Positions 1 through 64,000 of a stretch of DNA of 64,000 nt are shown one piece after another. The notes under the pieces were generated by a model. The model saw nothing but the letters and a program-made list of their open reading frames with translations. It had not been told where the DNA came from and did not search any database. Position numbers and translations under genes: made by a program. The stretch is from Candidatus Poribacteria bacterium. GTDB lineage: Bacteria; Poribacteria; WGA-4E; PCPOR2b. The stretch lies in contig OZ244587.1 of NCBI GenBank assembly GCA_965218095.1, forward strand, positions 4,064,001 through 4,128,000, read 5' to 3'. Each line of letters opens with the position of its first letter. Position 1 is the first letter of the stretch.

Positions 1-683
1 ACAATATCGTAAACAATGGATTGTGGCGCTAACCACTCGGGGCGAATCAGCAGTGGATGCGAGACATCCATACTGGCAGATGCCGTATTGACGATTAACT
101 GACTAGTGGCTACCGCGTCCGATAACCTGGGGTCATCAAGCCCCATCCCACAAATTGACACGCCTGTTTTCTCCGAAAGATTTGTGGCAAGCGTGACGGC
201 CCTCGAAACGGTACGATTTGTGAGTACAATAGACCGCAAGCCAGCGAGTGCGAGAGCTACGACAATTGCACGCGCTGACCCGCCTGCCCCGATCACGACG
301 GCTGAACCTCCTTGAGGTGCATCACACCCGGCTTCCTGCATCGCTCGTAAGAAGCCGGGCGCGTCTGTATTATCGCCCGAGATTTTTCCTTCCCGGATGA
401 TTAGTGTGTTGACGGCACCAATCAACGCCGCCTCTCTCGAAATCTCATCAAGGAGCGGAAGCACGCTTTGTTTGTGCGGAATGGTCACGTTAATTCCGAC
501 GACGTTGATTGCTTTGAACCCTTCGATGGCGGCGTGCAGATCATCAGACCGGACGTGAAAAGGCACATAAACATAGTCCATACCTGATGCCGCAAAAGCC
601 GCATTGTGTATCTGTGGAGAGTGGCTGTGTTTGACCGGATCGCCGATAATTCCCACGATTTTAGTTTGACCCGTGATCTGCAT
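1..683 (-). CDS. aroE: Shikimate dehydrogenase (3' end runs off the window)
   Basis: Not in the ORF track. Manual translation from ATG at 683 gives MQITGQTKIVGIIGDPVKHSHSPQIHNAAF...GINVTIPHK...IGAVNT...GDNTD...VIGAGGSARA...NRT, the canonical AroE motifs. Start overlaps the end of the upstream oxidoreductase. Confidence 0.95.
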   Translation of the reverse strand, partial: MQITGQTKIVGIIGDPVKHSHSPQIHNAAFAASGMDYVYVPFHVRSDDLHAAIEGFKAINVVGINVTIPHKQSVLPLLDEISREAALIGAVNTLIIREGKISGDNTDAPGFLRAMQEAGCDAPQGGSAVVIGAGGSARAIVVALALAGLRSIVLTNRTVSRAVTLATNLSEKTGVSICGMGLDDPRLSDAVATSQLIVNTASASMDVSHPLLIRPEWLAPQSIVYDI

Positions 684-3600
684 TGCGTAACAGCCCTTCG
701 ACCTTCTTTCTGGCGGCTTCCATCTTCGGATAGCGCACCTCTCGATACCCACGAACCTCTTCAGGGGCTTCTAGCGCGAGAACGTGATTCGCATAACTCT
801 TAGCATCATGTGGCGCGAAGGTACCAACCACTTCAGTAATATACCAATCTCGAAATGCTTTTTCGTTTATGTGCCACTGCGAAAGCCAACGTCTGAGGAA
901 CTTCATCCGTTTCATCAAATTCAGTTGCCAGTTCATGGTATCAATATCCCACTGAAAGTCTTTGCCCATGATGGTGAAACGAGGACGGTTGAGGTGAACA
1001 TACTTGATCTTATCTCCATTCGATTCATCAATATTGTAGTGTTCTTTGTCACGCCTCAACTTCTCTTCGCTGGTCAACAGGTGAGCCACATAAACTTCGT
1101 CCTTGATAAGCATGACCTTATGCAGGTATTTAATGGCGGTTTTTGTCGCCCGGTAGCCCTGTTCAGGAAAGTCTTGAGCATGGGCCCCCTTAATCGTATT
1201 GATGTACAAGCGTGCATAATCCAAATTTTCGAATTGGATCAGGTCATATACGCGCAGCGCCAGCCCCCGGTTTGTTTCATCATCCAATCCTAGCATATCT
1301 ACAGTCTGTTGAACGAGCGCCTCATACCCGTGAGCCAGGGCTTCGCCGCGCCGCTTTCTGGCTAAGATTTCGCATTTTTCTCTGAGCAATGCTTTGTACG
1401 TCTGCCACCGTGGCACCGCTGAATAAGCGTCCGGATTGATAGCGAGCCATCTGCCGATTTCAAAAGCGCGTTGGTTAGACTCTAAGTCAGCAGGCCTCAC
1501 AGCCAGTTTCAATGCCGATTGAATCACCTCCAGCTCAAGCGGCAAAAGCCCACGCTGAAACGCAACACCGAGCAGCATCATATTGGCATAAAGCTTGTTT
1601 TTCAGGAGCCTCTCAGAAATCTCAAACAGGTCCACGCCGAAATATTCCTCTGCATTTGTGTAAGTCTGTAGCCATTTCTCCAGATCTTCAACTTCAAAAT
1701 GTTCTTTGCCGATGAGAGTGGTTATGGTATCCGTTCTCGCGGTGTTGACAACAGCCACCGTCTTGTCCGGCATAGCGATACGGAATGTCGCATTCGTATC
1801 GACGCCTCGCACCGCTTCCAAAAGATCCATCCCGATGAGCAGATCCGCTTTTCCGTAGGGGATGATTGGAGACAGCCCAGCCGCTGTCTTTGAGTAAGTC
1901 ATGTGGGTGTAGACCCCGCCGTTACGGATTGCCAAACCTTTCTTATCACAAAACTGCACATGATACCCTTGCGCCTGTCCTGCAAGCACTAGGACTCGGG
2001 AGATTGTACCAATCCCCATCCCCCCGACGCCTGCGGCATAAGCACTCCACGTCCGACTAAAATCGTATGACGGTGGCGGCGGCAGAGATTCAGCGCCACC
2101 AACTAGCATCATCTGCAAATCCGCTTCCTGGCGGGGCAGACGCTTACGGGTGATAATCACTTCCTCAAAAGAGGGACACGCCCACTTGATTCGCGCACAA
2201 GCCCCATCGGACACGCAGTTAGACTGATCAATGCCGATCTTCGGTCCGTAATCCGTTTCTGTAACTTTCAAGCCGGGACATCCCGTGGCTTTGGTGCATT
2301 CGAGACAAAATTCGCAGACTTCAGGGGTAATGTTGATATGTTTTTCAACCTTCAGAAAACCCTGTTCCTTGATTGTTTTCTGGTATTCACGTCGCAAACG
2401 CCGATGGTAGGTGATTCCGCACTCCTTATCCGCGATGATAATCTTGACGCCCGGCTTGAGGATAGTTTCTTCGACGAGCTTCTTGTACTCGACACGGTTT
2501 TCCGGATTTGTTCGGACGATAAAGAGATCCGAATCGCCTGCAAGCCCATCCACAACTTTTTCAATATCCTGGGCGAAAGTCGGATTGCCGAGGATGTCAT
2601 CTCCTGTCGAGGGCGTGGGTTGATGTCCTGTCATCGCAGTCGTCTGATTGTCCAAAATGACGTAAGTGAGATCTTGTCCATTTTTGATCGAGTCGGAAAT
2701 CGCTGACATGCCGCCATGGAAGAAGGTCGAATCCCCCATAAAAACGATCTGCTTATTTTTGATGAATGGATCAATCCCTGCCCCGGTCCCGCCGCCGAGC
2801 GCCATCGCTGAGAGGTTGTGCATGAGACGCGGATACGGTTCATACTTTAGCATGGAATAGCAGCCGATGTCCCCATGAAAGACCAGATCAACCGTCGGGG
2901 AGGCGTGGTATCTCTCCATGTACCTGGCATCCATGAACTGATCGGCAACCTCTTTGAAAACGCTCGCCGAGTCACGATGAGGACACCCCGGACAGAAAGT
3001 GGGCGTTCGCGCTGGAATTTGAACATGGTGAGAACTGACCTGTTCGATACGTTTTTCCTCACGCGAAAAGACATCCGGATCTATTTCGATACGCTTCGCT
3101 ACTCTACCCAAGCCACTCAATCCAGGGATTCTGATTTTCGCGGAGGACTTATGCCGAAGGAGCGGAATCAGTCGTTGGATCAGGATGGAGGGGTTGAGTC
3201 CGAGTGATTCAGGGATGCCGTCCAGGCCCATCGGGAATTCCTTCCCCCACACCGGCACATATCGATCGATTTCATCATTCTGGTAGAGTTGGCTCACGAT
3301 TGCCTTGACATCCTTCTCAAGCAGTGGACGCTTCTCTTCAATCACGTAGATCTCACGGACACGCCCGGCGAATTGACGCACAATTTCTTCATCAAGGGGG
3401 TGCGTCAAACCGAGTTTAAGGATCGGTATACGCCCCTGGAATTCCAGTTCATGAAGGGCATGTTCGAGATAGGAATAAGCCAGGCCAGAAGTGACAAACC
3501 CCATCTCGTGCTGCGACTCACTTAAATAGTAGATTTGATTCAGGTGATGTTCTCGTGCGATTTTGATAGCATTCGGAAAACGTCCTTCTAAAGTTTCGAG

Positions 3601-4269
3601 CTCCATCCGGGGCGTATCTGGCGGCAAAATGACGCGGTTTGAGCCATTGATCAGTTCCGTGTTGATCATCGTCTGATTTTTCGTGTTGATTTCGGGATAA
3701 CGGTTAGGATGAAGTCGGACATTTCCCCCGCCGTCCGCCTGATTGGTTGAGATTAGGTAGGTCGTATAAAGATTGGACCTCGCCGAGATTTCAAAAGCCG
3801 TACTCAGCCAGTCTTTGACTTCCTGGAATGTACTGGGTTCGACAACGGGCGTGTAAAGATGACGGGCTAAAAAACGCGAGTCCGCAGGCACTTGTGTAGT
3901 ACTCGACCAGGGATCATCTCCGACGACAACAACGGCGCCGCCCGTCGTCCCCGCCAGATTGCTGATTGCCAGTGCATCGGACGCCACATGCATCCCAACG
4001 TTCTTCATAAAAGCAACCCCACGGAGATTCGCCATCTGCGAGCCGTTGAGCCTCGCGACGCTAAGGGCTTCATTGTTTGCGATTTGCGCGAGGACCCCGT
4101 GTTCTTTGAAGATATCTGCATTGCTCCTAATCACCTCGAACACATCCGCAAGGGGGGAGCCGGGGTATCCTGTTAGCAAATTCGCTTGACCTTCAAGTGC
4201 GCCTTTAACTAACAGCTCGCAGCCTGTATAGACATTCATCCCACTTTCTTGTATCAACCTTTTATCCAT
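661..4269 (-). CDS. Fused indolepyruvate ferredoxin oxidoreductase-family (2-oxoacid:acceptor oxidoreductase) protein
   Basis: GYPGSP, ANNEA, MKNVG; RTPTFCPGCPH; GDIGCY; TPP motif GDSTFFHGG...ILDNQTTAMTGHQP; ferredoxin Cys cluster CEFCLEC...GCP...CVSDGAC...CPSF; gamma-type domain GVGGMGIGT...GLAIRNGGV; C-terminal KDEVYVA. Confidence 0.9.
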   Translation of the reverse strand: MDKRLIQESGMNVYTGCELLVKGALEGQANLLTGYPGSPLADVFEVIRSNADIFKEHGVLAQIANNEALSVARLNGSQMANLRGVAFMKNVGMHVASDALAISNLAGTTGGAVVVVGDDPWSSTTQVPADSRFLARHLYTPVVEPSTFQEVKDWLSTAFEISARSNLYTTYLISTNQADGGGNVRLHPNRYPEINTKNQTMINTELINGSNRVILPPDTPRMELETLEGRFPNAIKIAREHHLNQIYYLSESQHEMGFVTSGLAYSYLEHALHELEFQGRIPILKLGLTHPLDEEIVRQFAGRVREIYVIEEKRPLLEKDVKAIVSQLYQNDEIDRYVPVWGKEFPMGLDGIPESLGLNPSILIQRLIPLLRHKSSAKIRIPGLSGLGRVAKRIEIDPDVFSREEKRIEQVSSHHVQIPARTPTFCPGCPHRDSASVFKEVADQFMDARYMERYHASPTVDLVFHGDIGCYSMLKYEPYPRLMHNLSAMALGGGTGAGIDPFIKNKQIVFMGDSTFFHGGMSAISDSIKNGQDLTYVILDNQTTAMTGHQPTPSTGDDILGNPTFAQDIEKVVDGLAGDSDLFIVRTNPENRVEYKKLVEETILKPGVKIIIADKECGITYHRRLRREYQKTIKEQGFLKVEKHINITPEVCEFCLECTKATGCPGLKVTETDYGPKIGIDQSNCVSDGACARIKWACPSFEEVIITRKRLPRQEADLQMMLVGGAESLPPPPSYDFSRTWSAYAAGVGGMGIGTISRVLVLAGQAQGYHVQFCDKKGLAIRNGGVYTHMTYSKTAAGLSPIIPYGKADLLIGMDLLEAVRGVDTNATFRIAMPDKTVAVVNTARTDTITTLIGKEHFEVEDLEKWLQTYTNAEEYFGVDLFEISERLLKNKLYANMMLLGVAFQRGLLPLELEVIQSALKLAVRPADLESNQRAFEIGRWLAINPDAYSAVPRWQTYKALLREKCEILARKRRGEALAHGYEALVQQTVDMLGLDDETNRGLALRVYDLIQFENLDYARLYINTIKGAHAQDFPEQGYRATKTAIKYLHKVMLIKDEVYVAHLLTSEEKLRRDKEHYNIDESNGDKIKYVHLNRPRFTIMGKDFQWDIDTMNWQLNLMKRMKFLRRWLSQWHINEKAFRDWYITEVVGTFAPHDAKSYANHVLALEAPEEVRGYREVRYPKMEAARKKVEGLLRNADHGSN

Positions 4270-4632
4270 GTTTGACCTTCCATTCTATAAGCTCATCCTA
4301 CTCACGGAACTCAAAAATGTGACGCCTTTTTCTTTAGTCGTATAATGTCGATAATGTATCCGCATAAAGCATGAATCAACAATCTTAGTCCTGGCTTGAG
4401 TTGCCGCCTATTGTTGATCCGTCCTGAATTCGGCAAGGAGGTCTTTTCGTTTGCCTCTATAACGCCAAAGCCAGTCAGAAAAATGTTTCCTTTTCGTCAA
4501 AAAAATGGTATTCTATCTCTGAGTTGAAGAAAAGGAAAGATATTCATTTTTTGGGTTAGTAGACTTGATAGCTCTGAGCTATAATTTTAGTTCAAGACAT
4601 TTCTCGCGCCAGCCGCAAATACAAGAACTCTT

Positions 4633-5295
4633 ATGAGGCTTCAAAGACACGGATTCTGGACAGATCGCGCCCTTTATCGTTGGGGCCATCGAATGGTTTG
4701 CTTTCTCATTGATGCGTTTGGGAAACTCAAATCTCATGGTAATGAAAATATTCCCCGACAAGGTGGCGTTCTCCTGTTGTCAAACCATGTCAGTTATCTA
4801 GATCCCTTTATCATTGCAGCCATTGGCATCCGTGATATCCATTTTATGACAAGACACAATGTGTTCCAGATTCCCGTCTTGAGTCGTCTACTAACTGCAC
4901 TCAATGCATATCCAGTGCGGCGTGGCAGCGCGGATCGCGCCGCGCTGAAACATACATTTTCCCTCTTGAAAGCGGGAAATGCCGTCCTAATCTTTCCCGA
5001 GGGTACGCGTAGCGTTGATGGCGACCTGGGCGAAGCCCGTGATGGTGTAAGTTTCATCATCCACAACTCGAATGTGCCTGCCATTCCTCTCTTTATCAAA
5101 GGGGCAGAACGAATGATGCCCCGCGATTCCAAATTCATCCATCCTGCCAAACTCTCCGTAACTGTTGGTCTTCCTATCGATTTCACCGAAGTTCAAAAAA
5201 TAGAAGACAAACGAGAACTGTACCGTTGTATGGGTGAGCAGATCATGCAGGCAATTGCAGACCTGCGGGACGCATCGTTGAAACGTGATACCTAA
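4633..5295 (+). CDS. plsC: 1-acyl-sn-glycerol-3-phosphate acyltransferase
   Basis: NHVSYLD (HxxxxD) and IFPEGTRS motifs. Confidence 0.9.
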   Translation: MRLQRHGFWTDRALYRWGHRMVCFLIDAFGKLKSHGNENIPRQGGVLLLSNHVSYLDPFIIAAIGIRDIHFMTRHNVFQIPVLSRLLTALNAYPVRRGSADRAALKHTFSLLKAGNAVLIFPEGTRSVDGDLGEARDGVSFIIHNSNVPAIPLFIKGAERMMPRDSKFIHPAKLSVTVGLPIDFTEVQKIEDKRELYRCMGEQIMQAIADLRDASLKRDT

Positions 5296-5565
5296 CGCGT
5301 CATGCGTGATACGCGATGGGTGCGGATTAAACAGACGACGCGGATTCAGAACCGATTGAACCTTCCGATAAAAATCGGCGATTCAGACCAGAGAAGATAG
5401 GGAGAAAGTGCATCTTGTTTTTCAACTTTAGAACATTTTAGACACTTTAGATTCGGCGGCACAATCCCGTCCCAACAAGATTCCGTTTTATCAAGAATTG
5501 TCCAAACTTTAGTATCTTATTAAGAGATACATATAAAACGTTTTCTTCATCATCGTAATCAAGAA

Positions 5566-5853
5566 TTAAAGTTGGACTTTATCCATCTCAAGAATCTTCA
5601 TCTCCACGCGGAAAAATTCCTTATTCTGAACAACCAAAGCCTTGAGCGATTTCGGGCTATCAAAAAAGAGCTTGATGACTTCATCGTATACCTTTCCCTC
5701 TACGCCATCTACAATGACCCGTCTTGTGAGATCTTGATCTGCCACACAAGCCAGACGCCTGAGATTTGGGATCACAACGAAATCCACACGATTTCCCTTC
5801 CATTTTCCCAAGGAAACTTCTCTGGTTCTCAATGATGGGAATTTTTGTTCCAT
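5566..5853 (-). CDS. Hypothetical protein (95 aa) downstream of recN
   Basis: Strong RBS (GAGAGGGAG) before the ATG; co-oriented and 22 bp downstream of recN. No family recognised. Confidence 0.6.
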   Translation of the reverse strand: MEQKFPSLRTREVSLGKWKGNRVDFVVIPNLRRLACVADQDLTRRVIVDGVEGKVYDEVIKLFFDSPKSLKALVVQNKEFFRVEMKILEMDKVQL

Positions 5854-5875
5854 AATTTAACTCCCTCTCAAAAGA

Positions 5876-7591
5876 TTAAGAGCCTGTCAACAATTCCCGA
5901 GCGTGGGCAAGCGTGGTTTCTGTCGTCTCACCGCCATGCATCCGAGCAATCTCCTCAACCCGTCCTTCCGGTGTCAGTTGCTTTGCCGTGATTATTGTTC
6001 GACCTCCTTCCACATGCTTGTCAACGCGAAAATGCCGATCCGCGAGGCGAGCAATCTGCGGAAGATGCGTGATGCAGATGACTTGACGAAAACGCGACAG
6101 TTCCTTCAATTTACCCCCAACAACATCCGCGGTGTGTCCACCAATGCCAACGTCGATCTCGTCATAAATCATCGTTGGGATGTTATCGATCCGGGCGAGC
6201 ACGGTTTTCAACGCCAGCATCGCACGAGAGATCTCGCCCCCAGACGCGATCTGTGCCAGGGGTTTTGGCTCTGATCCAACGTTAGGAGAGATGAGGAATT
6301 CGATTTCATCCATCCCATCAGACCTCAGTTCATAGCGTTTTCCATCGATCTGCAAGAGAGCATCAGGCGACTCAATGGGAGACACAAGGATTTGGAAAAT
6401 CGCTTTTTCCATGCCCAACGTCTGAAGTTCCTTCTCAATTAAAGATTCAAGCCGGGTTGCGGTTTCTCTACGCTTATTGGAGAGTTCAACCGCGAGCTTT
6501 TGGGCGTGCTGTGTCGCAACACGGATCTGATCTTTCAGATCTTCAATTCGCTCAGAACTAACTTGAAACTCCTGGAGCGTTTGCGATGCCTTTGCTTGAT
6601 AGTCCAAAATTTCAGAGATAGAATCTCCGTACTTCCGCTTGAGTCGATAGATGAGATCTAACCGTTCTTCGACTTCGGCAAGGCGACGCGGATTAAACTC
6701 AATAGTATCGCGATAATCACGGATCTGGTAAGTGATATCCTCTAATTCGTACAGGGCGGACTCTAAACGCTCGCTCAATTCTGACAAACTGCCATCCATC
6801 TGGCAGAGCTTTGAAATCGTGCTATCTGCCTTTTTCAGCCCGTCAAGTATCGAAAAATCCGATTGGATGCCGCCGTAGAGCTGGTCGTAGAGGTGGCTCG
6901 CTGATTCAAAGAGAGTTTCTGTGTTGCTGAGGACGTAACGTTCATTAACGAGTTCCTCTTCTTCCCCCGCTTGAAGCTGCGCTGCCTCCAGTTCTTCAAG
7001 TTGAAATTTCAAGAGCTCCCTCTCACGCATTGCGTCGCGCAATTTTTGGGAAAAATCAGCAAGGCGTCCCTGGGTGGCGTGGATCTCATCGTATTTTTTG
7101 TGGACTCGCGACTTGAGTGCTTCAAGCCCACCGAACGCATCAAGGAGATTTAGATGGGTCTTGGATCGAAAGAGGGATTGGTGCTCATACTGTCCGTGAA
7201 TATCAACCAGCGGATCGCCGATGGCGCTCAGGAACGTCAAGTTGACCATCTGTCCATTGATATGGCAACGACTACGCCCGCTTGTATTGATCCGCCGGGA
7301 TAAGAGCAACGTTTCTTCCGCATCCAAAACTTCACCCAAATCCGAATCGATAAAGGCACCCCACACAGGGTGCTCGGGAGGCGGTGCAACCGCAATCTGA
7401 ATTTTGGCGTTGCTTTCTCCATCTCTGACAATCCTGGAGGTACTGCGTTCGCCGAGTACAAGTCCCACGGCGTTTAAGATGACAGATTTGCCTGCACCCG
7501 TTTCGCCGGTGAGGACATTGAGGCCGGGAGAAAACGCCAATTGGAGCTCATCAATAAGCGCAATATTGCGGACATAAAGTTCTTCGATCAT
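5876..7591 (-). CDS. recN: DNA repair protein RecN
   Basis: Walker A LTGETGAGKS, IHGQ, ASGGEISR, DEIDVGIGG, ITHLPQIA; adjacent to nadK as usual. Confidence 0.97.
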   Translation of the reverse strand: MIEELYVRNIALIDELQLAFSPGLNVLTGETGAGKSVILNAVGLVLGERSTSRIVRDGESNAKIQIAVAPPPEHPVWGAFIDSDLGEVLDAEETLLLSRRINTSGRSRCHINGQMVNLTFLSAIGDPLVDIHGQYEHQSLFRSKTHLNLLDAFGGLEALKSRVHKKYDEIHATQGRLADFSQKLRDAMRERELLKFQLEELEAAQLQAGEEEELVNERYVLSNTETLFESASHLYDQLYGGIQSDFSILDGLKKADSTISKLCQMDGSLSELSERLESALYELEDITYQIRDYRDTIEFNPRRLAEVEERLDLIYRLKRKYGDSISEILDYQAKASQTLQEFQVSSERIEDLKDQIRVATQHAQKLAVELSNKRRETATRLESLIEKELQTLGMEKAIFQILVSPIESPDALLQIDGKRYELRSDGMDEIEFLISPNVGSEPKPLAQIASGGEISRAMLALKTVLARIDNIPTMIYDEIDVGIGGHTADVVGGKLKELSRFRQVICITHLPQIARLADRHFRVDKHVEGGRTIITAKQLTPEGRVEEIARMHGGETTETTLAHARELLTGS

Positions 7592-7667
7592 GGCGTTGAA
7601 TTAGGGAATCTGGGAATAGGCGAATAAGTAAATCAGCAAAAGGCGGCTTTGCACACCACATACCCTA

Positions 7668-8540
7668 TCACGTTTTACGCTTCGTTCCTTCTCCAAGCAT
7701 TAATTTCGTTTGCAAAACCTCATAGTAGCTGCGGTGCTGCGATCGAATCAATTTGATCGTCTTATCTGCCTTACGAACACGAATCAAGGAATCTGGCGCG
7801 AGGCAGTGTGTTTCACGCGGTCCGTCGACAAACAGGTTGACGCTGCTGTAATCGGATTGCATAATCACCGTAATTTCTGAATCTCCGTGCGCGATAAACG
7901 GTCGAACTGTTAATGAATGGGGAGCAATTGGCGTCAAGAGAATTGCGTTAAGATGGGGTTCAACAATCGTGCCGCCGCTTGACAAGGAATAGCCTGTTGA
8001 ACCACTTGGTGTGGCGATAATCAACCCATCTGCGTTGTAGGTGATGAATCGCTTGTTATCGATGTAGGTGTCCAACTCAATGAGGCTCGCATAGTGGCGA
8101 ATCACAACTTCATTCAGCGCAAAAGAGCTAGAATGCTCCTGATTATTGTGGTTGTCTACGCGGACCTCTAGCATCATCCGCTGATCGATTTCATATTCAC
8201 CATTAAAAATGTTAGTCAAAGCCGAGTAAAGCTGGTCGAGCGAAACGTCGGTGAGGAAACCGAGATAACCAATATTCACAGCGAGGATTGGGACGTTCTC
8301 AATCTGGGGCGTATGTGCGGCATCTAATAGCGTTCCATCACCGCCGAGCACCAGCAACAGGTCAGATCGCGCAACAACTTCATTCCGATTACATTTTGCG
8401 CCGGATATACCAAGGATCGCCGCTTGCTCATCAGGAACTAACGGATTCGCGCCATGACCCTGGAGCCAATCGTGAGCTGCGGTAACGACTTGGGCAGCTT
8501 TGGGTTTAGAGGTATTGACAAAGAAACCAATTGTTTTCAT
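7668..8540 (-). CDS. nadK: NAD kinase
   Basis: GGDGT, GYLGFL, ALNE, DGLIIATPSGSTGYSLSSGG motifs. Confidence 0.96.
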   Translation of the reverse strand: MKTIGFFVNTSKPKAAQVVTAAHDWLQGHGANPLVPDEQAAILGISGAKCNRNEVVARSDLLLVLGGDGTLLDAAHTPQIENVPILAVNIGYLGFLTDVSLDQLYSALTNIFNGEYEIDQRMMLEVRVDNHNNQEHSSSFALNEVVIRHYASLIELDTYIDNKRFITYNADGLIIATPSGSTGYSLSSGGTIVEPHLNAILLTPIAPHSLTVRPFIAHGDSEITVIMQSDYSSVNLFVDGPRETHCLAPDSLIRVRKADKTIKLIRSQHRSYYEVLQTKLMLGEGTKRKT

Positions 8541-8550
8541 AATCTTTTAC

Positions 8551-8608
8551 ACAGTAGGCTTCAACAGTGGCAGCCTACTGTTAGGTTAAGTTTTCTTTCG
8601 TGTCTTGT
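8551..8608. repeat. ~55-bp direct repeat, copy 1 (contains a perfect 10-bp hairpin)
   Basis: GTAGGCTTCAACAGtgGCAGCCT...GGTTAAGTTtTCTTTCGTGT is repeated at 8830-8885. ACAGTAGGCT (8551-8560) pairs with AGCCTACTGT (8572-8581). Confidence 0.85.
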
Positions 8609-8829
8609 GCGCGTTCATTAAATTTCACCCTTCAGTTTTCATGCAGAACAGTGTGAGGCAGGAGGGTCACATTGAACTGATCCTCCACTTCAACCGAGAG
8701 GTCTGCTACGCGGCTCAAAGTTGAATAATCGCGGATTGAAGCATCATTTAATCGCGCATGGATAATTCCATTTGTCGCAAAAGCATCCAAAATTTTAGCT
8801 TCTGGCAGAGTATCAGCGAGTTGCTAGCG

Positions 8830-8885
8830 GTAGGCTTCAACAGCAGCAGCCTGAAGTTCGGTTAAGTTCTCTTTCGTGTTCTTGT
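8830..8885. repeat. ~55-bp direct repeat, copy 2
   Basis: GTAGGCTTCAACAGCAGCAGCCTGAAGTTCGGTTAAGTTCTCTTTCGTGTTCTTGT, a diverged copy of 8554-8608. Confidence 0.85.
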
Positions 8886-8891
8886 TTTGCA

Positions 8892-9458
8892 TCAAATATC
8901 ACCATGACCAGCCTTGATAGCATCCGCCTCCACCCGTTTCCGTGCTCCGCTCACCAAATCGTTGAAGATCGTCAGCGCAGTCAGTTGACGCGATTTAAAG
9001 AGGGGCTGGTGTTGCGTCATGCCGTAGAGTTGGACGCGAAAACCGAGTGCTTGTTCGGGCAAATCCGTTTCGGGTACACCGTGAGGCGCTGCCTTATCTG
9101 CAATTGCAACATGTTCATCGGATGGGGCGAGATAAACCCGCTCTCTATTCCCTTCCGCAACAGTTGCCATGAGTTGTGCACCCATTCGTCCCGCTTTTCC
9201 TTTGGCACGGACATAGTCGAATGGAACCGCTTCGTCACAGACGATACACCGCGGACTCCGTCGGTCGACTATGCCTTCGGGCGGGGCACCGTCGTCCCTT
9301 TTCACCGCAAACCGTACGATCTTATTCGTTCTGTCAACAATCGGCTCAACCCACGCCTGCTTACCTTTCTTTTTTGAGAGCCAGAACGATCGGGTAAGCG
9401 GCATCTTTGTGCCACAGGCAGAATTGGGACACTTCATCGTCTGCGCCTCAAACCGCAA
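8892..9458 (-). pseudogene. Internal fragment of a DUF1156-family adenine DNA methyltransferase
   Basis: CPNSACG...MPL..SFWLSKKKGKQAWVEP, CIVC, GKAGRMGAQLMA.VAEG.R.RVYL, ALGFRVQLYGM...LF..RQL.AL. This is the Zn-ribbon mid-section of DUF1156 methylases; the N-terminal and catalytic C-terminal parts are missing. Confidence 0.8.
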
Positions 9459-9533
9459 TCGGCCTGGATTTCAAGCGGCATCAAGGCTCTCGCCCTTTTC
9501 AATCTTTATGCTCCTTAATGCTAACGAGTATTC

Positions 9534-9710
9534 TTAATCAAACCTCAGTTGAGTTGTGACCTTGCGAAGTGCCTCGTTTATCCGTTCCAACACCTTATTC
9601 GATGGTTTTTCCCCCTCGGCGGTAATCACGAACCGAAATTTAAAGTCAAGCTCCGGCGCGATTTCAGCCAAATCACCAAGCGTTTCAGTCAGATGGCACC
9701 AGGTCAGCAT
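9534..9710 (-). pseudogene. Probable C-terminal remnant of a DUF499-family ATPase
   Basis: Manual translation LTETLGDLAEIAPELDFKFRFVITAEGEKPSNKVLERINEALRKVTTQLRFD* resembles DUF499 protein C-termini; it lies directly upstream of the DUF1156 fragment, a usual partner. Confidence 0.45.
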
Positions 9711-10795
9711 CAGTTTCTTTTATTTTCCAGACGGTAAAAAAGCAGAATAATCCCACAACCCACCAGAAACACCAGGACCGTGATCAGCAGATTCATGTTA
9801 ATTTGCGGGAGAATATGAGCGATGTCGATGCGCTCGCCGCCAATCATCTCATAACTTCGGAAGGGCCAGAGTCCGTACAGTGAGCCGACCATCAGCCCAA
9901 TTAAGAAGGATACCGTGAAATCGTGATGGCGCTCAAGAACATAGTTTAGCAGTCGGGTGAACGCCAACAGTCCGAGTCCGCAGCCAAAAGCGACGACCAT
10001 TAACACAAGCCAGTCTCTATCGTTAACGGCAGCCAGTATATCGAAGTAGACGTCCAACAGAAGGAAGATAAACGAGCCACTGATGCCCGGAAGGATCATC
10101 GCTGAAATGGCGATGGCTCCGCAAAGGAACAGATAAAGCAGCCGACCAGCGGAGTGATTTGCGCTTGTTGAGGTGTCTGGTAGAGTAACAGTGGAGGCTT
10201 CCGCTCCTGTGACCGTATTGCTGCTATGCAAGTTGGTGGTTGAGCGACTTTCCTTCAGTTCGTGCTTTTTTCGCTCATTTTCCAGTCTTTTTTCTTCACT
10301 CATACTCAGTGCCAGCCCTACCGTCAAAGCCGCGGCAAGGAGAAGGGAGATCAGTTCTTTAGCGGTGAAGTGTCTCACCATTTTAAAGGGAATGATAACG
10401 GAGGTCAGCACCAATCCACAAAAAAAGCCGTAGGTCGGATCATGTTGCTCATTAAGCAGATAAATAATCAGTTTGGCTGACACGACAATCGCAGCCACCG
10501 CGCCAATGGCGATGGCTGTCAAAAATCCAAAATCGATGCGATGTAATTCGGTGCGTGCTTCAGAGATAGCCTCCTTTTTTAGTGTGATAACAGCCAAGAG
10601 TTTTTGAGCCGTTGAAAATCCAATGTGGTGCAAGGCGTGAATCAGGCGCTCATAAATGCCAAGCACAATCGCCATGGTGCCGCCGCTCACGCCTGGAATG
10701 ATGTTTGCGATGCCGATAAAACACCCCTTAACAACGAGATTGAAATAAAGCAAATCTCTTCTCCATTTTTGGCTAAAACTGTATGTTTTCATCAT
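9710..10795 (-). CDS. DUF368 membrane protein (undecaprenyl-phosphate translocase family)
   Basis: GIANIIPGVSGGTMA..LGIYERLI and AISAMILPGISGS repeat motifs; multiple transmembrane helices. Confidence 0.9.
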   Translation of the reverse strand: MMKTYSFSQKWRRDLLYFNLVVKGCFIGIANIIPGVSGGTMAIVLGIYERLIHALHHIGFSTAQKLLAVITLKKEAISEARTELHRIDFGFLTAIAIGAVAAIVVSAKLIIYLLNEQHDPTYGFFCGLVLTSVIIPFKMVRHFTAKELISLLLAAALTVGLALSMSEEKRLENERKKHELKESRSTTNLHSSNTVTGAEASTVTLPDTSTSANHSAGRLLYLFLCGAIAISAMILPGISGSFIFLLLDVYFDILAAVNDRDWLVLMVVAFGCGLGLLAFTRLLNYVLERHHDFTVSFLIGLMVGSLYGLWPFRSYEMIGGERIDIAHILPQINMNLLITVLVFLVGCGIILLFYRLENKRN

Positions 10796-11546
10796 TCAGC
10801 CAGGCTGTTAATGGCTCGATGAGGTCGTGGGCTGTAAAGTCAAGCTGAACGGGAGTAATCGAAACGCGCTGATTGCGAATCGCATGAAGGTCTGTATCCT
10901 CTCCCTGATCGATTTGGGCGCGTTCACCACCAATCCAGTAGTACAGTCGTCCTCGCTGATCCAGCCGCTTAATCGCATTGGCGCTGTAAGTCCCGAGATC
11001 TTGCCGCGTCATCTCGATCCCTTTAATCTGCGAAAGTGGATAATTCGGCACATTAATATTGAGCAGGATCTGGTCCGGCATCCCACTAGCGATTACCTGC
11101 TTGGCAATGCGACACACAATTGCTGCTGCCGTCTCATAGTGCATTGCAGGGGTCGGTTCCTGTGCCTGCTCTAAGGCAAGTGAAACCGCAATCGATGGAA
11201 TTCCCAAAAAAGTTCCTTTTTTCGCTGCTGCAATCGTGCCTGAAAAGTGAATATCGCTTCCGATATTTTGTCCCTGGTTGATGCCAGAAACCAGTAATTT
11301 TGGACGTTTGGGAAGCAGGGTGCTGATGGCGAGGTCTACGCAATCGACAGGCGTGCCATCAACCGAAAAGGCATGATCTGCAACTTGTGTGGCTCTCAGT
11401 GGACGATGGAGCGTGATTGCCATTCCGATGGCGCTGCGCTCCCGATCTGGTGCCACAACATAAACCTCGTCAAGGCTTCCAAGCACCTCCACCAGGGTTT
11501 TCAAACCCGGTGCTTCAATTCCATCGTCGTTGGTTACAAAGATCAT
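10773..11546 (-). CDS. surE: 5'/3'-nucleotidase SurE
   Basis: VTNDDGI, VVAP, DGTPVDCV, SGINQGQNIG, SGTIAAA, SITP motifs. Confidence 0.96.
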   Translation of the reverse strand: MIFVTNDDGIEAPGLKTLVEVLGSLDEVYVVAPDRERSAIGMAITLHRPLRATQVADHAFSVDGTPVDCVDLAISTLLPKRPKLLVSGINQGQNIGSDIHFSGTIAAAKKGTFLGIPSIAVSLALEQAQEPTPAMHYETAAAIVCRIAKQVIASGMPDQILLNINVPNYPLSQIKGIEMTRQDLGTYSANAIKRLDQRGRLYYWIGGERAQIDQGEDTDLHAIRNQRVSITPVQLDFTAHDLIEPLTAWLNDENIQF

Positions 11547-11747
11547 ATCTTAATACCCAATGATTCGGCATTCGTTGCAGGCAGACAAGAGGCGGCAAGT
11601 TCTCATAGATCTGTGCTCGCCTAAGTAATATGAAAATGCGGCGGAGGATGATCATTATAAAACATCTGAATAATTATTCCGTAAAATCTGCATATTTCAG
11701 GCATCAGTTCCTCTGGCATATCTATCGTCACCAATCGCAACGTAAAG

Positions 11748-12977
11748 CTAAATCACCAGCTTCGCAAACCGCCGCTTCCCGACTTGTAAGATAGTTCCAC
11801 TGCGCAAAGTGACTTCAAAAGACGGATCCGCGACTCTTTCGCCATCGAGGCGAACTCCGCCTTGCTGCACCAATCGTCTAGCTTCGCTGGAGCTTCCGGC
11901 AAATCCGGACTGTTGTATCAGATAGGCAATCCAGATCTTACCATCAGTGAGAGCGGAAGACGGGATAACGACTTCGGGGAGATCTTCGGGGAGTTGCCCA
12001 TCCCGATGAACCCGGTCAAACTCGACTTCAGCCGCGTATGCGGCATCTGAATTGTGGTAGATTGACACGATTTCACGAGCGAGTTTCTGCTTGACCGCCT
12101 TGGGGTGCAGACCTCCATCTGAGAGTCCCGCTTCAAGCTTGTGAATCTCGTCAAGCGGTACATCCGTTGCTAACTCAAAGTAGGTGGACATCAACTCGTC
12201 AGAAATGGACATCAACTTGGCATACATGTCATCAGGAGGTTCGTCAATTCCAACGTAGTTCCCTAGTGATTTGCTCATTTTTTCAACCCCATCAAGTCCG
12301 ACCAGTAAGGGCATCAGCAGCGTAACCTGGGGCTCTTGTCCGTGAGCACGTTGGAGGTCGCGCCCCATCAAGATATTGAATTTCTGATCTGTCCCACCCA
12401 TTTCAATGTCCGCTTCTAAAGCGACGGAATCGTATCCCTGACAGATCGGGTAGAGGAGCTCGTGCACCCCAATCGAAGCCCCAGTTTGAAGTCGATTTGT
12501 AAAATCATCTCTTTCCAGGATTCTTGCGACAGTTGTCCGGGCACTGAGCTTGATGACATCCGCAAAAGACATTTTGTTGAGCCACTCGCTATTGAAAACG
12601 ACACGAGTTTTATCCGCATCCAGGAGCTGACAATATTGTTCTGCATAGGTTCTGGCGTTGTGCTTAACCTCTTCCACTGTAAGCTGTGGACGCGTCTTCG
12701 ATTTGCCACTTGGATCACCGATGGTCGCTGTAAAATCACCAATGATAAGAATCACTTCGTGCCCGAGGTCTTGAAACTGGCGGAGCTTACGTAGAACAAC
12801 TGCAATGCCGAGGTGAATATCCGGCGCCGTTGGATCTAATCCGAGTTTGATACGGAGAGAGCGCTGATGTGCTTTGGCTGTCTCCAGTTTTTGAGAAAGT
12901 TCGGCTTCTGAGATAATCTCTGCGGCCCCTCTGCGGATGAGCGATACCTGTTCTTCTATGCTTAATTTTGTATGCAT
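11748..12977 (-). CDS. tyrS: Tyrosine--tRNA ligase
   Basis: GLDPTAPDIHLG (HIGH-like), GGTDQKFN, KMSKS, C-terminal S4 domain. Confidence 0.97.
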   Translation of the reverse strand: MHTKLSIEEQVSLIRRGAAEIISEAELSQKLETAKAHQRSLRIKLGLDPTAPDIHLGIAVVLRKLRQFQDLGHEVILIIGDFTATIGDPSGKSKTRPQLTVEEVKHNARTYAEQYCQLLDADKTRVVFNSEWLNKMSFADVIKLSARTTVARILERDDFTNRLQTGASIGVHELLYPICQGYDSVALEADIEMGGTDQKFNILMGRDLQRAHGQEPQVTLLMPLLVGLDGVEKMSKSLGNYVGIDEPPDDMYAKLMSISDELMSTYFELATDVPLDEIHKLEAGLSDGGLHPKAVKQKLAREIVSIYHNSDAAYAAEVEFDRVHRDGQLPEDLPEVVIPSSALTDGKIWIAYLIQQSGFAGSSSEARRLVQQGGVRLDGERVADPSFEVTLRSGTILQVGKRRFAKLVI

Positions 12978-13148
12978 GTTGAATTCCCCGATACCTTCTT
13001 TTTTTCTGGGGTGGTTTAGCTCCGTATAGAATTTTGGGGTGCAAGATTGCCCGGAGACCTTACAAAAAGTGGATTACTGGCTCCAGACCCGGGCTGAATG
13101 AAACAAATGAACCAGGATGATGTTGTGTTTTGATCAATGTGTTGGCTA

Positions 13149-13178
13149 ATTATACTACAGATTGAACGATAGAGTCAA
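13149..13178 (-). promoter_or_regulatory. Putative sigma70 promoter for tyrS
   Basis: Minus strand TTGACT-N18-TATAAT. Confidence 0.5.
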
Positions 13179-13283
13179 CTGATGATTTCGTTCCAAATTT
13201 GGAAGAGTCACAGGTAGGCGACAACAGTACAGGGGTTAATCAATCATAGCCATCTATGCGCCACATGATGCAAAATTATAGAC

Positions 13284-13312
13284 TTGACAAAAAATCGTAT
13301 CTCCTTTAGAAT
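13284..13312 (+). promoter_or_regulatory. Putative sigma70 promoter for the STAS/phosphatase genes
   Basis: TTGACA-N17-TAGAAT. Confidence 0.65.
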
Positions 13313-13536
13313 AGAGATTACCATAAGAGAACAGGAAATCAACATCCCACTTAACATGACGTCGTTAAATCTGGATTTTCTGCTGACCGGCGCGGTTGTG
13401 TCAACTACGGACTAAAATTGGCGCGCATTAAAGCTGGGGAAATTTCCTGAAAATCATGGTCATGATTATTGCTGTAATCCCCAATCTCCGCAAGATCTAA
13501 TTGCGAAATTGAGATAAACAGATAGGAGGAAAGCTA

Positions 13537-13887
13537 ATGGCTGTCGACATTCGTCAAAGAGATGATGTAGTCATCTTAAAACCCAGTGGCAAAATTATTG
13601 GAAGGGCTGTCCGCGATCTCAGCAAGGCGATTAATGAGGAAAGTGCAAAGGCCTCCGATTCGCCGAAATTTTTATTTGATTTTGCCGATGTTTCAATGAT
13701 GGACAGTTCCGGACTTGGAACGCTAATGGGAGCGCACGTATCCATTGCGAAGAAAGGTGGGCGGATTGCCGTCATCAACGTTGGCGAGAAGAACATCAAG
13801 AACCTCATTATTCGGAGTCGATTGATCTCTACCTTTGAACATTTCGATAGTGAGGACGAAGCAATTGCCGCGCTTACCAGCGGATAG
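13537..13887 (+). CDS. STAS-domain anti-sigma factor antagonist
   Basis: DFADVSMMDSSGLGTL phosphorylation-site motif; strong RBS AGGAGG. Confidence 0.92.
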   Translation: MAVDIRQRDDVVILKPSGKIIGRAVRDLSKAINEESAKASDSPKFLFDFADVSMMDSSGLGTLMGAHVSIAKKGGRIAVINVGEKNIKNLIIRSRLISTFEHFDSEDEAIAALTSG

Positions 13888-13932
13888 CAATTGACGTTCT
13901 CAAATGTGAAGCATAATGAGTGATGAGTAAAA

Positions 13933-14053
13933 TTAAGTAATTTTCAGGATTAAACTATATATTCCGTTTGTAGTAGCGCAATTCATTGCGCGTTTGGGAC
14001 GGCGATGAATCGCCTCACTACAAACCATTACTTTCTTTTTGAAAATTACTTAA
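13933..14053. repeat. MITE/REPIN-like element: 14-bp terminal inverted repeats enclosing a GTAG-type REP doublet
   Basis: TTAAGTAATTTTCA (13933-13946) and TGAAAATTACTTAA (14040-14053) are perfect inverted repeats. Inside is GTTTGTAGTAGCGCAATTCATTGCGC...GGCGATGAATCGCCTCACTACAAAC. Confidence 0.75.
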
Positions 14054-14086
14054 CATCTTACTCGTTACTTTAACAAGGGCCTTAAG

Positions 14087-15910
14087 ATGCAGACTGCTTC
14101 TGCTAAAGAAACCATACAGCGGCTGATTCTGAGTTTGTCTGAGATTGGACGGGTTGGTAAAGCCATCGTTTCCGGGCAGAGCAACTTTGGTGCATCAAGC
14201 CAGACCTATCTGCGGATAGTTCTCAAGACATTGCAGGTGACCAAGGGGGCCATGTTGCGCTTCAATCCGGCAGAGAGTCAGCTTGCCATTGAATCATCAA
14301 TTAATATCGCGGATGAGTCTGTGAATGAATCGTTGGTCATTCCGATTACGTCCGATGAAATCAGTATCATGCTTCAATTCTCCCCCCTTGATGTTTCCCA
14401 ACCGCCTTCCCCTCTGAAATCGTTTCTGGCTGAGATTCAGCCACAGTTGCAGGCTCTGAATGCAACCCTCTGGGCACCATTAAAGATTCACGAGGAATTT
14501 CTAGGCGTTATCAGTCTTGGCAAATTTTTCGACGGTTCTGAAGACACAAGGTGGTCTCGAGAGCTATTAAATGTCCTCGCTGACCATATCTCAATCGCTA
14601 TTGCGCATTCACGCTCTCAAGAAGAGATGCACGCCGCCAAATTCCACCTCTTCATGCTTTCCGACACAACCGCCCAACTTGCCAAACTGTTGGACACGGA
14701 AAGGTTGGAGGAAGAGGTGGTCAATCATGCCGTCAGTCTCTTAGACGCCGGTGCAGGCTGCCTGATGCTTATTAATCCAATCACACAGCGGCTTGAGATG
14801 AAAAGCCATTTCGCTCTTGATTCACAACTTCCTCCCGAACTGAAAGACCTCTCAATCCCTCTCAAAGCCGACCGAGAGGTTCACCCAACGCTTCCTATGC
14901 TTTGCAAGGTGGCGGCCGAGGGCAAAACGCAGATCCGCAACGATGACACGGCCGCACTGTTCGGCAGAAAGAATCTTATAGCAGCGCCAATTTTCGGACG
15001 TGACATTCTTGGGGTGTTAGTTGTATGCGATAAGGAGGGAAAGGGTGGCGTAACACTGGTGGAATTTGCCGAAGAAGATGGAATCCTGCTTGAAGCCTTC
15101 GCCACTCAAGCGGGGGTAGCCATTGAAAATGCACAGCTTTACCAGGAAGCCATCGAGAAGCGCCGATTACAAGCGGAGTTGGAAGAAGCGGCAAAAATTC
15201 AGGAGAATCTCCTCCCAGAGGCGCCGCCCGAGATCCCGGGCTACGAGATCGCCGGGATGAGCATACCTCGCCGCGATGGGGTTGGCGGGGACTACTTCGA
15301 TTACATTCAGGAGCCAGATGGTTCGTGGGGATTCGTCATCGCCGATATTGCCGGCAAAGGTATGCAGGCGGCATTGTTGGTAGCGACGTTGCGTGCGGGC
15401 TTGCGCTCAGAGATAATCAAACAAAACGACTTATCGAGTATGGCGATGGCGCTGAATTCCCTTATTCATGAAAGCAGTCCAGTCGATAGATACGCAACGC
15501 TCTTCTACGCGCGGTTGCATCCAGAGACAGGCGCACTCACCTCACTGAATGCGGGGCACAACTTTCCACTGGTCATGCGGCAGGATGGCAGCTTACAACA
15601 GTTGGAGGCTGGCGGCTTGATGGTCGGCATGTATCCTGACGACATGCTCCGTCAGATTGTGGAATATGAACAGGAAACTACTCAACTTTGCAGTGGGGAC
15701 ACGGTTCTGTTTTACACCGATGGCGTGACCGAAACGATGAATATCGGCGGCGAGACATATGACGAAGAGCGCTTGGAGGAACTCGTGAAGCAACTGCGGC
15801 ATGCAGACGCCAGCGAAATCTGCACGGAAATTTACAACTCGGTGATAGAATTTCAGGGAGAAGCCCAGCGGTTTGATGATCTGACGCTGGTGGTGCTAAA
15901 GAAAAAATGA
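14087..15910 (+). CDS. GAF-GAF-PP2C (SpoIIE/RsbU-type) serine phosphatase
   Basis: Two GAF-like segments (FATQAGVAIENAQLY), then VGGDYFD, IADIAGKG, NAGHN, YTDGVTE, DDLT. Confidence 0.92.
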   Translation: MQTASAKETIQRLILSLSEIGRVGKAIVSGQSNFGASSQTYLRIVLKTLQVTKGAMLRFNPAESQLAIESSINIADESVNESLVIPITSDEISIMLQFSPLDVSQPPSPLKSFLAEIQPQLQALNATLWAPLKIHEEFLGVISLGKFFDGSEDTRWSRELLNVLADHISIAIAHSRSQEEMHAAKFHLFMLSDTTAQLAKLLDTERLEEEVVNHAVSLLDAGAGCLMLINPITQRLEMKSHFALDSQLPPELKDLSIPLKADREVHPTLPMLCKVAAEGKTQIRNDDTAALFGRKNLIAAPIFGRDILGVLVVCDKEGKGGVTLVEFAEEDGILLEAFATQAGVAIENAQLYQEAIEKRRLQAELEEAAKIQENLLPEAPPEIPGYEIAGMSIPRRDGVGGDYFDYIQEPDGSWGFVIADIAGKGMQAALLVATLRAGLRSEIIKQNDLSSMAMALNSLIHESSPVDRYATLFYARLHPETGALTSLNAGHNFPLVMRQDGSLQQLEAGGLMVGMYPDDMLRQIVEYEQETTQLCSGDTVLFYTDGVTETMNIGGETYDEERLEELVKQLRHADASEICTEIYNSVIEFQGEAQRFDDLTLVVLKKK

Positions 15911-16114
15911 AACGTGAGGCGTAATGCGAGCGAATACACGGGTATGACCACCTAATTTTTTGTCTCTTCAAATCCGGAAAATGCTCGGCGTGGATTGCCA
16001 AATCCACGCCAGAACCGTCGGATTTGGCAATTTCGGCTTCGCAGAATTCTCGGCGAAGCCCGAACTAACGGGAGCCTTGAAGGCGGAAATGTACTTCTCA
16101 GATAGGCTCTTAAT

Positions 16115-16458
16115 GAAGGCGCCGCACAGTTTTTGAGAATCTATCTGACAGAGGCCGGCTATCACGTTGAATATGCCAAAGATGGAGAGGAAGCCGTTGC
16201 CAAAGGCTGACTCAAACGCCTTCTTTAATCATTCTTGATCTGATGATGCCTCAGGTAGATGGGTTCCAGGTCATTAAACATCTAGCCAGCGAACCTAAAG
16301 CCCGTGACATCCCGATTATTATCTGCACGGCGATGGACCTCAGTGATGAAGCAAGAGATCAACTCAATGGTCAAATTCAGTCGGTTATTCAAAAGACAGA
16401 TCATGTCAAAGAAGAATTGTTAGCGGCGATTAAACGAATCGAGCGCTTTCGACACTGA
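16115..16458 (+). pseudogene. Internally deleted paralogous remnant of the two receiver domains of the downstream hybrid kinase
   Basis: 16115-16207 matches ~18410-18500 (EGAAQ..IYLTEAGY.VEYA.DGEEA.AK). 16210-16455 matches ~18873-19112 (LIILD.MMPQ.DGFQVIK.LAS...IPIIICTAMDLSDE...LNGQIQS.IQKT..VKEELLAAI.RIERFR). The frame is broken. Confidence 0.85.
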
Positions 16459-16480
16459 AAATGATAGGAGATGAACAACC

Positions 16481-19147
16481 ATGACTATTCCTGCCAACAC
16501 CACTGAGCGCGACCGTTTTTTTACCCTCTCGCTGGATATGCTGTGTATCGCCGGTTTCGACGGTTACTTCAAGGAACTGAACCCAATGTGGGAAAAAACG
16601 CTCGGCTTCACAGTTGAGGAACTTAAAGCAAAGTCCTTCATCGAGTTTGTTCACCCTGAAGACCAGGAAGCGACAATTGCTGAAGCCCAGAAGGTCATGA
16701 CAACCGGCAAAGACGTCGTTTCCTTTGAAAATCGCTACCTGTGCAAAGACGGTTCGTATAAGTGGATCTTATGGAGTTCAACGGTATCCGTCGAAGAGCA
16801 GTTGTATTATGCCGTTGCACGAGACATTACCGAACGTAAGCAAGCAGAAGCCTACTACCGTGACCTGTACGAAAACGCGCCGGATATGATGGCAGTCGTT
16901 GATTTAGTTACCGGAAAGATTTTAGAATGTAACCAAACCCTTGCGGATGTTATAGGTCGCGGCAAAGAGGAGATTACGGGCAGTTCCTTCTTGGATCTGT
17001 ATGCCCCTGTCTCGAGAGAGGCTGCGCGACAAACGTCCTTGGCCTTCGTTGAAACAGGCAAAATTATCAGGCAGGAACGGATCCTTCGCCGGGCGGATGG
17101 CAGCACGATTGACGTGCTTCTGCAAGCGACACCGATGCGCGACGAAACCGGCAAGATTGTCGCGAGTCGGTCAACGTGGCGGGACGTCACCAAACAGAAG
17201 CAGACGGAAAAGGCACTGGCTTCCCAAGAAGCGCTCTATCGTACGCTCATTGAAGCAGCACCACAGGTAATTTGGGTTGCAGACGCTGATGGTCAGGTTA
17301 CCCTTCTAAACAAAGCCTGGCATGAATTTTCCGGGCGCACAGCGAAGGAATCATTAGGAACCCGGTGGGCAGAAGCATTGCACCCGGACGATCTTCCGGC
17401 GGTAATCGCAAAATGGAAATGCGCATACAAGCACGGCGAGACATACAGCGGTGAGTGCCGGTTTCGAGCCAAAGATGGTTCCTATCAAACTTTTATTTTT
17501 ATTGGCACCCCTGTTCGGGACAATTCGGGGAACATTATCAATTGGGTCGGTATTAACACTGACATCGCCGATCGGGTGAAAACTGAGATGGCATTGCAGG
17601 AAGCCAAAGAAGCCGCTGAGTACGCAAACCGCACCAAGAGCGAATTTCTCGCCACCATGAGTCACGAACTCCGCACGCCGTTAAACGCGATTATTGGATT
17701 TTCACAGATCCTGCGTGATGAAATCCTGGCCTCCATTACCAACGAGCAGAAAGAACTCGTTCTCGATATCCATACCAGTGGACAACACCTGCTCAACATG
17801 ATTAACGATATCCTGGATCTGTCAAAAATCGAGGCGGGTAAAATGGAGTTACAGATCGAGACCTTCTCCGTTGAGGAGGCGTTGGAAGAAGTCAATACGA
17901 TTATTAACACCCTCGCAAACCAAAAACAGATTCAACTCTCTCTTGAATTTGATCAAGATGTCACAATGGAAGCGGATAAGGTCAAGTTCAAGCAGATTCT
18001 CTACAATCTGCTTTCCAATGCCGTCAAGTTCACCAGTGAAGGCGGGGAGGTCACCACAAAATTTGAGGTTTCTGGTTCGGAGTTGTTGGGCCGTGTGACT
18101 GATACAGGCGTAGGCATTTCGCCGGCAGACCAGGAGAAGTTATTTCAACCCTTCACACAACTTGACGCTTCAAAGGGCCGCACACACAGCGGTACTGGCT
18201 TGGGACTTGCGTTGACCAGGCGACTGGTTGAATTGCATGGGGGAAAAATTTGGGTTGAGAGTGAGGAAGGAAAAGGGAGTATCTTCCTGTTCACATTCCC
18301 GTTACGCCAACAGGGGTATGCGGCTGAGGTGACTGCGCCAGAGACTGTGACCTCCGAAATCGCTTTGTCTCTTGGTAATAACCGCACCATCCTAGTTGCT
18401 GAAGACGACGAAGGTGCCGCACAACTTCTGGGAATTTATCTGACAGAGGCAGGCTATCAGGTGGAATATGCCACAGATGGGGAGGAGGCCATAGCCAAAG
18501 CCACGGAAATTCGTCCATTTGCAATTACTCTCGACGTTCTACTGCCGAAGAAAGATGGCTGGCAGGTTCTCAAGGAACTGAAAACGAGTCCAAATCTTCA
18601 ATCAATTCCGGCGATCATCGTTTCGGTGACAGAAGACCGTCAATTGGCGTTTGGACTAGGGGCGGTTGACTATCTGGTCAAACCAATTGATAAGGAAGCG
18701 CTTCTGGCTTCACTCGCATCCCTGAGACTGCCCGGGCGGGGTGGGGTGCCTCGCATCCTCATCGTCGATGACGATCCGCAGACAGTTCGATTGTTATCCA
18801 CTGTGCTGACGCATGAGGGATATGAGGTGCTCAAAGCCTATAGTGGAGATGAAGCGATTGAAAAAGGGATCTGTCAATCGCCTGATCTGATCATTCTTGA
18901 CATGATGATGCCTCAGATGGATGGCTTCCAGGTCATTAAGCGTCTAGCCAGCCACCCACAAGCCTGTGAGATTCCAATTATTATCTGCACGGCGATGGAC
19001 CTCAGCGACGAAGAGAAAGATCGGCTCAATGGTCAAATTCAGTCAATTATTCAAAAGACCGGGCGTGTCAAAGAAGAATTGTTAGCGGCGATTAGAAGGA
19101 TCGAGCGTTTTCGAGCGCTAACACAGAAAGAGGAGGTCCACGCATGA
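16481..19147 (+). CDS. Hybrid sensor histidine kinase (3xPAS/PAC-HisKA-HATPase-2xREC)
   Basis: PAS/PAC repeats (VHPED, LHPDD, RDITERK); H-box FLATMSHELRTPLN; N-box NLLSNAVKFT; G boxes DTGVG and GTGLGL; two receiver domains. Confidence 0.95.
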   Translation: MTIPANTTERDRFFTLSLDMLCIAGFDGYFKELNPMWEKTLGFTVEELKAKSFIEFVHPEDQEATIAEAQKVMTTGKDVVSFENRYLCKDGSYKWILWSSTVSVEEQLYYAVARDITERKQAEAYYRDLYENAPDMMAVVDLVTGKILECNQTLADVIGRGKEEITGSSFLDLYAPVSREAARQTSLAFVETGKIIRQERILRRADGSTIDVLLQATPMRDETGKIVASRSTWRDVTKQKQTEKALASQEALYRTLIEAAPQVIWVADADGQVTLLNKAWHEFSGRTAKESLGTRWAEALHPDDLPAVIAKWKCAYKHGETYSGECRFRAKDGSYQTFIFIGTPVRDNSGNIINWVGINTDIADRVKTEMALQEAKEAAEYANRTKSEFLATMSHELRTPLNAIIGFSQILRDEILASITNEQKELVLDIHTSGQHLLNMINDILDLSKIEAGKMELQIETFSVEEALEEVNTIINTLANQKQIQLSLEFDQDVTMEADKVKFKQILYNLLSNAVKFTSEGGEVTTKFEVSGSELLGRVTDTGVGISPADQEKLFQPFTQLDASKGRTHSGTGLGLALTRRLVELHGGKIWVESEEGKGSIFLFTFPLRQQGYAAEVTAPETVTSEIALSLGNNRTILVAEDDEGAAQLLGIYLTEAGYQVEYATDGEEAIAKATEIRPFAITLDVLLPKKDGWQVLKELKTSPNLQSIPAIIVSVTEDRQLAFGLGAVDYLVKPIDKEALLASLASLRLPGRGGVPRILIVDDDPQTVRLLSTVLTHEGYEVLKAYSGDEAIEKGICQSPDLIILDMMMPQMDGFQVIKRLASHPQACEIPIIICTAMDLSDEEKDRLNGQIQSIIQKTGRVKEELLAAIRRIERFRALTQKEEVHA

Positions 19148-19515
19148 GCGCCAAACGGATTTTAGTAGTCGAGGACATAGAAATGAATCGAAAGGTTGTG
19201 CGAATTGTACTAAAGGCGAAGGGGTACGAAGTGCTTGAAGCGGCTAATGCGGAAGAGGCGCTCGCGATATTACAAGCAGAGCCGCCGGATCTGATTCTGA
19301 TGGATATCGCCCTTCCCGGCATAGGTGGGGCAGACTTAACCCGGCAGATTAAAGCCAGCCCCCAATGGCGTCATCTGCCAATCATTGCTTTAACCGCTTC
19401 GGCGATGAAAGGCGATCGGGAGCAGTTCCTCAACGCAGGCTGTGATGATTATATCAGCAAGCCAGTGGATACCCGCGCACTTGTAGAGTTGGTCGCACAG
19501 TATGTTTCACCATAG
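19144..19515 (+). CDS. Single-domain response regulator (DivK/CheY-like)
   Basis: ILVVED, DLILMDI, IIALTA, GCDDYISKP; ATGA overlap with the kinase stop codon. Confidence 0.93.
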   Translation: MSAKRILVVEDIEMNRKVVRIVLKAKGYEVLEAANAEEALAILQAEPPDLILMDIALPGIGGADLTRQIKASPQWRHLPIIALTASAMKGDREQFLNAGCDDYISKPVDTRALVELVAQYVSP

Positions 19516-19628
19516 TGTTGAAGGATTTTGGCGTTCAGGGTACCAGTAGTAGTTTCTGTTGATTAAAGTTATTGACTTCCGGTCAAATGCGGTGATAAAC
19601 TGTCTCAATTTCAAGCAGGGAGTAGATT

Positions 19629-19967
19629 ATGGAGATTTCAGTCAAGTATCAAAAAGACAACGCCATCCTCAGAGTTTCCGGTAGTATTCTTGGTGATGAT
19701 CGAATCAAGTTGAACGAGAAGATTCAGGGATTGGTTGATGGAGGCGCCAAAAACATCCTGCTGAATCTCAAGGATGTTGGATTGATGGATAGTGTGGGGT
19801 TAGGAATGCTGGTTGCGTTGCGTGCTTCGTTGATACGGCGTGAGGTGCGGCTTGTGCTCTCAAACGTTGACAAATCTGTCAAATCACTATTACTCATTAC
19901 CAAGCTCAATAATGTTTTCGATCTGTACGATACCGAAGATAAGGCGTTAGCTGATCTGTCATCATAA
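19629..19967 (+). CDS. STAS-domain anti-sigma factor antagonist
   Basis: LNLKDVGLMDSVGLGML; LLITKL..VFDLYD. Confidence 0.92.
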   Translation: MEISVKYQKDNAILRVSGSILGDDRIKLNEKIQGLVDGGAKNILLNLKDVGLMDSVGLGMLVALRASLIRREVRLVLSNVDKSVKSLLLITKLNNVFDLYDTEDKALADLSS

Positions 19968-20000
19968 AATGTGTTGCGTTTCCGTAAAGGAATGAGAAAA

Positions 20001-21188
20001 ATGGATGAGCATTCTAGCCCCAAAATCCTTGTCGTCGATGACGAGCCGAAAAACATCCGAGTGCTTCAAATCCAACTTAAAGCGAATGGATACACAGTTC
20101 TCACGGCGACCAGCGGTCAAGAGGCGCTTGAACAGGTCAAGGCTGATGTGCCCGATCTGATTCTGCTCGATATTATGATGCCGAAAATGGATGGATTTGA
20201 GGTCTGCCGGCGAATTCGTGGGGATGAGTCTACGCAATTCATCCCGGTGGTGATGGTGACAGCGCTCTCAGACAAGGAGGATCGGATTAAAGCGATTGAG
20301 GTGGGTGCGGACGATTTTATCTCCAAGCCATTTGACAGCCATGAAGCGCTTGCGCGTGTCCGTTCATTAGTGCGTATCAAACAATACCACGATGATCTCG
20401 GACAAGCCTACCAGGAGCTCCGGGCGCATAATGCTCGTTTGGAAGAAGAGTTACAGATGGCGCGTGAGGTCCAGGATAGCTTGATGCCTCAAGGAATCAC
20501 TGATTTATTGGGATTCCGGATTGTTTCACACTATACACCCGCAATCATCGTGGGAGGGGATTTCTTCGATTTGTGGGAGGTTGAACGGGCGCGATTAGGA
20601 GTCTTCATCTCCGATGTGATGGGCCATGGGGTTTCCGCTGCCTTCATCACTGTATTCATTAAGACGATTGTCGAGGAGATGAGCACCCGAACAGATGATC
20701 CTGGCCACTTACTAAAAGAGTTAAACGCACGTTTCAACAAGATGATTAGCTCTCAGCAATATATGTTCGCGACAGCGTTCTGCGCCATTCTAGATCATTC
20801 CAACCAAACACTCCAGTATGCAAACGCGGGACATCCCCATCCATTCTTAGTCCAACGTCGGCGCAATATTTGTGAACCCATCGGAAATCAGTCCATCGGA
20901 AAAGGATTAGGACTCCTTCCAGACTCAACATATCAAACAGTCCATTGCCCTTTCGATCCATCGGATGGGTTATTTCTTTATACCGACGGTGCCTATGAAC
21001 TCCAAAATTCAGATGGGGAAGAATTTACCCCCCAGGGGCTTCAGAACGTCATTACGCAACAGATGTCTCAACCCGCGCCCGTCCTCGTCGAAAGCGTCCT
21101 TGACGCAACCAATCAATTCAGTGACGGAAGACCGAAAGACGACGATATTACGATTGTCGCCATTGATGGATGTGCACCAAGGTGGTAA
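20001..21188 (+). CDS. REC-PP2C (response regulator-SpoIIE phosphatase fusion)
   Basis: N-terminal receiver (ILVVDD, DIMMP, GADDFISKP), then VGGDFFD, SDVMGHG, NAGHP, YTDG, DDIT. Start assigned to MDEHSS; the ORF track starts at 19971. Confidence 0.92.
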   Translation: MDEHSSPKILVVDDEPKNIRVLQIQLKANGYTVLTATSGQEALEQVKADVPDLILLDIMMPKMDGFEVCRRIRGDESTQFIPVVMVTALSDKEDRIKAIEVGADDFISKPFDSHEALARVRSLVRIKQYHDDLGQAYQELRAHNARLEEELQMAREVQDSLMPQGITDLLGFRIVSHYTPAIIVGGDFFDLWEVERARLGVFISDVMGHGVSAAFITVFIKTIVEEMSTRTDDPGHLLKELNARFNKMISSQQYMFATAFCAILDHSNQTLQYANAGHPHPFLVQRRRNICEPIGNQSIGKGLGLLPDSTYQTVHCPFDPSDGLFLYTDGAYELQNSDGEEFTPQGLQNVITQQMSQPAPVLVESVLDATNQFSDGRPKDDDITIVAIDGCAPRW

Positions 21189-21301
21189 TCCGGGAAATGT
21201 GGGAGCCGGTGGGCGAAGGATTGACAATCGACAAAAAGCACCGTTGCGTTCAGCTTATCCTTGAGTGCTGCAAGGTGATAGTCGTCACGGAGGGTTACGG
21301 G

Positions 21302-21643
21302 TTAGAAATTGGAAAGTGCGCTATCTTCTGAGTCATAAATTTCAACAATGCTAGAAGCCCCGATTAAATCAAAGGTCCGCCTGATATTATCGGCCAGACC
21401 GAAAACCTTGAGATCTCCATCTTTGAGACGAAGCTGTTTCGCAGTACCAGCTAAGGCGCCGATAGCCACACTGTTGATATGCTGAACCTGACTCAAATTC
21501 ACAACAATCTTCTGAATGTTTCGACCGACAAGATCTGCGAGGGTTTTGCGTAACTCAGCAACCGCGTAGCTTCCCAAGTATTCGTTGACATCAATAATTG
21601 TGACATCTGCGCTTTGGCGGATGCACATCAATTCTTCTGGCAT
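21302..21643 (-). CDS. STAS-domain anti-sigma factor antagonist
   Basis: VVNLSQVQHINSVAIGAL...GDLKV; close paralogue of 23128-23469. Confidence 0.9.
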   Translation of the reverse strand: MPEELMCIRQSADVTIIDVNEYLGSYAVAELRKTLADLVGRNIQKIVVNLSQVQHINSVAIGALAGTAKQLRLKDGDLKVFGLADNIRRTFDLIGASSIVEIYDSEDSALSNF

Positions 21644-21816
21644 AAGATTTCTACCTCTCTACAATGATTTGACAGAAAGTGTATTCGTCATGTCTATGTT
21701 GGACAGCTTTCGCTCGTATGCCATCGCAGGACGTTGACTCAAAACCTGCTCTCCTTTATGGGATCGGGTGAATCCAGTAGTTGAGCGCCTCACATCTAAC
21801 ATGGAGGAGGAGCCAA

Positions 21817-22257
21817 GTGAAGCAAACTATTGAGCAGGTCATTTGCCTGGATCTCCCTAGCTCATTGCAGTGGGTTCACCTCCTGCATGTTGTCATCTCA
21901 GAAATTCTTACGGAGACGCAGTTGGATGAAGAAACAAGCGATCAAGTGAATCTCGCAGTGATTGAAGCCGGTACCAATGCAATAAAACACGGGAATCAGG
22001 GAGATCCGGAGAAACGCGCTTACTTTGAATTCATTATTCATCCAGACAAGTTCACGATTGTCATCCAGGATCAAGGGCAAGGTTTTGACCGAGAGCAAGT
22101 TCCGAATCCGATGCATTCAGAAAATCTCTTCAAGAGTAGTGGCAGAGGGGTTTTTCTGATAGAATTGTGTATGGATGATGTCACTTATGAAAAGTCAGGC
22201 ACAACCATCAGGATGGTTAAAAAACTTAAAAAGAAGCCGTCAGATCATAAACAATAG
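21817..22257 (+). CDS. RsbW/SpoIIAB-like anti-sigma factor Ser/Thr kinase (HATPase_c_2)
   Basis: LAVIEAGTNAIKHGN, IQDQGQGFD, SGRGVFLI..CMD.V, GTTIRM; GTG start after GGAGGAGG. Confidence 0.9.
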   Translation: MKQTIEQVICLDLPSSLQWVHLLHVVISEILTETQLDEETSDQVNLAVIEAGTNAIKHGNQGDPEKRAYFEFIIHPDKFTIVIQDQGQGFDREQVPNPMHSENLFKSSGRGVFLIELCMDDVTYEKSGTTIRMVKKLKKKPSDHKQ

Positions 22258-22523
22258 GCACAACTTCAACCCAATTTCTCGGAGCCACTTCAATTGGTTA
22301 TCAGCGCAGCAATGGCTTCATCTTCACTTGAGAGATGAACATTGAATTCCATTAGACGCTCTCCTATTCATTGACCCCGATTCTGCAAATCATATCCATT
22401 GCGTCAACCCGGGCTCCAAAAAGAAGTCCCTTTGGACGATGGTTTTACGATTGTCGCTATTGATTGGAACCCGTAAGAGGAACGCGCGCTCGTAAAAACG
22501 GTCAATCGGAGACTTGACAACGG

Positions 22524-22986
22524 TCAAGAAGCGTTAGGCGGGGAAAGGTAGAAAACAACACGAACATCAGTTCCCCCGAAGGGAATTGGGCCATATTTCC
22601 AAATGATCGGAGAGCTTTTCGGTGAGATAGATGCCGTGTCCACGTTCGCTATCGGGAGTCATCTTCTGAGAGACTTCATCCAGCCGTCCCGTTGCCAACC
22701 AATTATCTCGCATTCTGTTCCCTTTGTCCCGAACATGGATTTCTAATTTACCTGAATCGAAAATGAGGGTCAAATCAATCCCTGAAGCAGGGCTTTCTGA
22801 GCCGTGTTCGATCGCATTACTACAAACTTCATCGAGAATAAGTTCGATGTCATAAATACGTGCCTGGCAAAACCCCAGTTGTTGCACCAATTGCCCGATA
22901 AATACCTGAATTGGATGGACATACTCAAGACGGCTAGGCACTTTGAGATCGAAAATTTCCTGTTCCGTTTTTTGCTCTCGAGTCAT
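22524..22986 (-). pseudogene. Second RsbW-like kinase with a frameshift (one extra base) near the C-terminus
   Basis: ELILDEVCSNAIEHG, VRDKG, ERGHGIYL..KLSD. The terminal strand GGTDVRVVFYL lies in another frame after ~22585. Confidence 0.75.
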
Positions 22987-23127
22987 TCCAGAATACCAAC
23001 CTGACAAAGTTAAGGGCTTGGCGCGGAAATTATACTGTGATGCCTGTATGCCAAGCCCTGGAGAGGTTTGAAGCGTTTTTTGATGAAAGATTCAGCGCCT
23101 TACATCGCTGTCTGTCTAAATGGGGAT

Positions 23128-23469
23128 CTAGAAAGCGGCAAGTGCGCTACTTTCTGAGTCATAAATTTCGATAACGCTTGAGGCTCCTACCAAATCAAAG
23201 GTCCGTTTGAGGTTATCTGCTAGACTGTAAACTTTGAGATCCCCATCGCTCTGGCGCAGCCTTTTTGCAGCGCCAACCATCGCGCCAATGGCTGTACTAT
23301 TAATATGCTGGACTTGACCTAAATTCACAACAATCTTCTGAGTTCTTTGGTCAACCAATTCGTCAATTGCTTTTCGTAAATCGGCAGCCGCATAACTTCC
23401 GAGATCTTCGTTCACATCGACAATTTTGACATCCGCGCTTTCACGGATGGTCATGGATTCGTTTGCCAT
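23128..23469 (-). CDS. STAS-domain anti-sigma factor antagonist
   Basis: VVNLGQVQHINSTAIGAM...GDLKV; ATG start MANESM after GGGAGA. Confidence 0.9.
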   Translation of the reverse strand: MANESMTIRESADVKIVDVNEDLGSYAAADLRKAIDELVDQRTQKIVVNLGQVQHINSTAIGAMVGAAKRLRQSDGDLKVYSLADNLKRTFDLVGASSVIEIYDSESSALAAF

Positions 23470-23766
23470 AACAACTTTTTCTCCCAATCGTTAGAAATTA
23501 GTAAATCTGTATCGAAGCCTTATCCAGATGTGCCTTCTTGCTTGCGCTTTGAATGAAGCCCTCCTCAAGGATTTTCGTCTCATCTGGAATCAGTGGTAGT
23601 ATCTCATACCAAATCTGGATCAACCGGCTACTAATACGAAGACGGTATCGTCTATCACTGATCCTCGGAAAAGGGTTAGTAGTCTTTAGATTTGGAACTG
23701 GTATCAAAAGATATCAAGGTTTTATGTCCTTATGAACTTATAGCGAGTAAAATGCGCGCTTCTCCC

Positions 23767-23827
23767 GTCATCCTCAACGAAGTGAAGCATCTCTTGCACC
23801 TTAACGAGGAGATTCTTCGCTGCGCTC
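23767..23827. repeat. REP-like palindromic repeat (GTCATCCT.AACG..GTGAAG.ATCT...GAGATTCTTCG)
   Basis: Second copy at 34051-34095. Confidence 0.7.
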
Positions 23828-24167
23828 TATTAGACTTCCAAGAAACTACCCGCAATGAATTCTATTATATCCAAAGTATGGACAAAACACAAGCAGAATA
23901 TAGTAACCTCCGCGGAATTGAACTCCCTTCTTTTTTCCTGATTTCAGAAACATTTCCCCAAACAAGGTCCTTCCTTCCAGAAATGGAGCGGAGTCTAGCT
24001 AGGCACACCTTTGATCCGAGCTCCCTTTTGAATAAATTGTCGCACGACTCGAACTGTGTCCCATTGGGACTGAATTTCTCTCACTTGTGTGGTATAATAA
24101 CTTTGTTCAGGAAAACCGGTTAAGATTGAGAAAATATAGCCTTTACGGATGCCTTCAAGGATTGTTA

Positions 24168-24989
24168 ATGACGACGCTTCAGATTTTTCTTGTGATCTTT
24201 ATCATTTTTCTGGGTTGCCAGCCCACTGATGAAAAAACACAGCGAAAAGAAGAATTGAAACGTGAAGCGACCAAACTCCGGCTGGGGATGATGCTCACGC
24301 CAGAGGATGTGACAGGGTATCTGCAACTCGGTGAAGTCTACCACGAAATGGAGGAATATGAGAAAGCGATTGAGCAGTTCCGAGAGGCGCTGATACTCGA
24401 TGAGGAGAACGCGCGAGTGCATGACGCGCTCGGTTTAGTTTACACAGATCTGCAACTGACCGATCCGGCGATCAGGGCATTTCAAAAAGCGATCGAACTT
24501 GAACCCGATAATCCGACCTATCATAACAACCTTGGCTATACTTATGACACGGATGATCAGTTTGGCAAGGCACTCGAAGCATATCGCGCAGCTATCGAGG
24601 CAGATGCAATGTTCCAGGATGCATACTTCAATCTGGCTGCAGCTTATCATGCCCGTGAGCAATTTGAAGAAACTATCAAATATTACCAGCAAGCCATTGC
24701 TCTGGATGAAAACGATCCGGATGCCCATTATAACCTCGGAGACGTCTATCAAGAAACAGAGAAATTTGAACTGGCAATCCGTGCATACGAAAAATCGCGG
24801 TCACTTAACCCAAATGATCCGGAGGTTTACTACCAACTCGCGCGGATGTATCAAAAAAAGGGCGATTACCTCACGATGAAACGCTATGTTGAACTTTTCT
24901 TAGAACGCGCTGCGGATTTGCCACAATTCCAAGATGAGATTGAGACCGCTAAACAGATGCAGCGAGGCGAAAGTGCGGCGCACGAATAG
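24168..24989 (+). CDS. Tetratricopeptide-repeat lipoprotein
   Basis: Signal/lipobox MTTLQIFLVIFIIFLGC; repeated A..N/LG..Y...A...Y..AI...P TPR units. Confidence 0.88.
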   Translation: MTTLQIFLVIFIIFLGCQPTDEKTQRKEELKREATKLRLGMMLTPEDVTGYLQLGEVYHEMEEYEKAIEQFREALILDEENARVHDALGLVYTDLQLTDPAIRAFQKAIELEPDNPTYHNNLGYTYDTDDQFGKALEAYRAAIEADAMFQDAYFNLAAAYHAREQFEETIKYYQQAIALDENDPDAHYNLGDVYQETEKFELAIRAYEKSRSLNPNDPEVYYQLARMYQKKGDYLTMKRYVELFLERAADLPQFQDEIETAKQMQRGESAAHE

Positions 24990-25101
24990 TGAAACTACCG
25001 ATACGGGTAAACGAGTTCAGGAGTTCATTTACGCATCAGACATTACGTTTCACGCATCACGCAATAGCCATCATGTATCACATAATTTTCCTTTTCAAAA
25101 A

Positions 25102-26067
25102 ATGAGCGAAAGAAAGTATATCATCGGCATTGATGGCGGTAGCACGAAAACAGTTGGACTTCTCGCAGATCTTGATCGAGTAATCCACGCGAAGGGCGAA
25201 TCAGGTCCCTCCAATTACCACGTCGTCGGAGAGGCGCAAACCAAAAGGGTACTGGCCGATCTGATCTTGCAGTTACTGGATGGGGCGAACACCACGCTAG
25301 AGAATTGCGCTGGTTTCTGCCTGGGGATGGCAGGGCTCGCACGCCCGGCGGATCAAGAAGTAATTGGGCAGATTTGCGATGAGATTGGTATCGGCAGAAG
25401 CCGTATTCTGACGCATGATGCACAGATTGCGTTGGTGGGTGGAGCTGGTAAGTTGACCGAAGGGAAATCCCACGTAGCGGGGCTAGAGGGAATCATCGTG
25501 ATTGCCGGGACAGGTTCAATTGTCTACGGGGTCAATGCCGAAGGCAGTGAAGCACGCGCTGGTGGTTGGGGGCACCTACTCGGCGATGAAGGCAGCGGCT
25601 ATGATATCGCGCTGCGTGGACTTCGAGCAGTTGCACGGGCAGCAGATGGACGTGGCATCCCCACACAACTGACCTATCTGATGCTAGACGAAATCGGGTT
25701 GAAACAACCAAGCGATCTCATACGCTGGGTCTACACTGCGAGCAAAGATCGGGTGGCCGGACTTGCACGGTGGGTTTTTATCGGCAGGGATGCCGGCGAT
25801 CGGGTCGCCCGACAGATTGTTGAATATGCTGCCGATGAGCTAACGCTCGCTGCCAAAGTTGTCATTGACCAATTGCGCTTCGATAATCAGTTTGATGTGG
25901 TTTTCAGCGGTGGAATTTTTGCGCATCAATCGGGATTTGTTGACCTGCTGCGGGCTCGCCTGCAAGCCGTTGCGCCAAAGGCGCAGATCGGTTTAGCCAA
26001 GCATGAGCCGGCTTATGGAGCAGTGTTGTTGGCAAAATCCATCCTGAAACAGAATGAAAACTGGTAA
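25102..26067 (+). CDS. BadF/BadG/BcrA/BcrD-family amino-sugar (GlcNAc/MurNAc) kinase
   Basis: IGIDGGSTKT, HDAQIAL, IAGTGSI, RAGGWGHLLGDEGSGY, SGGIF; directly upstream of murQ. Confidence 0.9.
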   Translation: MSERKYIIGIDGGSTKTVGLLADLDRVIHAKGESGPSNYHVVGEAQTKRVLADLILQLLDGANTTLENCAGFCLGMAGLARPADQEVIGQICDEIGIGRSRILTHDAQIALVGGAGKLTEGKSHVAGLEGIIVIAGTGSIVYGVNAEGSEARAGGWGHLLGDEGSGYDIALRGLRAVARAADGRGIPTQLTYLMLDEIGLKQPSDLIRWVYTASKDRVAGLARWVFIGRDAGDRVARQIVEYAADELTLAAKVVIDQLRFDNQFDVVFSGGIFAHQSGFVDLLRARLQAVAPKAQIGLAKHEPAYGAVLLAKSILKQNENW

Positions 26068-26076
26068 ACAGAAACA

Positions 26077-26982
26077 ATGTCAGAAAATCTTTCCAAACTC
26101 ATCACTGAGCAGCGAAATCCAAACTCAATCGATATTGATCTCAAGTCAACAGAAGAGATCGTGCAGATTTTCCACGAAGAAGATCGGAAAGCGTTTGCTG
26201 CGGTTGAGGCAGAATCTACATCGATCGCACGGGGCATCGATCTCATCACGAGAGTGTTTCGACGAGGAGGACGGCTTTTCTACATCGGCGCGGGGACAAG
26301 CGGCAGGCTCGGCGTCCTCGATGCCTCCGAATGCCCACCCACTTTCAGCACTGAGCCTGACATGGTACAGGGTATCATTGCCGGCGGGGATAAGGCGTTG
26401 CGGAGATCGGTTGAGACGGCGGAAGACCAGCCCGAAGCCGGCGCACAATCCATCCGTGAACACGAGGTCACCGATCGAGATGTGGTCGTCGGCATCGCCA
26501 GCAGTGGGCGCACGCCCTACGTACTTGGCGCATTGGAGGAAGCCCATCGAATCGGCGCAAAAACAATCCTCCTCTGCTGCACTCCACCGGCTGACAATTT
26601 GAAGGCGTTTGTGGATATCTTTATTGCACCGATTGTGGGTCCCGAGATCATTACGGGTTCAACGAGATTAAAGGCTGGGACAGCAACAAAACTCGTGCTA
26701 AACATGCTCACCACCGTCTTGATGATCAAGATTGGGAAAATTTACAACAACCTGATGGTGGATATTCAGTTGTCCAACGCAAAGATGATTGACCGGGGAA
26801 CGCGGATTATCATGGAGGTCGCAACGACGGATTACAGGACGGCACGAGCGGCGTTAGGACGCACCGGTGGCAGCGCGAAGATCGCCATTGTCATGCTGTT
26901 GAAGGGCATCGATCAGATGGAAGCCGTTGCCCTCTTGGAGCAAAACGATGGCTTTCTCCGGCGTGTCTTAGAGCGTGTGTGA
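26077..26982 (+). CDS. murQ: N-acetylmuramic acid 6-phosphate etherase
   Basis: TEQRNP, GAGTSGRLGVLDASECPPTF, GIASSGRTPYV, GPEIITGSTRLKAGTATKLVLNM. Confidence 0.97.
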   Translation: MSENLSKLITEQRNPNSIDIDLKSTEEIVQIFHEEDRKAFAAVEAESTSIARGIDLITRVFRRGGRLFYIGAGTSGRLGVLDASECPPTFSTEPDMVQGIIAGGDKALRRSVETAEDQPEAGAQSIREHEVTDRDVVVGIASSGRTPYVLGALEEAHRIGAKTILLCCTPPADNLKAFVDIFIAPIVGPEIITGSTRLKAGTATKLVLNMLTTVLMIKIGKIYNNLMVDIQLSNAKMIDRGTRIIMEVATTDYRTARAALGRTGGSAKIAIVMLLKGIDQMEAVALLEQNDGFLRRVLERV

Positions 26983-27082
26983 AAAGTGGTTCTTTGCTAA
27001 CGTTCGGAAGGTTACAAAACCGATTTGCAAGGAGAGGTATGGCGTATAGAAGTATTTGAAACTGAGGCGCTTACCGGGAGGC

Positions 27083-27853
27083 ATGAAAATGGAAAATATC
27101 ATTGCATGTAATTTGAATAGCTATCGACAATTTCGTGAAGGCGCGTATCAGCACCTAGCGAAAATTGGTTTGACGAACGTCGAGATCGGCGTGCCTGCAC
27201 CAGCGGACGTCGATAAGGTTATGGCTGAACTGAAATCATACGGACTTACAGCGACCAGTGTATCCGCTCCCTGTAATGTTCAGGATGAAAATGTCGTCTC
27301 GGAATTTCAGACCACGCTGGAAGTTGGGAATCAGATGGGCGTCAAGGTCATCTTTACCAGTGTCCACGCCGGCGATCACGATCGGAACGTAATCTATGAC
27401 CGTCTGAGACAGATTGGGGAAAACGCCGCGCCGTTGGGAATCAAGGTCTGCTTGGAGACGCACCTCGATCTGGCGCACAACGCGGAGGTCGCACTCGAAA
27501 CCATGCGGGGCGTCAATCATCCGAACATCTGCATTAACTTCGACACCGGCAACGTCTATTTCTACAACCATAACGTCACCGCTGAGGGAGAGCTCAGGAA
27601 GATCATCAACCACGTCGGATCCGTCCACCTCAAGGATACCAATGGTGGCTATCAGACGTGGCACTTTCCCGCGCTTGGTGAAGGCGTGGTTGACTTCAAA
27701 GAAGTATTTCAGATCCTGAACGATATGGGGTTCTATGGGCCGTGCGCGATGGAATTGGAGGGCATTGAGGGCGAGGAATTAGACGAGGCGGGTGTGCAAA
27801 CACGAGTGGCGAAGTCTGTGGATTACCTCAAAAGCATTGGTGTGATGGATTAA
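27083..27853 (+). CDS. Sugar-phosphate isomerase/epimerase (xylose-isomerase-like TIM barrel)
   Basis: CLETH, NFDTGN, VHLKD, LGEGVVDF, MELE metal-ligand pattern. Confidence 0.88.
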   Translation: MKMENIIACNLNSYRQFREGAYQHLAKIGLTNVEIGVPAPADVDKVMAELKSYGLTATSVSAPCNVQDENVVSEFQTTLEVGNQMGVKVIFTSVHAGDHDRNVIYDRLRQIGENAAPLGIKVCLETHLDLAHNAEVALETMRGVNHPNICINFDTGNVYFYNHNVTAEGELRKIINHVGSVHLKDTNGGYQTWHFPALGEGVVDFKEVFQILNDMGFYGPCAMELEGIEGEELDEAGVQTRVAKSVDYLKSIGVMD

Positions 27854-28016
27854 ATGATGTGTGATATGTCATGGTAAAACGGAACAACAATCTCTTCTCT
27901 TACCTTTTGTGCAATACGTAACACGAAATACGCGTCATCTGGAAAGTGTGGACTTAACTGAGTCAGGAAATGAACTATCCCATAGTGCGCGACAAACTTC
28001 AGGGTTGGAAAAACGT

Positions 28017-28736
28017 ATGAAACGCCTGAAAGGAAAGATTTCGATTGTGACGGGGAGCAGCAGCGGAATTGGGAAAGCGATCGCCCTCAAATTCGCAGCG
28101 GAAGGATCAAGCGTTGTCGTCACCGCACGGCGAAGCGAGTTGTGCGATCGGGTTGTCGCACAGATTCGGAAGCGAGGTGGCGAGGCCATTGCTATTCCGA
28201 CCGATGTCTTGGACGAGTCACAGGTGGAACGGCTTTTTTCGGAGACACACCAGCACTTTGGACGGCTCGATATTCTTGTCAACAACGCCGGAATTGGCGA
28301 CGGCGGCAGAATCGTTGAGGCAAGTACGGAAGTATTTGACCGGGTGATGAACACTAATTTGCGGGGCGTATTTTTCTGCTGTCGCGCCGGCTTTCGTCAG
28401 ATGATGCAAAACGAAGGCGGGACAATTATTAACATTTCCAGTGTGTGCGGCGTTGACGCATGGGCGGGTACGGGTATCTACAGCATGTCGAAATACGGTA
28501 TCATAGCCTTGACGAAGACACTGGCAGATGAAGGGCGAGAGTATAATATCAAAGCGTGTGCAATCTGTCCCGGCGGCGTTGCATCCTCCCTTGTTGATTC
28601 CCCACCCGAAGAAGTTGAGCGCAGCCAGTCCATTAGCCCGTTTGACATCGCGGAGGCGGCTGTTTATCTCGCAACGCTTGGACCAAATGCAATCGTTCAT
28701 CAGATTGTCGTGGATCGCCTCTGGGCGGACTGGTAA
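28017..28736 (+). CDS. Short-chain dehydrogenase/reductase
   Basis: TGSSSGIG, NNAG, NISS, YSMSK, CPG. Confidence 0.93.
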   Translation: MKRLKGKISIVTGSSSGIGKAIALKFAAEGSSVVVTARRSELCDRVVAQIRKRGGEAIAIPTDVLDESQVERLFSETHQHFGRLDILVNNAGIGDGGRIVEASTEVFDRVMNTNLRGVFFCCRAGFRQMMQNEGGTIINISSVCGVDAWAGTGIYSMSKYGIIALTKTLADEGREYNIKACAICPGGVASSLVDSPPEEVERSQSISPFDIAEAAVYLATLGPNAIVHQIVVDRLWADW

Positions 28737-28753
28737 ATAGTGATTGAACATAA

Positions 28754-29773
28754 CTAACCGGTCCGATACTTCGCCACCGCTTTCTCATCCAGCTCAATCC
28801 CCAGCCCGGGGCCTTCCGGCACGGCAATGTGGCCGTCCTTAATCTCCAACGAGTCGCCTACTAGGCTATCCTCGCGCAAGAACGGTAGCTCCCCACAGGC
28901 CCGGAGATCATTGGGCAAAGTGGACTGCAAATGAGCTGAGAAGGCCGCTTGGACCCCCAGACACAAGCCACCGGTTTGCAGCCAGATGGGACACTGCGCG
29001 ACTTCGGCGATCGCCGCTGCCTTCTTAACAAAGTTCACGTTTCCGCTCAAGTTGAAAAGGTCCGCCGCCTCCGCTCGCACCGCGTTTAGTACCACTTGAG
29101 CATCGATCAGGTGGAGCGCCTGCGGGATATCAGTTTTCTGCCGCAACAGCGGATACCAGGTCAGATTCTGCCAGGAGACCGGATTTTCAAAACAATCAAT
29201 GTTGTAGGGTTCCAACTGGCGGGCTAATTTCACGGTATCGGCCACGGAGCGAAATTTGCCTTCGGGGTCCAGGCGGATGGCATAGTCGACGCCTGCGGTC
29301 GCGCGGGTAATCGCGTCCACCTGCCGCACGACATCCTCGGGGAACGCTTTGAGCTTGTGAATCTTGAAACCCTGTGCCGCCGCCCGTTCTGCTTCCTTGG
29401 CCGTTTCCTCCGGCGGCATGTGGCAAGACCAGTAGGAGACGGGAATGCGATTACGGATTTTGTCTCCCAGTAGCCGCCAGACTGGCACACCCAATCCCTG
29501 TGCCACAATGTCGTAGCAGGCGGACTGGAAGGGGCGATCTAGGTGGGCGAGATCCATCGTCAGGAGGTCGCCCCCGATGAGCGCCTCCACCTGCGCCGCC
29601 AGAGTTTCCTTTCTTTGCCAGCGTTCCCCTAATCCCGTAAGTCCGGCGTCGGTGTGGACCTTAGCGATCGTTGTGTAACTCCGCGCCTGGAAATCGACAG
29701 CGCGAATCGCGTCGATGTAGGGGACGAGGACTTCGATGAGGTCGATGGAAGTGATCTTCATAGGTCGTGTCAT
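28754..29773 (-). CDS. Mandelate racemase/muconate lactonizing enzyme family protein
   Basis: N-terminal capping domain (VHTDAGLTGLGE, PVWRLLG), KxK motif HKLK, RLD, FENP, PEGPGLGIELDE. Confidence 0.88.
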   Translation of the reverse strand: MTRPMKITSIDLIEVLVPYIDAIRAVDFQARSYTTIAKVHTDAGLTGLGERWQRKETLAAQVEALIGGDLLTMDLAHLDRPFQSACYDIVAQGLGVPVWRLLGDKIRNRIPVSYWSCHMPPEETAKEAERAAAQGFKIHKLKAFPEDVVRQVDAITRATAGVDYAIRLDPEGKFRSVADTVKLARQLEPYNIDCFENPVSWQNLTWYPLLRQKTDIPQALHLIDAQVVLNAVRAEAADLFNLSGNVNFVKKAAAIAEVAQCPIWLQTGGLCLGVQAAFSAHLQSTLPNDLRACGELPFLREDSLVGDSLEIKDGHIAVPEGPGLGIELDEKAVAKYRTG

Positions 29774-30248
29774 AAATGTGTTGACTGGCTCTAAATCTGC
29801 AAGCCGAATTCATAGTGGTGCGTCCATGGGTCTGGATTGTCGAACGGACATTTGCGTGGCTCGGTCGTTATTCGACGATTGAGTAAGGATTACGAATGCC
29901 TCACGGACACCAGTGAGGCGCTTATTTGGGCATTCCTCCATTTCTCCACTTCCACAACTAAATTCTATCCTTGACGTCACTTACTTTATTATACTGCTAC
30001 AATAATCTAATATTTTACCTGATTTATAGGCAAGATTCAACCTTTTACTGGCAGGTTAGGGCAATCGCATCTATAAAATTGGTGACATCTGGCACGATTT
30101 TGGGCTGCCCCGTCAAATCTGGCATCCCACTGATGAGCGTGCGGTTTTCCTCGCCTCCCCTACTGTCTGGGAAAATCCAGTCACGAACCGTCGCATTTCA
30201 GTACCATGTCATCAAGAAATTCCTGATTACACCACAAGGTGAACCTGT

Positions 30249-30421
30249 AATATGATAACCTAAGTTGCTACCTACGAAACCTTGATGAACTCGGATCTCG
30301 GTGCTTGGAACTAGGCGCCGTGGGCTTTGGTGCCGATTAGCGATGCGTTGCCAGTTCCAAGATCCCAGTGCCCAGTACCCGACAGGGTTAGCTGATAGGT
30401 AGCAACCCGGGTTATGATATT
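30249..30421. repeat. MITE-like element with long imperfect terminal inverted repeats and an internal stem
   Basis: AATATGATAACCTAAGTTGCTACCT pairs with AGGTAGCAACCCGGGTTATGATATT; internal CTTGGAACT/AGTTCCAAG; degenerate reverse copy at 44121-44199. Confidence 0.75.
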
Positions 30422-30448
30422 GACAAAAGTAGACTTCTCGAGTAAAAT
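30420..30448 (+). promoter_or_regulatory. Putative sigma70 promoter at the right end of the MITE
   Basis: TTGACA-N17-TAAAAT. Confidence 0.55.
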
Positions 30449-30548
30449 TTTTGAAAGAAGTCGGTGAAAGTCACCGGCAACATTCAAAATATAGATTAGG
30501 TATCAGACCATAAGGTCACGGCATTTAAGGCACCCAGGATATTGAATC

Positions 30549-30728
30549 GTTGCCATCTGCGACGCCGCTTTTCTAAATCCCCAAGGCGTGCCCGGCATCG
30601 TGTACGGTCCCGGCAGCCTGTTGGTGACTCATGCTGCAGATGAGTACATCAACATTGATGAGTTGATGGTGGTGACCAAGACCTACGCCCTGGCGACAAT
30701 GGATTGGTGTGAACGAGGCAACTGGTGA
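30549..30728 (+). pseudogene. C-terminal remnant of an M20 (ArgE/DapE-like) peptidase
   Basis: Manual translation CDAAFLNPQGVPGIVYGPGSLLVTHAADEYINIDELMVVTKTYALATMDWC matches the D.....GIP...GPG....H..DE M20 C-terminus. Confidence 0.8.
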
Positions 30729-30749
30729 AAAACCAAAAGGAGGAAGCCC

Positions 30750-32378
30750 ATGCTCAAGCCACGCATCATGTTCTACCACGATGGACGTCATCCGCTGCTC
30801 TACATGTACGAGCCACCTATGCAGAAGGAGGAGTGCGAGGCAGCGGTCGACGAACTGGTCGGTACGCCCGTAGAGGCACTCATGTTCTGCCTGGGGGATG
30901 GGCGTACCGTCCTACATGATACGAAAGTCGGCGAACTGTGGGGGCACAATGTGAAAAAGTGGCCCCATCTCATCTTTCGCCGGGCCCACCAGAATGCTTT
31001 GCATCTGATCAAAAACGGTCGCGATCCCTTGCGGCTGATCTGCGACCGCGCCCACGCCAAGGGGCTTTTGGCCTATCCCACACTGCTAGTGCAGTTGGAA
31101 AGCGGCGAGCGAGGCGGCGGTGGGTATAACATTCGCAGCTCGGACTTTCGCCTAGACAACAAGCATCTCGAGATCGGCGCCAGGGGCGACTTAGACCCCA
31201 ATTTTCCTGGCATCCACTGTGCCGATTTCATGCACCAGGAGGTCCGTGATGAGCGATTTGCCCTCATCTCCGAGGTCCTGACCAACTATGAGGTAGATGG
31301 GTTCGAGCTCCAATTCAACTTCTGGCCCTACTACTTCCACCCGGATGAGGTTGATGCGGGGCGTCAGATCATGACCGAGTGGGTGGAACGCGTCTGTGAA
31401 GCGGTCAAAAGGAGTGGATCCGAGAGGGAACTGGCCATCAGTATCCCGTCCAACGTCGAGGACTGCATGTCCCGGGGGCTGGACCCGCAGGAGTGGATGC
31501 GGCAGGGGATTGTGGACGTTCTCATCGCCCAGGCAATTTCACGTCCGGAGCTGCGAGATCCGAACGGCACCTCTCTGACATACGAACCGCCGCTGCTGGC
31601 AGACCTCCGTTTCCTGGTGGAGGCTGCCAGCGGGTCGGACTGCCGCATCCACGCTGCCATCGACAGCAACATTGACTCTGACCGTTTGGGTGAGGCGTCT
31701 ATCGAAATGGCCCGTGCTGCGGCCTGCAACTATTGGTCGCAGGGCATCGACGGACTTTACCTCAGTCAGTGGTTCGGTAACTGGCCATACGGGGCGTCGT
31801 TCTACGAGAAGCTCCGCGAGTTGCCCCATCCGGACGTTATGGCGCCCAAGGACAAGTTCTACCATATCCCCACCGAAACCGGTCGCTTGCCGAAACCCGA
31901 ATCTGGAGAAGGGCTCACGTCGCAACTGCCGGCTATCCTGGAGGTAAATCAGCCTGTTCAGTTGGTGGTCACAATCAGCGACGACCTTCCCCGGTGGGAC
32001 CGGGTGGGTCGCGTCCACGAAGTCCTGCTACGCACGCGAATCATGAACACCACCGAAGGCGACGGACTGTGTTTTCGACTCAACGGGGTTTCTCTGCCGG
32101 AGGAGGAACTACGCAAAATCAACGAGATGTACCGGATGAAGGCGCCGCGCTACCGCACAGGCTCGGGCTACTGGTTCATCTACCGGCTTTCCCGCAACCA
32201 CTGGCCCCAACAAGGCCAGAACGTATTCGAAGCCACCCTGCTCTGGCGCGACAAGGATGTAACGCCTCCGGTCTATGTCCGCGATGTCGAGCTAGAGATC
32301 AAGTACCTAATGGGCAGGAATTTCCATCGCGGGTCCGTGGATGCAGATCTGGGTCCCTACGCGCATGGTGTGGCATAA
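30750..32378 (+). CDS. Uncharacterised TIM-barrel glycoside-hydrolase-like (GHL10-like) protein
   Basis: DF...EVR..R..LI.EVL.NY.VDGFEL.F, G.D...W...G.VDVLI, A..YW..G.DG.YL patterns; RBS AGGAGG. Confidence 0.6.
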   Translation: MLKPRIMFYHDGRHPLLYMYEPPMQKEECEAAVDELVGTPVEALMFCLGDGRTVLHDTKVGELWGHNVKKWPHLIFRRAHQNALHLIKNGRDPLRLICDRAHAKGLLAYPTLLVQLESGERGGGGYNIRSSDFRLDNKHLEIGARGDLDPNFPGIHCADFMHQEVRDERFALISEVLTNYEVDGFELQFNFWPYYFHPDEVDAGRQIMTEWVERVCEAVKRSGSERELAISIPSNVEDCMSRGLDPQEWMRQGIVDVLIAQAISRPELRDPNGTSLTYEPPLLADLRFLVEAASGSDCRIHAAIDSNIDSDRLGEASIEMARAAACNYWSQGIDGLYLSQWFGNWPYGASFYEKLRELPHPDVMAPKDKFYHIPTETGRLPKPESGEGLTSQLPAILEVNQPVQLVVTISDDLPRWDRVGRVHEVLLRTRIMNTTEGDGLCFRLNGVSLPEEELRKINEMYRMKAPRYRTGSGYWFIYRLSRNHWPQQGQNVFEATLLWRDKDVTPPVYVRDVELEIKYLMGRNFHRGSVDADLGPYAHGVA

Positions 32379-32481
32379 AACAACGGCGAATTGATTGATT
32401 TGACATACTTTCTACAAAGCTGTTTTCCCGGAGCACCTGGCGAGCGTCACAACGTGACACCGTAAAGAGAAAGGGGCATAT

Positions 32482-33825
32482 ATGCAAACAGAAGAAAAAC
32501 ATGGGATTCGCGAAGCACCGAAAGGCCTGGGAGGGCTGCTGCGAAATATTGGTCCGGGCGTTGTGCTTTCGGGCTCAGTGGTGGGGTCCGGTGAACTCCT
32601 TGTGACCACACGCATGGGGGCCGAAGTGGGAATTGTGTTTCTTTGGGGTGCCATCGTTGCTTGCCTAGTGAAATTCTTCATCCAATTAGAATTGGGACGC
32701 CAGTGTATCCTGCACAACAATACAAGCATACAGGTACTGAACCGGGTGGCTGGGCCACAGTTGAGGAATGCTTCCTGGGTCTCCTGGGTGTGCATGGTCG
32801 GGTATTTCTTGGTCATGATCGCTTTGATCGGTATCCTGGTCTCAGTCGCTGGCCTGATGGTCACCCTGTTTCCCGGAATCCCCTACAGCGTTTGGGCGGT
32901 CGCGATCTTTTTAGCGATGTCAGTCCTGCTTTACCGTGGCCTATATAATGACCTTGAGAAAATGGTGTCATTCCTGGTTGCCAGCTTCAGCTTGATCGTG
33001 ATTGGCTCAGTGCTGCTCCTGCAAGGAACGCCTTATGCGTTCAGCGGCAAGGATTTGTTGTCCGGGTTCCGTTTTACCATGCCTCCGGAGGGCGCATTCG
33101 TGGCGCTGGCGGTGATGGGGTCGGTGGGAGCAACAGCAGTGGAGTTATTCATGTATCCCTACTGGATAAGGGAGAAGGGGTACCCAGATTTTGTGGGCCC
33201 GCAGCAGGACACCCCGGAATGGCGCCAGCGCTACCGGGGCTGGATGCGAGTCCTCTTCACAGATACGCTGGTGTGTACACTGATTGCCACAGTCATCACC
33301 TGCGCCTACTATTTGCTGGGGGCTTCGATTCTTAAGCAACTCAGTGTGCTGCCCCAGGGCATGAAGGTGGTCGAACAGGTGTCGCTGATCTTCACCGAAA
33401 CCATCGGTGGGTGGGCCTACTACCTCTTCATGTTTGGTGGTTTCTGCACGTTGTTTTCTACCCTTCTGGTCTTTACTGCCAGTGCCGGGCGCATCAGCGT
33501 GGATTTTCTCCATCAGGTGGGCATGTCTTCCCTTAACCGGGAGGAAGCCCGACGGCGTCTGGTGCGCATCCTGCAGATTGCCTTCCCCTTCTTCTGGCTC
33601 TGTGTCACCCTCACAAAATCCGACACCCCCCTTGCTTTTGTGCTTGTCGGGGCGAATGCCAACAACTTACTGCTCATTCCCATGGCCTATGGCATCGTGC
33701 ATCTGGCAATGCGGGCAGCGGATCGGGAGCGCATGCCGCTGTGGATCGAGATTGGGCTGCTACTTACCGTTTGGGTGATTATCAATTTCACAGCGATCAA
33801 TCTCTATCTGCGCTGGACTCACTGA
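32482..33825 (+). CDS. Nramp-like (YcsG/MntH superfamily) membrane transporter
   Basis: IGPGVVLSGSVVGSGEL...T..GA..G...LW....A...K...Q.E.GR; about 11 transmembrane segments; TLFST. Confidence 0.8.
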   Translation: MQTEEKHGIREAPKGLGGLLRNIGPGVVLSGSVVGSGELLVTTRMGAEVGIVFLWGAIVACLVKFFIQLELGRQCILHNNTSIQVLNRVAGPQLRNASWVSWVCMVGYFLVMIALIGILVSVAGLMVTLFPGIPYSVWAVAIFLAMSVLLYRGLYNDLEKMVSFLVASFSLIVIGSVLLLQGTPYAFSGKDLLSGFRFTMPPEGAFVALAVMGSVGATAVELFMYPYWIREKGYPDFVGPQQDTPEWRQRYRGWMRVLFTDTLVCTLIATVITCAYYLLGASILKQLSVLPQGMKVVEQVSLIFTETIGGWAYYLFMFGGFCTLFSTLLVFTASAGRISVDFLHQVGMSSLNREEARRRLVRILQIAFPFFWLCVTLTKSDTPLAFVLVGANANNLLLIPMAYGIVHLAMRAADRERMPLWIEIGLLLTVWVIINFTAINLYLRWTH

Positions 33826-34050
33826 GCGTCATAGGGCGAGTGTCGTTTTCAGCTTTCTCTTTTACAACTTCGTTTTTCTTAAACGTCAGAAGAAAATGAT
33901 ATATTGACTGAGCTATTATCCAATCAACATGCCTCATTTTGCTACAAGAATTCACTTTTCCTCTCCTCTAGGCATCAACAGATGGAGTTTCCCTCAAAAA
34001 GTGTCAGGTTATACTCAACACCGCGTCAAATTGCGCTTTTGGAGGCTTCC

Positions 34051-34095
34051 GTCATCCTGAACGCACTGAAGGATCTCTTGCGCTGAGATTCTTCG
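34051..34095. repeat. REP-like palindromic repeat, copy 2
   Basis: GTCATCCTGAACGCACTGAAGGATCTCTTGCGCTGAGATTCTTCG, homologous to 23767-23827. Confidence 0.7.
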
Positions 34096-34213
34096 TAAAT
34101 CCTCTCCGGGAGTTAGCTGATTCTCCCCACGACATTGGGGGGCCGGAGAGGCAAGTCAAAATATAGGGCACCCAGCATTCTGGGGCTGGCTTCGCCTGGA
34201 AAGGAGATTCCTC

Positions 34214-35251
34214 ATGAGTTCAATCAACAGTGTGGAGCGGTTCAAGCAGCGCATGCACGAGGGTACGAAGCCCAAAATCCTGGCCACTGCTCCCGTTGAC
34301 CCAATCATCCACGAGGAGTTGGGCAGGCTTTATCCGATACAGACCGCGGAAAATGACCATCACAAAATCCTGCTCGCCCTGATGCCGGGAAGCATTTGTT
34401 TAATCAGTCGAGGCCTGGCTCCCATTGACAGTGAGATTATGGATGCCAGCCACGATCTGCTCGTGATCAGTCGCATGGGCGCTGGCTATGAAAACGTGGA
34501 CATCTCTGCCGCCACGGACCGCGGCATCCCCGTGGTCTATGCGCCGCTGCTCGGCGAGGCGGTGGCGGAGGCTGTCTTCGCAATGATCTTGGCACTGACC
34601 AAGCGGTTGTTTTACTGGCACGAATCGTTGATAAGCGGCCATTGGGCTCGGCGGATGGCCGAGCGTACCGAAGATCTGTACGGAAAAACCCTCGGCATTG
34701 TCGGGCTTGGCAGAATCGGCCGCGAGGTCGCGGTGCGAGCCAAAGCCTTCGGTATGCGAATCGTGGCCCATGATCCGTACGTTCGCCAGGATCAGGGGCG
34801 CGAACTACAGGTAGAATTGATATCTCTTGACGATCTGCTGGAAAGCTCGGACATCGTCACGCTGCACGCGCTAGTCACGCCCGAGACAACAGCGATGATC
34901 AACCGCTCGAACCTACCCAGGGTCAAGCGCGGCGCTTATCTGGTCAACTTCGCGCGAGGCGCTTTGATTGAGAACCTGGACATTTTGTACGAGGCCTTGG
35001 AAGACGAGCGCCTTGCCGGAGTGGGGCTCGACGTGTTTCCGGACGAACCGCCTACTAATCTCGACCATCCGCTGTTTTCGCATCCGAATTTCATCGGCTC
35101 ACCGCATGTGCTGGCATCCACCGCCGGCGCCGAGGCACGCTGTGCTCGATCGGTTTGCAAAGACGTGACGGCTGTGCTGCATGGGCAAAGACCCCAATGG
35201 TGCGTCAACCCCGAGGTGTTTGACTCGCCACAACTGCGTTCTAAACGATAA
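34214..35251 (+). CDS. D-isomer-specific 2-hydroxyacid dehydrogenase (SerA-like)
   Basis: GAGYENVD, GIVGLGRIG, LVNFARG, LDVFPDEP, SPH. Confidence 0.92.
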   Translation: MSSINSVERFKQRMHEGTKPKILATAPVDPIIHEELGRLYPIQTAENDHHKILLALMPGSICLISRGLAPIDSEIMDASHDLLVISRMGAGYENVDISAATDRGIPVVYAPLLGEAVAEAVFAMILALTKRLFYWHESLISGHWARRMAERTEDLYGKTLGIVGLGRIGREVAVRAKAFGMRIVAHDPYVRQDQGRELQVELISLDDLLESSDIVTLHALVTPETTAMINRSNLPRVKRGAYLVNFARGALIENLDILYEALEDERLAGVGLDVFPDEPPTNLDHPLFSHPNFIGSPHVLASTAGAEARCARSVCKDVTAVLHGQRPQWCVNPEVFDSPQLRSKR

Positions 35252-35255
35252 AGCC

Positions 35256-36506
35256 ATGTGGGATAAAAACGAATACGAAGTTCCTGAATCAGAGTTTCGT
35301 CAGCGAATCGCGCGCGTTGCTGAATTCGCGGGCAAGCATGACCTGAGCGCCGTTGTCGTCTATTCGGCGCCCAGAATCCACCAATGGACCCAGACCGGAC
35401 ATGTGGGATATCTGACCAATTGGTCCAATCTCGACCGCATCACCGACGCAATGGTGGTTGTGAGCCGCGATGCAGAGCCTATCCTGCTCGTCGCCGGCGT
35501 TGAGTACATGCTGGGCCAGGTCGCCGGTGTCTCGTGGGTCAGCGACGTGCGGTTGGTCAGCTCGCCCGATCCGCGGGCGGTCTCGGGCGCCTTCGATCCC
35601 AGCGTCGGTGGGGGTGAAGCAACCCACGGGGCCAGAACCTTCGGCGGCGAGATTCGTCAGATTCTGCAATCGAAGCGTTGTGCCGACAAATCCATTGGCA
35701 TCGCAGGCCTTGAGGCCATGCCCGCCACCATCCACCGTGACCTCGCATTGTCCCTCGACAGCGGCATTGCCGACGTCCCTGATATCGTTGCCCAACTGCG
35801 CACGATCAAGACGCCGCAGGAAGTTGCGATTCTCAGACAAGTCGCTGCCATCTCTGATCGCTGCTACTAGACCATGATGGAGGTGTTGACGGACGGGATG
35901 TGGGGCTACGAGTTGAGCGCGGAGATGGACCGCACTGCCAAGCACGAAGGCGCCGACCTGGTCTACAACACCATACACAGTGCGCCGGGCGGGGAACTTT
36001 CAAAGGGTAAACTGTCCATCAAGGCCCACGATTGCCGCCTGCATTGCGGTGACTACATCAACGTCAACGCATATCTGGTTTACAAGGGGTATTGGATTCA
36101 ATCAGACCGAGACCGGGCTGGAACCATCGGCCAAACGCTCTCTTCAACAGCCGCTAGTGCCGTTGAAGCCAACCTGCGCGCCCAAGATGAGGTTCTGGCT
36201 GCGATTCGACCGGGATTGTCCATTGGTGATTTAATCCGTATCGGGGATGAGGTGGTCGAGCAACTTAGGTACAGGATTCAAGGTGAACGTATCGGACACG
36301 GCCAGGGATTGGATTATTCCGAACAACCCTTCCTCATCGCAGGCAGTCACGAAACCCTCAAACCGGGACATGTGTTTGTCCTGCACGTCTGCTTGGAGAT
36401 ACCCGGCACAAACATTTTGATCAATCCCATCGCCGACCTGTGCCACGTGACGTCCGACAGCGTCGAAGTCCTCAACCGATTTCCTCGTGGGCTGTTTTAC
36501 AGGTAG
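35256..36506 (+). pseudogene. M24 (Xaa-Pro peptidase/creatinase fold) protein interrupted by an in-frame TAG at 35868-35870
   Basis: The N-half (creatinase-N, LRTIKTPQEV) and C-half (IGHGQGL..SE.P, LKPG.VF) are in the same frame, separated by TAC TAG ACC ATG. Confidence 0.85.
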
Positions 36507-36576
36507 GGGCATTCGGTATTATTCCTGCTGAACCTGGCAAGATGATAGGAAATACTAACTGGGAGGAGCGATCACT

Positions 36577-37788
36577 ATGAGAATAACAGATGTCAAGATA
36601 TATGTGGTGGCGAATCCGCCTCCTCATCGTGGAGGTCCATATTTTGTTTTCTTGAAACTGACCACGGATGACAAGATTGAAGGCTTCGGCGAAGTCTACG
36701 GAGTGCCGTTTCACCCGAACAAGGTAGCACAGCTAATTGAAGACGTTGGGGAGCGGTATATTATTGGCTGGGACCCGTTCAAGATTGAACAGCTATGGCG
36801 GATAATCTACTCGAGTGGATATACTCAGCATCCTGATCTGACGTTGGTGGGGGTACTGAGTGGCATTGAGATTGCCTGCTGGGACATTATTGGTAAGGCC
36901 CTCAACCAGCCCCCCTGCTCGGCGGCCAAGTTCACGAAAAACTCCGTTCTTACACCTAACCTATACCCGGCGCCCGATGATTTGGCGCCAAAGAACGAAA
37001 CGCAAGATGCTATGGCAATAGCCAACGTTTTTGGTGACCCAGAGCTCGCACCGAAGAGAGCAGTCCATTACGTTGAGCAGGGTTTCACGGCCCTGAAATT
37101 TGACCCCGTTATGCCAATATCTGCCTTTGACCCCAGGCAGCTTTCCCTGGAAGCACTTGATAATGCCGAGCTCGTCATTAAGAACATACGGCAAGCTGTC
37201 GGTAGCAAGTGTGACTTACTTGTAGGAACGCATGGCCAGATGACGACTTCTAGTGCTATCCGTCTCGCCAAGAGGTTAGAGCCATTTGACCCGCTGTGGT
37301 TTGAGGAGCCAGTGCCGCCGGAGAATAAGGAAGAGATGGCCCGGGTTGCCCAATCTACCAGCATTCCGGTTGCCTCCGGTGAGTGTCTAACTACAAAGTA
37401 TGAGTTTGTTGAGTTACTTGAGAATCAAGCGGCTGCTATTCTTCAGCCGGCACTTGGACGAGTTGGGGGGATATTGGAGGCCAAGAAGATTGCCGGTATG
37501 GCGGAGGCGCACTACGCTGAGGTTGCCCCGCATCTTTACTGTGGGCCGATAGAAGCAGCCGCCAATATACAGCTTGCTACCTGTAGCCCCAATTTCTTAA
37601 TCCAGGAAAGTATTGAGACATTTGGCGGTTTCCACGCTGAGATACTCAAAAAGCCAATTAGATGGGAGGACGGTTACATCATACCTCCCAGCAAACCAGG
37701 CCTGGGCATCGAGTTGAACGAGGCAGTAGCGGCCCAAAATCCCTATACCGGGACAATATTTCCAGAGATGGTGGACAGACCAATCTAA
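36577..37788 (+). CDS. Mandelate racemase family enzyme (DgoD-like) with a compensated internal frameshift
   Basis: GIEIACWDIIGKAL, ALKFDP, GTHGQ, WFEEP, ASGE, APH.YCGP, PGLGIELNE. The conserved LLGGQVHEKLRSYT segment is out of frame at 36915-36956. Confidence 0.85.
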   Translation: MRITDVKIYVVANPPPHRGGPYFVFLKLTTDDKIEGFGEVYGVPFHPNKVAQLIEDVGERYIIGWDPFKIEQLWRIIYSSGYTQHPDLTLVGVLSGIEIACWDIIGKALNQPPCSAAKFTKNSVLTPNLYPAPDDLAPKNETQDAMAIANVFGDPELAPKRAVHYVEQGFTALKFDPVMPISAFDPRQLSLEALDNAELVIKNIRQAVGSKCDLLVGTHGQMTTSSAIRLAKRLEPFDPLWFEEPVPPENKEEMARVAQSTSIPVASGECLTTKYEFVELLENQAAAILQPALGRVGGILEAKKIAGMAEAHYAEVAPHLYCGPIEAAANIQLATCSPNFLIQESIETFGGFHAEILKKPIRWEDGYIIPPSKPGLGIELNEAVAAQNPYTGTIFPEMVDRPI

Positions 37789-38002
37789 ATAGTTCCACTG
37801 ATGTTTTTTACATTTTGCAGCAGTTGTGGCGGTTTTGGTCCGACAGAATCGGACGAGCACGGTTGATTGAAATTAACAATCGCCGACAAATAGTGTGGTG
37901 GCTCAATTCAGTCGTCGGATTCAATCGCACTTCCTCGCCCCCTCGTGCCACTAGCATTTGTCACAGACCTAACTCTGCGTGCTTTATATGCACCACACTT
38001 GC

Positions 38003-38730
38003 TCAGGCAGACCGCGACCGGAACTCGGCGATGAAAGCGTCGCGGGCTGCTTCAGGCCCGCCCTCTACGATGCCGACGCGACCATGACGCACCACGCGCT
38101 CCCCGGCGCCAATATCCCCGAAGTAGGGATTGGCGTGAATACACCCATAGGCCGGAGTCACGTTGCTCTGGAGAAACTGCACGTCCTCCCAAGCTGTCCA
38201 GACTGTCCGGGACCCATCCACCCTCGTCACGCATACGAACCCATCGTCGGGATGCTCGACCGTGTGGCACCACTTGGCACCGGGGCAGGTGGGGTCGCCG
38301 TGAAGCACCTGGGGGATATGACTGTCAATAATGGCAAACAGGTACTGCGGTTTGCCTCCAATCGTGCCCATCTCCGCCAGTGAAACCAACTCGCGGTTCA
38401 CCACACACCGGGTGCGCTCCCTGGCCAGATCAAGGTACGAAGCGGCCAGGGTCAACTGCATGCACGCTGCGGCATGGACCCGCCGCCAAGCTTGCTCTGT
38501 GAGGTTGCCGATGGCTAACTCCAACCTGTAGCCGGTGTCCTCGCCCCGGATGCTCGCAGCCAGACTGAGCCGTCCGGGTATCTCCAGATCGTAGCGGACT
38601 TCCGACTCTCCATCGGGAACCCAGACCACGGGATGGGCAGGCTCATTGGTGAACCGGGGACGTTCGCCCGTGGCCCCGATCTCGACCAGTTCGGGGAGCC
38701 AGAGGTTCGCGCGGTCCCTCCCCTGCGGGT
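38003..38730 (-). pseudogene. 5'-truncated hypothetical protein
   Basis: The GC-rich coding-like frame extends upstream of the ORF-track start (RDRANLWLPELVEIG...) with no start codon or RBS before an abrupt composition change at ~38730. C-terminal CIHANP.FGDI..GE motif. Confidence 0.5.
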
Positions 38731-38857
38731 TTAAATGCAGTGAGTTCTCAATCTGACGTGGTAGAAGCGGCTATGTTTGTAAACTCTTATTTATCGGACG
38801 TTTTCAACGCCGCCATTTAGAATAGCACCCATACCTGAGTGTTTTAGCCCCTGAATC

Positions 38858-39166
38858 CTACTCGAGTCTTATTGTTATACTGCGATGTTCAATTATTTTA
38901 AGGTCTGAATTGGAAGCCAAACAAGGCCCCATTATTTCAAGTGTAAGTATTTGCCCTTGTAACGTCCATTCGGATACACCATCTACGGTAAGCCCCTTTG
39001 GTCTTTCATCAAAGAAAACCTTAATCGCATCAATATTAAACACGCCATCCTCTAGTTGGGTGAAAACGCTCTCACTCTTGATAATAGCTGCGCCCTTCAT
39101 AATAGCTGGTCCATCGCTATCATCCATGCCACATCCCCCCATGGCGACCACGAGAAGCAAACTCAC
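38858..39166 (-). CDS. Small putative lipoprotein (possibly truncated)
   Basis: Hydrophobic leader with lipobox-like VAMGGC; start is uncertain next to an A8 run. Confidence 0.4.
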   Translation of the reverse strand: MSLLLVVAMGGCGMDDSDGPAIMKGAAIIKSESVFTQLEDGVFNIDAIKVFFDERPKGLTVDGVSEWTLQGQILTLEIMGPCLASNSDLKIIEHRSITIRLE

Positions 39167-39550
39167 CAGTAATAGAATAGTCTTTGTTTTTTTTACACTT
39201 TCTCCCCCCTCTCACTTTCTCACCTGCTGCTTACCTCTAACCTTACCTCAGACAACTGATGTCCGATAACTCTGGTTAACAGTCGCTTGCTTTCCGTGCT
39301 GAGATTTTCAATAGATCGCATAACCTTTGCGTGTGTTATAATAAACGGATCCAGTCGATGCGTTGCCTGTGACTTTCAGGGTTTCTCCTGGGTCTGGCCT
39401 TCTTTCTATTGATGATAGCCAAAAGACGACTTTTTACACACAATTCTATTTAGGCAACATGCTAAACGCGAAGGAGGTCATTTCACGAATGTTTCCTATA
39501 CTATACCTAATTTCGACTTCGATTCACCACATAAAAATTAAATTTTCAGT

Positions 39551-39739
39551 ATTGAAACCGTTGAACAAATCATATCAAGAGTCCGGGAAGCATTGAACTT
39601 TCTGCCGCCAGAAGGGATTTTTCTCAATCCTGACTGTGGGTTTGGCACGTTCGCCAGCCGACCGATGAATAAGACGGAGATTGCCACGCAGAAACTCGGG
39701 GTGATTGCTGAAGCCGCAGCAACATTACGGAAAAGATGA
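39551..39739 (+). pseudogene. C-terminal remnant of a cobalamin-independent methionine synthase (Meth_synt_2) family gene
   Basis: Manual translation IETVEQIISRVREALNFLPPEGIFLNPDCGFGTF...ATQKL..IAEAA..LR*; NPDCGF Zn-ligand motif. Confidence 0.85.
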
Positions 39740-40366
39740 CCCACTTATTGTGTTTTTTTGGCGATGTTACAGAATTGGTCACTGTAGCCGTGAGTCAATT
39801 CACCCTACAACCGTACAGTTCCCAACATGCACCCATGGACCGATAGCTACACCATAAGGCATTACTACCAAAGGCATTACTGCCACACCTGACGAGTTCT
39901 TCCCTCCGATGTCTCACATGACGACTGACCATAACGTAGAGATGGGGTGAGCGCTCGGTTTCCTGCGCGGATTGCCGGGATACGAATTCGAACCAGAGAC
40001 CATGTTCTTCGACGCGGTTGAAGCGTTTGCGCCCAAATCTCCTGACAACGCCGCCCGTTTGAATTCTCTTTCATCCACCCTGGAATTCCGGAAGAACGAG
40101 ACCATTCTCACTGACCTCATTGAAGTCGCTGAATACCAACTTTACCTCAGAAGTGACAGAGTGGCTGAGAATCATGTCGTCTTGAGATTGGTAGAATTAA
40201 ATGATACTGCGTGCCCACGTTGATAAAGGCGTTAGGCCGAAAGAAAACGCGCTGTCCTATGATGCCGATTGCACAGACAGAAAGTCCTTTCGGGTCATGC
40301 ACGGTTTGGATTGGGTTAATTCTTGTGCCATTTTTTAGTCGATCCTTCTCCGATCATTAAAAAGCG

Positions 40367-40395
40367 TTGACAGTTGAAAGTCAGCAGACTATACT
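40367..40395 (+). promoter_or_regulatory. Sigma70 promoter, probably driving a leaderless transcript
   Basis: TTGACA-N17-TATACT, with the ATG only 6 nt after the -10 box. Confidence 0.75.
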
Positions 40396-40401
40396 GGTGA
40401 T

Positions 40402-40620
40402 ATGAAAATCAAAACATCGTTTACATTATCCAAAGATTTGATCGAAGAAATAGACAAACTTCTGGGTCGAAAAGGAAATCGGTCGACGCTTGTGGAGCAG
40501 GCTTTGCGTAACTACTTGGCGGCTCAAAAGGGACAAAACGCCGACCCCAACACGCTCAATAAAGCAGATGATAATGTCAACGCACAACCGATTGAGCGTG
40601 TTGTACAAGAAGTCGTTTAA
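40402..40620 (+). CDS. Ribbon-helix-helix (CopG/antitoxin-like) DNA-binding protein
   Basis: MKIKTSFTLSKDLIEEIDKL....GNRSTLVEQALRNYL matches the RHH pattern. Confidence 0.8.
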   Translation: MKIKTSFTLSKDLIEEIDKLLGRKGNRSTLVEQALRNYLAAQKGQNADPNTLNKADDNVNAQPIERVVQEVV

Positions 40621-40862
40621 TCCCATTTTGAAATTGAGCCGGAGATTGATGAAATCGTCTGGTTCAAAAGCAGATCTAATCGAGAAATCCGCTTGCTTGA
40701 AATTAACCAGGACACCTTTCCAACCGGAAATGTTTTGGTTTTTCCCTTTGCTCCTTCTCCTCCAGAAGTTCCTCTTCCCGTTTTTTCTCTAATCCGCAAT
40801 TCCAAATGTGATGTTTTTCAGTCTTCAATATACAATTTTCAATCCTGACAAGGAGAACTTTT

Positions 40863-41912
40863 ATGGCATTATTCAAAGCAGGCATCATCGGTTGTGGTGG
40901 ACGCGGACGCGGTCACGCGGAAGGTTATCAGGCATCGCCCGACGTAGAAATTGTCGCTTGCGCCGATCCAGTTGATGAGGTTCGACAGAAGTTCGCGGCG
41001 CAATTTGAAGTCCCAAAAACTTACGCAGACTATAATGAGATGCTGGACAAGGAAAACCTCGACTTTGTCAGCGTCTGCACATGGATTGGCTTGCACAAGG
41101 AGATGGTGGTCGCGGCGGCGAACAGTGGAATCAAGGGCATCCACTGCGAAAAACCGATGGCGCCGACGTGGAGTGATTCCGAAGCACTCTATCAAGCCTG
41201 CGTGGATAACGACGTGATGATTACCTTCTGCCATCAGCGTCGCTTTGGTGCATCATTTATCAAGGCGAAGGAATTGGCGAACGACGGCACAATCGGCCAG
41301 CTTTACCGCGTTGAAGGGGCATGTGCAAATCTACTTGATTGGGGTACGCACTGGTTTGATATGTTCTTCTTCTACAACAACGATGAGCCAGCGGAGTGGG
41401 TCATGGGTCAAATCGATGTGTTCGAAGAGCATTTCGTTTTTGGCGTACCCGTGGAAACCAGCGGCATTTCATGGATTCGCTACAAAAATGGGGTGGAAGG
41501 TTTGCTGACTACCGGCGGCGCGTCGATGCAAGGTGGACATAATCGTCTCATTGGGACGAATGGCATCATCGAACTTGATGGTAAGGATAAGCTGCCGCTG
41601 CGCGTTCTCCGAAGCGGCTCCGATCAGTGGGAGGCGCCCAATCTCAGTGGGATTGTCCCACCCGGTGGGGATACCGTGCTCTCTGTGCTTGACTTGATCG
41701 ATTGCGTCAAAACGGGACGTGAGCCGGAGCTCAGCGGACGGAAGGCGCTTCAAACAACCGAGCTCATCTTCGCAACCTACGAGTCGAGCCGCCGCCGTGC
41801 GAAGATCGCCTTGCCGCTTGATATCGATGACTCTACGTTGCTGACGATGCTGGATCAGGGGATAATTGGGCAGGCAAAAACCCATGAACACACAATCCCA
41901 CGCAATCATTAA
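40863..41912 (+). CDS. Gfo/Idh/MocA family oxidoreductase
   Basis: GIIGCG, HCEKPMA, HQRRF, DWGTHWFD. Confidence 0.92.
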   Translation: MALFKAGIIGCGGRGRGHAEGYQASPDVEIVACADPVDEVRQKFAAQFEVPKTYADYNEMLDKENLDFVSVCTWIGLHKEMVVAAANSGIKGIHCEKPMAPTWSDSEALYQACVDNDVMITFCHQRRFGASFIKAKELANDGTIGQLYRVEGACANLLDWGTHWFDMFFFYNNDEPAEWVMGQIDVFEEHFVFGVPVETSGISWIRYKNGVEGLLTTGGASMQGGHNRLIGTNGIIELDGKDKLPLRVLRSGSDQWEAPNLSGIVPPGGDTVLSVLDLIDCVKTGREPELSGRKALQTTELIFATYESSRRRAKIALPLDIDDSTLLTMLDQGIIGQAKTHEHTIPRNH

Positions 41913-42453
41913 CGCTGCCTTGCTGAGTCGGAAGGCAAAACCGCACCTCCACCGCTATGCGTTTATAGGTGCGGTTTTGCCAGACCTGCCGATGTTCGTC
42001 TTTTTTGCTATCGAGACATTTATCCTCAACCACCTGCAAAGTCAGATTTGGGGAGAACGATATTTCCTGCCGCAATGGCAAAACGTCTTTGACCTCTTTA
42101 ACTCCATTCCGCTTTTTCTCATCCTTTTGGGAATTGGTTACTGGCGCAAGTCCGACGCGGTTATTGTTTGCGGCTTGAGCATGTTGCTACATGCCGCCGG
42201 CGATTTTTTCCTCCACCATGACGATGCCCATCGATACTTCTTCCCGTTCCTGCAGTTTTCCTTTCACAGCCCAATTTCTTACTGGGACCCCAAACATTAC
42301 GGCCGGATCATTTCAATCATCGAAATACTAGTCACGATTGGGGCTTCGGTCTACCTATTTCTCCGCCTGCAATCCCGGCTCATGCAAGTTACTTTAGTCA
42401 TTATCAATCTCATTTCGGTGCTCGTCTATATCGGGTTTGCAATTTTCGCTTGA
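41884..42453 (+). CDS. Membrane-bound metal-dependent hydrolase-like protein
   Basis: T.SH, GAVLPDLP, LLH...D..LHHDDAH..F.P....F.SPISYWD. Confidence 0.7.
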   Translation: MNTQSHAIINAALLSRKAKPHLHRYAFIGAVLPDLPMFVFFAIETFILNHLQSQIWGERYFLPQWQNVFDLFNSIPLFLILLGIGYWRKSDAVIVCGLSMLLHAAGDFFLHHDDAHRYFFPFLQFSFHSPISYWDPKHYGRIISIIEILVTIGASVYLFLRLQSRLMQVTLVIINLISVLVYIGFAIFA

Positions 42454-42550
42454 AGCCAAAGAAGATCGGGAAAAAGGAGAACAAAGAGACAAGGAGTTCA
42501 CGCAATACACGTCACGTTTCACGTTTTACGTTTCACGCATGACGTTCCAG

Positions 42551-42579
42551 TTGACGGAGGCGGAGGGATATGGTATCAT
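42551..42579 (+). promoter_or_regulatory. Promoter of rnpB
   Basis: TTGACG-N17-TATCAT immediately upstream of the RNA. Confidence 0.75.
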
Positions 42580-42583
42580 ACGC

Positions 42584-42966
42584 AGACACTTGAGTTGCGT
42601 AGATGATCGCGTTCCGAGAGATCGGGATGAGGAAAGTCCGGACTCCGCAGGGTAGGATGCTGGGTAACACCCAGGAGCGGTAACGCTATGGAAAGTGCAA
42701 CAGAAAGCAGACTACAACGCGCTTTGCGTTGTACAGGTGAAACGGTGCGGTAAAAGCGCACCAGTCCCGATGGTGACATCGGGAGCTCGGTAAACCCCAT
42801 CTGGAGCAAGGCCAAATAGGAGGACGTATGCAGGTGCGCCCGCCTGGTCCTCGGGTAAGGCTGCTTGAGATTGGTGGTAACATCAATCCTAGATGAATGA
42901 TCATCGCCCCAATGCGCGAAAGCAATTTGGGGAACAGAAACCGGCTTATTCCCAACTCAAGCGTCT
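42584..42966 (+). ncRNA. rnpB: RNase P RNA (bacterial type A)
   Basis: GAGGAAAGTCCGGACTCC, AGTGCAACAGAAAG, GGTGAAACGGTGCGGTAAAAGCGCACC, GGTAAACCCC..CTGGAGCAAG, AGATGAATGAT, AACAGAAACCGGCTTA; P1 pairing AGACACTTGAGTTG/CAACTCAAGCGTCT. Confidence 0.98.
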
Positions 42967-43046
42967 TTTGCGGATTAACAAATGGGCAAATCACGCAATC
43001 TTCAATCTTTGGCTCATTAGACATACCGAAATGACCGAAAAATCCA

Positions 43047-43832
43047 ATGAACATGCTCCCATTTGCCATTAAGACAACAGATCAGGCGACGATGCGCCTG
43101 TGTCGAATTACGCCACCGGAGCAACATCAAGAACTCAATGTTGACGTTCGGTTCCTGCTGCGTTCGTGTGAAATTCGCGACTTGCATGCGCTCAGAGATA
43201 GTACACGCCGAGACCTGACACAGGAAATTCTCAATCAAGTACCAAACGACGCCTACGAGGTGTTCATCAGGTTTTTGCGAGGCGCTGCTGAACCCGATAT
43301 CTTTCTGCCAACGAATCTCTTAAACCGCTATCCACACCGTCAATATTGCCTTCTTTTATCTTCCAGACGTGCACGCGAACTATTTGAGGTTTATAACACA
43401 AATGGTAGACATAGTCGACGCCTTGTCAGCTTTAGCGGATATGATTTCATCGTAGACACAGACGTTCAACTTCTAGACACGGAGGCTTACCTCATCGCGC
43501 CAAACAAGTATACCCTTTTCCTTCGCCAGGTCAATGAGGCGAATGAGATCAAAGTCTACCATAGCGACTTTATTGATCTCGCCAGCAATACACCCCCACC
43601 ACTAGACCTCCACGCCCAAGATGTCATCGATACCGTCCGGAATAACATCGGCGCGGAAATCGAGCGTGAACCACGTTATCGGCAACTGTTCATAGTTCCG
43701 ATGCTCCAGAAGGAGGAGTCGCCGGCGACGGTAACGAAATGCCCGAAATGCAGCGAGCAGGTCCAGCGAATCGGTGGGGAGAGCTACTTCTGTCTTGAGT
43801 GCGCTTGGGATAATTTGCCGGCGTTGAGGTAA
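43047..43832 (+). CDS. Hypothetical protein with a C-terminal Zn-ribbon
   Basis: 261-aa ORF ending CPKC...YFCLECAWD. Confidence 0.65.
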   Translation: MNMLPFAIKTTDQATMRLCRITPPEQHQELNVDVRFLLRSCEIRDLHALRDSTRRDLTQEILNQVPNDAYEVFIRFLRGAAEPDIFLPTNLLNRYPHRQYCLLLSSRRARELFEVYNTNGRHSRRLVSFSGYDFIVDTDVQLLDTEAYLIAPNKYTLFLRQVNEANEIKVYHSDFIDLASNTPPPLDLHAQDVIDTVRNNIGAEIEREPRYRQLFIVPMLQKEESPATVTKCPKCSEQVQRIGGESYFCLECAWDNLPALR

Positions 43833-43836
43833 GCGC

Positions 43837-44120
43837 CTACGGGTCAGGTAAATCCTGTACACAACGGAATCCAGAATTCGGCGGGTTAGGTTTAGGGCGC
43901 TGCCAATTTCGATTCCCAACACGAATTTGGCGGCGGTTGTTGTTCCAAGCCCCACTGCGTAACACGCGAGCGCCACCTGTCTCTCTGCCAATCAGGTTTA
44001 CTCTGGAACTAATCCAGTAGAAATCTTTCTCATACCAATCGAGGCACCATTCCCACACGCTGCCTGCACAGTCGTACAGACCATATCCATTTGGTGGAAA
44101 GCTGCCCACAGGCAGCGGAG
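43837..44120 (-). pseudogene. C-terminal fragment of a formylglycine-generating-enzyme (FGE/SUMF1) domain gene, truncated at a repeat
   Basis: PVGSFPPNGYGLYDCAGSVWEWCLDWY...RVLRSGAW...R...R...GFRC. The sequence upstream of 44120 is a MITE copy. Confidence 0.85.
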
Positions 44121-44223
44121 CCAAGTTGCTGGGAATTGGCAATGATGAGCGGATCCGGGTCCCCAGATCCAAGTTCCTAAAGGCTCGTAGGTAGCAACTC
44201 GAATAACCTCAAGTTGCCACCTA
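44121..44223. repeat. Degenerate reverse copy of the 30249-30421 element plus an abutted terminal repeat
   Basis: TCC.....CC.AGATCC.AGTTC.T.AAGG.TCGTAGGTAGCAACT matches the reverse complement of 30263-30309; it is followed by AGTTGCCACCTA (44212-44223). Confidence 0.7.
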
Positions 44224-44425
44224 TTCCCATTTCGGTCCAATCTCATCGAACGGTTATCAATCTGCCTTCTGCTCATTTTGCGGATTGCTGATTATAAATT
44301 GTACTTTTTTATTGCTTCATCGTCAACATTTTGCTATACTAACGTTTAGTATGCTCCTCCAAATTCATTCAGATTCTCAGCCATATAGTAGCCAACAACT
44401 CTATTTTAGAAAGGGTGAACCGTCT

Positions 44426-44971
44426 GTGACTTTAGCAGAGGTATTCGATTCATGTCAAGAGATTGAACTGAGGCACGCGAAACTATACGCAGCGCTATCT
44501 CTCCGATTGGGGCATGTTGATGAACGAGTCGCTCGGTTTTGGGAGCAGATGAGCACAGAGGAATGGCAGCACTACATCCTTGTCGATTTTGGGCGGTCGC
44601 TGTGCGCCCGGAGTTTTGGGTTAGATACGCCAGCCATGGAAATGCCTGAGGTATCAATTCAGCAGATTATCCATGCCCTGGACGAGTATGAACAGCAAGT
44701 TGATACAGAACAGATTACCCTCAAAGAAGCATTTGGGATTGCTATCGCGATCGAAGGGAGCGAGGCGGATACAATCTATATGTACCTACTTTCGATCATC
44801 AGAAAAGCGATTTATCGTAGTGAAGAAACCTATTTACTGGATCGTATCTCCCAGATCGAAAAGGACATGCACGCTCATATTGATCACTTGATTGATGCGA
44901 CGAGAAAGTTTGCTAAGGATCCAGATCTCGTCCGGAAGGCGCACAGTTTAAAAGAGCACCATGCACACTAA
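44426..44971 (+). CDS. Ferritin-like/rubrerythrin-fold protein
   Basis: EIE....LY, F..M..EE..H, AIAIE.SE, H..HL diiron-type pattern; GTG start after AAAGGGTG. Confidence 0.75.
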   Translation: MTLAEVFDSCQEIELRHAKLYAALSLRLGHVDERVARFWEQMSTEEWQHYILVDFGRSLCARSFGLDTPAMEMPEVSIQQIIHALDEYEQQVDTEQITLKEAFGIAIAIEGSEADTIYMYLLSIIRKAIYRSEETYLLDRISQIEKDMHAHIDHLIDATRKFAKDPDLVRKAHSLKEHHAH

Positions 44972-45405
44972 TTGAGGAAGTCTCAGGGATTCTCAGATCG
45001 AGTTTTCCAAAATAATCAGCAAATTTTCACTTGACGGTAGCACCACATTAAAGTGTGGTGGCCGTCATCCAACCCAAAAGCGAGGATCAATTCACCTTTG
45101 TCGGACAAGTGTCGGACACACAAATGCTGTGATGACAAGGTCTCACCAAGTTCATGTCTGACAGTAGACTGAATCGAATGCCCGCGATGAAGGCGGATGC
45201 CACAACTCCACACTTAAGTGCAGAGCTACCCACTTGACCAGTCAAGGCTTTGTTGAACACGAGGCGTGGTTCATCGAGTTGCTCAGTAAGGAACGTGATG
45301 GAGAGGTCCGACCGTCTGGTCATTTCCGCCGCGGTGCGCCGGGTGAGGCCCCGTACAGTAAGAACGCAGGCTTCTACAACCCATAGGCGACTTGGAAGGG
45401 ACACA

Positions 45406-45759
45406 GTGTGTCTTTACACAGTTGAACTGATTTTGCCCGAAGGCAACAAGCATTCCTTAAAGGTTTGTGCAGACGAGCACATTCTTGAGGTTGCCTACCG
45501 CGAAAACATAGATTTACCTTCTACGTGTCTCATGAGCTGGTGTACCACCTGCGCAGGGCGACTGGTTGGCGAGGAGTGGGTCGACCAATCAGCTTCACGG
45601 CGATACTTCCCTGAAGACGCTGAAGCAGGTTTTGTACTCCTTTGCACCGCAGAGCCTCGCTCGGATCTGTATATTCGCACGCATCAGCGAGAAGCTCTCC
45701 GCGACCACCGAATGGCATGTGGCTTGCCGACACCACGCGGGGGAACTTACTCCCACTAA
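45406..45759 (+). CDS. Plant-type [2Fe-2S] ferredoxin
   Basis: ILEVA....IDLPSTCLMSWCTTCAGRL...VDQS......D..AGFVLLCTA.PRSD; GTG start after GGAAGGGA. The 52-codon upstream extension in the ORF track is probably not coding. Confidence 0.85.
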   Translation: MCLYTVELILPEGNKHSLKVCADEHILEVAYRENIDLPSTCLMSWCTTCAGRLVGEEWVDQSASRRYFPEDAEAGFVLLCTAEPRSDLYIRTHQREALRDHRMACGLPTPRGGTYSH

Positions 45760-45928
45760 ATATCTGTTTCATACAATCTATCACAGGCTCGCTCTGTTCA
45801 TTACAGAGTTGAGCCTGTTTTTTTTTCTAACACCCGGCGATGCAAAACGCAATGACGCAGGTTCAGCAGCACATCGAAAAACACCGAAAGGGCAATGCAG
45901 TCCTCCACCTGAAAGGGGCAGATGGTTT

Positions 45929-46954
45929 TTACTTTGCCTTAACCTCGGTCCAAATCCGATCATAGTTGGGGGTGAAATCGCCGAGGTCTATCAGCGATTC
46001 AAATTTGCGTAAGACCTCTTCGGGCGGATAGATTCCTGGGTGATCGCGGAGATTTTCGGAGACGTAATTTCGCGCTTCTGCAACGCATGTCCCATATTTC
46101 GTAAATTCTGTTATTTTCGCGTTAATCTCCGGACGAAGGAGGTAATTAATAAATTGTTCTGCAATCGCTTTGTGGGGAGCAGATTTTGGAATGCAAATTG
46201 TGTCAATGAACTGCGTTGTCCCCTCTTTGGGAATCACATATTTGATGCTGGGTCGGACGGCGGCGGCGCGGAAAGCGTCCCCGCTCCAACAGTGCGCCAT
46301 CACCACATCGCCGGAGCTCAACACCTCATCCGCCTCGCTCTTGTACTGTTTGACCAGCGGTTTGTGCTCAATCAGCTTCTTTTTTGCCACCGTTAATTCT
46401 TCAGGATTTGTCGTGTTGACGGAGTAACCAAGAAGTTTCAGCGCAACGCCGATTGTTTCGCGTTGGTCATCGAGCATACTGAATTTCCGGCCATACTTTT
46501 CATCCCATAAAATTGACCAGCTTTCGGGCGGCGGATTTACCACAGACGAATCGTAGCCGATGCCGGCCGTTCCCCATGTGTAAGGCACGGCATAGCGATT
46601 TTCCGGATCGAAATACTTGCTCTGAAACTGTGGACTGATGTTTTTAAGATTCGGAATGTCGCGCCGATTTAGCTCCGCTAAAAGATTCTCTTTAATCATA
46701 ATTGCAACCATATAGTCGGAGGGCATAATAATATCGTAGCCAGACGCCCCAGATTGCAGTTTGGTTAGTAGGTCCTCATTGCTTGCAAACGTGTCCACGA
46801 CCACACGGACGCCGAATTCCTTCGCGAAGCCTGATTTAATCTCATCGCTGACGTAATTCGCCCATGCAAAGACGTTGAGTTGCTTTTCCTTCTTTTGACC
46901 GCACCCGATCGCGAGCGTGGTCAGAAGTATACCGAGCATTAACTTTTTTAACAT
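45929..46954 (-). CDS. Spermidine/putrescine ABC transporter substrate-binding lipoprotein (PotD/PotF family)
   Basis: Lipobox LAIGC; WANY, F.SNE.L..KL, YDIIMPSDYM, VPYTWGTAGIGY, WSGD, PKEG, FINYLLRPE. Confidence 0.92.
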   Translation of the reverse strand: MLKKLMLGILLTTLAIGCGQKKEKQLNVFAWANYVSDEIKSGFAKEFGVRVVVDTFASNEDLLTKLQSGASGYDIIMPSDYMVAIMIKENLLAELNRRDIPNLKNISPQFQSKYFDPENRYAVPYTWGTAGIGYDSSVVNPPPESWSILWDEKYGRKFSMLDDQRETIGVALKLLGYSVNTTNPEELTVAKKKLIEHKPLVKQYKSEADEVLSSGDVVMAHCWSGDAFRAAAVRPSIKYVIPKEGTTQFIDTICIPKSAPHKAIAEQFINYLLRPEINAKITEFTKYGTCVAEARNYVSENLRDHPGIYPPEEVLRKFESLIDLGDFTPNYDRIWTEVKAK

Positions 46955-46993
46955 CTGTTTTCCTTTCCATTTCCTGTGACTGAAAGATAAAGA

Positions 46994-47022
46994 TTGACAC
47001 AATATTTCATTTATGCTATGAT
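46994..47022 (+). promoter_or_regulatory. Sigma70 promoter (extended -10) upstream of the response-regulator pseudogene
   Basis: TTGACA-N17-TATGAT with TG one base upstream of the -10 box. Confidence 0.65.
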
Positions 47023-47071
47023 AAAAGCTCCCTTTCCTAAACAGAATCTTGAAATAACATCGGGGAGTGAA

Positions 47072-47460
47072 ATGGAACCACTAAATGTCCTTGTTGTCGA
47101 TGATGAGTTCTTTATCTGTGAGGTTCTTGCAGAGATTTTACAACTCAAAGGTTATAAAACCACGACAACCACTGACACCCATGAAGCCTTAGAACTGTTT
47201 GAAAAAGAGAGGAATATAATCTTGTATTCACTGATTACCGGATGCCGCATCTCAGTGGGGTTGAACTAGCGCACCGCATGAAAGCGCTCAAACCGACAGT
47301 TCCAATTTGCTCTTAATTTCAGGTACGTTTGATGAAATTTCGCCGGAGAATCTGGCAATTTTCGCGACTGTCGTCAGGAAACCGTTTGTCAGTGAAAACC
47401 AATGCGATTGAGCGTGCATTGAAATCATCATCAACTTCTGTCTATGATGCGACGACATAA
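47072..47460 (+). pseudogene. Frameshifted single-domain response regulator
   Basis: MEPLNVLVVDDEFFICEVL...EALELF, then in shifted frames YNLVFTDYRMPHLSGVELA..MK...PTVPI and LISG...VVRKPF. Confidence 0.85.
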
Positions 47461-47474
47461 GGGGAGATGTTCTA

Positions 47475-47867
47475 TCAGGTATCCCTCTCTCTGCTTTTTT
47501 CAGTCGGCAAACCTGACGCTTTCCAGCCTCGGAATCCTCCAGTCAATACAGAAGCGTCTTCGTATCCCATAACCCTCAATGTATGTGCAGACAATGAACC
47601 ACGAGTGGCGCCACCGCAATAAGTGACGACTTTCGCGTCCTGATTTGGAACAAGCTCATCAATTTCCAACTCAATGGCTGCGCGGGGAAGCGAAATTGCG
47701 CCGGGAAGGTGTTCGGTTTCGTACAATTCTTTATCACGAACGTCTAAGATCAGGACGGATTCATTGTTTTCGATAGCTGCTTTCAGTTCTTCTGCAGAGG
47801 TATGTCCAATATTTGCTCGGGCTTCGGCGACGAGTTGTTCTAAAGTTTTTCCACGCATAATTTTCAT
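47475..47867 (-). CDS. Rhodanese-like sulfurtransferase domain protein
   Basis: ILDVR...Y...HLPGA, YCGGATRG, L.GGF.GW...GLP. Confidence 0.9.
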   Translation of the reverse strand: MKIMRGKTLEQLVAEARANIGHTSAEELKAAIENNESVLILDVRDKELYETEHLPGAISLPRAAIELEIDELVPNQDAKVVTYCGGATRGSLSAHTLRVMGYEDASVLTGGFRGWKASGLPTEKSRERDT

Positions 47868-48093
47868 CTCCTTTTATTTGGAAGATCGTCCAGAAGAGCG
47901 CCTGAATTTCGGGAGAGTCCTTGAATCTTGCTATGAAATGACGGAATTTTAGCACAATTTCCAAATGTCGTCAAGTGTTGTTGCAGATCGCGTGACACTA
48001 TAATTTTTGTGTATCGTTTATCAGGTGTGCAAAGAAGACTTCTGTGCGCCAGATTTCGCTGCGTGAACCACCATCCAATAGGAGACACACTTT

Positions 48094-48549
48094 ATGATGC
48101 AATCACTTCAACAGTCAGTTCAATCGGTTATCGATGAAGGGCGAATTGGCAGCCCTGTATTTTTGCGCTGCATGGCACACGCGCCAATCGAAGCTGCAAA
48201 CGTGGTCAGTAGCATTGCTGCCCTGGTCGCACTTGCAAATACCTGGATGCCTTCCCCGCCAGAACAGATCTATGCCCTGGACAACGCAGATGCAGTACAA
48301 ATCACTGCAATGGTTTACTACGCCGGGGGACAAACGGCTATTCTTAGCGTCAATCGCATTCCAGACAACCAGGAGACATTCGTCGACCTGAGGTTGGTCG
48401 GAAACAAGGGGGTTATCTACCACGAGACGCCTGTTGGGCAGCATCGCCTGATGAGTTCACCAATCGCATTCAGCGGTGGGGAGAAGCTGATCGATTCGAT
48501 TCGTCAGGGGTTGGAAACCCAAAAGCCAGTCAAAATGATGGAGAGTTAA
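48094..48549 (+). CDS. Hypothetical protein resembling an isolated Gfo/Idh/MocA C-terminal domain
   Basis: V..VI.EGRIG.PVFLR ... L.G.KG; RBS AGGAGA; 1 bp from the next oxidoreductase gene. Confidence 0.6.
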   Translation: MMQSLQQSVQSVIDEGRIGSPVFLRCMAHAPIEAANVVSSIAALVALANTWMPSPPEQIYALDNADAVQITAMVYYAGGQTAILSVNRIPDNQETFVDLRLVGNKGVIYHETPVGQHRLMSSPIAFSGGEKLIDSIRQGLETQKPVKMMES

Positions 48550-48550
48550 A

Positions 48551-49699
48551 ATGGACGAGGGTAAGTATGGCGTATTGTTGCTCGGTGGGCGGCGAACCCA
48601 TCAGGAAGGCTATGGCCCCTGCTTCGCTGCGGATGCACGTTGTCGGCTCATTGCAGTTTCTGATGAACGTGACGCTCTGCCTGAATACGTTGAGTTGAAT
48701 CGACAGCTCGCCGAAGACTTGCAGATTCCTTACATTCCAGACCTAGACGAGGCGTTGGCACATGATGATGTCCATATCGTCAGCTTGTGCGTCCAGAATG
48801 AGCGACGTGGGCGCGTCGGCGTGCGGTGCGCTGAAGCGGGAAAACACCTCTATCTAGATAAACCGCTAACAATGAGTGTTGAGGACGCGCAAGCAATTGT
48901 GGGCGCGGCTCAGAAAGCCGGCGTTTGCAACCAGATGTTCAGCAACATACACACCCCCTGGGCGCAAGCTGCTAAGAAAGCATTAGACAGTGGTGAGATC
49001 GGCGAGCTCCGTGCCCTCCACTGTGATGTCCTGTTTGCTAAGGGTCACGCTGGCACCGCCCCAGTTGGTCGTAAAAGGGTAGAAAAGCCAATGGTTGAGA
49101 AGTATACCTTCGTCGAGGCGAAACGGGAGATGTTCGATATTGGCGTCTACCCCGTGTCAATGGTGAATTGGCTCACGCAGAAACGGGTCAAAACGGTTTT
49201 TGGTACGACTGCCAACTACTTCTTCAAAGAGCATATCGCATGCGGTATCGAGGACTTCGGTGCGTTGATGATGACGCTGGAGGATGGTATTATCGCAACG
49301 ATTGTGGGGGGACGAACGGGGTGGCTGAGTCACCCCAAAGGTGGAGTTCAACGGCTTCACCTTGTCGGGACTCGTGGCGCGCTGATATTTGATGGCTCGC
49401 AGCCTCGCCTCGAAGTTTTTGCTGACGAAGTGCCTTTCCAACCACCGCCGCCGCACCCACTAGATCCGATGGGAATGTGGACGAGTACTCAAGCCGAAGC
49501 GGATATTCCTCCCAAGCGTCTGTGGGTCTCCGTGGGTGAGGGAAGCGAACACCAGTCGCCAGATATCAAAGCGTTTGTGGATTGTATCGAAGCGGGGCGA
49601 GAGACCGAAATGAACACGGCGTTTGCCGCTCAATCGGTCGCCGTGATCCGTGCGGGATACGAATCCGCAGCAAGCGAGAAAGTTATCGATATTCAATAA
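48551..49699 (+). CDS. Gfo/Idh/MocA family oxidoreductase
   Basis: AGKHLYLDKP, GEIGEL, D.G.Y, IED.G, AGYESA. Confidence 0.85.
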   Translation: MDEGKYGVLLLGGRRTHQEGYGPCFAADARCRLIAVSDERDALPEYVELNRQLAEDLQIPYIPDLDEALAHDDVHIVSLCVQNERRGRVGVRCAEAGKHLYLDKPLTMSVEDAQAIVGAAQKAGVCNQMFSNIHTPWAQAAKKALDSGEIGELRALHCDVLFAKGHAGTAPVGRKRVEKPMVEKYTFVEAKREMFDIGVYPVSMVNWLTQKRVKTVFGTTANYFFKEHIACGIEDFGALMMTLEDGIIATIVGGRTGWLSHPKGGVQRLHLVGTRGALIFDGSQPRLEVFADEVPFQPPPPHPLDPMGMWTSTQAEADIPPKRLWVSVGEGSEHQSPDIKAFVDCIEAGRETEMNTAFAAQSVAVIRAGYESAASEKVIDIQ

Positions 49700-49819
49700 C
49701 TCGGAAATTTAGGAATTGGGTAGTTATACTTCACGCCGCCAGAAATTGCGCTTTTTCGAAGGTCTGGAAATGGGGCGTGAGTAAAGCCAATTCGGATTTG
49801 TAGATTGCCTACAGTACGG

Positions 49820-50144
49820 AATTGGTCATACCTTTGTCCTCGGGCCTCCGGGGCAAAGTGCGAAGGACATGATAGAATATGCCGGGCGAACCTTAACCCA
49901 CATTCTCGTTTCCGACACGCACAAAGTGGATAGCCTCATAGCACCGCCTGAAGTTAAGGTGCATGAGCACCTCGTTTCCGGCAGTGGAGACATTGACTTC
50001 ACGGCGATTTTTCGGGCGCTGAAGGGTATCGGATATAAGGGATTTCTGAGCGTACACATCATTTCTGAAGTAGACCGAATTGTCGATGCGACGGAAAAAA
50101 CGAAGCGGCGCTTGGAGAAACTTCTGAATATTCCTGAACTTTAA
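49820..50144 (+). pseudogene. C-terminal fragment of a sugar-phosphate isomerase/epimerase TIM-barrel gene
   Basis: LTHILVSDT...HEHL..GSGDIDF..IF.AL..IGYKGFLSV; no N-terminal half. Confidence 0.75.
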
Positions 50145-50150
50145 TTCCAA

Positions 50151-50279
50151 TAGGACTTACGCAGTTGATTCTACGGACTCAAGTTATGTCTGCATCGTGT
50201 ATTTTGCATTTTGTTCTGGATTCAGGATTCAAGATGCAGGCACAACGTAGTTTGTTCAATTTGAAGTGCGTAACTCCTA
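50151..50279. mobile_element. MITE with GGACTTACGCA terminal inverted repeats, copy 1
   Basis: TAGGACTTACGCAGTTGA ... TGAAGTGCGTAACTCCTA. Confidence 0.8.
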
Positions 50280-50307
50280 TCCAATTGATATAAGGAGGTT
50301 CATCACG

Positions 50308-51153
50308 ATGCAAGAGAAGCAATCACTTCGGTTTCTCGTCGTCAAGGCGCATCCACACGATTTCACGCACTGTGCGGGGACTTGCGGCATCCACGCTGCC
50401 CAGGGCGACGCCGTCACCGTCGTCAGCATGACAAATGGCGTGGGTACGCACAACGAGCGGCTCTACGACGAACTGCTCAAACCAGAGGCGGAGCAGGACG
50501 CCAGCATAATCAACCAGACGTCAGAGGAGTACGCACAACTCAAGGAAAAGGAGTTTCGTGAGGTCTGCGCTCTCTTCGGGGTGACGGATGTGCGAATCCT
50601 CGCTTTTCCAGACAAACCCTTCCACAAAACGCCGGAAGCGGTGGAGGCGTTGCGGCAGATCATCTACGACGTTCGTCCCCATGTGTTAATCACGCAGAGG
50701 CCTTATCTTAGTGGGCATCACGGCATGGCCTCCGGGGCTCACAATGACCACGACGAGACCGCATTCGCCATTCTGGAGGCGCAAGGATTAGCGGGGACTC
50801 CGAGCTACGGCAGCCGGCAGCGGCCGCATACGATTGCAGCGACTTACTATCCCGGCGTCTATTTCATGCCGGACGAAATCGACTTCTATGTGGACATCTC
50901 AGAATGGAAGGATCAGCGGGTTCAGGCGGAAATCCTCTTCAGTAGTCAGGGGCACACGGAGGCGTTTGCCCGCAAACGTATCGAGATTAACGCGGGCCAC
51001 ATGGGGTGGGCTGCCGGAAGGGAGTATGCCGAGGGGTTCGTGCGTGCAAGACCAGAAGTGATGCCACGGATCATCGTGCCGGAATCCGCCCTGGAGCGGG
51101 CTTCGGAGCCCCGTCAAAACCACCTGAAGCGTATATCGGGTGAGCTGAAGTAA
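50308..51153 (+). CDS. PIG-L/LmbE family deacetylase
   Basis: AHPHD (variant of AHPDD), T.G...H, LAFPD, HNDH, VDIS....R, AEGF; RBS AAGGAGG. Confidence 0.85.
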   Translation: MQEKQSLRFLVVKAHPHDFTHCAGTCGIHAAQGDAVTVVSMTNGVGTHNERLYDELLKPEAEQDASIINQTSEEYAQLKEKEFREVCALFGVTDVRILAFPDKPFHKTPEAVEALRQIIYDVRPHVLITQRPYLSGHHGMASGAHNDHDETAFAILEAQGLAGTPSYGSRQRPHTIAATYYPGVYFMPDEIDFYVDISEWKDQRVQAEILFSSQGHTEAFARKRIEINAGHMGWAAGREYAEGFVRARPEVMPRIIVPESALERASEPRQNHLKRISGELK

Positions 51154-51175
51154 AGATTAGATGAAATGAGAGGAA

Positions 51176-51216
51176 GGAAGGATGGAAGGGGGAATAGACA
51201 ATCCTTCCATCCTTCC
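51176..51216. terminator. 14-bp perfect hairpin downstream of the deacetylase (GGAAGGAT-type repeat)
   Basis: GGAAGGATGGAAGG / CCTTCCATCCTTCC; no strong U-tract, so function is uncertain. Confidence 0.5.
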
Positions 51217-51229
51217 AATATGATACTGA

Positions 51230-52337
51230 TTACTTCCAGACAACGTCGGACCAACAGGCAGAATCGGCGAAAACCGCGGAGGGCAGTGGTGGGGCGGACC
51301 GTACGGCTGGAACCACTATCAAGGTTTTAACATCATCTTCCACGGGCTCACTATCGCCACCGAATGCACCCTGCTACTCACCGGTGACTTCGGTTATCTT
51401 GAGCTCCTGCGCTCACAGATCACAGTGCTTTTGGACAATGCAATAACACGCGAAGATGGTCAACTTCTCGTGCCGACGCGCTACGGTCCCAAAGGCTGGC
51501 ACGAACCAGCTCCCACGCCTTTCCAATTCACTGGCCCTCAACCGATGCGAATGCAAGAGTTAGCGCATCTGTATCATGCCTCAATGGACCCGCAGGATTA
51601 CAAGTTGATCGCCAGGGTACGGGTAGGCGAGGTTGAGCGCGATTGGAATCAAGTCCAGAGCGAGGGAGAAAAAAATGGCGGAACTACGGAATTGGCCCGC
51701 TTTCAGTACTATGATGGGAAGAATCCCGATTGGCCCGAAAAATTAAATTACTGCGTGCAGAGTATCAAATGGCATTAGCAACCTTCGAGCAGATACGTCG
51801 CGATACACGCGATGTCGCTGCGTTGCTTGAGGAAAATGCGCACCCATACAATCCCGTTTTCACGAAGGGCTTGACGCAGGTGATGCTCGGCGCGCGCAAT
51901 CTGTTTACAACGGTGGCCTTTTGCGTGCAACTGTGCGCTACTTCAACCAGGATGGCACCCGACCGGGTTTGCCGAAAGACGTTGCTGCCCTCGCCGACAA
52001 GCTGGCGTCTGACCTGGTGGGCATCCAGCCTGTAAACCTGAGTCGAACCGAAACCCGAAACATGATTGTGCAGGCAGGGGCCTTCGGGGAACACCAGTTT
52101 ACCGGGGTGAGGTATTAGGAAGAGAGTCAAGATGGCTTGGCGGAAAGTCCCACCAGATGGCTCAGAGAGGGAAGGTCACGAACGGAAAAAGTGGTTCCCA
52201 TTGACGTGGCGTATTTCGCCATCGAACTCCCGCCCTCAACGGCAATTGGGGTGGAGACCGGCATACGGCGTTTTGCGAATCAGCCCAGCTATGCCTTCCC
52301 CTGGCACGGGAACAAAATACCGGCGCCGTTTCAATAA
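51230..52337 (+). pseudogene. Multiply frameshifted C-terminal part of a large uncharacterised protein
   Basis: Consecutive overlapping plus-strand ORF pieces (51425, 51730, 51921, 52137) read as one protein: ...VRYFN....RPGLP.DVAAL.......V...VNLS..ETR..IVQAGAFGEHQF...RFANQPSYAFPW. Confidence 0.8.
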
Positions 52338-52340
52338 AAT

Positions 52341-52547
52341 TAGGACTTACGCACTTCGCTTGCGAAAATCGTGTCCTATTTCCTACTGTGTGTGAGTATG
52401 GCTTTGACGCATGACAATTGCAATCCAATGGTGGCGCATCGCTTCGCAGGTTAGGAAACCTGCGCCACGAGGGTGTTTAAGTCCTTTCCTCCGACATGCT
52501 ACAAAGTCAAGTGAGGACGATACTTTATATCAACTGCGTAAGTCCTG
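52341..52547. mobile_element. MITE with GGACTTACGCA terminal inverted repeats, copy 2 (opposite orientation to copy 1)
   Basis: TAGGACTTACGCACTTC ... TCAACTGCGTAAGTCCTG. Confidence 0.8.
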
Positions 52548-52609
52548 AATAGTGTTGTTTACTCCTTCAAAACGATCGTGCCGGCACATTTAGATTGGGA
52601 GAGGAAATT

Positions 52610-52772
52610 ATGAATCAATCATCAACTCTGATTGTGAATGCAATTAATAATTTCGATGAATTTCGTGAACATGTCCAAGTGTCAGCTTCACATGAACTGA
52701 TCGAGCTAGTCTCAGAACAATTATACCAATCACCTCTCAAAGCAATAGAGGAACTCGTTGTAAATGCCTACG
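52610..52772 (+). pseudogene. N-terminal remnant of a GHKL (MutL/Hsp90-like) ATPase gene, cut off at the IS5 remnant
   Basis: LIELVSEQLYQSPLKAIEELVVNAYD is the GHKL N-box. The sequence switches to antisense IS5 transposase right after it. Confidence 0.75.
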
Positions 52773-53360
52773 ATGGCGATAAAATTGTCGGAGTCATATC
52801 CCTTGTCTCCAATCACATACTCGCTTTTATATCCAAGTATCAACGCTTCTGCTTCCGCTATGTCGTTTCTTTGACCGGGCGTCAGATGAATTCTTAGTGG
52901 ATTACCCAGGCCGTCAACGGTGATGTGAATTTTTGTACTGAATCCCCCGCGAGAGCGACCTAACGCTTGGTTTTCAGTGCCACCCTTTTTTTTAAGGCGC
53001 CCGCCGCACACGGGTGAGCGCGGCAGATGGTACTGTCCACAATAAGCGACTCGATATCGGGGTCGGCGGCGAAGTGGGGGTGGATCTGTGTGAAGCCCCC
53101 TTTGTCGCACCACCGAGCAAACCGCTTATAGAGGGTGTTCGATTTACCATAGGTGTCTGGCAGAATCCGCCATTGAGCACCGCTACGGGTCGCCCAGAGA
53201 ACAGCTTCGATAAAGCGGCGTGTTGTCGCTTCGTTGCCAACATAGATGGTGGGACAGCTTAGAAGAAACCGGTATATCTTATTCCATTGTTCATCAGGTA
53301 AGGTTATTGGCGTCATTCTTCTTATGCCACAACCTTATACTCAAATGTCAACAGAACCTA
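52773..53360 (-). mobile_element. IS5-family (IS427-like) element, 3'-truncated; two-ORF transposase joined by a -1 frameshift
   Basis: orfA 52960-53316 (L.DEQW, RRFIEAVLW..RSGAQWR.LP..YG...T.Y.RF.RW, IVDST..RAH). Slippery TTA AAA AAA AGG, then ALGRSRGGFSTKIH..VD.LG.P....LTPGQ.ND...GDKGYDS. Left end (C)TAGGTTCTGTTGACATT. Confidence 0.9.
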
Positions 53361-53361
53361 G

Positions 53362-54192
53362 TGACCAGAAGCCTTCAATCGTGTTAGTATGGGCGCTGCC
53401 GTCCACGAATTGCCTCGCTTGGTGATTGACCACTTCGTGAGGCATGATAGGGTCTATGACCCTATAAGATTGGAATTCATCAGTCATTAAGACACTTCCA
53501 TTTAGATTGACGTTTTCATTGATGAATTCTAGTATGGTTTTCCCGGTGAGGTTGTCGGTCGGGCGAGCGATAACCTTACCCCCCTCTCAACCATTCCAAT
53601 CACGGACGTTTTGTTCGTACCACGTCCACGTTTGGAAGGTTGAGTGGGCTCCCTTCCTTCATTTCTTCTGCGTGGTTTCCCCCCAATGTAGGTTTCATCA
53701 GCTTCGATGATGCCCTGCAGGAGGACATCTTCTTGGCTTGCCATCTCAGCACGGATACGTGTAAGCATATACCATGCCGTCTTTTGATTCATTTCTAGGT
53801 CTCTCGCCAATTGGCAGCTTGATATGCTTTTCTTGGCGTTAATGACAAAGCTGATGCCTAAAATCCACTTCTGTAAGGGTATCTTGGACTTGTGAAACAT
53901 AGTCCCCGATAACACGTTGAAACTAGACTTACAATCATAGCAATTCCACCGTCCAAGATGGCATCGCCAGTGTGCTGCTTGTTCTTTTTCACGCCTGCGA
54001 GCTACGTGATCACTGCCACAATGCGGGCAAGTCGTATGTTCACCCCACCTTGTTATCTCAAGATAGGATATACATGACTCGTGGTCAGGTAACATTTCAA
54101 AGATTTCCATCAAAGTCATAACGACTATCCTTCCTTTATCATGGTCTGCTAATTTTTGGAAGTAATACACTTCTTACAAGGTGAATAACGCT
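53362..54192 (-). mobile_element. IS1595-family element remnant (frameshifted, interrupted by IS5)
   Basis: Zn ribbon CPHCGS..C..C, GT.FHKSK.PL.KW, S..QL.R.L...QKTAW, IEADETYIGG; shifted-frame continuation LMTDE..SY...H..VNH...HTNTIEGFWSL ending at the IS5 end. Confidence 0.88.
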
Positions 54193-54218
54193 CTTTTGCC
54201 TCAGTGGGTATGGGTGTT

Positions 54219-54695
54219 TCAGTATCCCCATAAGCCCTTGCTTACTGATTTTGCTATATCCTCATAATTCTGAAACAATGGCATGTATTCAAATGGATAC
54301 TTAATGTACGCCTTGCCATACCCTTGACGGACTAGCTCTAAGTTGACGAACAAGCCATCTGGCACTCGATATACATACGCCAGCAGCCTGCCATATTTCC
54401 CACGTTTTTCATCATCATACTTCAAATATACTGATTCCCCAAGTAACAAGTTTTTGGTGAATTCAGTGGCTTGTGGGCCGTATGGTTCAACAGGTTGGGT
54501 TGGGTATACAGTCTCTGGCGTGTCAACGCCAATTAAGCGAACAATCTCCTTCTTCTGCTTATACTTAATTTCAATCGTATCACCATCAATTACCCGGAGT
54601 ACCTGATATGATTCACTTTCGTTAAAGTATTTTAACTTTACTACCACCACAATAAATACAATGAAGATCACCCAGAATACGTGCTTACCCTTCAT
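54219..54695 (-). CDS. Thermonuclease (SNase) family protein with an N-terminal membrane anchor
   Basis: RVIDGDT, VRLIGVDTPE, YGRLLAYVY, VNLELVRQG, A.....GLW; RBS AAGGAG. Confidence 0.92.
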   Translation of the reverse strand: MKGKHVFWVIFIVFIVVVVKLKYFNESESYQVLRVIDGDTIEIKYKQKKEIVRLIGVDTPETVYPTQPVEPYGPQATEFTKNLLLGESVYLKYDDEKRGKYGRLLAYVYRVPDGLFVNLELVRQGYGKAYIKYPFEYMPLFQNYEDIAKSVSKGLWGY

Positions 54696-55295
54696 TGTTG
54701 TATCTCCTTTAGTTAATGTTAGATTATTGTATATCAACAAGGATGCATCTGAAATTACTTCTAACTAAACTGGCATAGCAGTTCCAGATGTAATCACCCC
54801 AAAGTCAATCATAGCTTGCGTTTCAACGTCTTTAGTATACCACATTTTTTCACGTTTTTCAAGTCAATATCTACTATTTTTTGTGGCTTTAGGATGGTAT
54901 ATTCATTCTTATTCCTCAGTAGGTAAGCATAGGTATTTCTCTAGTAGTGGGCATGAAAAAAGCCCAACTTTGATTGAGTGGCTCAATCCAAAACTGGGCT
55001 TGTTAGTCTTGCCTGCGTGAATTGTTGCTTCTATTCAAATAATTTGATAATTAATGATAAATTCTGTATACTTTGATTGGTGAATTAATATCTATTAGGC
55101 GTGAAAGTCATAATGACTTCCTGAGTCTAATCAATGGATGAATATCCGAATACTTTGATTATGTGAGATAATGATGGTATAATCAGGTTGAAAATCTGAC
55201 GATTCAGTCTCATTATTTAGAACTACCATTCTAAAGAAAGGAGGCTGAATGCTCTGACAAAAATCAATCAGGACAGCATAGCACCTTGAAAGGAA

Positions 55296-55550
55296 GTGAT
55301 TACTATGTCCAAAATCGATCTAGATAGTCCAGAATTCTATCGATACATGCTTAAAGGGTTTCATCCTCAAGACAGTGAACAAGACTGGGTTGAGGCAAAT
55401 CTAAAAGCAATAGAGCTAGATAGCATCGCACCTATCCATGATTTTATGTTTAAAGAGTCCAGGGAATCACGCACGCCAGAAGTATTTCATATAATGATGA
55501 CGTGTGATCCCATTGCACTCTATAACGAAGGCGTCAAAGCCAACCGTTAG
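55296..55550 (+). CDS. Small hypothetical protein
   Basis: 84-aa ORF with an upstream AAGGAAG; no family recognised. Confidence 0.35.
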   Translation: MITMSKIDLDSPEFYRYMLKGFHPQDSEQDWVEANLKAIELDSIAPIHDFMFKESRESRTPEVFHIMMTCDPIALYNEGVKANR

Positions 55551-55706
55551 CCTGAATCATCAGATTTTCAACCTGATTTTACGATTGATTTCTGTCCCTG
55601 TCAAGGCAATAATGCACCCCCCGTCTTTTTTTTGCTTTTTCTCACTTTCTCACTTTCACACCTGCACACTTTCCCTTTTCCCCCACATCAAACGCAGATT
55701 CAGCAG

Positions 55707-56111
55707 TCAACATCTACTAATCGCGATTGATTCCGTATGGGCTGGAATCAAATCTTGCGTGCCCTCAAATGCCTTCAGGTAGGTCCTTCCGAGTACAAAA
55801 CAGATTGAAGCGTAGTTATTGCATAAGAGGTCTGAAAACGTTGTATTGACTTGGAGTTGCAACTCAACGGCCCGCGACGTGTCCATCTTTCGGTCATACC
55901 ATGCGGTTGGGAAAGCACCCGGGATAAGCCCATAGGCAGCAGATAAGATGTACACATCTAGCCCCCCTGCCTGACGTGGACATTCACGAAGAAAACGACG
56001 TAAGACTAAAAATGGCGGACCGTTGTATCTCTCAATTGCAGGTAACGGCTCCTGAACCTCGTGTTTCCGTTGTGAGCAGGATAGAATGAGTAACCGTCGT
56101 TTGTCGTTCAT
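55707..56111 (-). pseudogene. DUF6884-domain protein (apparently C-terminally truncated)
   Basis: RLLILSCSQRK....LPAIERYNGP.F.VLRR.L......DVYILSA.YGLI......YD.KM ... LG.TY..A. Confidence 0.7.
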
Positions 56112-56362
56112 GGCGTCTCTGTAGTCGGGATATTTGAGAAACGAATTGACTTTTCAAGAAGAAAGGGGATCTCCTGCAAGGTCAAAGTAGGAAAAGGGGA
56201 GGGATGCCAGAGAGATCTTAGACTCGCTGGCATTCAAGAGGTTAATCTTCTAGTAACTGCATGACTCCATCTGCTGATCTTTGGCTTTGAAGCGTGGGAC
56301 GATTTTTTAGGGAAGGGAGGCGTGGACTCGGGTTAAGGTCACTTCGGATTTGAGGCGGAATC

Positions 56363-57679
56363 TCAAGGAACAAAATTATGATTTTCATCAAAAAGAGGAA
56401 TCAAATCCTTGCTTAATCCAAAAGAAGTATAAATCTCTTTTACTAAATCGTAAGCAACTTGATCTGGGATAAACTCTGGTTCAATATTCTGTTGCGTCCC
56501 AATTGCATCAGATTGCATGTACACATTCTGAAATTCCTCGACTCTGCTAAAAAGTGGATTGGATGGATGCCTTCCCACTAATAGAAATCCGCTAAGATTA
56601 CGATATTCCTGTTGGACGATAATTTTAGAATCAATACCAACCGCTGAGTAAATTGCTTTAACCAACCTCATGAATGTAACCGGAAATTCACATACCGCAT
56701 AAGGATACAACCACTTTGAATCGGCAGAAATTCCGCTCTCTTCCTTGAACCATTGGAAGTGATCACTAGACAGCGGAAGCCTCAGTTCAAGGAATCCATT
56801 TTTTAAAATAATTACTTCATAGTCCAATACATCTACGCCCTTAATTCCCTCAGGAGAATCTTCTATTCTCTCAACCCCTATAAAGCCGAACCCGGTTCTA
56901 CGAACATTCTGTGGATCCCGCAAAATAGCGTGTACCTCTTGTTCCTGCGTAGAAACTGCATCAGGATTGAGCGTTGTGGGTACTGCGAGGATTCGGTAAT
57001 AAGGTTCGTCTGATATAACCTCCTCAAATCGTAGTTTCATTAAATGAAGAAGGTCCCCAACTCTTTGCTGTTCTAAGGCGTCCTCTTGAGGAGATATCGA
57101 ACTTCTCCTGCTCTGCTGTATATTCCTTGAAATGGCATCCAATTGAGCCTGAATCGGTGGATAATGGCGGCTCGCAAAAACTTCAGCCAGTTCGGACATA
57201 GGATATTCTCTGATGTGGTTGCCATACCGTTTTACAAAGTGGGTAAAGTTTTTCCAGACGAAACTGTGAGGACGTAGATCACTCGGTGGGATATGAATAA
57301 TTACAAGAGTGATGTTCTTACCGTTCCATTCAAAAGAACGCGTATTCACTTCCAGATTCCGAATGCGCGGGTCAATAGATTCTAGGCAAACGCTGTAAAT
57401 GCTTTGCGCTATTTTGTCAGGATTCTTTACGGGGAAAAAACCTTGTGCTATCCCGGCCTTTTCTTGAACACCAATGATAATATATCCACCTTCTGCATTA
57501 GCCATGGCGGTGACATCCTTGCATATTTCGCGTTTGTACTCTTCTTGGTCGGTCGAATCACGGTGATAGTCTTGCCGCTTGAAATCAATCCACTGGTCTT
57601 CTTCCTGATTGCCAATCAAATCTATTAATTCTTGGTCGGTGATTTCAGAAATGCGGCGACGGCAATTGTCAAATATCAT
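56363..57679 (-). CDS. Schlafen/AlbA_2-domain protein
   Basis: N-terminal EDQWIDFK...EICKDVTAMANAEGGYIIIGVQE...IDPRI...IHIPPS..RPH....KRYG; long uncharacterised C-terminal domain. Confidence 0.88.
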   Translation of the reverse strand: MIFDNCRRRISEITDQELIDLIGNQEEDQWIDFKRQDYHRDSTDQEEYKREICKDVTAMANAEGGYIIIGVQEKAGIAQGFFPVKNPDKIAQSIYSVCLESIDPRIRNLEVNTRSFEWNGKNITLVIIHIPPSDLRPHSFVWKNFTHFVKRYGNHIREYPMSELAEVFASRHYPPIQAQLDAISRNIQQSRRSSISPQEDALEQQRVGDLLHLMKLRFEEVISDEPYYRILAVPTTLNPDAVSTQEQEVHAILRDPQNVRRTGFGFIGVERIEDSPEGIKGVDVLDYEVIILKNGFLELRLPLSSDHFQWFKEESGISADSKWLYPYAVCEFPVTFMRLVKAIYSAVGIDSKIIVQQEYRNLSGFLLVGRHPSNPLFSRVEEFQNVYMQSDAIGTQQNIEPEFIPDQVAYDLVKEIYTSFGLSKDLIPLFDENHNFVP

Positions 57680-57775
57680 TTAATCTATGCCCCTCTTTGC
57701 AGGCGGCATTCCTTTCTCGCAAATCAAGGCAGGGGTATCGCTCCTATAGCATAGCAAACCAATTGAATCTGTTGA

Positions 57776-58663
57776 TTACAATTCACGATAATCCCCTTGA
57801 AACACCTCTCTAACATGCCAGCCAATGAACTCTACCGCCGGATAATAGGACTGCCTTTGAGGAAACTTGATTTTTTTACCGTGGAACCTCATAAGCCATT
57901 CCTGAAAGCCTACTGAACCGTGTGCATCATCTGATACCCGTATTTCTAATTTCTCGGATAGCGCAAAAGCCCCACGGTCAAATAGCTTATGGTGTAGCGA
58001 ACATAGAGCCAATCCATTCACTTCTGTATCGGGGCCATCTGCCTGACGCCATTTGATATGAGAGGCTTCTAACGCAACGGGCTGATGACCCAATTTCACA
58101 TCAAAGTCACAGACAGCACATTTATATTCGTAGGCTTTCAGGATATTTGCTCGGAAGTTGGGGTCGCGCCTTTGCCGCTTAGAAATCTGGAGAGGGAACT
58201 CAATCCCAACAGCCTGTAAAATGTCTTCATGAAACGAAAAAGGGAAATGAGCGTCTAGCAGGCTCTGGATTATCTCAAAAGACAACTTGGAATCGTTCTG
58301 AAGTTGATGGGCAATATCTTCTATGAACCCTCCAGAAACGTCGTAACGAACCAGATCGCCTTTTAGAGCGTCCCCACTTGCTGTTTGCCCAATTTTATCG
58401 GTATCGGATATCTCCCAAATTCCATCATTTTGGAGCCGCCAAAACGGATACTGTGTTCCATAATTAGCTTGTTTGGGTCCAAACTCCCTCAGTAAGTTTC
58501 CAAGGTTCTCATCTATTTCGGAGTATGGAAGGAGGCGGTTCTCACCTCGTAACAATTTCCCAATGGCATACAGAACCAGCAAGGGCTTGTGAGGTGCTCT
58601 CTCGTCAGCGTTTTTCCACACCTTTAATTGTTCAAATTTATGAGCAATTGATTCTTTGTCCAT
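57776..58663 (-). CDS. Phosphorothioated-DNA-binding (SBD) HNH restriction endonuclease
   Basis: SBD motifs RAPHKPLL.L and YPFWRLQNDGIW; HNH RDPNFR..IL.AY..KCAVC...LEASHI..W....GPD...NGLALCSLHHKLFD.G. Confidence 0.88.
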   Translation of the reverse strand: MDKESIAHKFEQLKVWKNADERAPHKPLLVLYAIGKLLRGENRLLPYSEIDENLGNLLREFGPKQANYGTQYPFWRLQNDGIWEISDTDKIGQTASGDALKGDLVRYDVSGGFIEDIAHQLQNDSKLSFEIIQSLLDAHFPFSFHEDILQAVGIEFPLQISKRQRRDPNFRANILKAYEYKCAVCDFDVKLGHQPVALEASHIKWRQADGPDTEVNGLALCSLHHKLFDRGAFALSEKLEIRVSDDAHGSVGFQEWLMRFHGKKIKFPQRQSYYPAVEFIGWHVREVFQGDYREL

Positions 58664-58793
58664 TTTTCACGCTCTGCTACTTGGGAGAATCTACAATAAG
58701 CTACGCACACTCACAACTCGCAAATCAGACACGGCTTATCATCATATCAGTGAGACTTTCTATCAAGACATGATTTGGTCGCATCGTTTTCTT

Positions 58794-60695
58794 TTATTCC
58801 ATTTGTCTAATGTCGTCCACTACTGATTTCAACAGCAGTACTTGAATCTGTGAACCTGACTTCGTGTCTTGTAGGTAACGGGTTACCCCTAGATAAACGT
58901 TATCTGGATAATATTTACTGTGTTTTATATCCACAAACCCAAACTGATCTGACTTTGAAGAACCTTCCTCCCATGCAATTACCAATTTTAGCTCGCGAGG
59001 ATTTTTGGCTTCTCGTTCTAAATCTTGAATCAACGAAGATGCAGTCACCTTGAACTCTATTGCTGAAAGTTGTCTATCATCCGCCGGTATGACCGGATCC
59101 GTTTTATCTCCACTCCGTCTTAGGATGAATCTTCCATCAAAGGGATCCATCTGTGATAACCCAAAACTCTGGTAACCGTCAATGTATCCTCTGCCGAGTA
59201 ATTCAAAGAAGAGTGCGATGACATCATTCTCATCTCTAGGTACTTTTTTAATCGCGAGTTCAGAGATATTTAGACTGTCGCGTTTCAAGAAGAAGTCGTA
59301 TTGTTCATCGTCATCTGACGAATTAACTCTTCCAACCCAGTTGCTTGCCGCTGTTTGAATTGTCGTTGCATAGGCATCATTCACAAACCGGCGTATACGA
59401 CTAATCAAGTGATTATCAGTTAATTGCGACTTGCCGTAGTTTAGGGTTGCATCCACATCTATGACCAAATCAAAGCTACGGGCATATGACTGAGTACGAC
59501 CTCGGGTTAGATCTACTTCGTGTGTTGTGACGACTCCATTTGCTGAAATCACACGTTGACTTCCACCGGGAAGGAATTCTTCAAACAAGGGTATCTGACC
59601 AATAGTGAGAAGAATTCCGTTGATTCGCGGAAACAACATCTCTTTATATTTCTTTATTGACTCCTTCATTCCTTTGGGGAGCTTTCCATTCTTGTCAGTG
59701 ATAAGTTTCTCGTAATCTTCCGCATCGGCATAAAGGCAGGTATTAAACCCTTTCCATGTTCGAGTAAGATTTGTACCTCCGCGCCCTAATGATTGATCAA
59801 ATAAGCCGGGGCGATCTTGTTGAGGCACCCAATTACAAGTCTCTGAGACAAAAAGGTATTCAGGACTAATCTTGAATGAAAATTGCGTTTTTCCATCAAA
59901 AAGGTCTCCAATTTCATCACTGAAGTCCGCCGGGGGGTTGGAGCAGGTGACATGTGTGTGAATAGTCGTGTTCAATAGTTCCTGTTTCCCGCCGAGGTAA
60001 TTCAAAACATCCCCGGCATAGGTATAGCGACGGAGAAAAGCAGCCATTAAGCCAGCAAGTCGGTTTTCATAAAAACCGCGTTCTACAGCTAATTTTAAAG
60101 TCTTGCCAAAGTCAGAATCATTACCTCGTGGCAAGCATTGGTCGTACATACTTTGTATAAATTGCTTAACAGGATTATCCTCGGTATGTTCGGGAAAGCG
60201 ATAATAGACTTCCGTCCCATTATTTAATGGAGATGGATCATCAGGGAATTGACTTGGGACTTGTAAATTCGGCGGTGGGTCTTTTTCAAATTGGTAAGCG
60301 TCTGAGATTTCATAACGAAATGCCCCTTGATCTGAACTTGCCCGGAGGCGAAATTCTTTAGAAGAAAACAATACGACTTTTATTCCAACTCCCACAAGTC
60401 CAAAGAGTTTTCGATTTCCAGAGCGTTTTGTTCCACCACCGAGGAACAGAAGGCTTGGATCGTTTGGAAAACCGATACCAGTATCAGTAACTGTAATAGA
60501 TTTCTGGTCTAAGTCAAGATTAATGTTGATTTCATGAGAGACTCCATCATCAACTTCAACAATAGCGTCAATGGCATTCTGAAGGGCTTCTCCTAAAACA
60601 ATTTGGGTTGGATTATAAGCATTAATTGTCTGTCTGAGCTGATGCCGGTAATGCTCACTTAAATTCGAGGGATTTAGCAAATCTAAGGATTCCAT
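58794..60695 (-). CDS. GHKL (HATPase_c_3/MORC-like) ATPase fused to a C-terminal PD-(D/E)xK-type nuclease
   Basis: N-box EALQNAIDA, G1 DTGIGF, G2 GLVGVGIK, G3 GTEV; C-terminal P.DENDVIALFFEL...PFDG...AIEFK...LVIAWE. Confidence 0.8.
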   Translation of the reverse strand: MESLDLLNPSNLSEHYRHQLRQTINAYNPTQIVLGEALQNAIDAIVEVDDGVSHEININLDLDQKSITVTDTGIGFPNDPSLLFLGGGTKRSGNRKLFGLVGVGIKVVLFSSKEFRLRASSDQGAFRYEISDAYQFEKDPPPNLQVPSQFPDDPSPLNNGTEVYYRFPEHTEDNPVKQFIQSMYDQCLPRGNDSDFGKTLKLAVERGFYENRLAGLMAAFLRRYTYAGDVLNYLGGKQELLNTTIHTHVTCSNPPADFSDEIGDLFDGKTQFSFKISPEYLFVSETCNWVPQQDRPGLFDQSLGRGGTNLTRTWKGFNTCLYADAEDYEKLITDKNGKLPKGMKESIKKYKEMLFPRINGILLTIGQIPLFEEFLPGGSQRVISANGVVTTHEVDLTRGRTQSYARSFDLVIDVDATLNYGKSQLTDNHLISRIRRFVNDAYATTIQTAASNWVGRVNSSDDDEQYDFFLKRDSLNISELAIKKVPRDENDVIALFFELLGRGYIDGYQSFGLSQMDPFDGRFILRRSGDKTDPVIPADDRQLSAIEFKVTASSLIQDLEREAKNPRELKLVIAWEEGSSKSDQFGFVDIKHSKYYPDNVYLGVTRYLQDTKSGSQIQVLLLKSVVDDIRQME

Positions 60696-60765
60696 TTACA
60701 ACCTCCATTTGATATTAATGCACATTAAATGTGTTTAGGGACTTTGCACCAACTTTTCCAGTTAA

Positions 60766-61584
60766 TCACAAATCACAAATCAAACATGGTTTCTCGTCGT
60801 CTTCATCATCAAGAACATCACCGAAAATTTCAATTAACGAGCGATTAGGTTGGGACTTTTTTTCTTGTGCCATTGCCTTCGCATAATTTTCCTTAATCTG
60901 CTGTTCCCGCTTAGGATCGGCCAGATCTTCTAAACTTTCACCTTGACTCCAAGTGTACCTCTCACCTGTTTTATCATTAAATTTCTCATAACCCTTGGCG
61001 AGTTCAAAGAGTTCGGGGTGGTTATCTTTCAACCCAATCCACTCCGCTTTGCGTTGGTAGAAACAGAAGTAGCACCCGGAGCGTGTTCGCCACTTGTAAT
61101 ACTCTGGTAAGCCGAGACCGCTCTCCTCCAAAATCCGATAGACATCTTTCTCGGTGATGCCGTCCTCTTTGAACGGATATTTGGGTTCGATATTTCGGAG
61201 TTCAACGTTCTTGAGGGGTTTATAGCCAACGCGGTCTTCATCGGCGCGGATGGCGATGTAGTTGTAAGCCTGATCCTCACCGACAAATTCCTCGAAGGGT
61301 TTGATTTTCAGCAGCCGTGTACACCAACGCACCTGCGCTGACGGTAGCAAGCCGCCGAAGACCGAAAGCCAGTGGTCAAATTCGCGCCCGGCGTTTAACC
61401 GTTCAATTTTTTTCCCTAAAAAGGCTTCCAACCGATCGAGAAATTCATACGTCTCCGGCAACTCTTTTCCCGTATCGCAGAAAGCGTATTCCATCCCCGG
61501 CACTTTGTCCCGCATGTAAATAGCGAGTGCTGAACTATCTTTACCTCCGGAAAGACCGAGGATATGGCGTATTTTGGGCTTCAT
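60766..61584 (-). CDS. sspD: PAPS-reductase-family protein, SspD/BrxP-like (DNA phosphorothioation)
   Basis: PP-loop LGLSGGKDSSALA, FCDTG.ELPETY, RWCT..LKIKPF, IRADE.R, LGLP.YY.WR.RSGCYFCFYQRK.EW, terminal C..C. Start assigned to MKPK after CAGGAGG; the ORF track starts at 61611. Confidence 0.8.
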   Translation of the reverse strand: MKPKIRHILGLSGGKDSSALAIYMRDKVPGMEYAFCDTGKELPETYEFLDRLEAFLGKKIERLNAGREFDHWLSVFGGLLPSAQVRWCTRLLKIKPFEEFVGEDQAYNYIAIRADEDRVGYKPLKNVELRNIEPKYPFKEDGITEKDVYRILEESGLGLPEYYKWRTRSGCYFCFYQRKAEWIGLKDNHPELFELAKGYEKFNDKTGERYTWSQGESLEDLADPKREQQIKENYAKAMAQEKKSQPNRSLIEIFGDVLDDEDDEKPCLICDL

Positions 61585-61732
61585 GTTTGCCTCCTGATGG
61601 ACAGTTTTCAATTGAGTTGGCTTACATCCTCGTACATTTGGAAATTGATGCCGATTAGAACCTGTTTTAAAAACCCCAGTTTCTACTTGAAAAACACCGT
61701 TGAGAAATGCTCGGAAGTTGCATACTTTTCAT

Positions 61733-61857
61733 ACTTTTTCGAGGAAACGGGAAGAGACGAAAAAGGAAGGAAGGGTAGGCACAAGACCTACCCCTACATT
61801 CCTTCCATTCTTTCTAGTCGCTTCAGAAGATAACCTTAAAACTGAAACTTGCCTAAG
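61733..61857. repeat. ~125-bp direct repeat, copy 1
   Basis: ACTTTTTCGAGGAAACGGGAAGA.ACGAAAAAGGAAGGAAGGGTAGGCACAAGACCTACCCCTACATTCCTTCC...CTTCAGAAGATAA, repeated at 62276-62399. Confidence 0.92.
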
Positions 61858-62053
61858 AAGTCTTTAGATGGCAACGTGGGGTTCCGAGTAACTTTCCGAG
61901 GTCCTTCCCGTGCAAACCCCTCAGAACTCAGTTATAGCCTGAGTTATCACCCTTTTTTGTCTCTATCAAATTCTCGCATTTACTCTGAAAACTCTGAAAC
62001 TTTCAAACATCTCTCAATAAGATTTACCACTGTCGCTCGTTCTTTTTTAGATA

Positions 62054-62275
62054 TGGGACTTACGCACTTCAGTAGGGAACAACTCTCGGACTCTCGGTCG
62101 TAGACCGGATGATCGTCGTTCCCTACGAAACAGAACCGGCGCCTAAGGACTTACTGTAGTTGCCCGATTCATCGGGCGTTGGGAGTTGTCCTATGTGGCG
62201 ATGAGCCGCCGAACTACCCCCCCTGATAAGGGAGGCAGGGGGGTTGGCTTCGAGCGTTCAACTGCGTAAGTCCCA
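62054..62275. mobile_element. MITE with GGACTTACGCA terminal inverted repeats, copy 3, carrying GTAG-REP doublets
   Basis: TGGGACTTACGCACTTCA ... TTCAACTGCGTAAGTCCCA; internal GTAGGGAAC..GTTCCCTAC and GTAGTTGCCCGATTCATCGGGCG...GGCGATGAGCCGCCGAACTAC. Confidence 0.8.
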
Positions 62276-62399
62276 ACTTTTTCGAGGAAACGGGAAGATA
62301 CGAAAAAGGAAGGAAGGGTAGGCACAAGACCTACCCCTACATTCCTTCCATTCTTCCTAGTCGCTTCAGAAGATAAATTTAAGCCTGAAAGTTGCTAAG
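62276..62399. repeat. ~125-bp direct repeat, copy 2
   Basis: Near-identical to 61733-61857. Confidence 0.92.
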
Positions 62400-62571
62400 C
62401 CGTGTTCACTATTAAATTTACGTGACTTTCATAGGAGAAGATGACTTTTCAAACAGGCTCTTACAGTTTATAGCCGCTTTCTTCCATCCTTCCATCCTTC
62501 CAGTCTTATCCCTTTCACATCTTGCTCATATTGTAACACCATCTGTTAAATTATGCACTCCCCTTATTCAC

Positions 62572-64000
62572 CTATTCCTCAAGCCGTTCCATCAACTTCT
62601 GTGAGATTCGTGCGAGGACTGCAAGGCGAAGTTCAGGGTTGCCATCTACGCCAAAGGACTCAAAAACTTGCTCGATTGCACGCTCGATTTCGTCTGCTTG
62701 CGCTTCGGCGGTTGGTGGCAGAGTAATAACCCGTTCTTGCTCTGGTGAGGAGAGGGTAGTGATGCCAACCCGAATCACCTGACCTGGGCTGTCAGAAGAT
62801 TTTTCAGATCGCTCCTGTCGTTCAAATGAGACCGCTTCAAAACGATGAAACCTTCTCGCGAGTTCAGAAAGGTTCATTTCAAAATGGGCTTTATCTGAGT
62901 CGTTCCACGATGCCGGGGGTTTTTGGGCAATATACGTCCCAATTGCCTCAAGCCATCCTTTGAAATCTAGCCCTTTGTCACAGACTCGGATGAAAAATCC
63001 TTTGAGTTTCGTCTCAATCGTCAAATCAAACAGTGCCTGGGCTCCCCTAAGCAGTTCAACGCGGTTTTCCTCACCATTCCCTTTCAAGGAAAATGCTGAA
63101 ACGAGCAGTTGTTCGATAAAATTTAGTAGGTCATCATAAGCCCTCGCCAATTCGGACAACGCGCCGCGCAAAGTTTTGAAGAATTCATCAACTGCCGTTG
63201 AATCGGTCTCCGCTGATGGACCGAACGCCGGAAAGCCGAGGGCTTGGGGCAACTGTTCAAAGAGGAGTGCGTCCGGTTCTCGCGCATCGGTGATGGTTTT
63301 ACGAAAGGAGATCGCGGCGTCGCTTAGTTCCTGCGTAGCATCGTATAACGAGGCAGTTTGGCGATAAAGCGTATGAGCGGCTTAACAACTTCTAGCAGAT
63401 TTGGATGACCTGTCGTCCCTCGCGGTTGAGAAAGCAGCCCTGTAAATTGCTCAAACACCTCTGCTCGAATACCGTCAATCCGAAAACGCTTGAGTTCAAA
63501 TTTCTCAGGAGACTTAATCAACCGTTCAAAAACCGCGATTGAGATATCCGCGACAAAGGAAGCTTCTTCGTACAGCGCGATTTCCGCCTCGTAATGAAGC
63601 AGAACCGCGCATAAAAGGATGGGCAACGGGCCACTTCTCAAACCGAAGGGCGGTTTTTCCAAGCGTTCATAGAGTTTTACAACGGACTGACGTTCAACTT
63701 CGCATTCGCTAAGAAATCCCTCGACGGCTAACCAAGTGGCAGAGATTCGGTTTTTATCATCGGTTTTCGGTGGATGAAACCCCCAAACCCCCGAAACGCA
63801 ACGGTGTATCCCGGTATCGAACAGTAAGGAGAGGTAAATGCTCATTTCGGGTGGATAGCTGTTGATACCTAGTTTTTCTTGCTGTTGGGAATTCAGCATC
63901 CCTGCAATGAGTTTCCGTCTCGCGGACGACGCTTGTGAGGAGATTTGTCGTCGATTGATGAGTTCGTTGCGTAGGATTGGCGTTGCGTGATAAACCTCAT
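62572..64000 (-). pseudogene. sspC: C-terminal part of an SspC-like large ATP-binding protein, with a 1-nt frameshift near 63331 (5' end outside the window)
   Basis: TPILRNELINRR.IS.Q...AR..L, LGI..YPPE..IY, PPFGLRSG.LPIL, LP.YT..|T..LS..A..FR..I..AREPD.LLFE.LP.ALG, WLE.I......KPP..W.D.D. These are typical of the ATPase encoded between DUF4007 and PAPS-reductase genes. Confidence 0.75.

Follow-up and report, generated by a model that had tools for sequence, protein, structure and literature searches.

The 64,000-nt stretch of DNA analysed here, referred to as the window, together with the flank beyond position 64000, contains a single minus-strand array which, in order, consists of sspB, sspC, sspD, a gene for a GHKL ATPase–nuclease, a gene for an HNH nuclease with a sulfur-binding domain (SBD-HNH), a Schlafen gene and a DUF6884 gene (table 1). 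The six co-oriented open reading frames that a sequence-only reading had reported in the window are all present with their family assignments, which includes SspC; the SspC-like ATPase, however, is encoded in three pieces rather than by one gene. The sspB gene, for which that reading had advised a search past 64000, is found in this flank, where it is followed by genes for a trypsin-TPR protein, a penicillin amidase and solute-binding proteins.

Table 1. Features of the ssp array and of the adjoining island edge (window positions unless given as L001).
Feature	Position	Strand	Match or basis
sspB, 309 aa	L001 11639-12568 (outside window)	-	PADLOC 2.9e-101; DUF4007 1.7e-93
sspC, N-terminal piece, 577 aa	L001 9464-11197 (outside window)	-	5.8e-172
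sspC, middle piece (BrxC/ORC-like ATPase)	63324..64000, on to window-equivalent 64427 (L001 8324-9427)	-	4.2e-111 (whole piece); window part (63324-63998) PADLOC SspC 9.5e-80, model positions 667-883
sspC frameshift site, 1-base deletion relative to near-identical strain	63336..63339	-	tblastn frame switch
sspC, C-terminal piece	62572..63252	-	PADLOC SspC 2.7e-33, model positions 918-1100 of 1104
sspC–sspD spacer, 960 bp, dispersed repeats	61612..62571	.	blastn
sspD, PAPS-reductase-type PP-loop sulfur-transfer enzyme, intact	60766..61611	-	PADLOC SspD 3.1e-115, profile 1-276 of 277; Pfam PAPS_reduct 1.8e-10
GHKL ATPase, transducer domain and predicted C-terminal PD-(D/E)xK-type nuclease domain, 633 aa, intact	58794..60695	-	HATPase_c
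SBD-HNH, sulfur-binding winged-helix domain (~residues 1-145) and HNH nuclease, 295 aa, intact	57776..58663	-	NF045808
Schlafen/AlbA_2-domain protein, 438 aa, accessory	56363..57679	-	PF04326 1.5e-18, residues 27-158
DUF6884-like protein, 134 aa, accessory	55707..56111	-	PF21818 1.9e-6; PADLOC PDC-M57A 5.8e-5
Island edge: staphylococcal-nuclease-fold gene	54219-54740	-	SNase 3.6e-23
Island edge: truncated IS1595 transposase	53529-54170	-	DDE_Tnp_IS1595 2.4e-9, profile positions 2-47 of 153 only

The fragmentation of sspC is due to one in-frame TGA codon outside the window (L001 9464-9466), where three homologues have an arginine, and to one frameshift inside it. At this second site, which contains no homopolymer run, three intact SspC proteins change frame in tblastn alignments, and a 729-nt contig of run X4 with 16 other differences has one extra base behind L001 8336. 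By comparison, sspC is a single full-length open reading frame (1134-1186 aa) in 11 GHKL-linked loci. The spacer between sspC and sspD, which in relatives spans 12-380 bp, yields 36 blastn matches in the 6.35-Mb genome (the self-match and two internal repeat matches included), and its contig reaches a depth of ~1000 in three metagenome runs. It carries an internal 125-bp direct repeat with a hairpin and T-run in each copy; the two minus-strand hairpins, at 62338-62314 and 61795-61771, are identical and resemble terminators. Because of the nonsense codon and one-base deletion in sspC and the repeats in the spacer, the writing of phosphorothioate (PT) marks from the locus as it stands has probably been lost. 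Judged by sequence, the effector genes are still intact while sspC is broken. An IscS-like gene that is not linked to the array probably provides the cysteine desulfurase.

The earlier claim that SspE and SspFGH are missing downstream of sspD was borne out: neither adjoins the array, neither was found by Pfam and PADLOC among the six window genes or among the upstream genes, and the flank beyond 64000 contains neither sspE (DUF262/DUF1524) nor sspFGH just upstream, nor sspA. The PADLOC models for SspF and SspG, which in a positive control match the locus L212, do not match any of the window genes, and the sole full-length DUF262 reading frame in the genome lies ~2 Mb from the locus. According to Wang 2021 (PMC8092258), 2,211 of 2,678 sspBCD occur without sspE or sspFGH, and further partners have been proposed there.

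A candidate for such an Ssp partner is the GHKL protein, with its function being read from neighbourhood and fold. It matches Pfam HATPase_c (1.3e-6, 29.2 bits, cut-off 26.4), has the invariant Bergerat motifs (N40, D71xGxG, G99-G104) and does not match any PADLOC or NCBIfam family. Its AF2 model (pLDDT 90.9) resembles Hsp90, GyrB, ParE and SMCHD1 in Foldseek, with E of 1e-13 to 1e-9 across 450-500 columns. As in the GHKL ATPases MutL, MORC, Hsp90 and GyrB, the Bergerat fold is followed by a transducer domain. MutL joins this module to a C-terminal endonuclease, whereas the C-terminus here is predicted to be a small PD-(D/E)xK-type domain, and the alignment to MORC-like genes from related loci is confined to the ATP-lid region (hhalign probability 18.8%). 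In the model of this C-terminal domain (pLDDT 97.2), the PD-(D/E)xK residues are placed on helix 1 (E489), strand 2 (D520) and strand 3 (E547-x-K549). Foldseek with this domain returned nothing at E <= 0.001 and VIA gave a best Z of 4.2, below the tool's noise guide, with its top rows being mostly PD-(D/E)xK nucleases; structurally, the predicted fold assignment is thus weak.

Homologues of the GHKL gene are recurrently, and often operonically, linked to ssp genes. Among 15 close relatives from species genomes (41-80% identity), 14 have an ssp gene on the fetched flank, with the linked loci coming mostly from few sponge-symbiont phyla and not being independent; the remaining one sits on a 3.2-kb contig. 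In 8 of the 15 loci, no more than ~150 bp separate the sspD stop from the start of the co-oriented GHKL gene, but the arrangement can vary, with a short PD-(D/E)xK-like reading frame inserted between the two genes in L016 and a distance of ~2.3 kb and opposite strands in L017. In these two loci and in L011, the GHKL gene is the only long non-writer gene recognised beside ssp among the neighbours scanned. Metagenome contigs with a close relative contain an ssp gene in 11 of 20 cases; two of the nine without are long (L215, 14.3 kb; L218, 11.5 kb). Distant relatives (n = 23, 21-33% identity) include two inside Ssp operons and two beside DndCDE, but four adjoin ordinary restriction–modification (R-M) genes and six lie among housekeeping genes, and therefore the wider family is not PT-specific. 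Some distant relatives stand alone.

The usual position of the GHKL gene directly after sspD, i.e. inside the writer operon, could also mean that its product is an accessory of the writer, which for instance remodels or nicks DNA for SspBCD, rather than a restriction effector. A distant relative located between sspB and sspC (L022) would fit this role, and so would the frequent presence of complete putative effector modules beside the GHKL gene: as it coexists with such another set, either Pbe-like or helicase-MORC-PLD, in at least eight loci, GHKL may not be the main restriction arm. Yet, in the account given in PMC8092258, SspBCD and IscS write PT in E. coli in the absence of a GHKL-type protein, only 3 of 80 loci anchored on close SspD relatives hold the gene, and a conserved nuclease motif would sooner be expected in an effector, which makes an accessory function very improbable.

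The second putative effector, SBD-HNH, belongs to the NCBIfam family of phosphorothioated-DNA-binding restriction endonucleases (NF045808; 8.6e-108, 359.8 bits, cut-off 180) and matches Pfam HNH_2 (1e-10) as well as the sulfur-binding domains of ScoMcrA (4.1e-12) and SprMcrA (7e-11) in the PDB. The His-Lys and Tyr-Pro residues of the sulfur cavity (5zmm/7cc9) are kept in the alignment. SprMcrA and EcoWI have the same architecture (PMC6224610, PMC7461809), whereas ScoMcrA has an SRA domain, which the window's protein lacks. The published enzymes cleave PT-DNA. ScoMcrA, SprMcrA and EcoWI are described as type IV enzymes that occur alone, with a dnd writer nearby in <3.6% of cases according to Lutz 2020 (PMC7461809); in roughly one-third to one-half of the sampled loci, by contrast, the clade considered here shares an operon with ssp writers. 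The passages of Rakesh 2024 (PMC10853773) on wHTH+SAD+HNH genes report them in Dnd loci of 698 taxa, and none of these passages mentions them in Ssp loci.

This linkage is again recurrent. An ssp match lies within 10 kb in 42 of 79 SBD-HNH-anchored loci, with sspD ending at most 150 bp upstream in 28 of the 79, while in 37 this interval is free of ssp genes (in 25 of them, 5 kb or more of sequence is available on each side). Starting from SspD, 38 of 80 loci contain SBD-HNH, directly after sspD in 15 and directly before sspB in 17. In its four closest relatives, sspD is followed by a non-orthologous HATPase_c_3 ATPase gene, a 162-aa gene and SBD-HNH.

With PT-dependent cleavage defining its family (NF045808; PMC7461809, PMC6224610), the SBD-HNH enzyme could also be in conflict with the writer, i.e. 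it would cut Ssp-type PT marks, such that its arrival with an sspD-proximal cassette made PT harmful and lesions in sspC were selected. Mutated writers are one explanation for co-occurrence offered in Lutz 2020 (PMC7461809), and at our locus two independent lesions hit sspC whereas SBD-HNH retains every column invariant in 20 relatives. Moreover, ssp genes are fragmented or frameshifted in several Poribacteria SBD-HNH loci (L056, L058, L061, L100, L114), and sspD occurs without sspC in 17 of the 79. However, SBD-HNH accompanies sspB, sspC and sspD in 10 of the 79 SBD-HNH loci and is found in 20 of the 45 SspD-anchored loci with sspB and sspC (in both cases ssp matches of at least half length, mostly in one co-oriented array), a combination hard to keep if lethal, and in the same genome a Dnd locus persists next to an SBD-HNH-like gene. 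Such a conflict therefore seems clearly unlikely.

Whether the six genes operate as one system is a separate question. GHKL and SBD-HNH occur together in none of the 79 SBD-HNH-anchored loci and in none of the three GHKL-holding loci among the 80 anchored on SspD; of the 15 GHKL-anchored loci only L012 has a distant SBD-HNH-like gene, ~4 kb from GHKL. By this gene-content comparison, the two are alternative or independent modules and the six genes do not form a conserved unit. Thus, from the proposal of a new PT-coupled system with GHKL and/or HNH in place of SspE/SspFGH, the recurrence of each beside ssp stands, but not the unity of the set. Taken further, GHKL, SBD-HNH (then a type IV enzyme directed at PT-DNA of foreign origin), Schlafen and DUF6884 could be independent members of an ordinary defence-island aggregate, which grew at a hotspot beside a dying Ssp operon and is uncoupled from PT writing. 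The gene set varies in every related locus, the 37 SBD-HNH loci without a nearby ssp gene and the distant GHKL relatives that are alone or beside R-M genes point in the same direction, and the IS1595 fragment, the SNase gene and the repeats indicate a mobile, eroding region. Also the composition shift claimed earlier is real, although the AT-richer island begins only at sspD and excludes sspC and sspB: GC is 0.40-0.47 from DUF6884 to sspD and 0.49-0.52 across sspC and sspB, with ~0.50 further out and a minimum of 0.36-0.39 at the island edge (53529..54740), and the step coincides exactly with the sspC/sspD spacer. A mere aggregate nevertheless appears rather unlikely, as 8 of 15 GHKL and 28 of 79 SBD-HNH genes share the strand of sspD and are at most 150 bp away from it, and in the SspD-anchored sample SBD-HNH immediately precedes sspB in another 17 of the 80 loci. 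The linkage is also retained over an identity range of 80% to 25% and extends over Poribacteria, Latescibacterota, Chloroflexota, Actinomycetota, Cyanobacteriota and Verrucomicrobiota, and relatives adjoin Dnd, the other PT writer, as well.

We therefore favour, with a probability of roughly 0.55, a mosaic and partly decayed Ssp-type PT defence locus, with alternative effectors after sspD, in a sponge symbiont that resembles Poribacteria. In this arrangement, SspB, SspC and SspD would form the PT writer, and the slot downstream of sspD would take up alternative effector modules in related genomes, two of them here; from their sequences and neighbourhoods, GHKL and SBD-HNH are probably undescribed cutting arms of Ssp phage defence. 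By analogy to MutL and MORC, the GHKL protein may clamp DNA as an ATP-gated dimer that contains its own nuclease and whose ATPase cycle would be tuned by PT marks such that unmarked foreign DNA is cut. Such logic, known from SspE and DndI, gives NTPase-nuclease PT sensors a precedent (PMC11662687): DndI of IscS-DndBCDE-DndI from Salmonella Cerro 87, a one-protein ATPase-nuclease and the template for the mechanism proposed here, is stimulated by PT in its ATPase activity and then released from self DNA. DndI, however, consists of DUF262 and DUF1524, works with a Dnd writer and has no GHKL fold. As an operon partner of sspBCD in this lineage, SBD-HNH would probably serve self-recognition via PT binding or attack PT in a foreign sequence context, with the host's own marks being spared; self-recognition is a conjecture, because the published enzymes cut PT-DNA and are rarely near dnd writers.

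Among described systems, SspABCD-SspE (Vibrio cyclitrophicus FF75, E. coli 3234/A; Xiong 2020, as presented in PMC8092258 and PMC11662687) has sspB (DUF4007), sspC and sspD in common with our locus, and SspE, like the GHKL protein, is a one-polypeptide NTPase and nuclease encoded directly after sspD; yet it combines a DUF262 ParB-like GTPase with an HNH-like DUF1524 and has no sequence relation to the GHKL partner. SspABCD-SspFGH (Vibrio anguillarum FF-93; Wang 2021, PMC8092258) likewise places an alternative restriction module beside sspBCD, but one of three genes, with a Walker A motif in SspF and an FtsK-like C-terminus in SspH. In related loci the same slot after sspD can hold the PbeABCD / CxC ABC ATPase-DndE set (Xiong 2019, as cited in PMC10853773; in L006, PbeA 1.4e-202 and PbeC 1.4e-49), a system absent from the window.

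The two remaining genes are, by their distribution, occasional add-ons. Schlafen relatives occur in 3 of the 79 SBD-HNH and 5 of the 80 SspD loci. DUF6884, whose call of 28.5 bits is just below the Pfam cut-off of 30, has three paralogues in the genome, one of which scores 41.3 bits, and is present in 6 of the 79 SBD-HNH loci, directly after SBD-HNH in four.

Beside a decaying DNA phosphorothioate (PT) writer of the Ssp type, this locus encodes two distinct candidates for a PT-linked effector, a GHKL ATPase-nuclease and a protein that combines a sulfur-binding domain with an HNH domain (SBD-HNH). The six co-oriented minus-strand genes that the sequence-only reading had recognized between window positions 55707 and 64000 were confirmed by ORF listing and profile scans, and the flank past 64000 indeed contains sspB. 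Also borne out was the absence of sspE and sspFGH beside sspBCD, with no DUF262/DUF1524 or SspF/G/H match in the array or the upstream flank: a Pfam search of the six window genes and seven upstream ORFs gave no match to the SspE-type combination of DUF262 (GmrSD_N) and DUF1524, and the PADLOC profiles for SspF, SspG and SspH were unmatched by every gene of the locus (positive control, the SspD-anchored locus L212: SspF 3.8e-228, SspG 7.2e-201). The sole full-length DUF262 ORF of the genome (592 aa) lies at C1:2169253, approximately 2 Mb from the locus, and a second DUF262 match is a 125-aa fragment. The Pfam scan found no cysteine desulfurase gene within the locus; elsewhere in the genome there are two class-V aminotransferase (IscS-like) genes, with 39-40% identity to SspA of the GHKL-anchored locus L015, and no further ssp locus was found there. 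On the 5' side of sspB follow genes for a trypsin-TPR protein, a penicillin amidase and two solute-binding proteins. A promoter and terminator scan gave a site count no higher than in shuffled sequence and thus provides no operon evidence.

Features of the Ssp locus and of the Dnd-type writer in the same genome. The window is G000:C1:4064001-4128000 on a single contig of 6.35 Mb; L001 is a 20-kb stretch running past the window end (L001 coordinate = window coordinate - 55000); L019 is G000:C1:490001-506000.
Feature	Position	Strand	Match or remark
sspB	L001 11639-12568	-	DNA-binding nickase; PADLOC SspB 2.9e-101; Pfam DUF4007 1.7e-93
sspC, three pieces (577, 367, 226 aa)		-	model positions 2-528, 543-883, 918-1100
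sspC-sspD spacer, 960 bp	window 61612-62571		dispersed repeats
sspD	window 60766-61611	-	PAPS-reductase-type enzyme; PADLOC SspD 3.1e-115, profile 1-276 of 277, full length
GHKL protein, 633 aa	window 58794-60695	-	HATPase_c and conserved motifs
SBD-HNH, 295 aa	window 57776-58663	-	NF045808; ScoMcrA/SprMcrA SBD matches
Schlafen/AlbA_2 protein, 438 aa	window 56363-57679	-	Pfam PF04326
DUF6884-like protein, 134 aa	window 55707-56111	-	PF21818, 28.5 bits vs cut-off 30
SNase-fold gene and truncated IS1595 transposase	window 53529-54740		downstream island edge
DndC	L019 9992-11440		PAPS_reduct + Sp-DndD
DndD	L019 7938-9992
SBD-HNH-like gene, convergent, beside Dnd writer	L019 6968-7921		NF045808 134 bits, below cut-off

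That the writer is decaying is read from the sspC lesions as they stand in the assembly, where the SspC ATPase is split by one in-frame TGA and one frameshift and has no single intact frame. The TGA is found at L001 9464-9466, where all three intact SspC proteins aligned by tblastn have Arg, and the same three proteins place the frame switch at L001 8336-8339 (window 63336-63339), outside any homopolymer run. In an independent public run (X4), a 729-nt contig with 16 other differences has a single additional base immediately behind L001 8336, so that a near-identical strain has an open sspC frame. The contigs of the likely source runs leave this site uncovered. In 11 of 15 GHKL-anchored loci sspC is one ORF of 1134-1186 aa. 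Contigs from the RNA run over the locus are mostly 90-95% alike and thus give no expression evidence. The spacer between sspC and sspD is 960 bp long, as opposed to 12-380 bp in relatives; its repeats give 36 blastn matches genome-wide (self and internal matches counted) with pieces 78-97% identical, and it includes a 125-bp direct repeat as well as, on the coding strand, two hairpins of identical sequence, both ending in a T-run. Each repeat copy has such a hairpin, with a 10-bp stem and a T-rich run behind it. In three metagenome runs, contig depth over the spacer repeat is around 1000.

It is at this spacer that the GC content steps from 0.49-0.52 in sspC and sspB to 0.40-0.47 from sspD through the DUF6884-like gene. 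Identity to the best relatives is 88-91% for SspD versus only about 62-74% for SspB and SspC. Together, the GC step and the identity gap make the locus look mosaic, which suggests that the cassette from sspD onward differs in origin from sspB-sspC and arrived by replacement. Intact effectors next to a broken writer would be consistent either with recent decay or with an effector of the SspE kind, which does no harm where PT is missing.

Motifs, an HATPase_c match above cut-off and Foldseek fold matches all identify the 633-aa protein as a GHKL (Bergerat-fold) ATPase. Full-length homologues number 239 at E <= 0.001, the best 120 of these 239 having 46-89% identity, and a search over all cluster representatives gave 421 at the same threshold. 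In an alignment of 50 sequences with identities as low as 22%, E36, N40, D43, D71, G75, G99 and G104 (G73 nearly so) are among the invariant columns, as are, further along, G421-K422, E489, D520 and E547-F548-K549; in a wider set of 75 sequences D520 and K549 stay invariant, and conservation of E489 and of E547 is 90% or more. The AF2 model (pLDDT 90.9) matches the ATPase modules of Hsp90, GyrB/ParE and SMCHD1 over 450-500 columns in Foldseek (E 1e-13 to 1e-9), and as modelled the protein joins a GHKL module to a transducer. When modelled alone (pLDDT 97.2), residues 470-633 fold into an alpha-beta-beta-beta-alpha-beta core whose helix 1 bears E489, strand 2 D520 and strand 3 E547-x-K549, so on this predicted core the PD-(D/E)xK acidic/Lys motif is in its canonical layout. 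Foldseek gave no match at E <= 0.001 for this C-terminal model, and VIA-align found weak similarity (best Z only 4.2) to the SfsA, NucS, FokI and LlaBIII nuclease domains, the top rows being mostly PD-(D/E)xK nucleases, MspJI and Can1 among them. PADLOC assigned the protein to no family, NCBIfam returned just Hsp90 far below threshold (18.7 bits vs a cut-off of 455), a PDB sequence search gave chance-level Hsp90 matches alone (E 0.5-0.9), and in Pfam generic HATPase_c alone matched, with no HATPase_c_3/MutL profile.

Is this ATPase-nuclease connected to PT writers beyond the present genome? Recurrent linkage, which had been proposed as the check on homologues of 58794-60695, was found for the close clade: in 14 of 15 loci from species genomes (41-80% identity) tblastn and HMMs detected at least one ssp gene in the flanking sequence analysed, the single miss being a 3.2-kb contig, and in 8 of the 15 the GHKL gene shares its strand with sspD and starts no more than about 150 bp behind it. 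Its companions vary, with an overlapping gene of 813-823 aa that weakly matches HATPase_c_3 in four loci, PbeA/PbeC-like genes in five, and an SF2 helicase, a MORC-like ATPase and a PLD gene in L015 and L012; among the neighbours scanned, which were part of the total, no further long partner was recognized in L011, L016 and L017. In L016 a short PD-(D/E)xK-like ORF separates sspD from the GHKL gene; the GHKL gene of L017 lies on the other strand than sspD, at a distance of about 2.3 kb. Of 20 close relatives on metagenome contigs (identity 37% or more), 11 are accompanied by an ssp gene; seven of the nine contigs without one are shorter than 7.3 kb, and the genuine exceptions by HMM are L215 (14.3 kb) and L218 (11.5 kb). 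The GHKL proteins of these two loci form a subclade that is 56-57% identical.

Distant relatives (23 species-genome loci, 21-33% identity) have a different range of neighbours. Two are within Ssp operons, two beside DndC-DndD-DndE, four beside methyltransferase or restriction genes and six among housekeeping genes, the rest of the 23 being short, partial or outside inspection. Helicase and MORC-like genes adjoin the writer in two loci with distant relatives, L025 and L022. A close orthologue occurs in 1 of 40 related genomes, none of them congeneric. The close GHKL clade is Ssp-associated, and the wider family is a putative defence-type ATPase-nuclease not restricted to PT. In L022 (7148-19166, Phototrophicaceae) the GHKL-nuclease relative, 27% identical, has sspB on one side and sspC on the other; the PAPS-reductase of that locus has a 4Fe-4S ferredoxin-type C-terminus, and a GmrSD/SspE-like DUF262+DUF1524 gene (772 aa) comes next on the other strand.

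The second candidate, SBD-HNH, matches the NCBIfam family NF045808, 'phosphorothioated DNA-binding restriction endonuclease', with 359.8 bits (cut-off 180, profile 3-284 of 284) and also the SBD of ScoMcrA and SprMcrA. In the 5zmm alignment its H25-K26 and Y72-P73 align to H116, R117, Y164 and P165 of ScoMcrA, which the accessible text of PMC6224610 gives as the sulfur-cavity residues, R117 being Lys in most homologues; the equivalent of ScoMcrA A168 is Arg. SBD-HNH is a predicted PT-DNA-binding restriction endonuclease.

Its linkage to ssp genes proved recurrent under two sampling schemes. Among 79 loci anchored on SBD-HNH (54-86% identity, drawn from the best 80 of 489 matches), 42 have an ssp match within 10 kb and 37 have none; SspD of at least half length is present in 34, and in 28 sspD ends at most 150 bp upstream on the same strand. 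Conversely, 38 of 80 SspD-anchored loci (L134-L213, 57-91% identity, mostly Poribacteria) contain SBD-HNH, directly 3' of sspD in 15 and directly before sspB in 17. A PT-binding nuclease that is often operonic with a PT writer is contrary to the published expectation of avoidance, and this linkage frequency with ssp writers differs sharply from that with dnd writers, near which SBD-HNH-type enzymes occur in < 3.6% of cases in the available text of Lutz 2020 (PMC7461809). Rakesh 2024, in the part available, describes Dnd loci from 698 taxa with wHTH+SAD+HNH genes (PMC10853773), and our data extend this HNH-writer linkage to Ssp. Frequent linkage to the writer also raises the testable question of how self-cutting is prevented. 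A conflict between the two, with a PT-cutting HNH selecting against the writer, seems to us an improbable alternative; for it speak 17 of the 79 loci that have sspD without sspC, against it 10 that have sspB, sspC and sspD all present and the frequent operonic pairing itself. About 3.6 Mb away, the same genome encodes a Dnd-type writer (locus L019, see the table), and since this too has an HNH neighbour, both PT writers of the genome adjoin a sulfur-binding-type HNH gene.

The sequence-only reading had gone further and suggested that this may be a new PT-coupled anti-phage system in which a GHKL-nuclease and/or a PT-sensing HNH replace SspE/SspFGH. This is partly supported: what stands are the two separate candidate PT-linked effectors; a fixed system of six genes does not, as the genes belong to a variable slot and the GHKL family is present in 0 of the 79 SBD-HNH loci. 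It appears in 3 of the 80 SspD-anchored loci (two by HMM, one cut by the locus end), all three without SBD-HNH within the fetched flank, and of the 15 GHKL-anchored loci L012 alone carries a distant SBD-HNH-like gene, with about 4 kb between it and the GHKL gene. Contigs of the same size (37310, 104542 and 6169858) among the homologues of both proteins hint that the two occur together in near relatives. In the four loci with the closest relatives of SBD-HNH, sspD is followed by an HATPase_c_3 ATPase (568-597 aa), a 162-aa gene and then SBD-HNH, the ATPase not being orthologous to the window GHKL protein. We also considered whether the MORC-like gene and the 162-aa gene are a split version of the GHKL-nuclease and rejected this, with hhalign probabilities of 18.8% (weak, 56 columns, ATP lid only) and 0.1%, respectively. 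This pair occurs in 12 of the 80 SspD-anchored loci, in which one also finds, after sspD, a gene of about 818 aa with a weak GHKL match (19), a pair of GIY-YIG (about 150 aa) and DndB-like (about 470 aa) genes (17-18) and Pbe-like genes (14-17); SspF and SspG were seen in one, a figure based on a PADLOC scan of 27 representative proteins, so that SspE/SspFGH could be under-counted. Overall, Poribacteria Ssp loci are combinatorial.

A unifying reading, to which we give a probability of roughly 0.3, is that the GHKL clamp-nuclease and SBD-HNH are two undescribed kinds of PT reader that act as restriction arms of Ssp writers and are swapped after sspD. Other GHKL ATPases dimerize upon ATP binding; by analogy, the GHKL protein might dimerize on ATP, clamp DNA and cut it by its PD-(D/E)xK domain. 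PT marks may tune its ATPase, as they do with SspE and DndI (available text of PMC11662687), and would then set the ATP-driven closure of the clamp on DNA. Next to ParB-like SspE/DndI and translocase-type DndFGH/SspFGH, such a clamp-nuclease would be a third mechanistic class and bring an ATPase of the MutL/MORC kind into the range of PT-sensing effectors. SBD-HNH, for its part, may read PT and either spare self DNA or target a foreign PT context; on this joint reading it would have turned from an attacker of PT-DNA into the partner of its own writer, with sulfur binding making it stand down on self or tell host CpsCA from foreign PT, and sponge symbionts would swap both modules in the slot after sspD.

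According to the consulted text of Wang 2021, 2,211 of 2,678 sspBCD operons have no known restriction partner (PMC8092258). For this set the locus points to two candidate Ssp partners; their catalytic motifs are conserved, and intact examples are numerous in nature. A full-text literature search, with subscription papers and supplements outside its reach, did not find sspBCD together with GHKL, and literature on phosphorothioate/GHKL/DUF4007, on SBD-HNH/sspBCD and on recent Ssp work described no GHKL partner; nor did the available portions of PMC10853773, PMC12839542 and PMC12914056 describe one for Ssp.

The two remaining genes of the array are less regular neighbours. The Schlafen/AlbA_2 protein scores 67.9 bits against PF04326 (gathering score 25.3), with neither HATPase_c_4 nor wHTH detected in its C-terminal half and PDB sequence matches at E >= 0.11; Schlafen is present in 3 of 79 SBD-HNH loci and 5 of 80 SspD-anchored loci, and in the accessible text of PMC12839542 Schlafen genes are common auxiliary effectors of BREX-related loci. 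The DUF6884-like protein falls slightly under the PF21818 gathering score and had no match in a PDB sequence search, and since a 41%-identical paralogue reaches 41.3 bits, it is a borderline DUF6884 member. DUF6884 occurs in 6 of 79 SBD-HNH loci (four times directly after SBD-HNH) and in 4 of 80 SspD-anchored loci. Elsewhere in the same genome, in L018 (G000:C1:3552001-3566000; L018 2559-7771), what is left of an SspD N-terminus (49 aa, 71% identical) immediately precedes a DUF6884 gene of 256 aa, after which come NurA-like, HerA-like and TGT-like genes; the stretch is perhaps another decayed locus of PT type, or else a separate DUF6884-HerA/NurA module. No tRNA was found at the island edge. 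At its downstream side, the SNase-fold gene matches PADLOC C3a212 (4.1e-33), the IS1595 transposase keeps the first 47 of 153 DDE-domain profile positions, and the GC minimum (0.36-0.39) coincides with these two genes.
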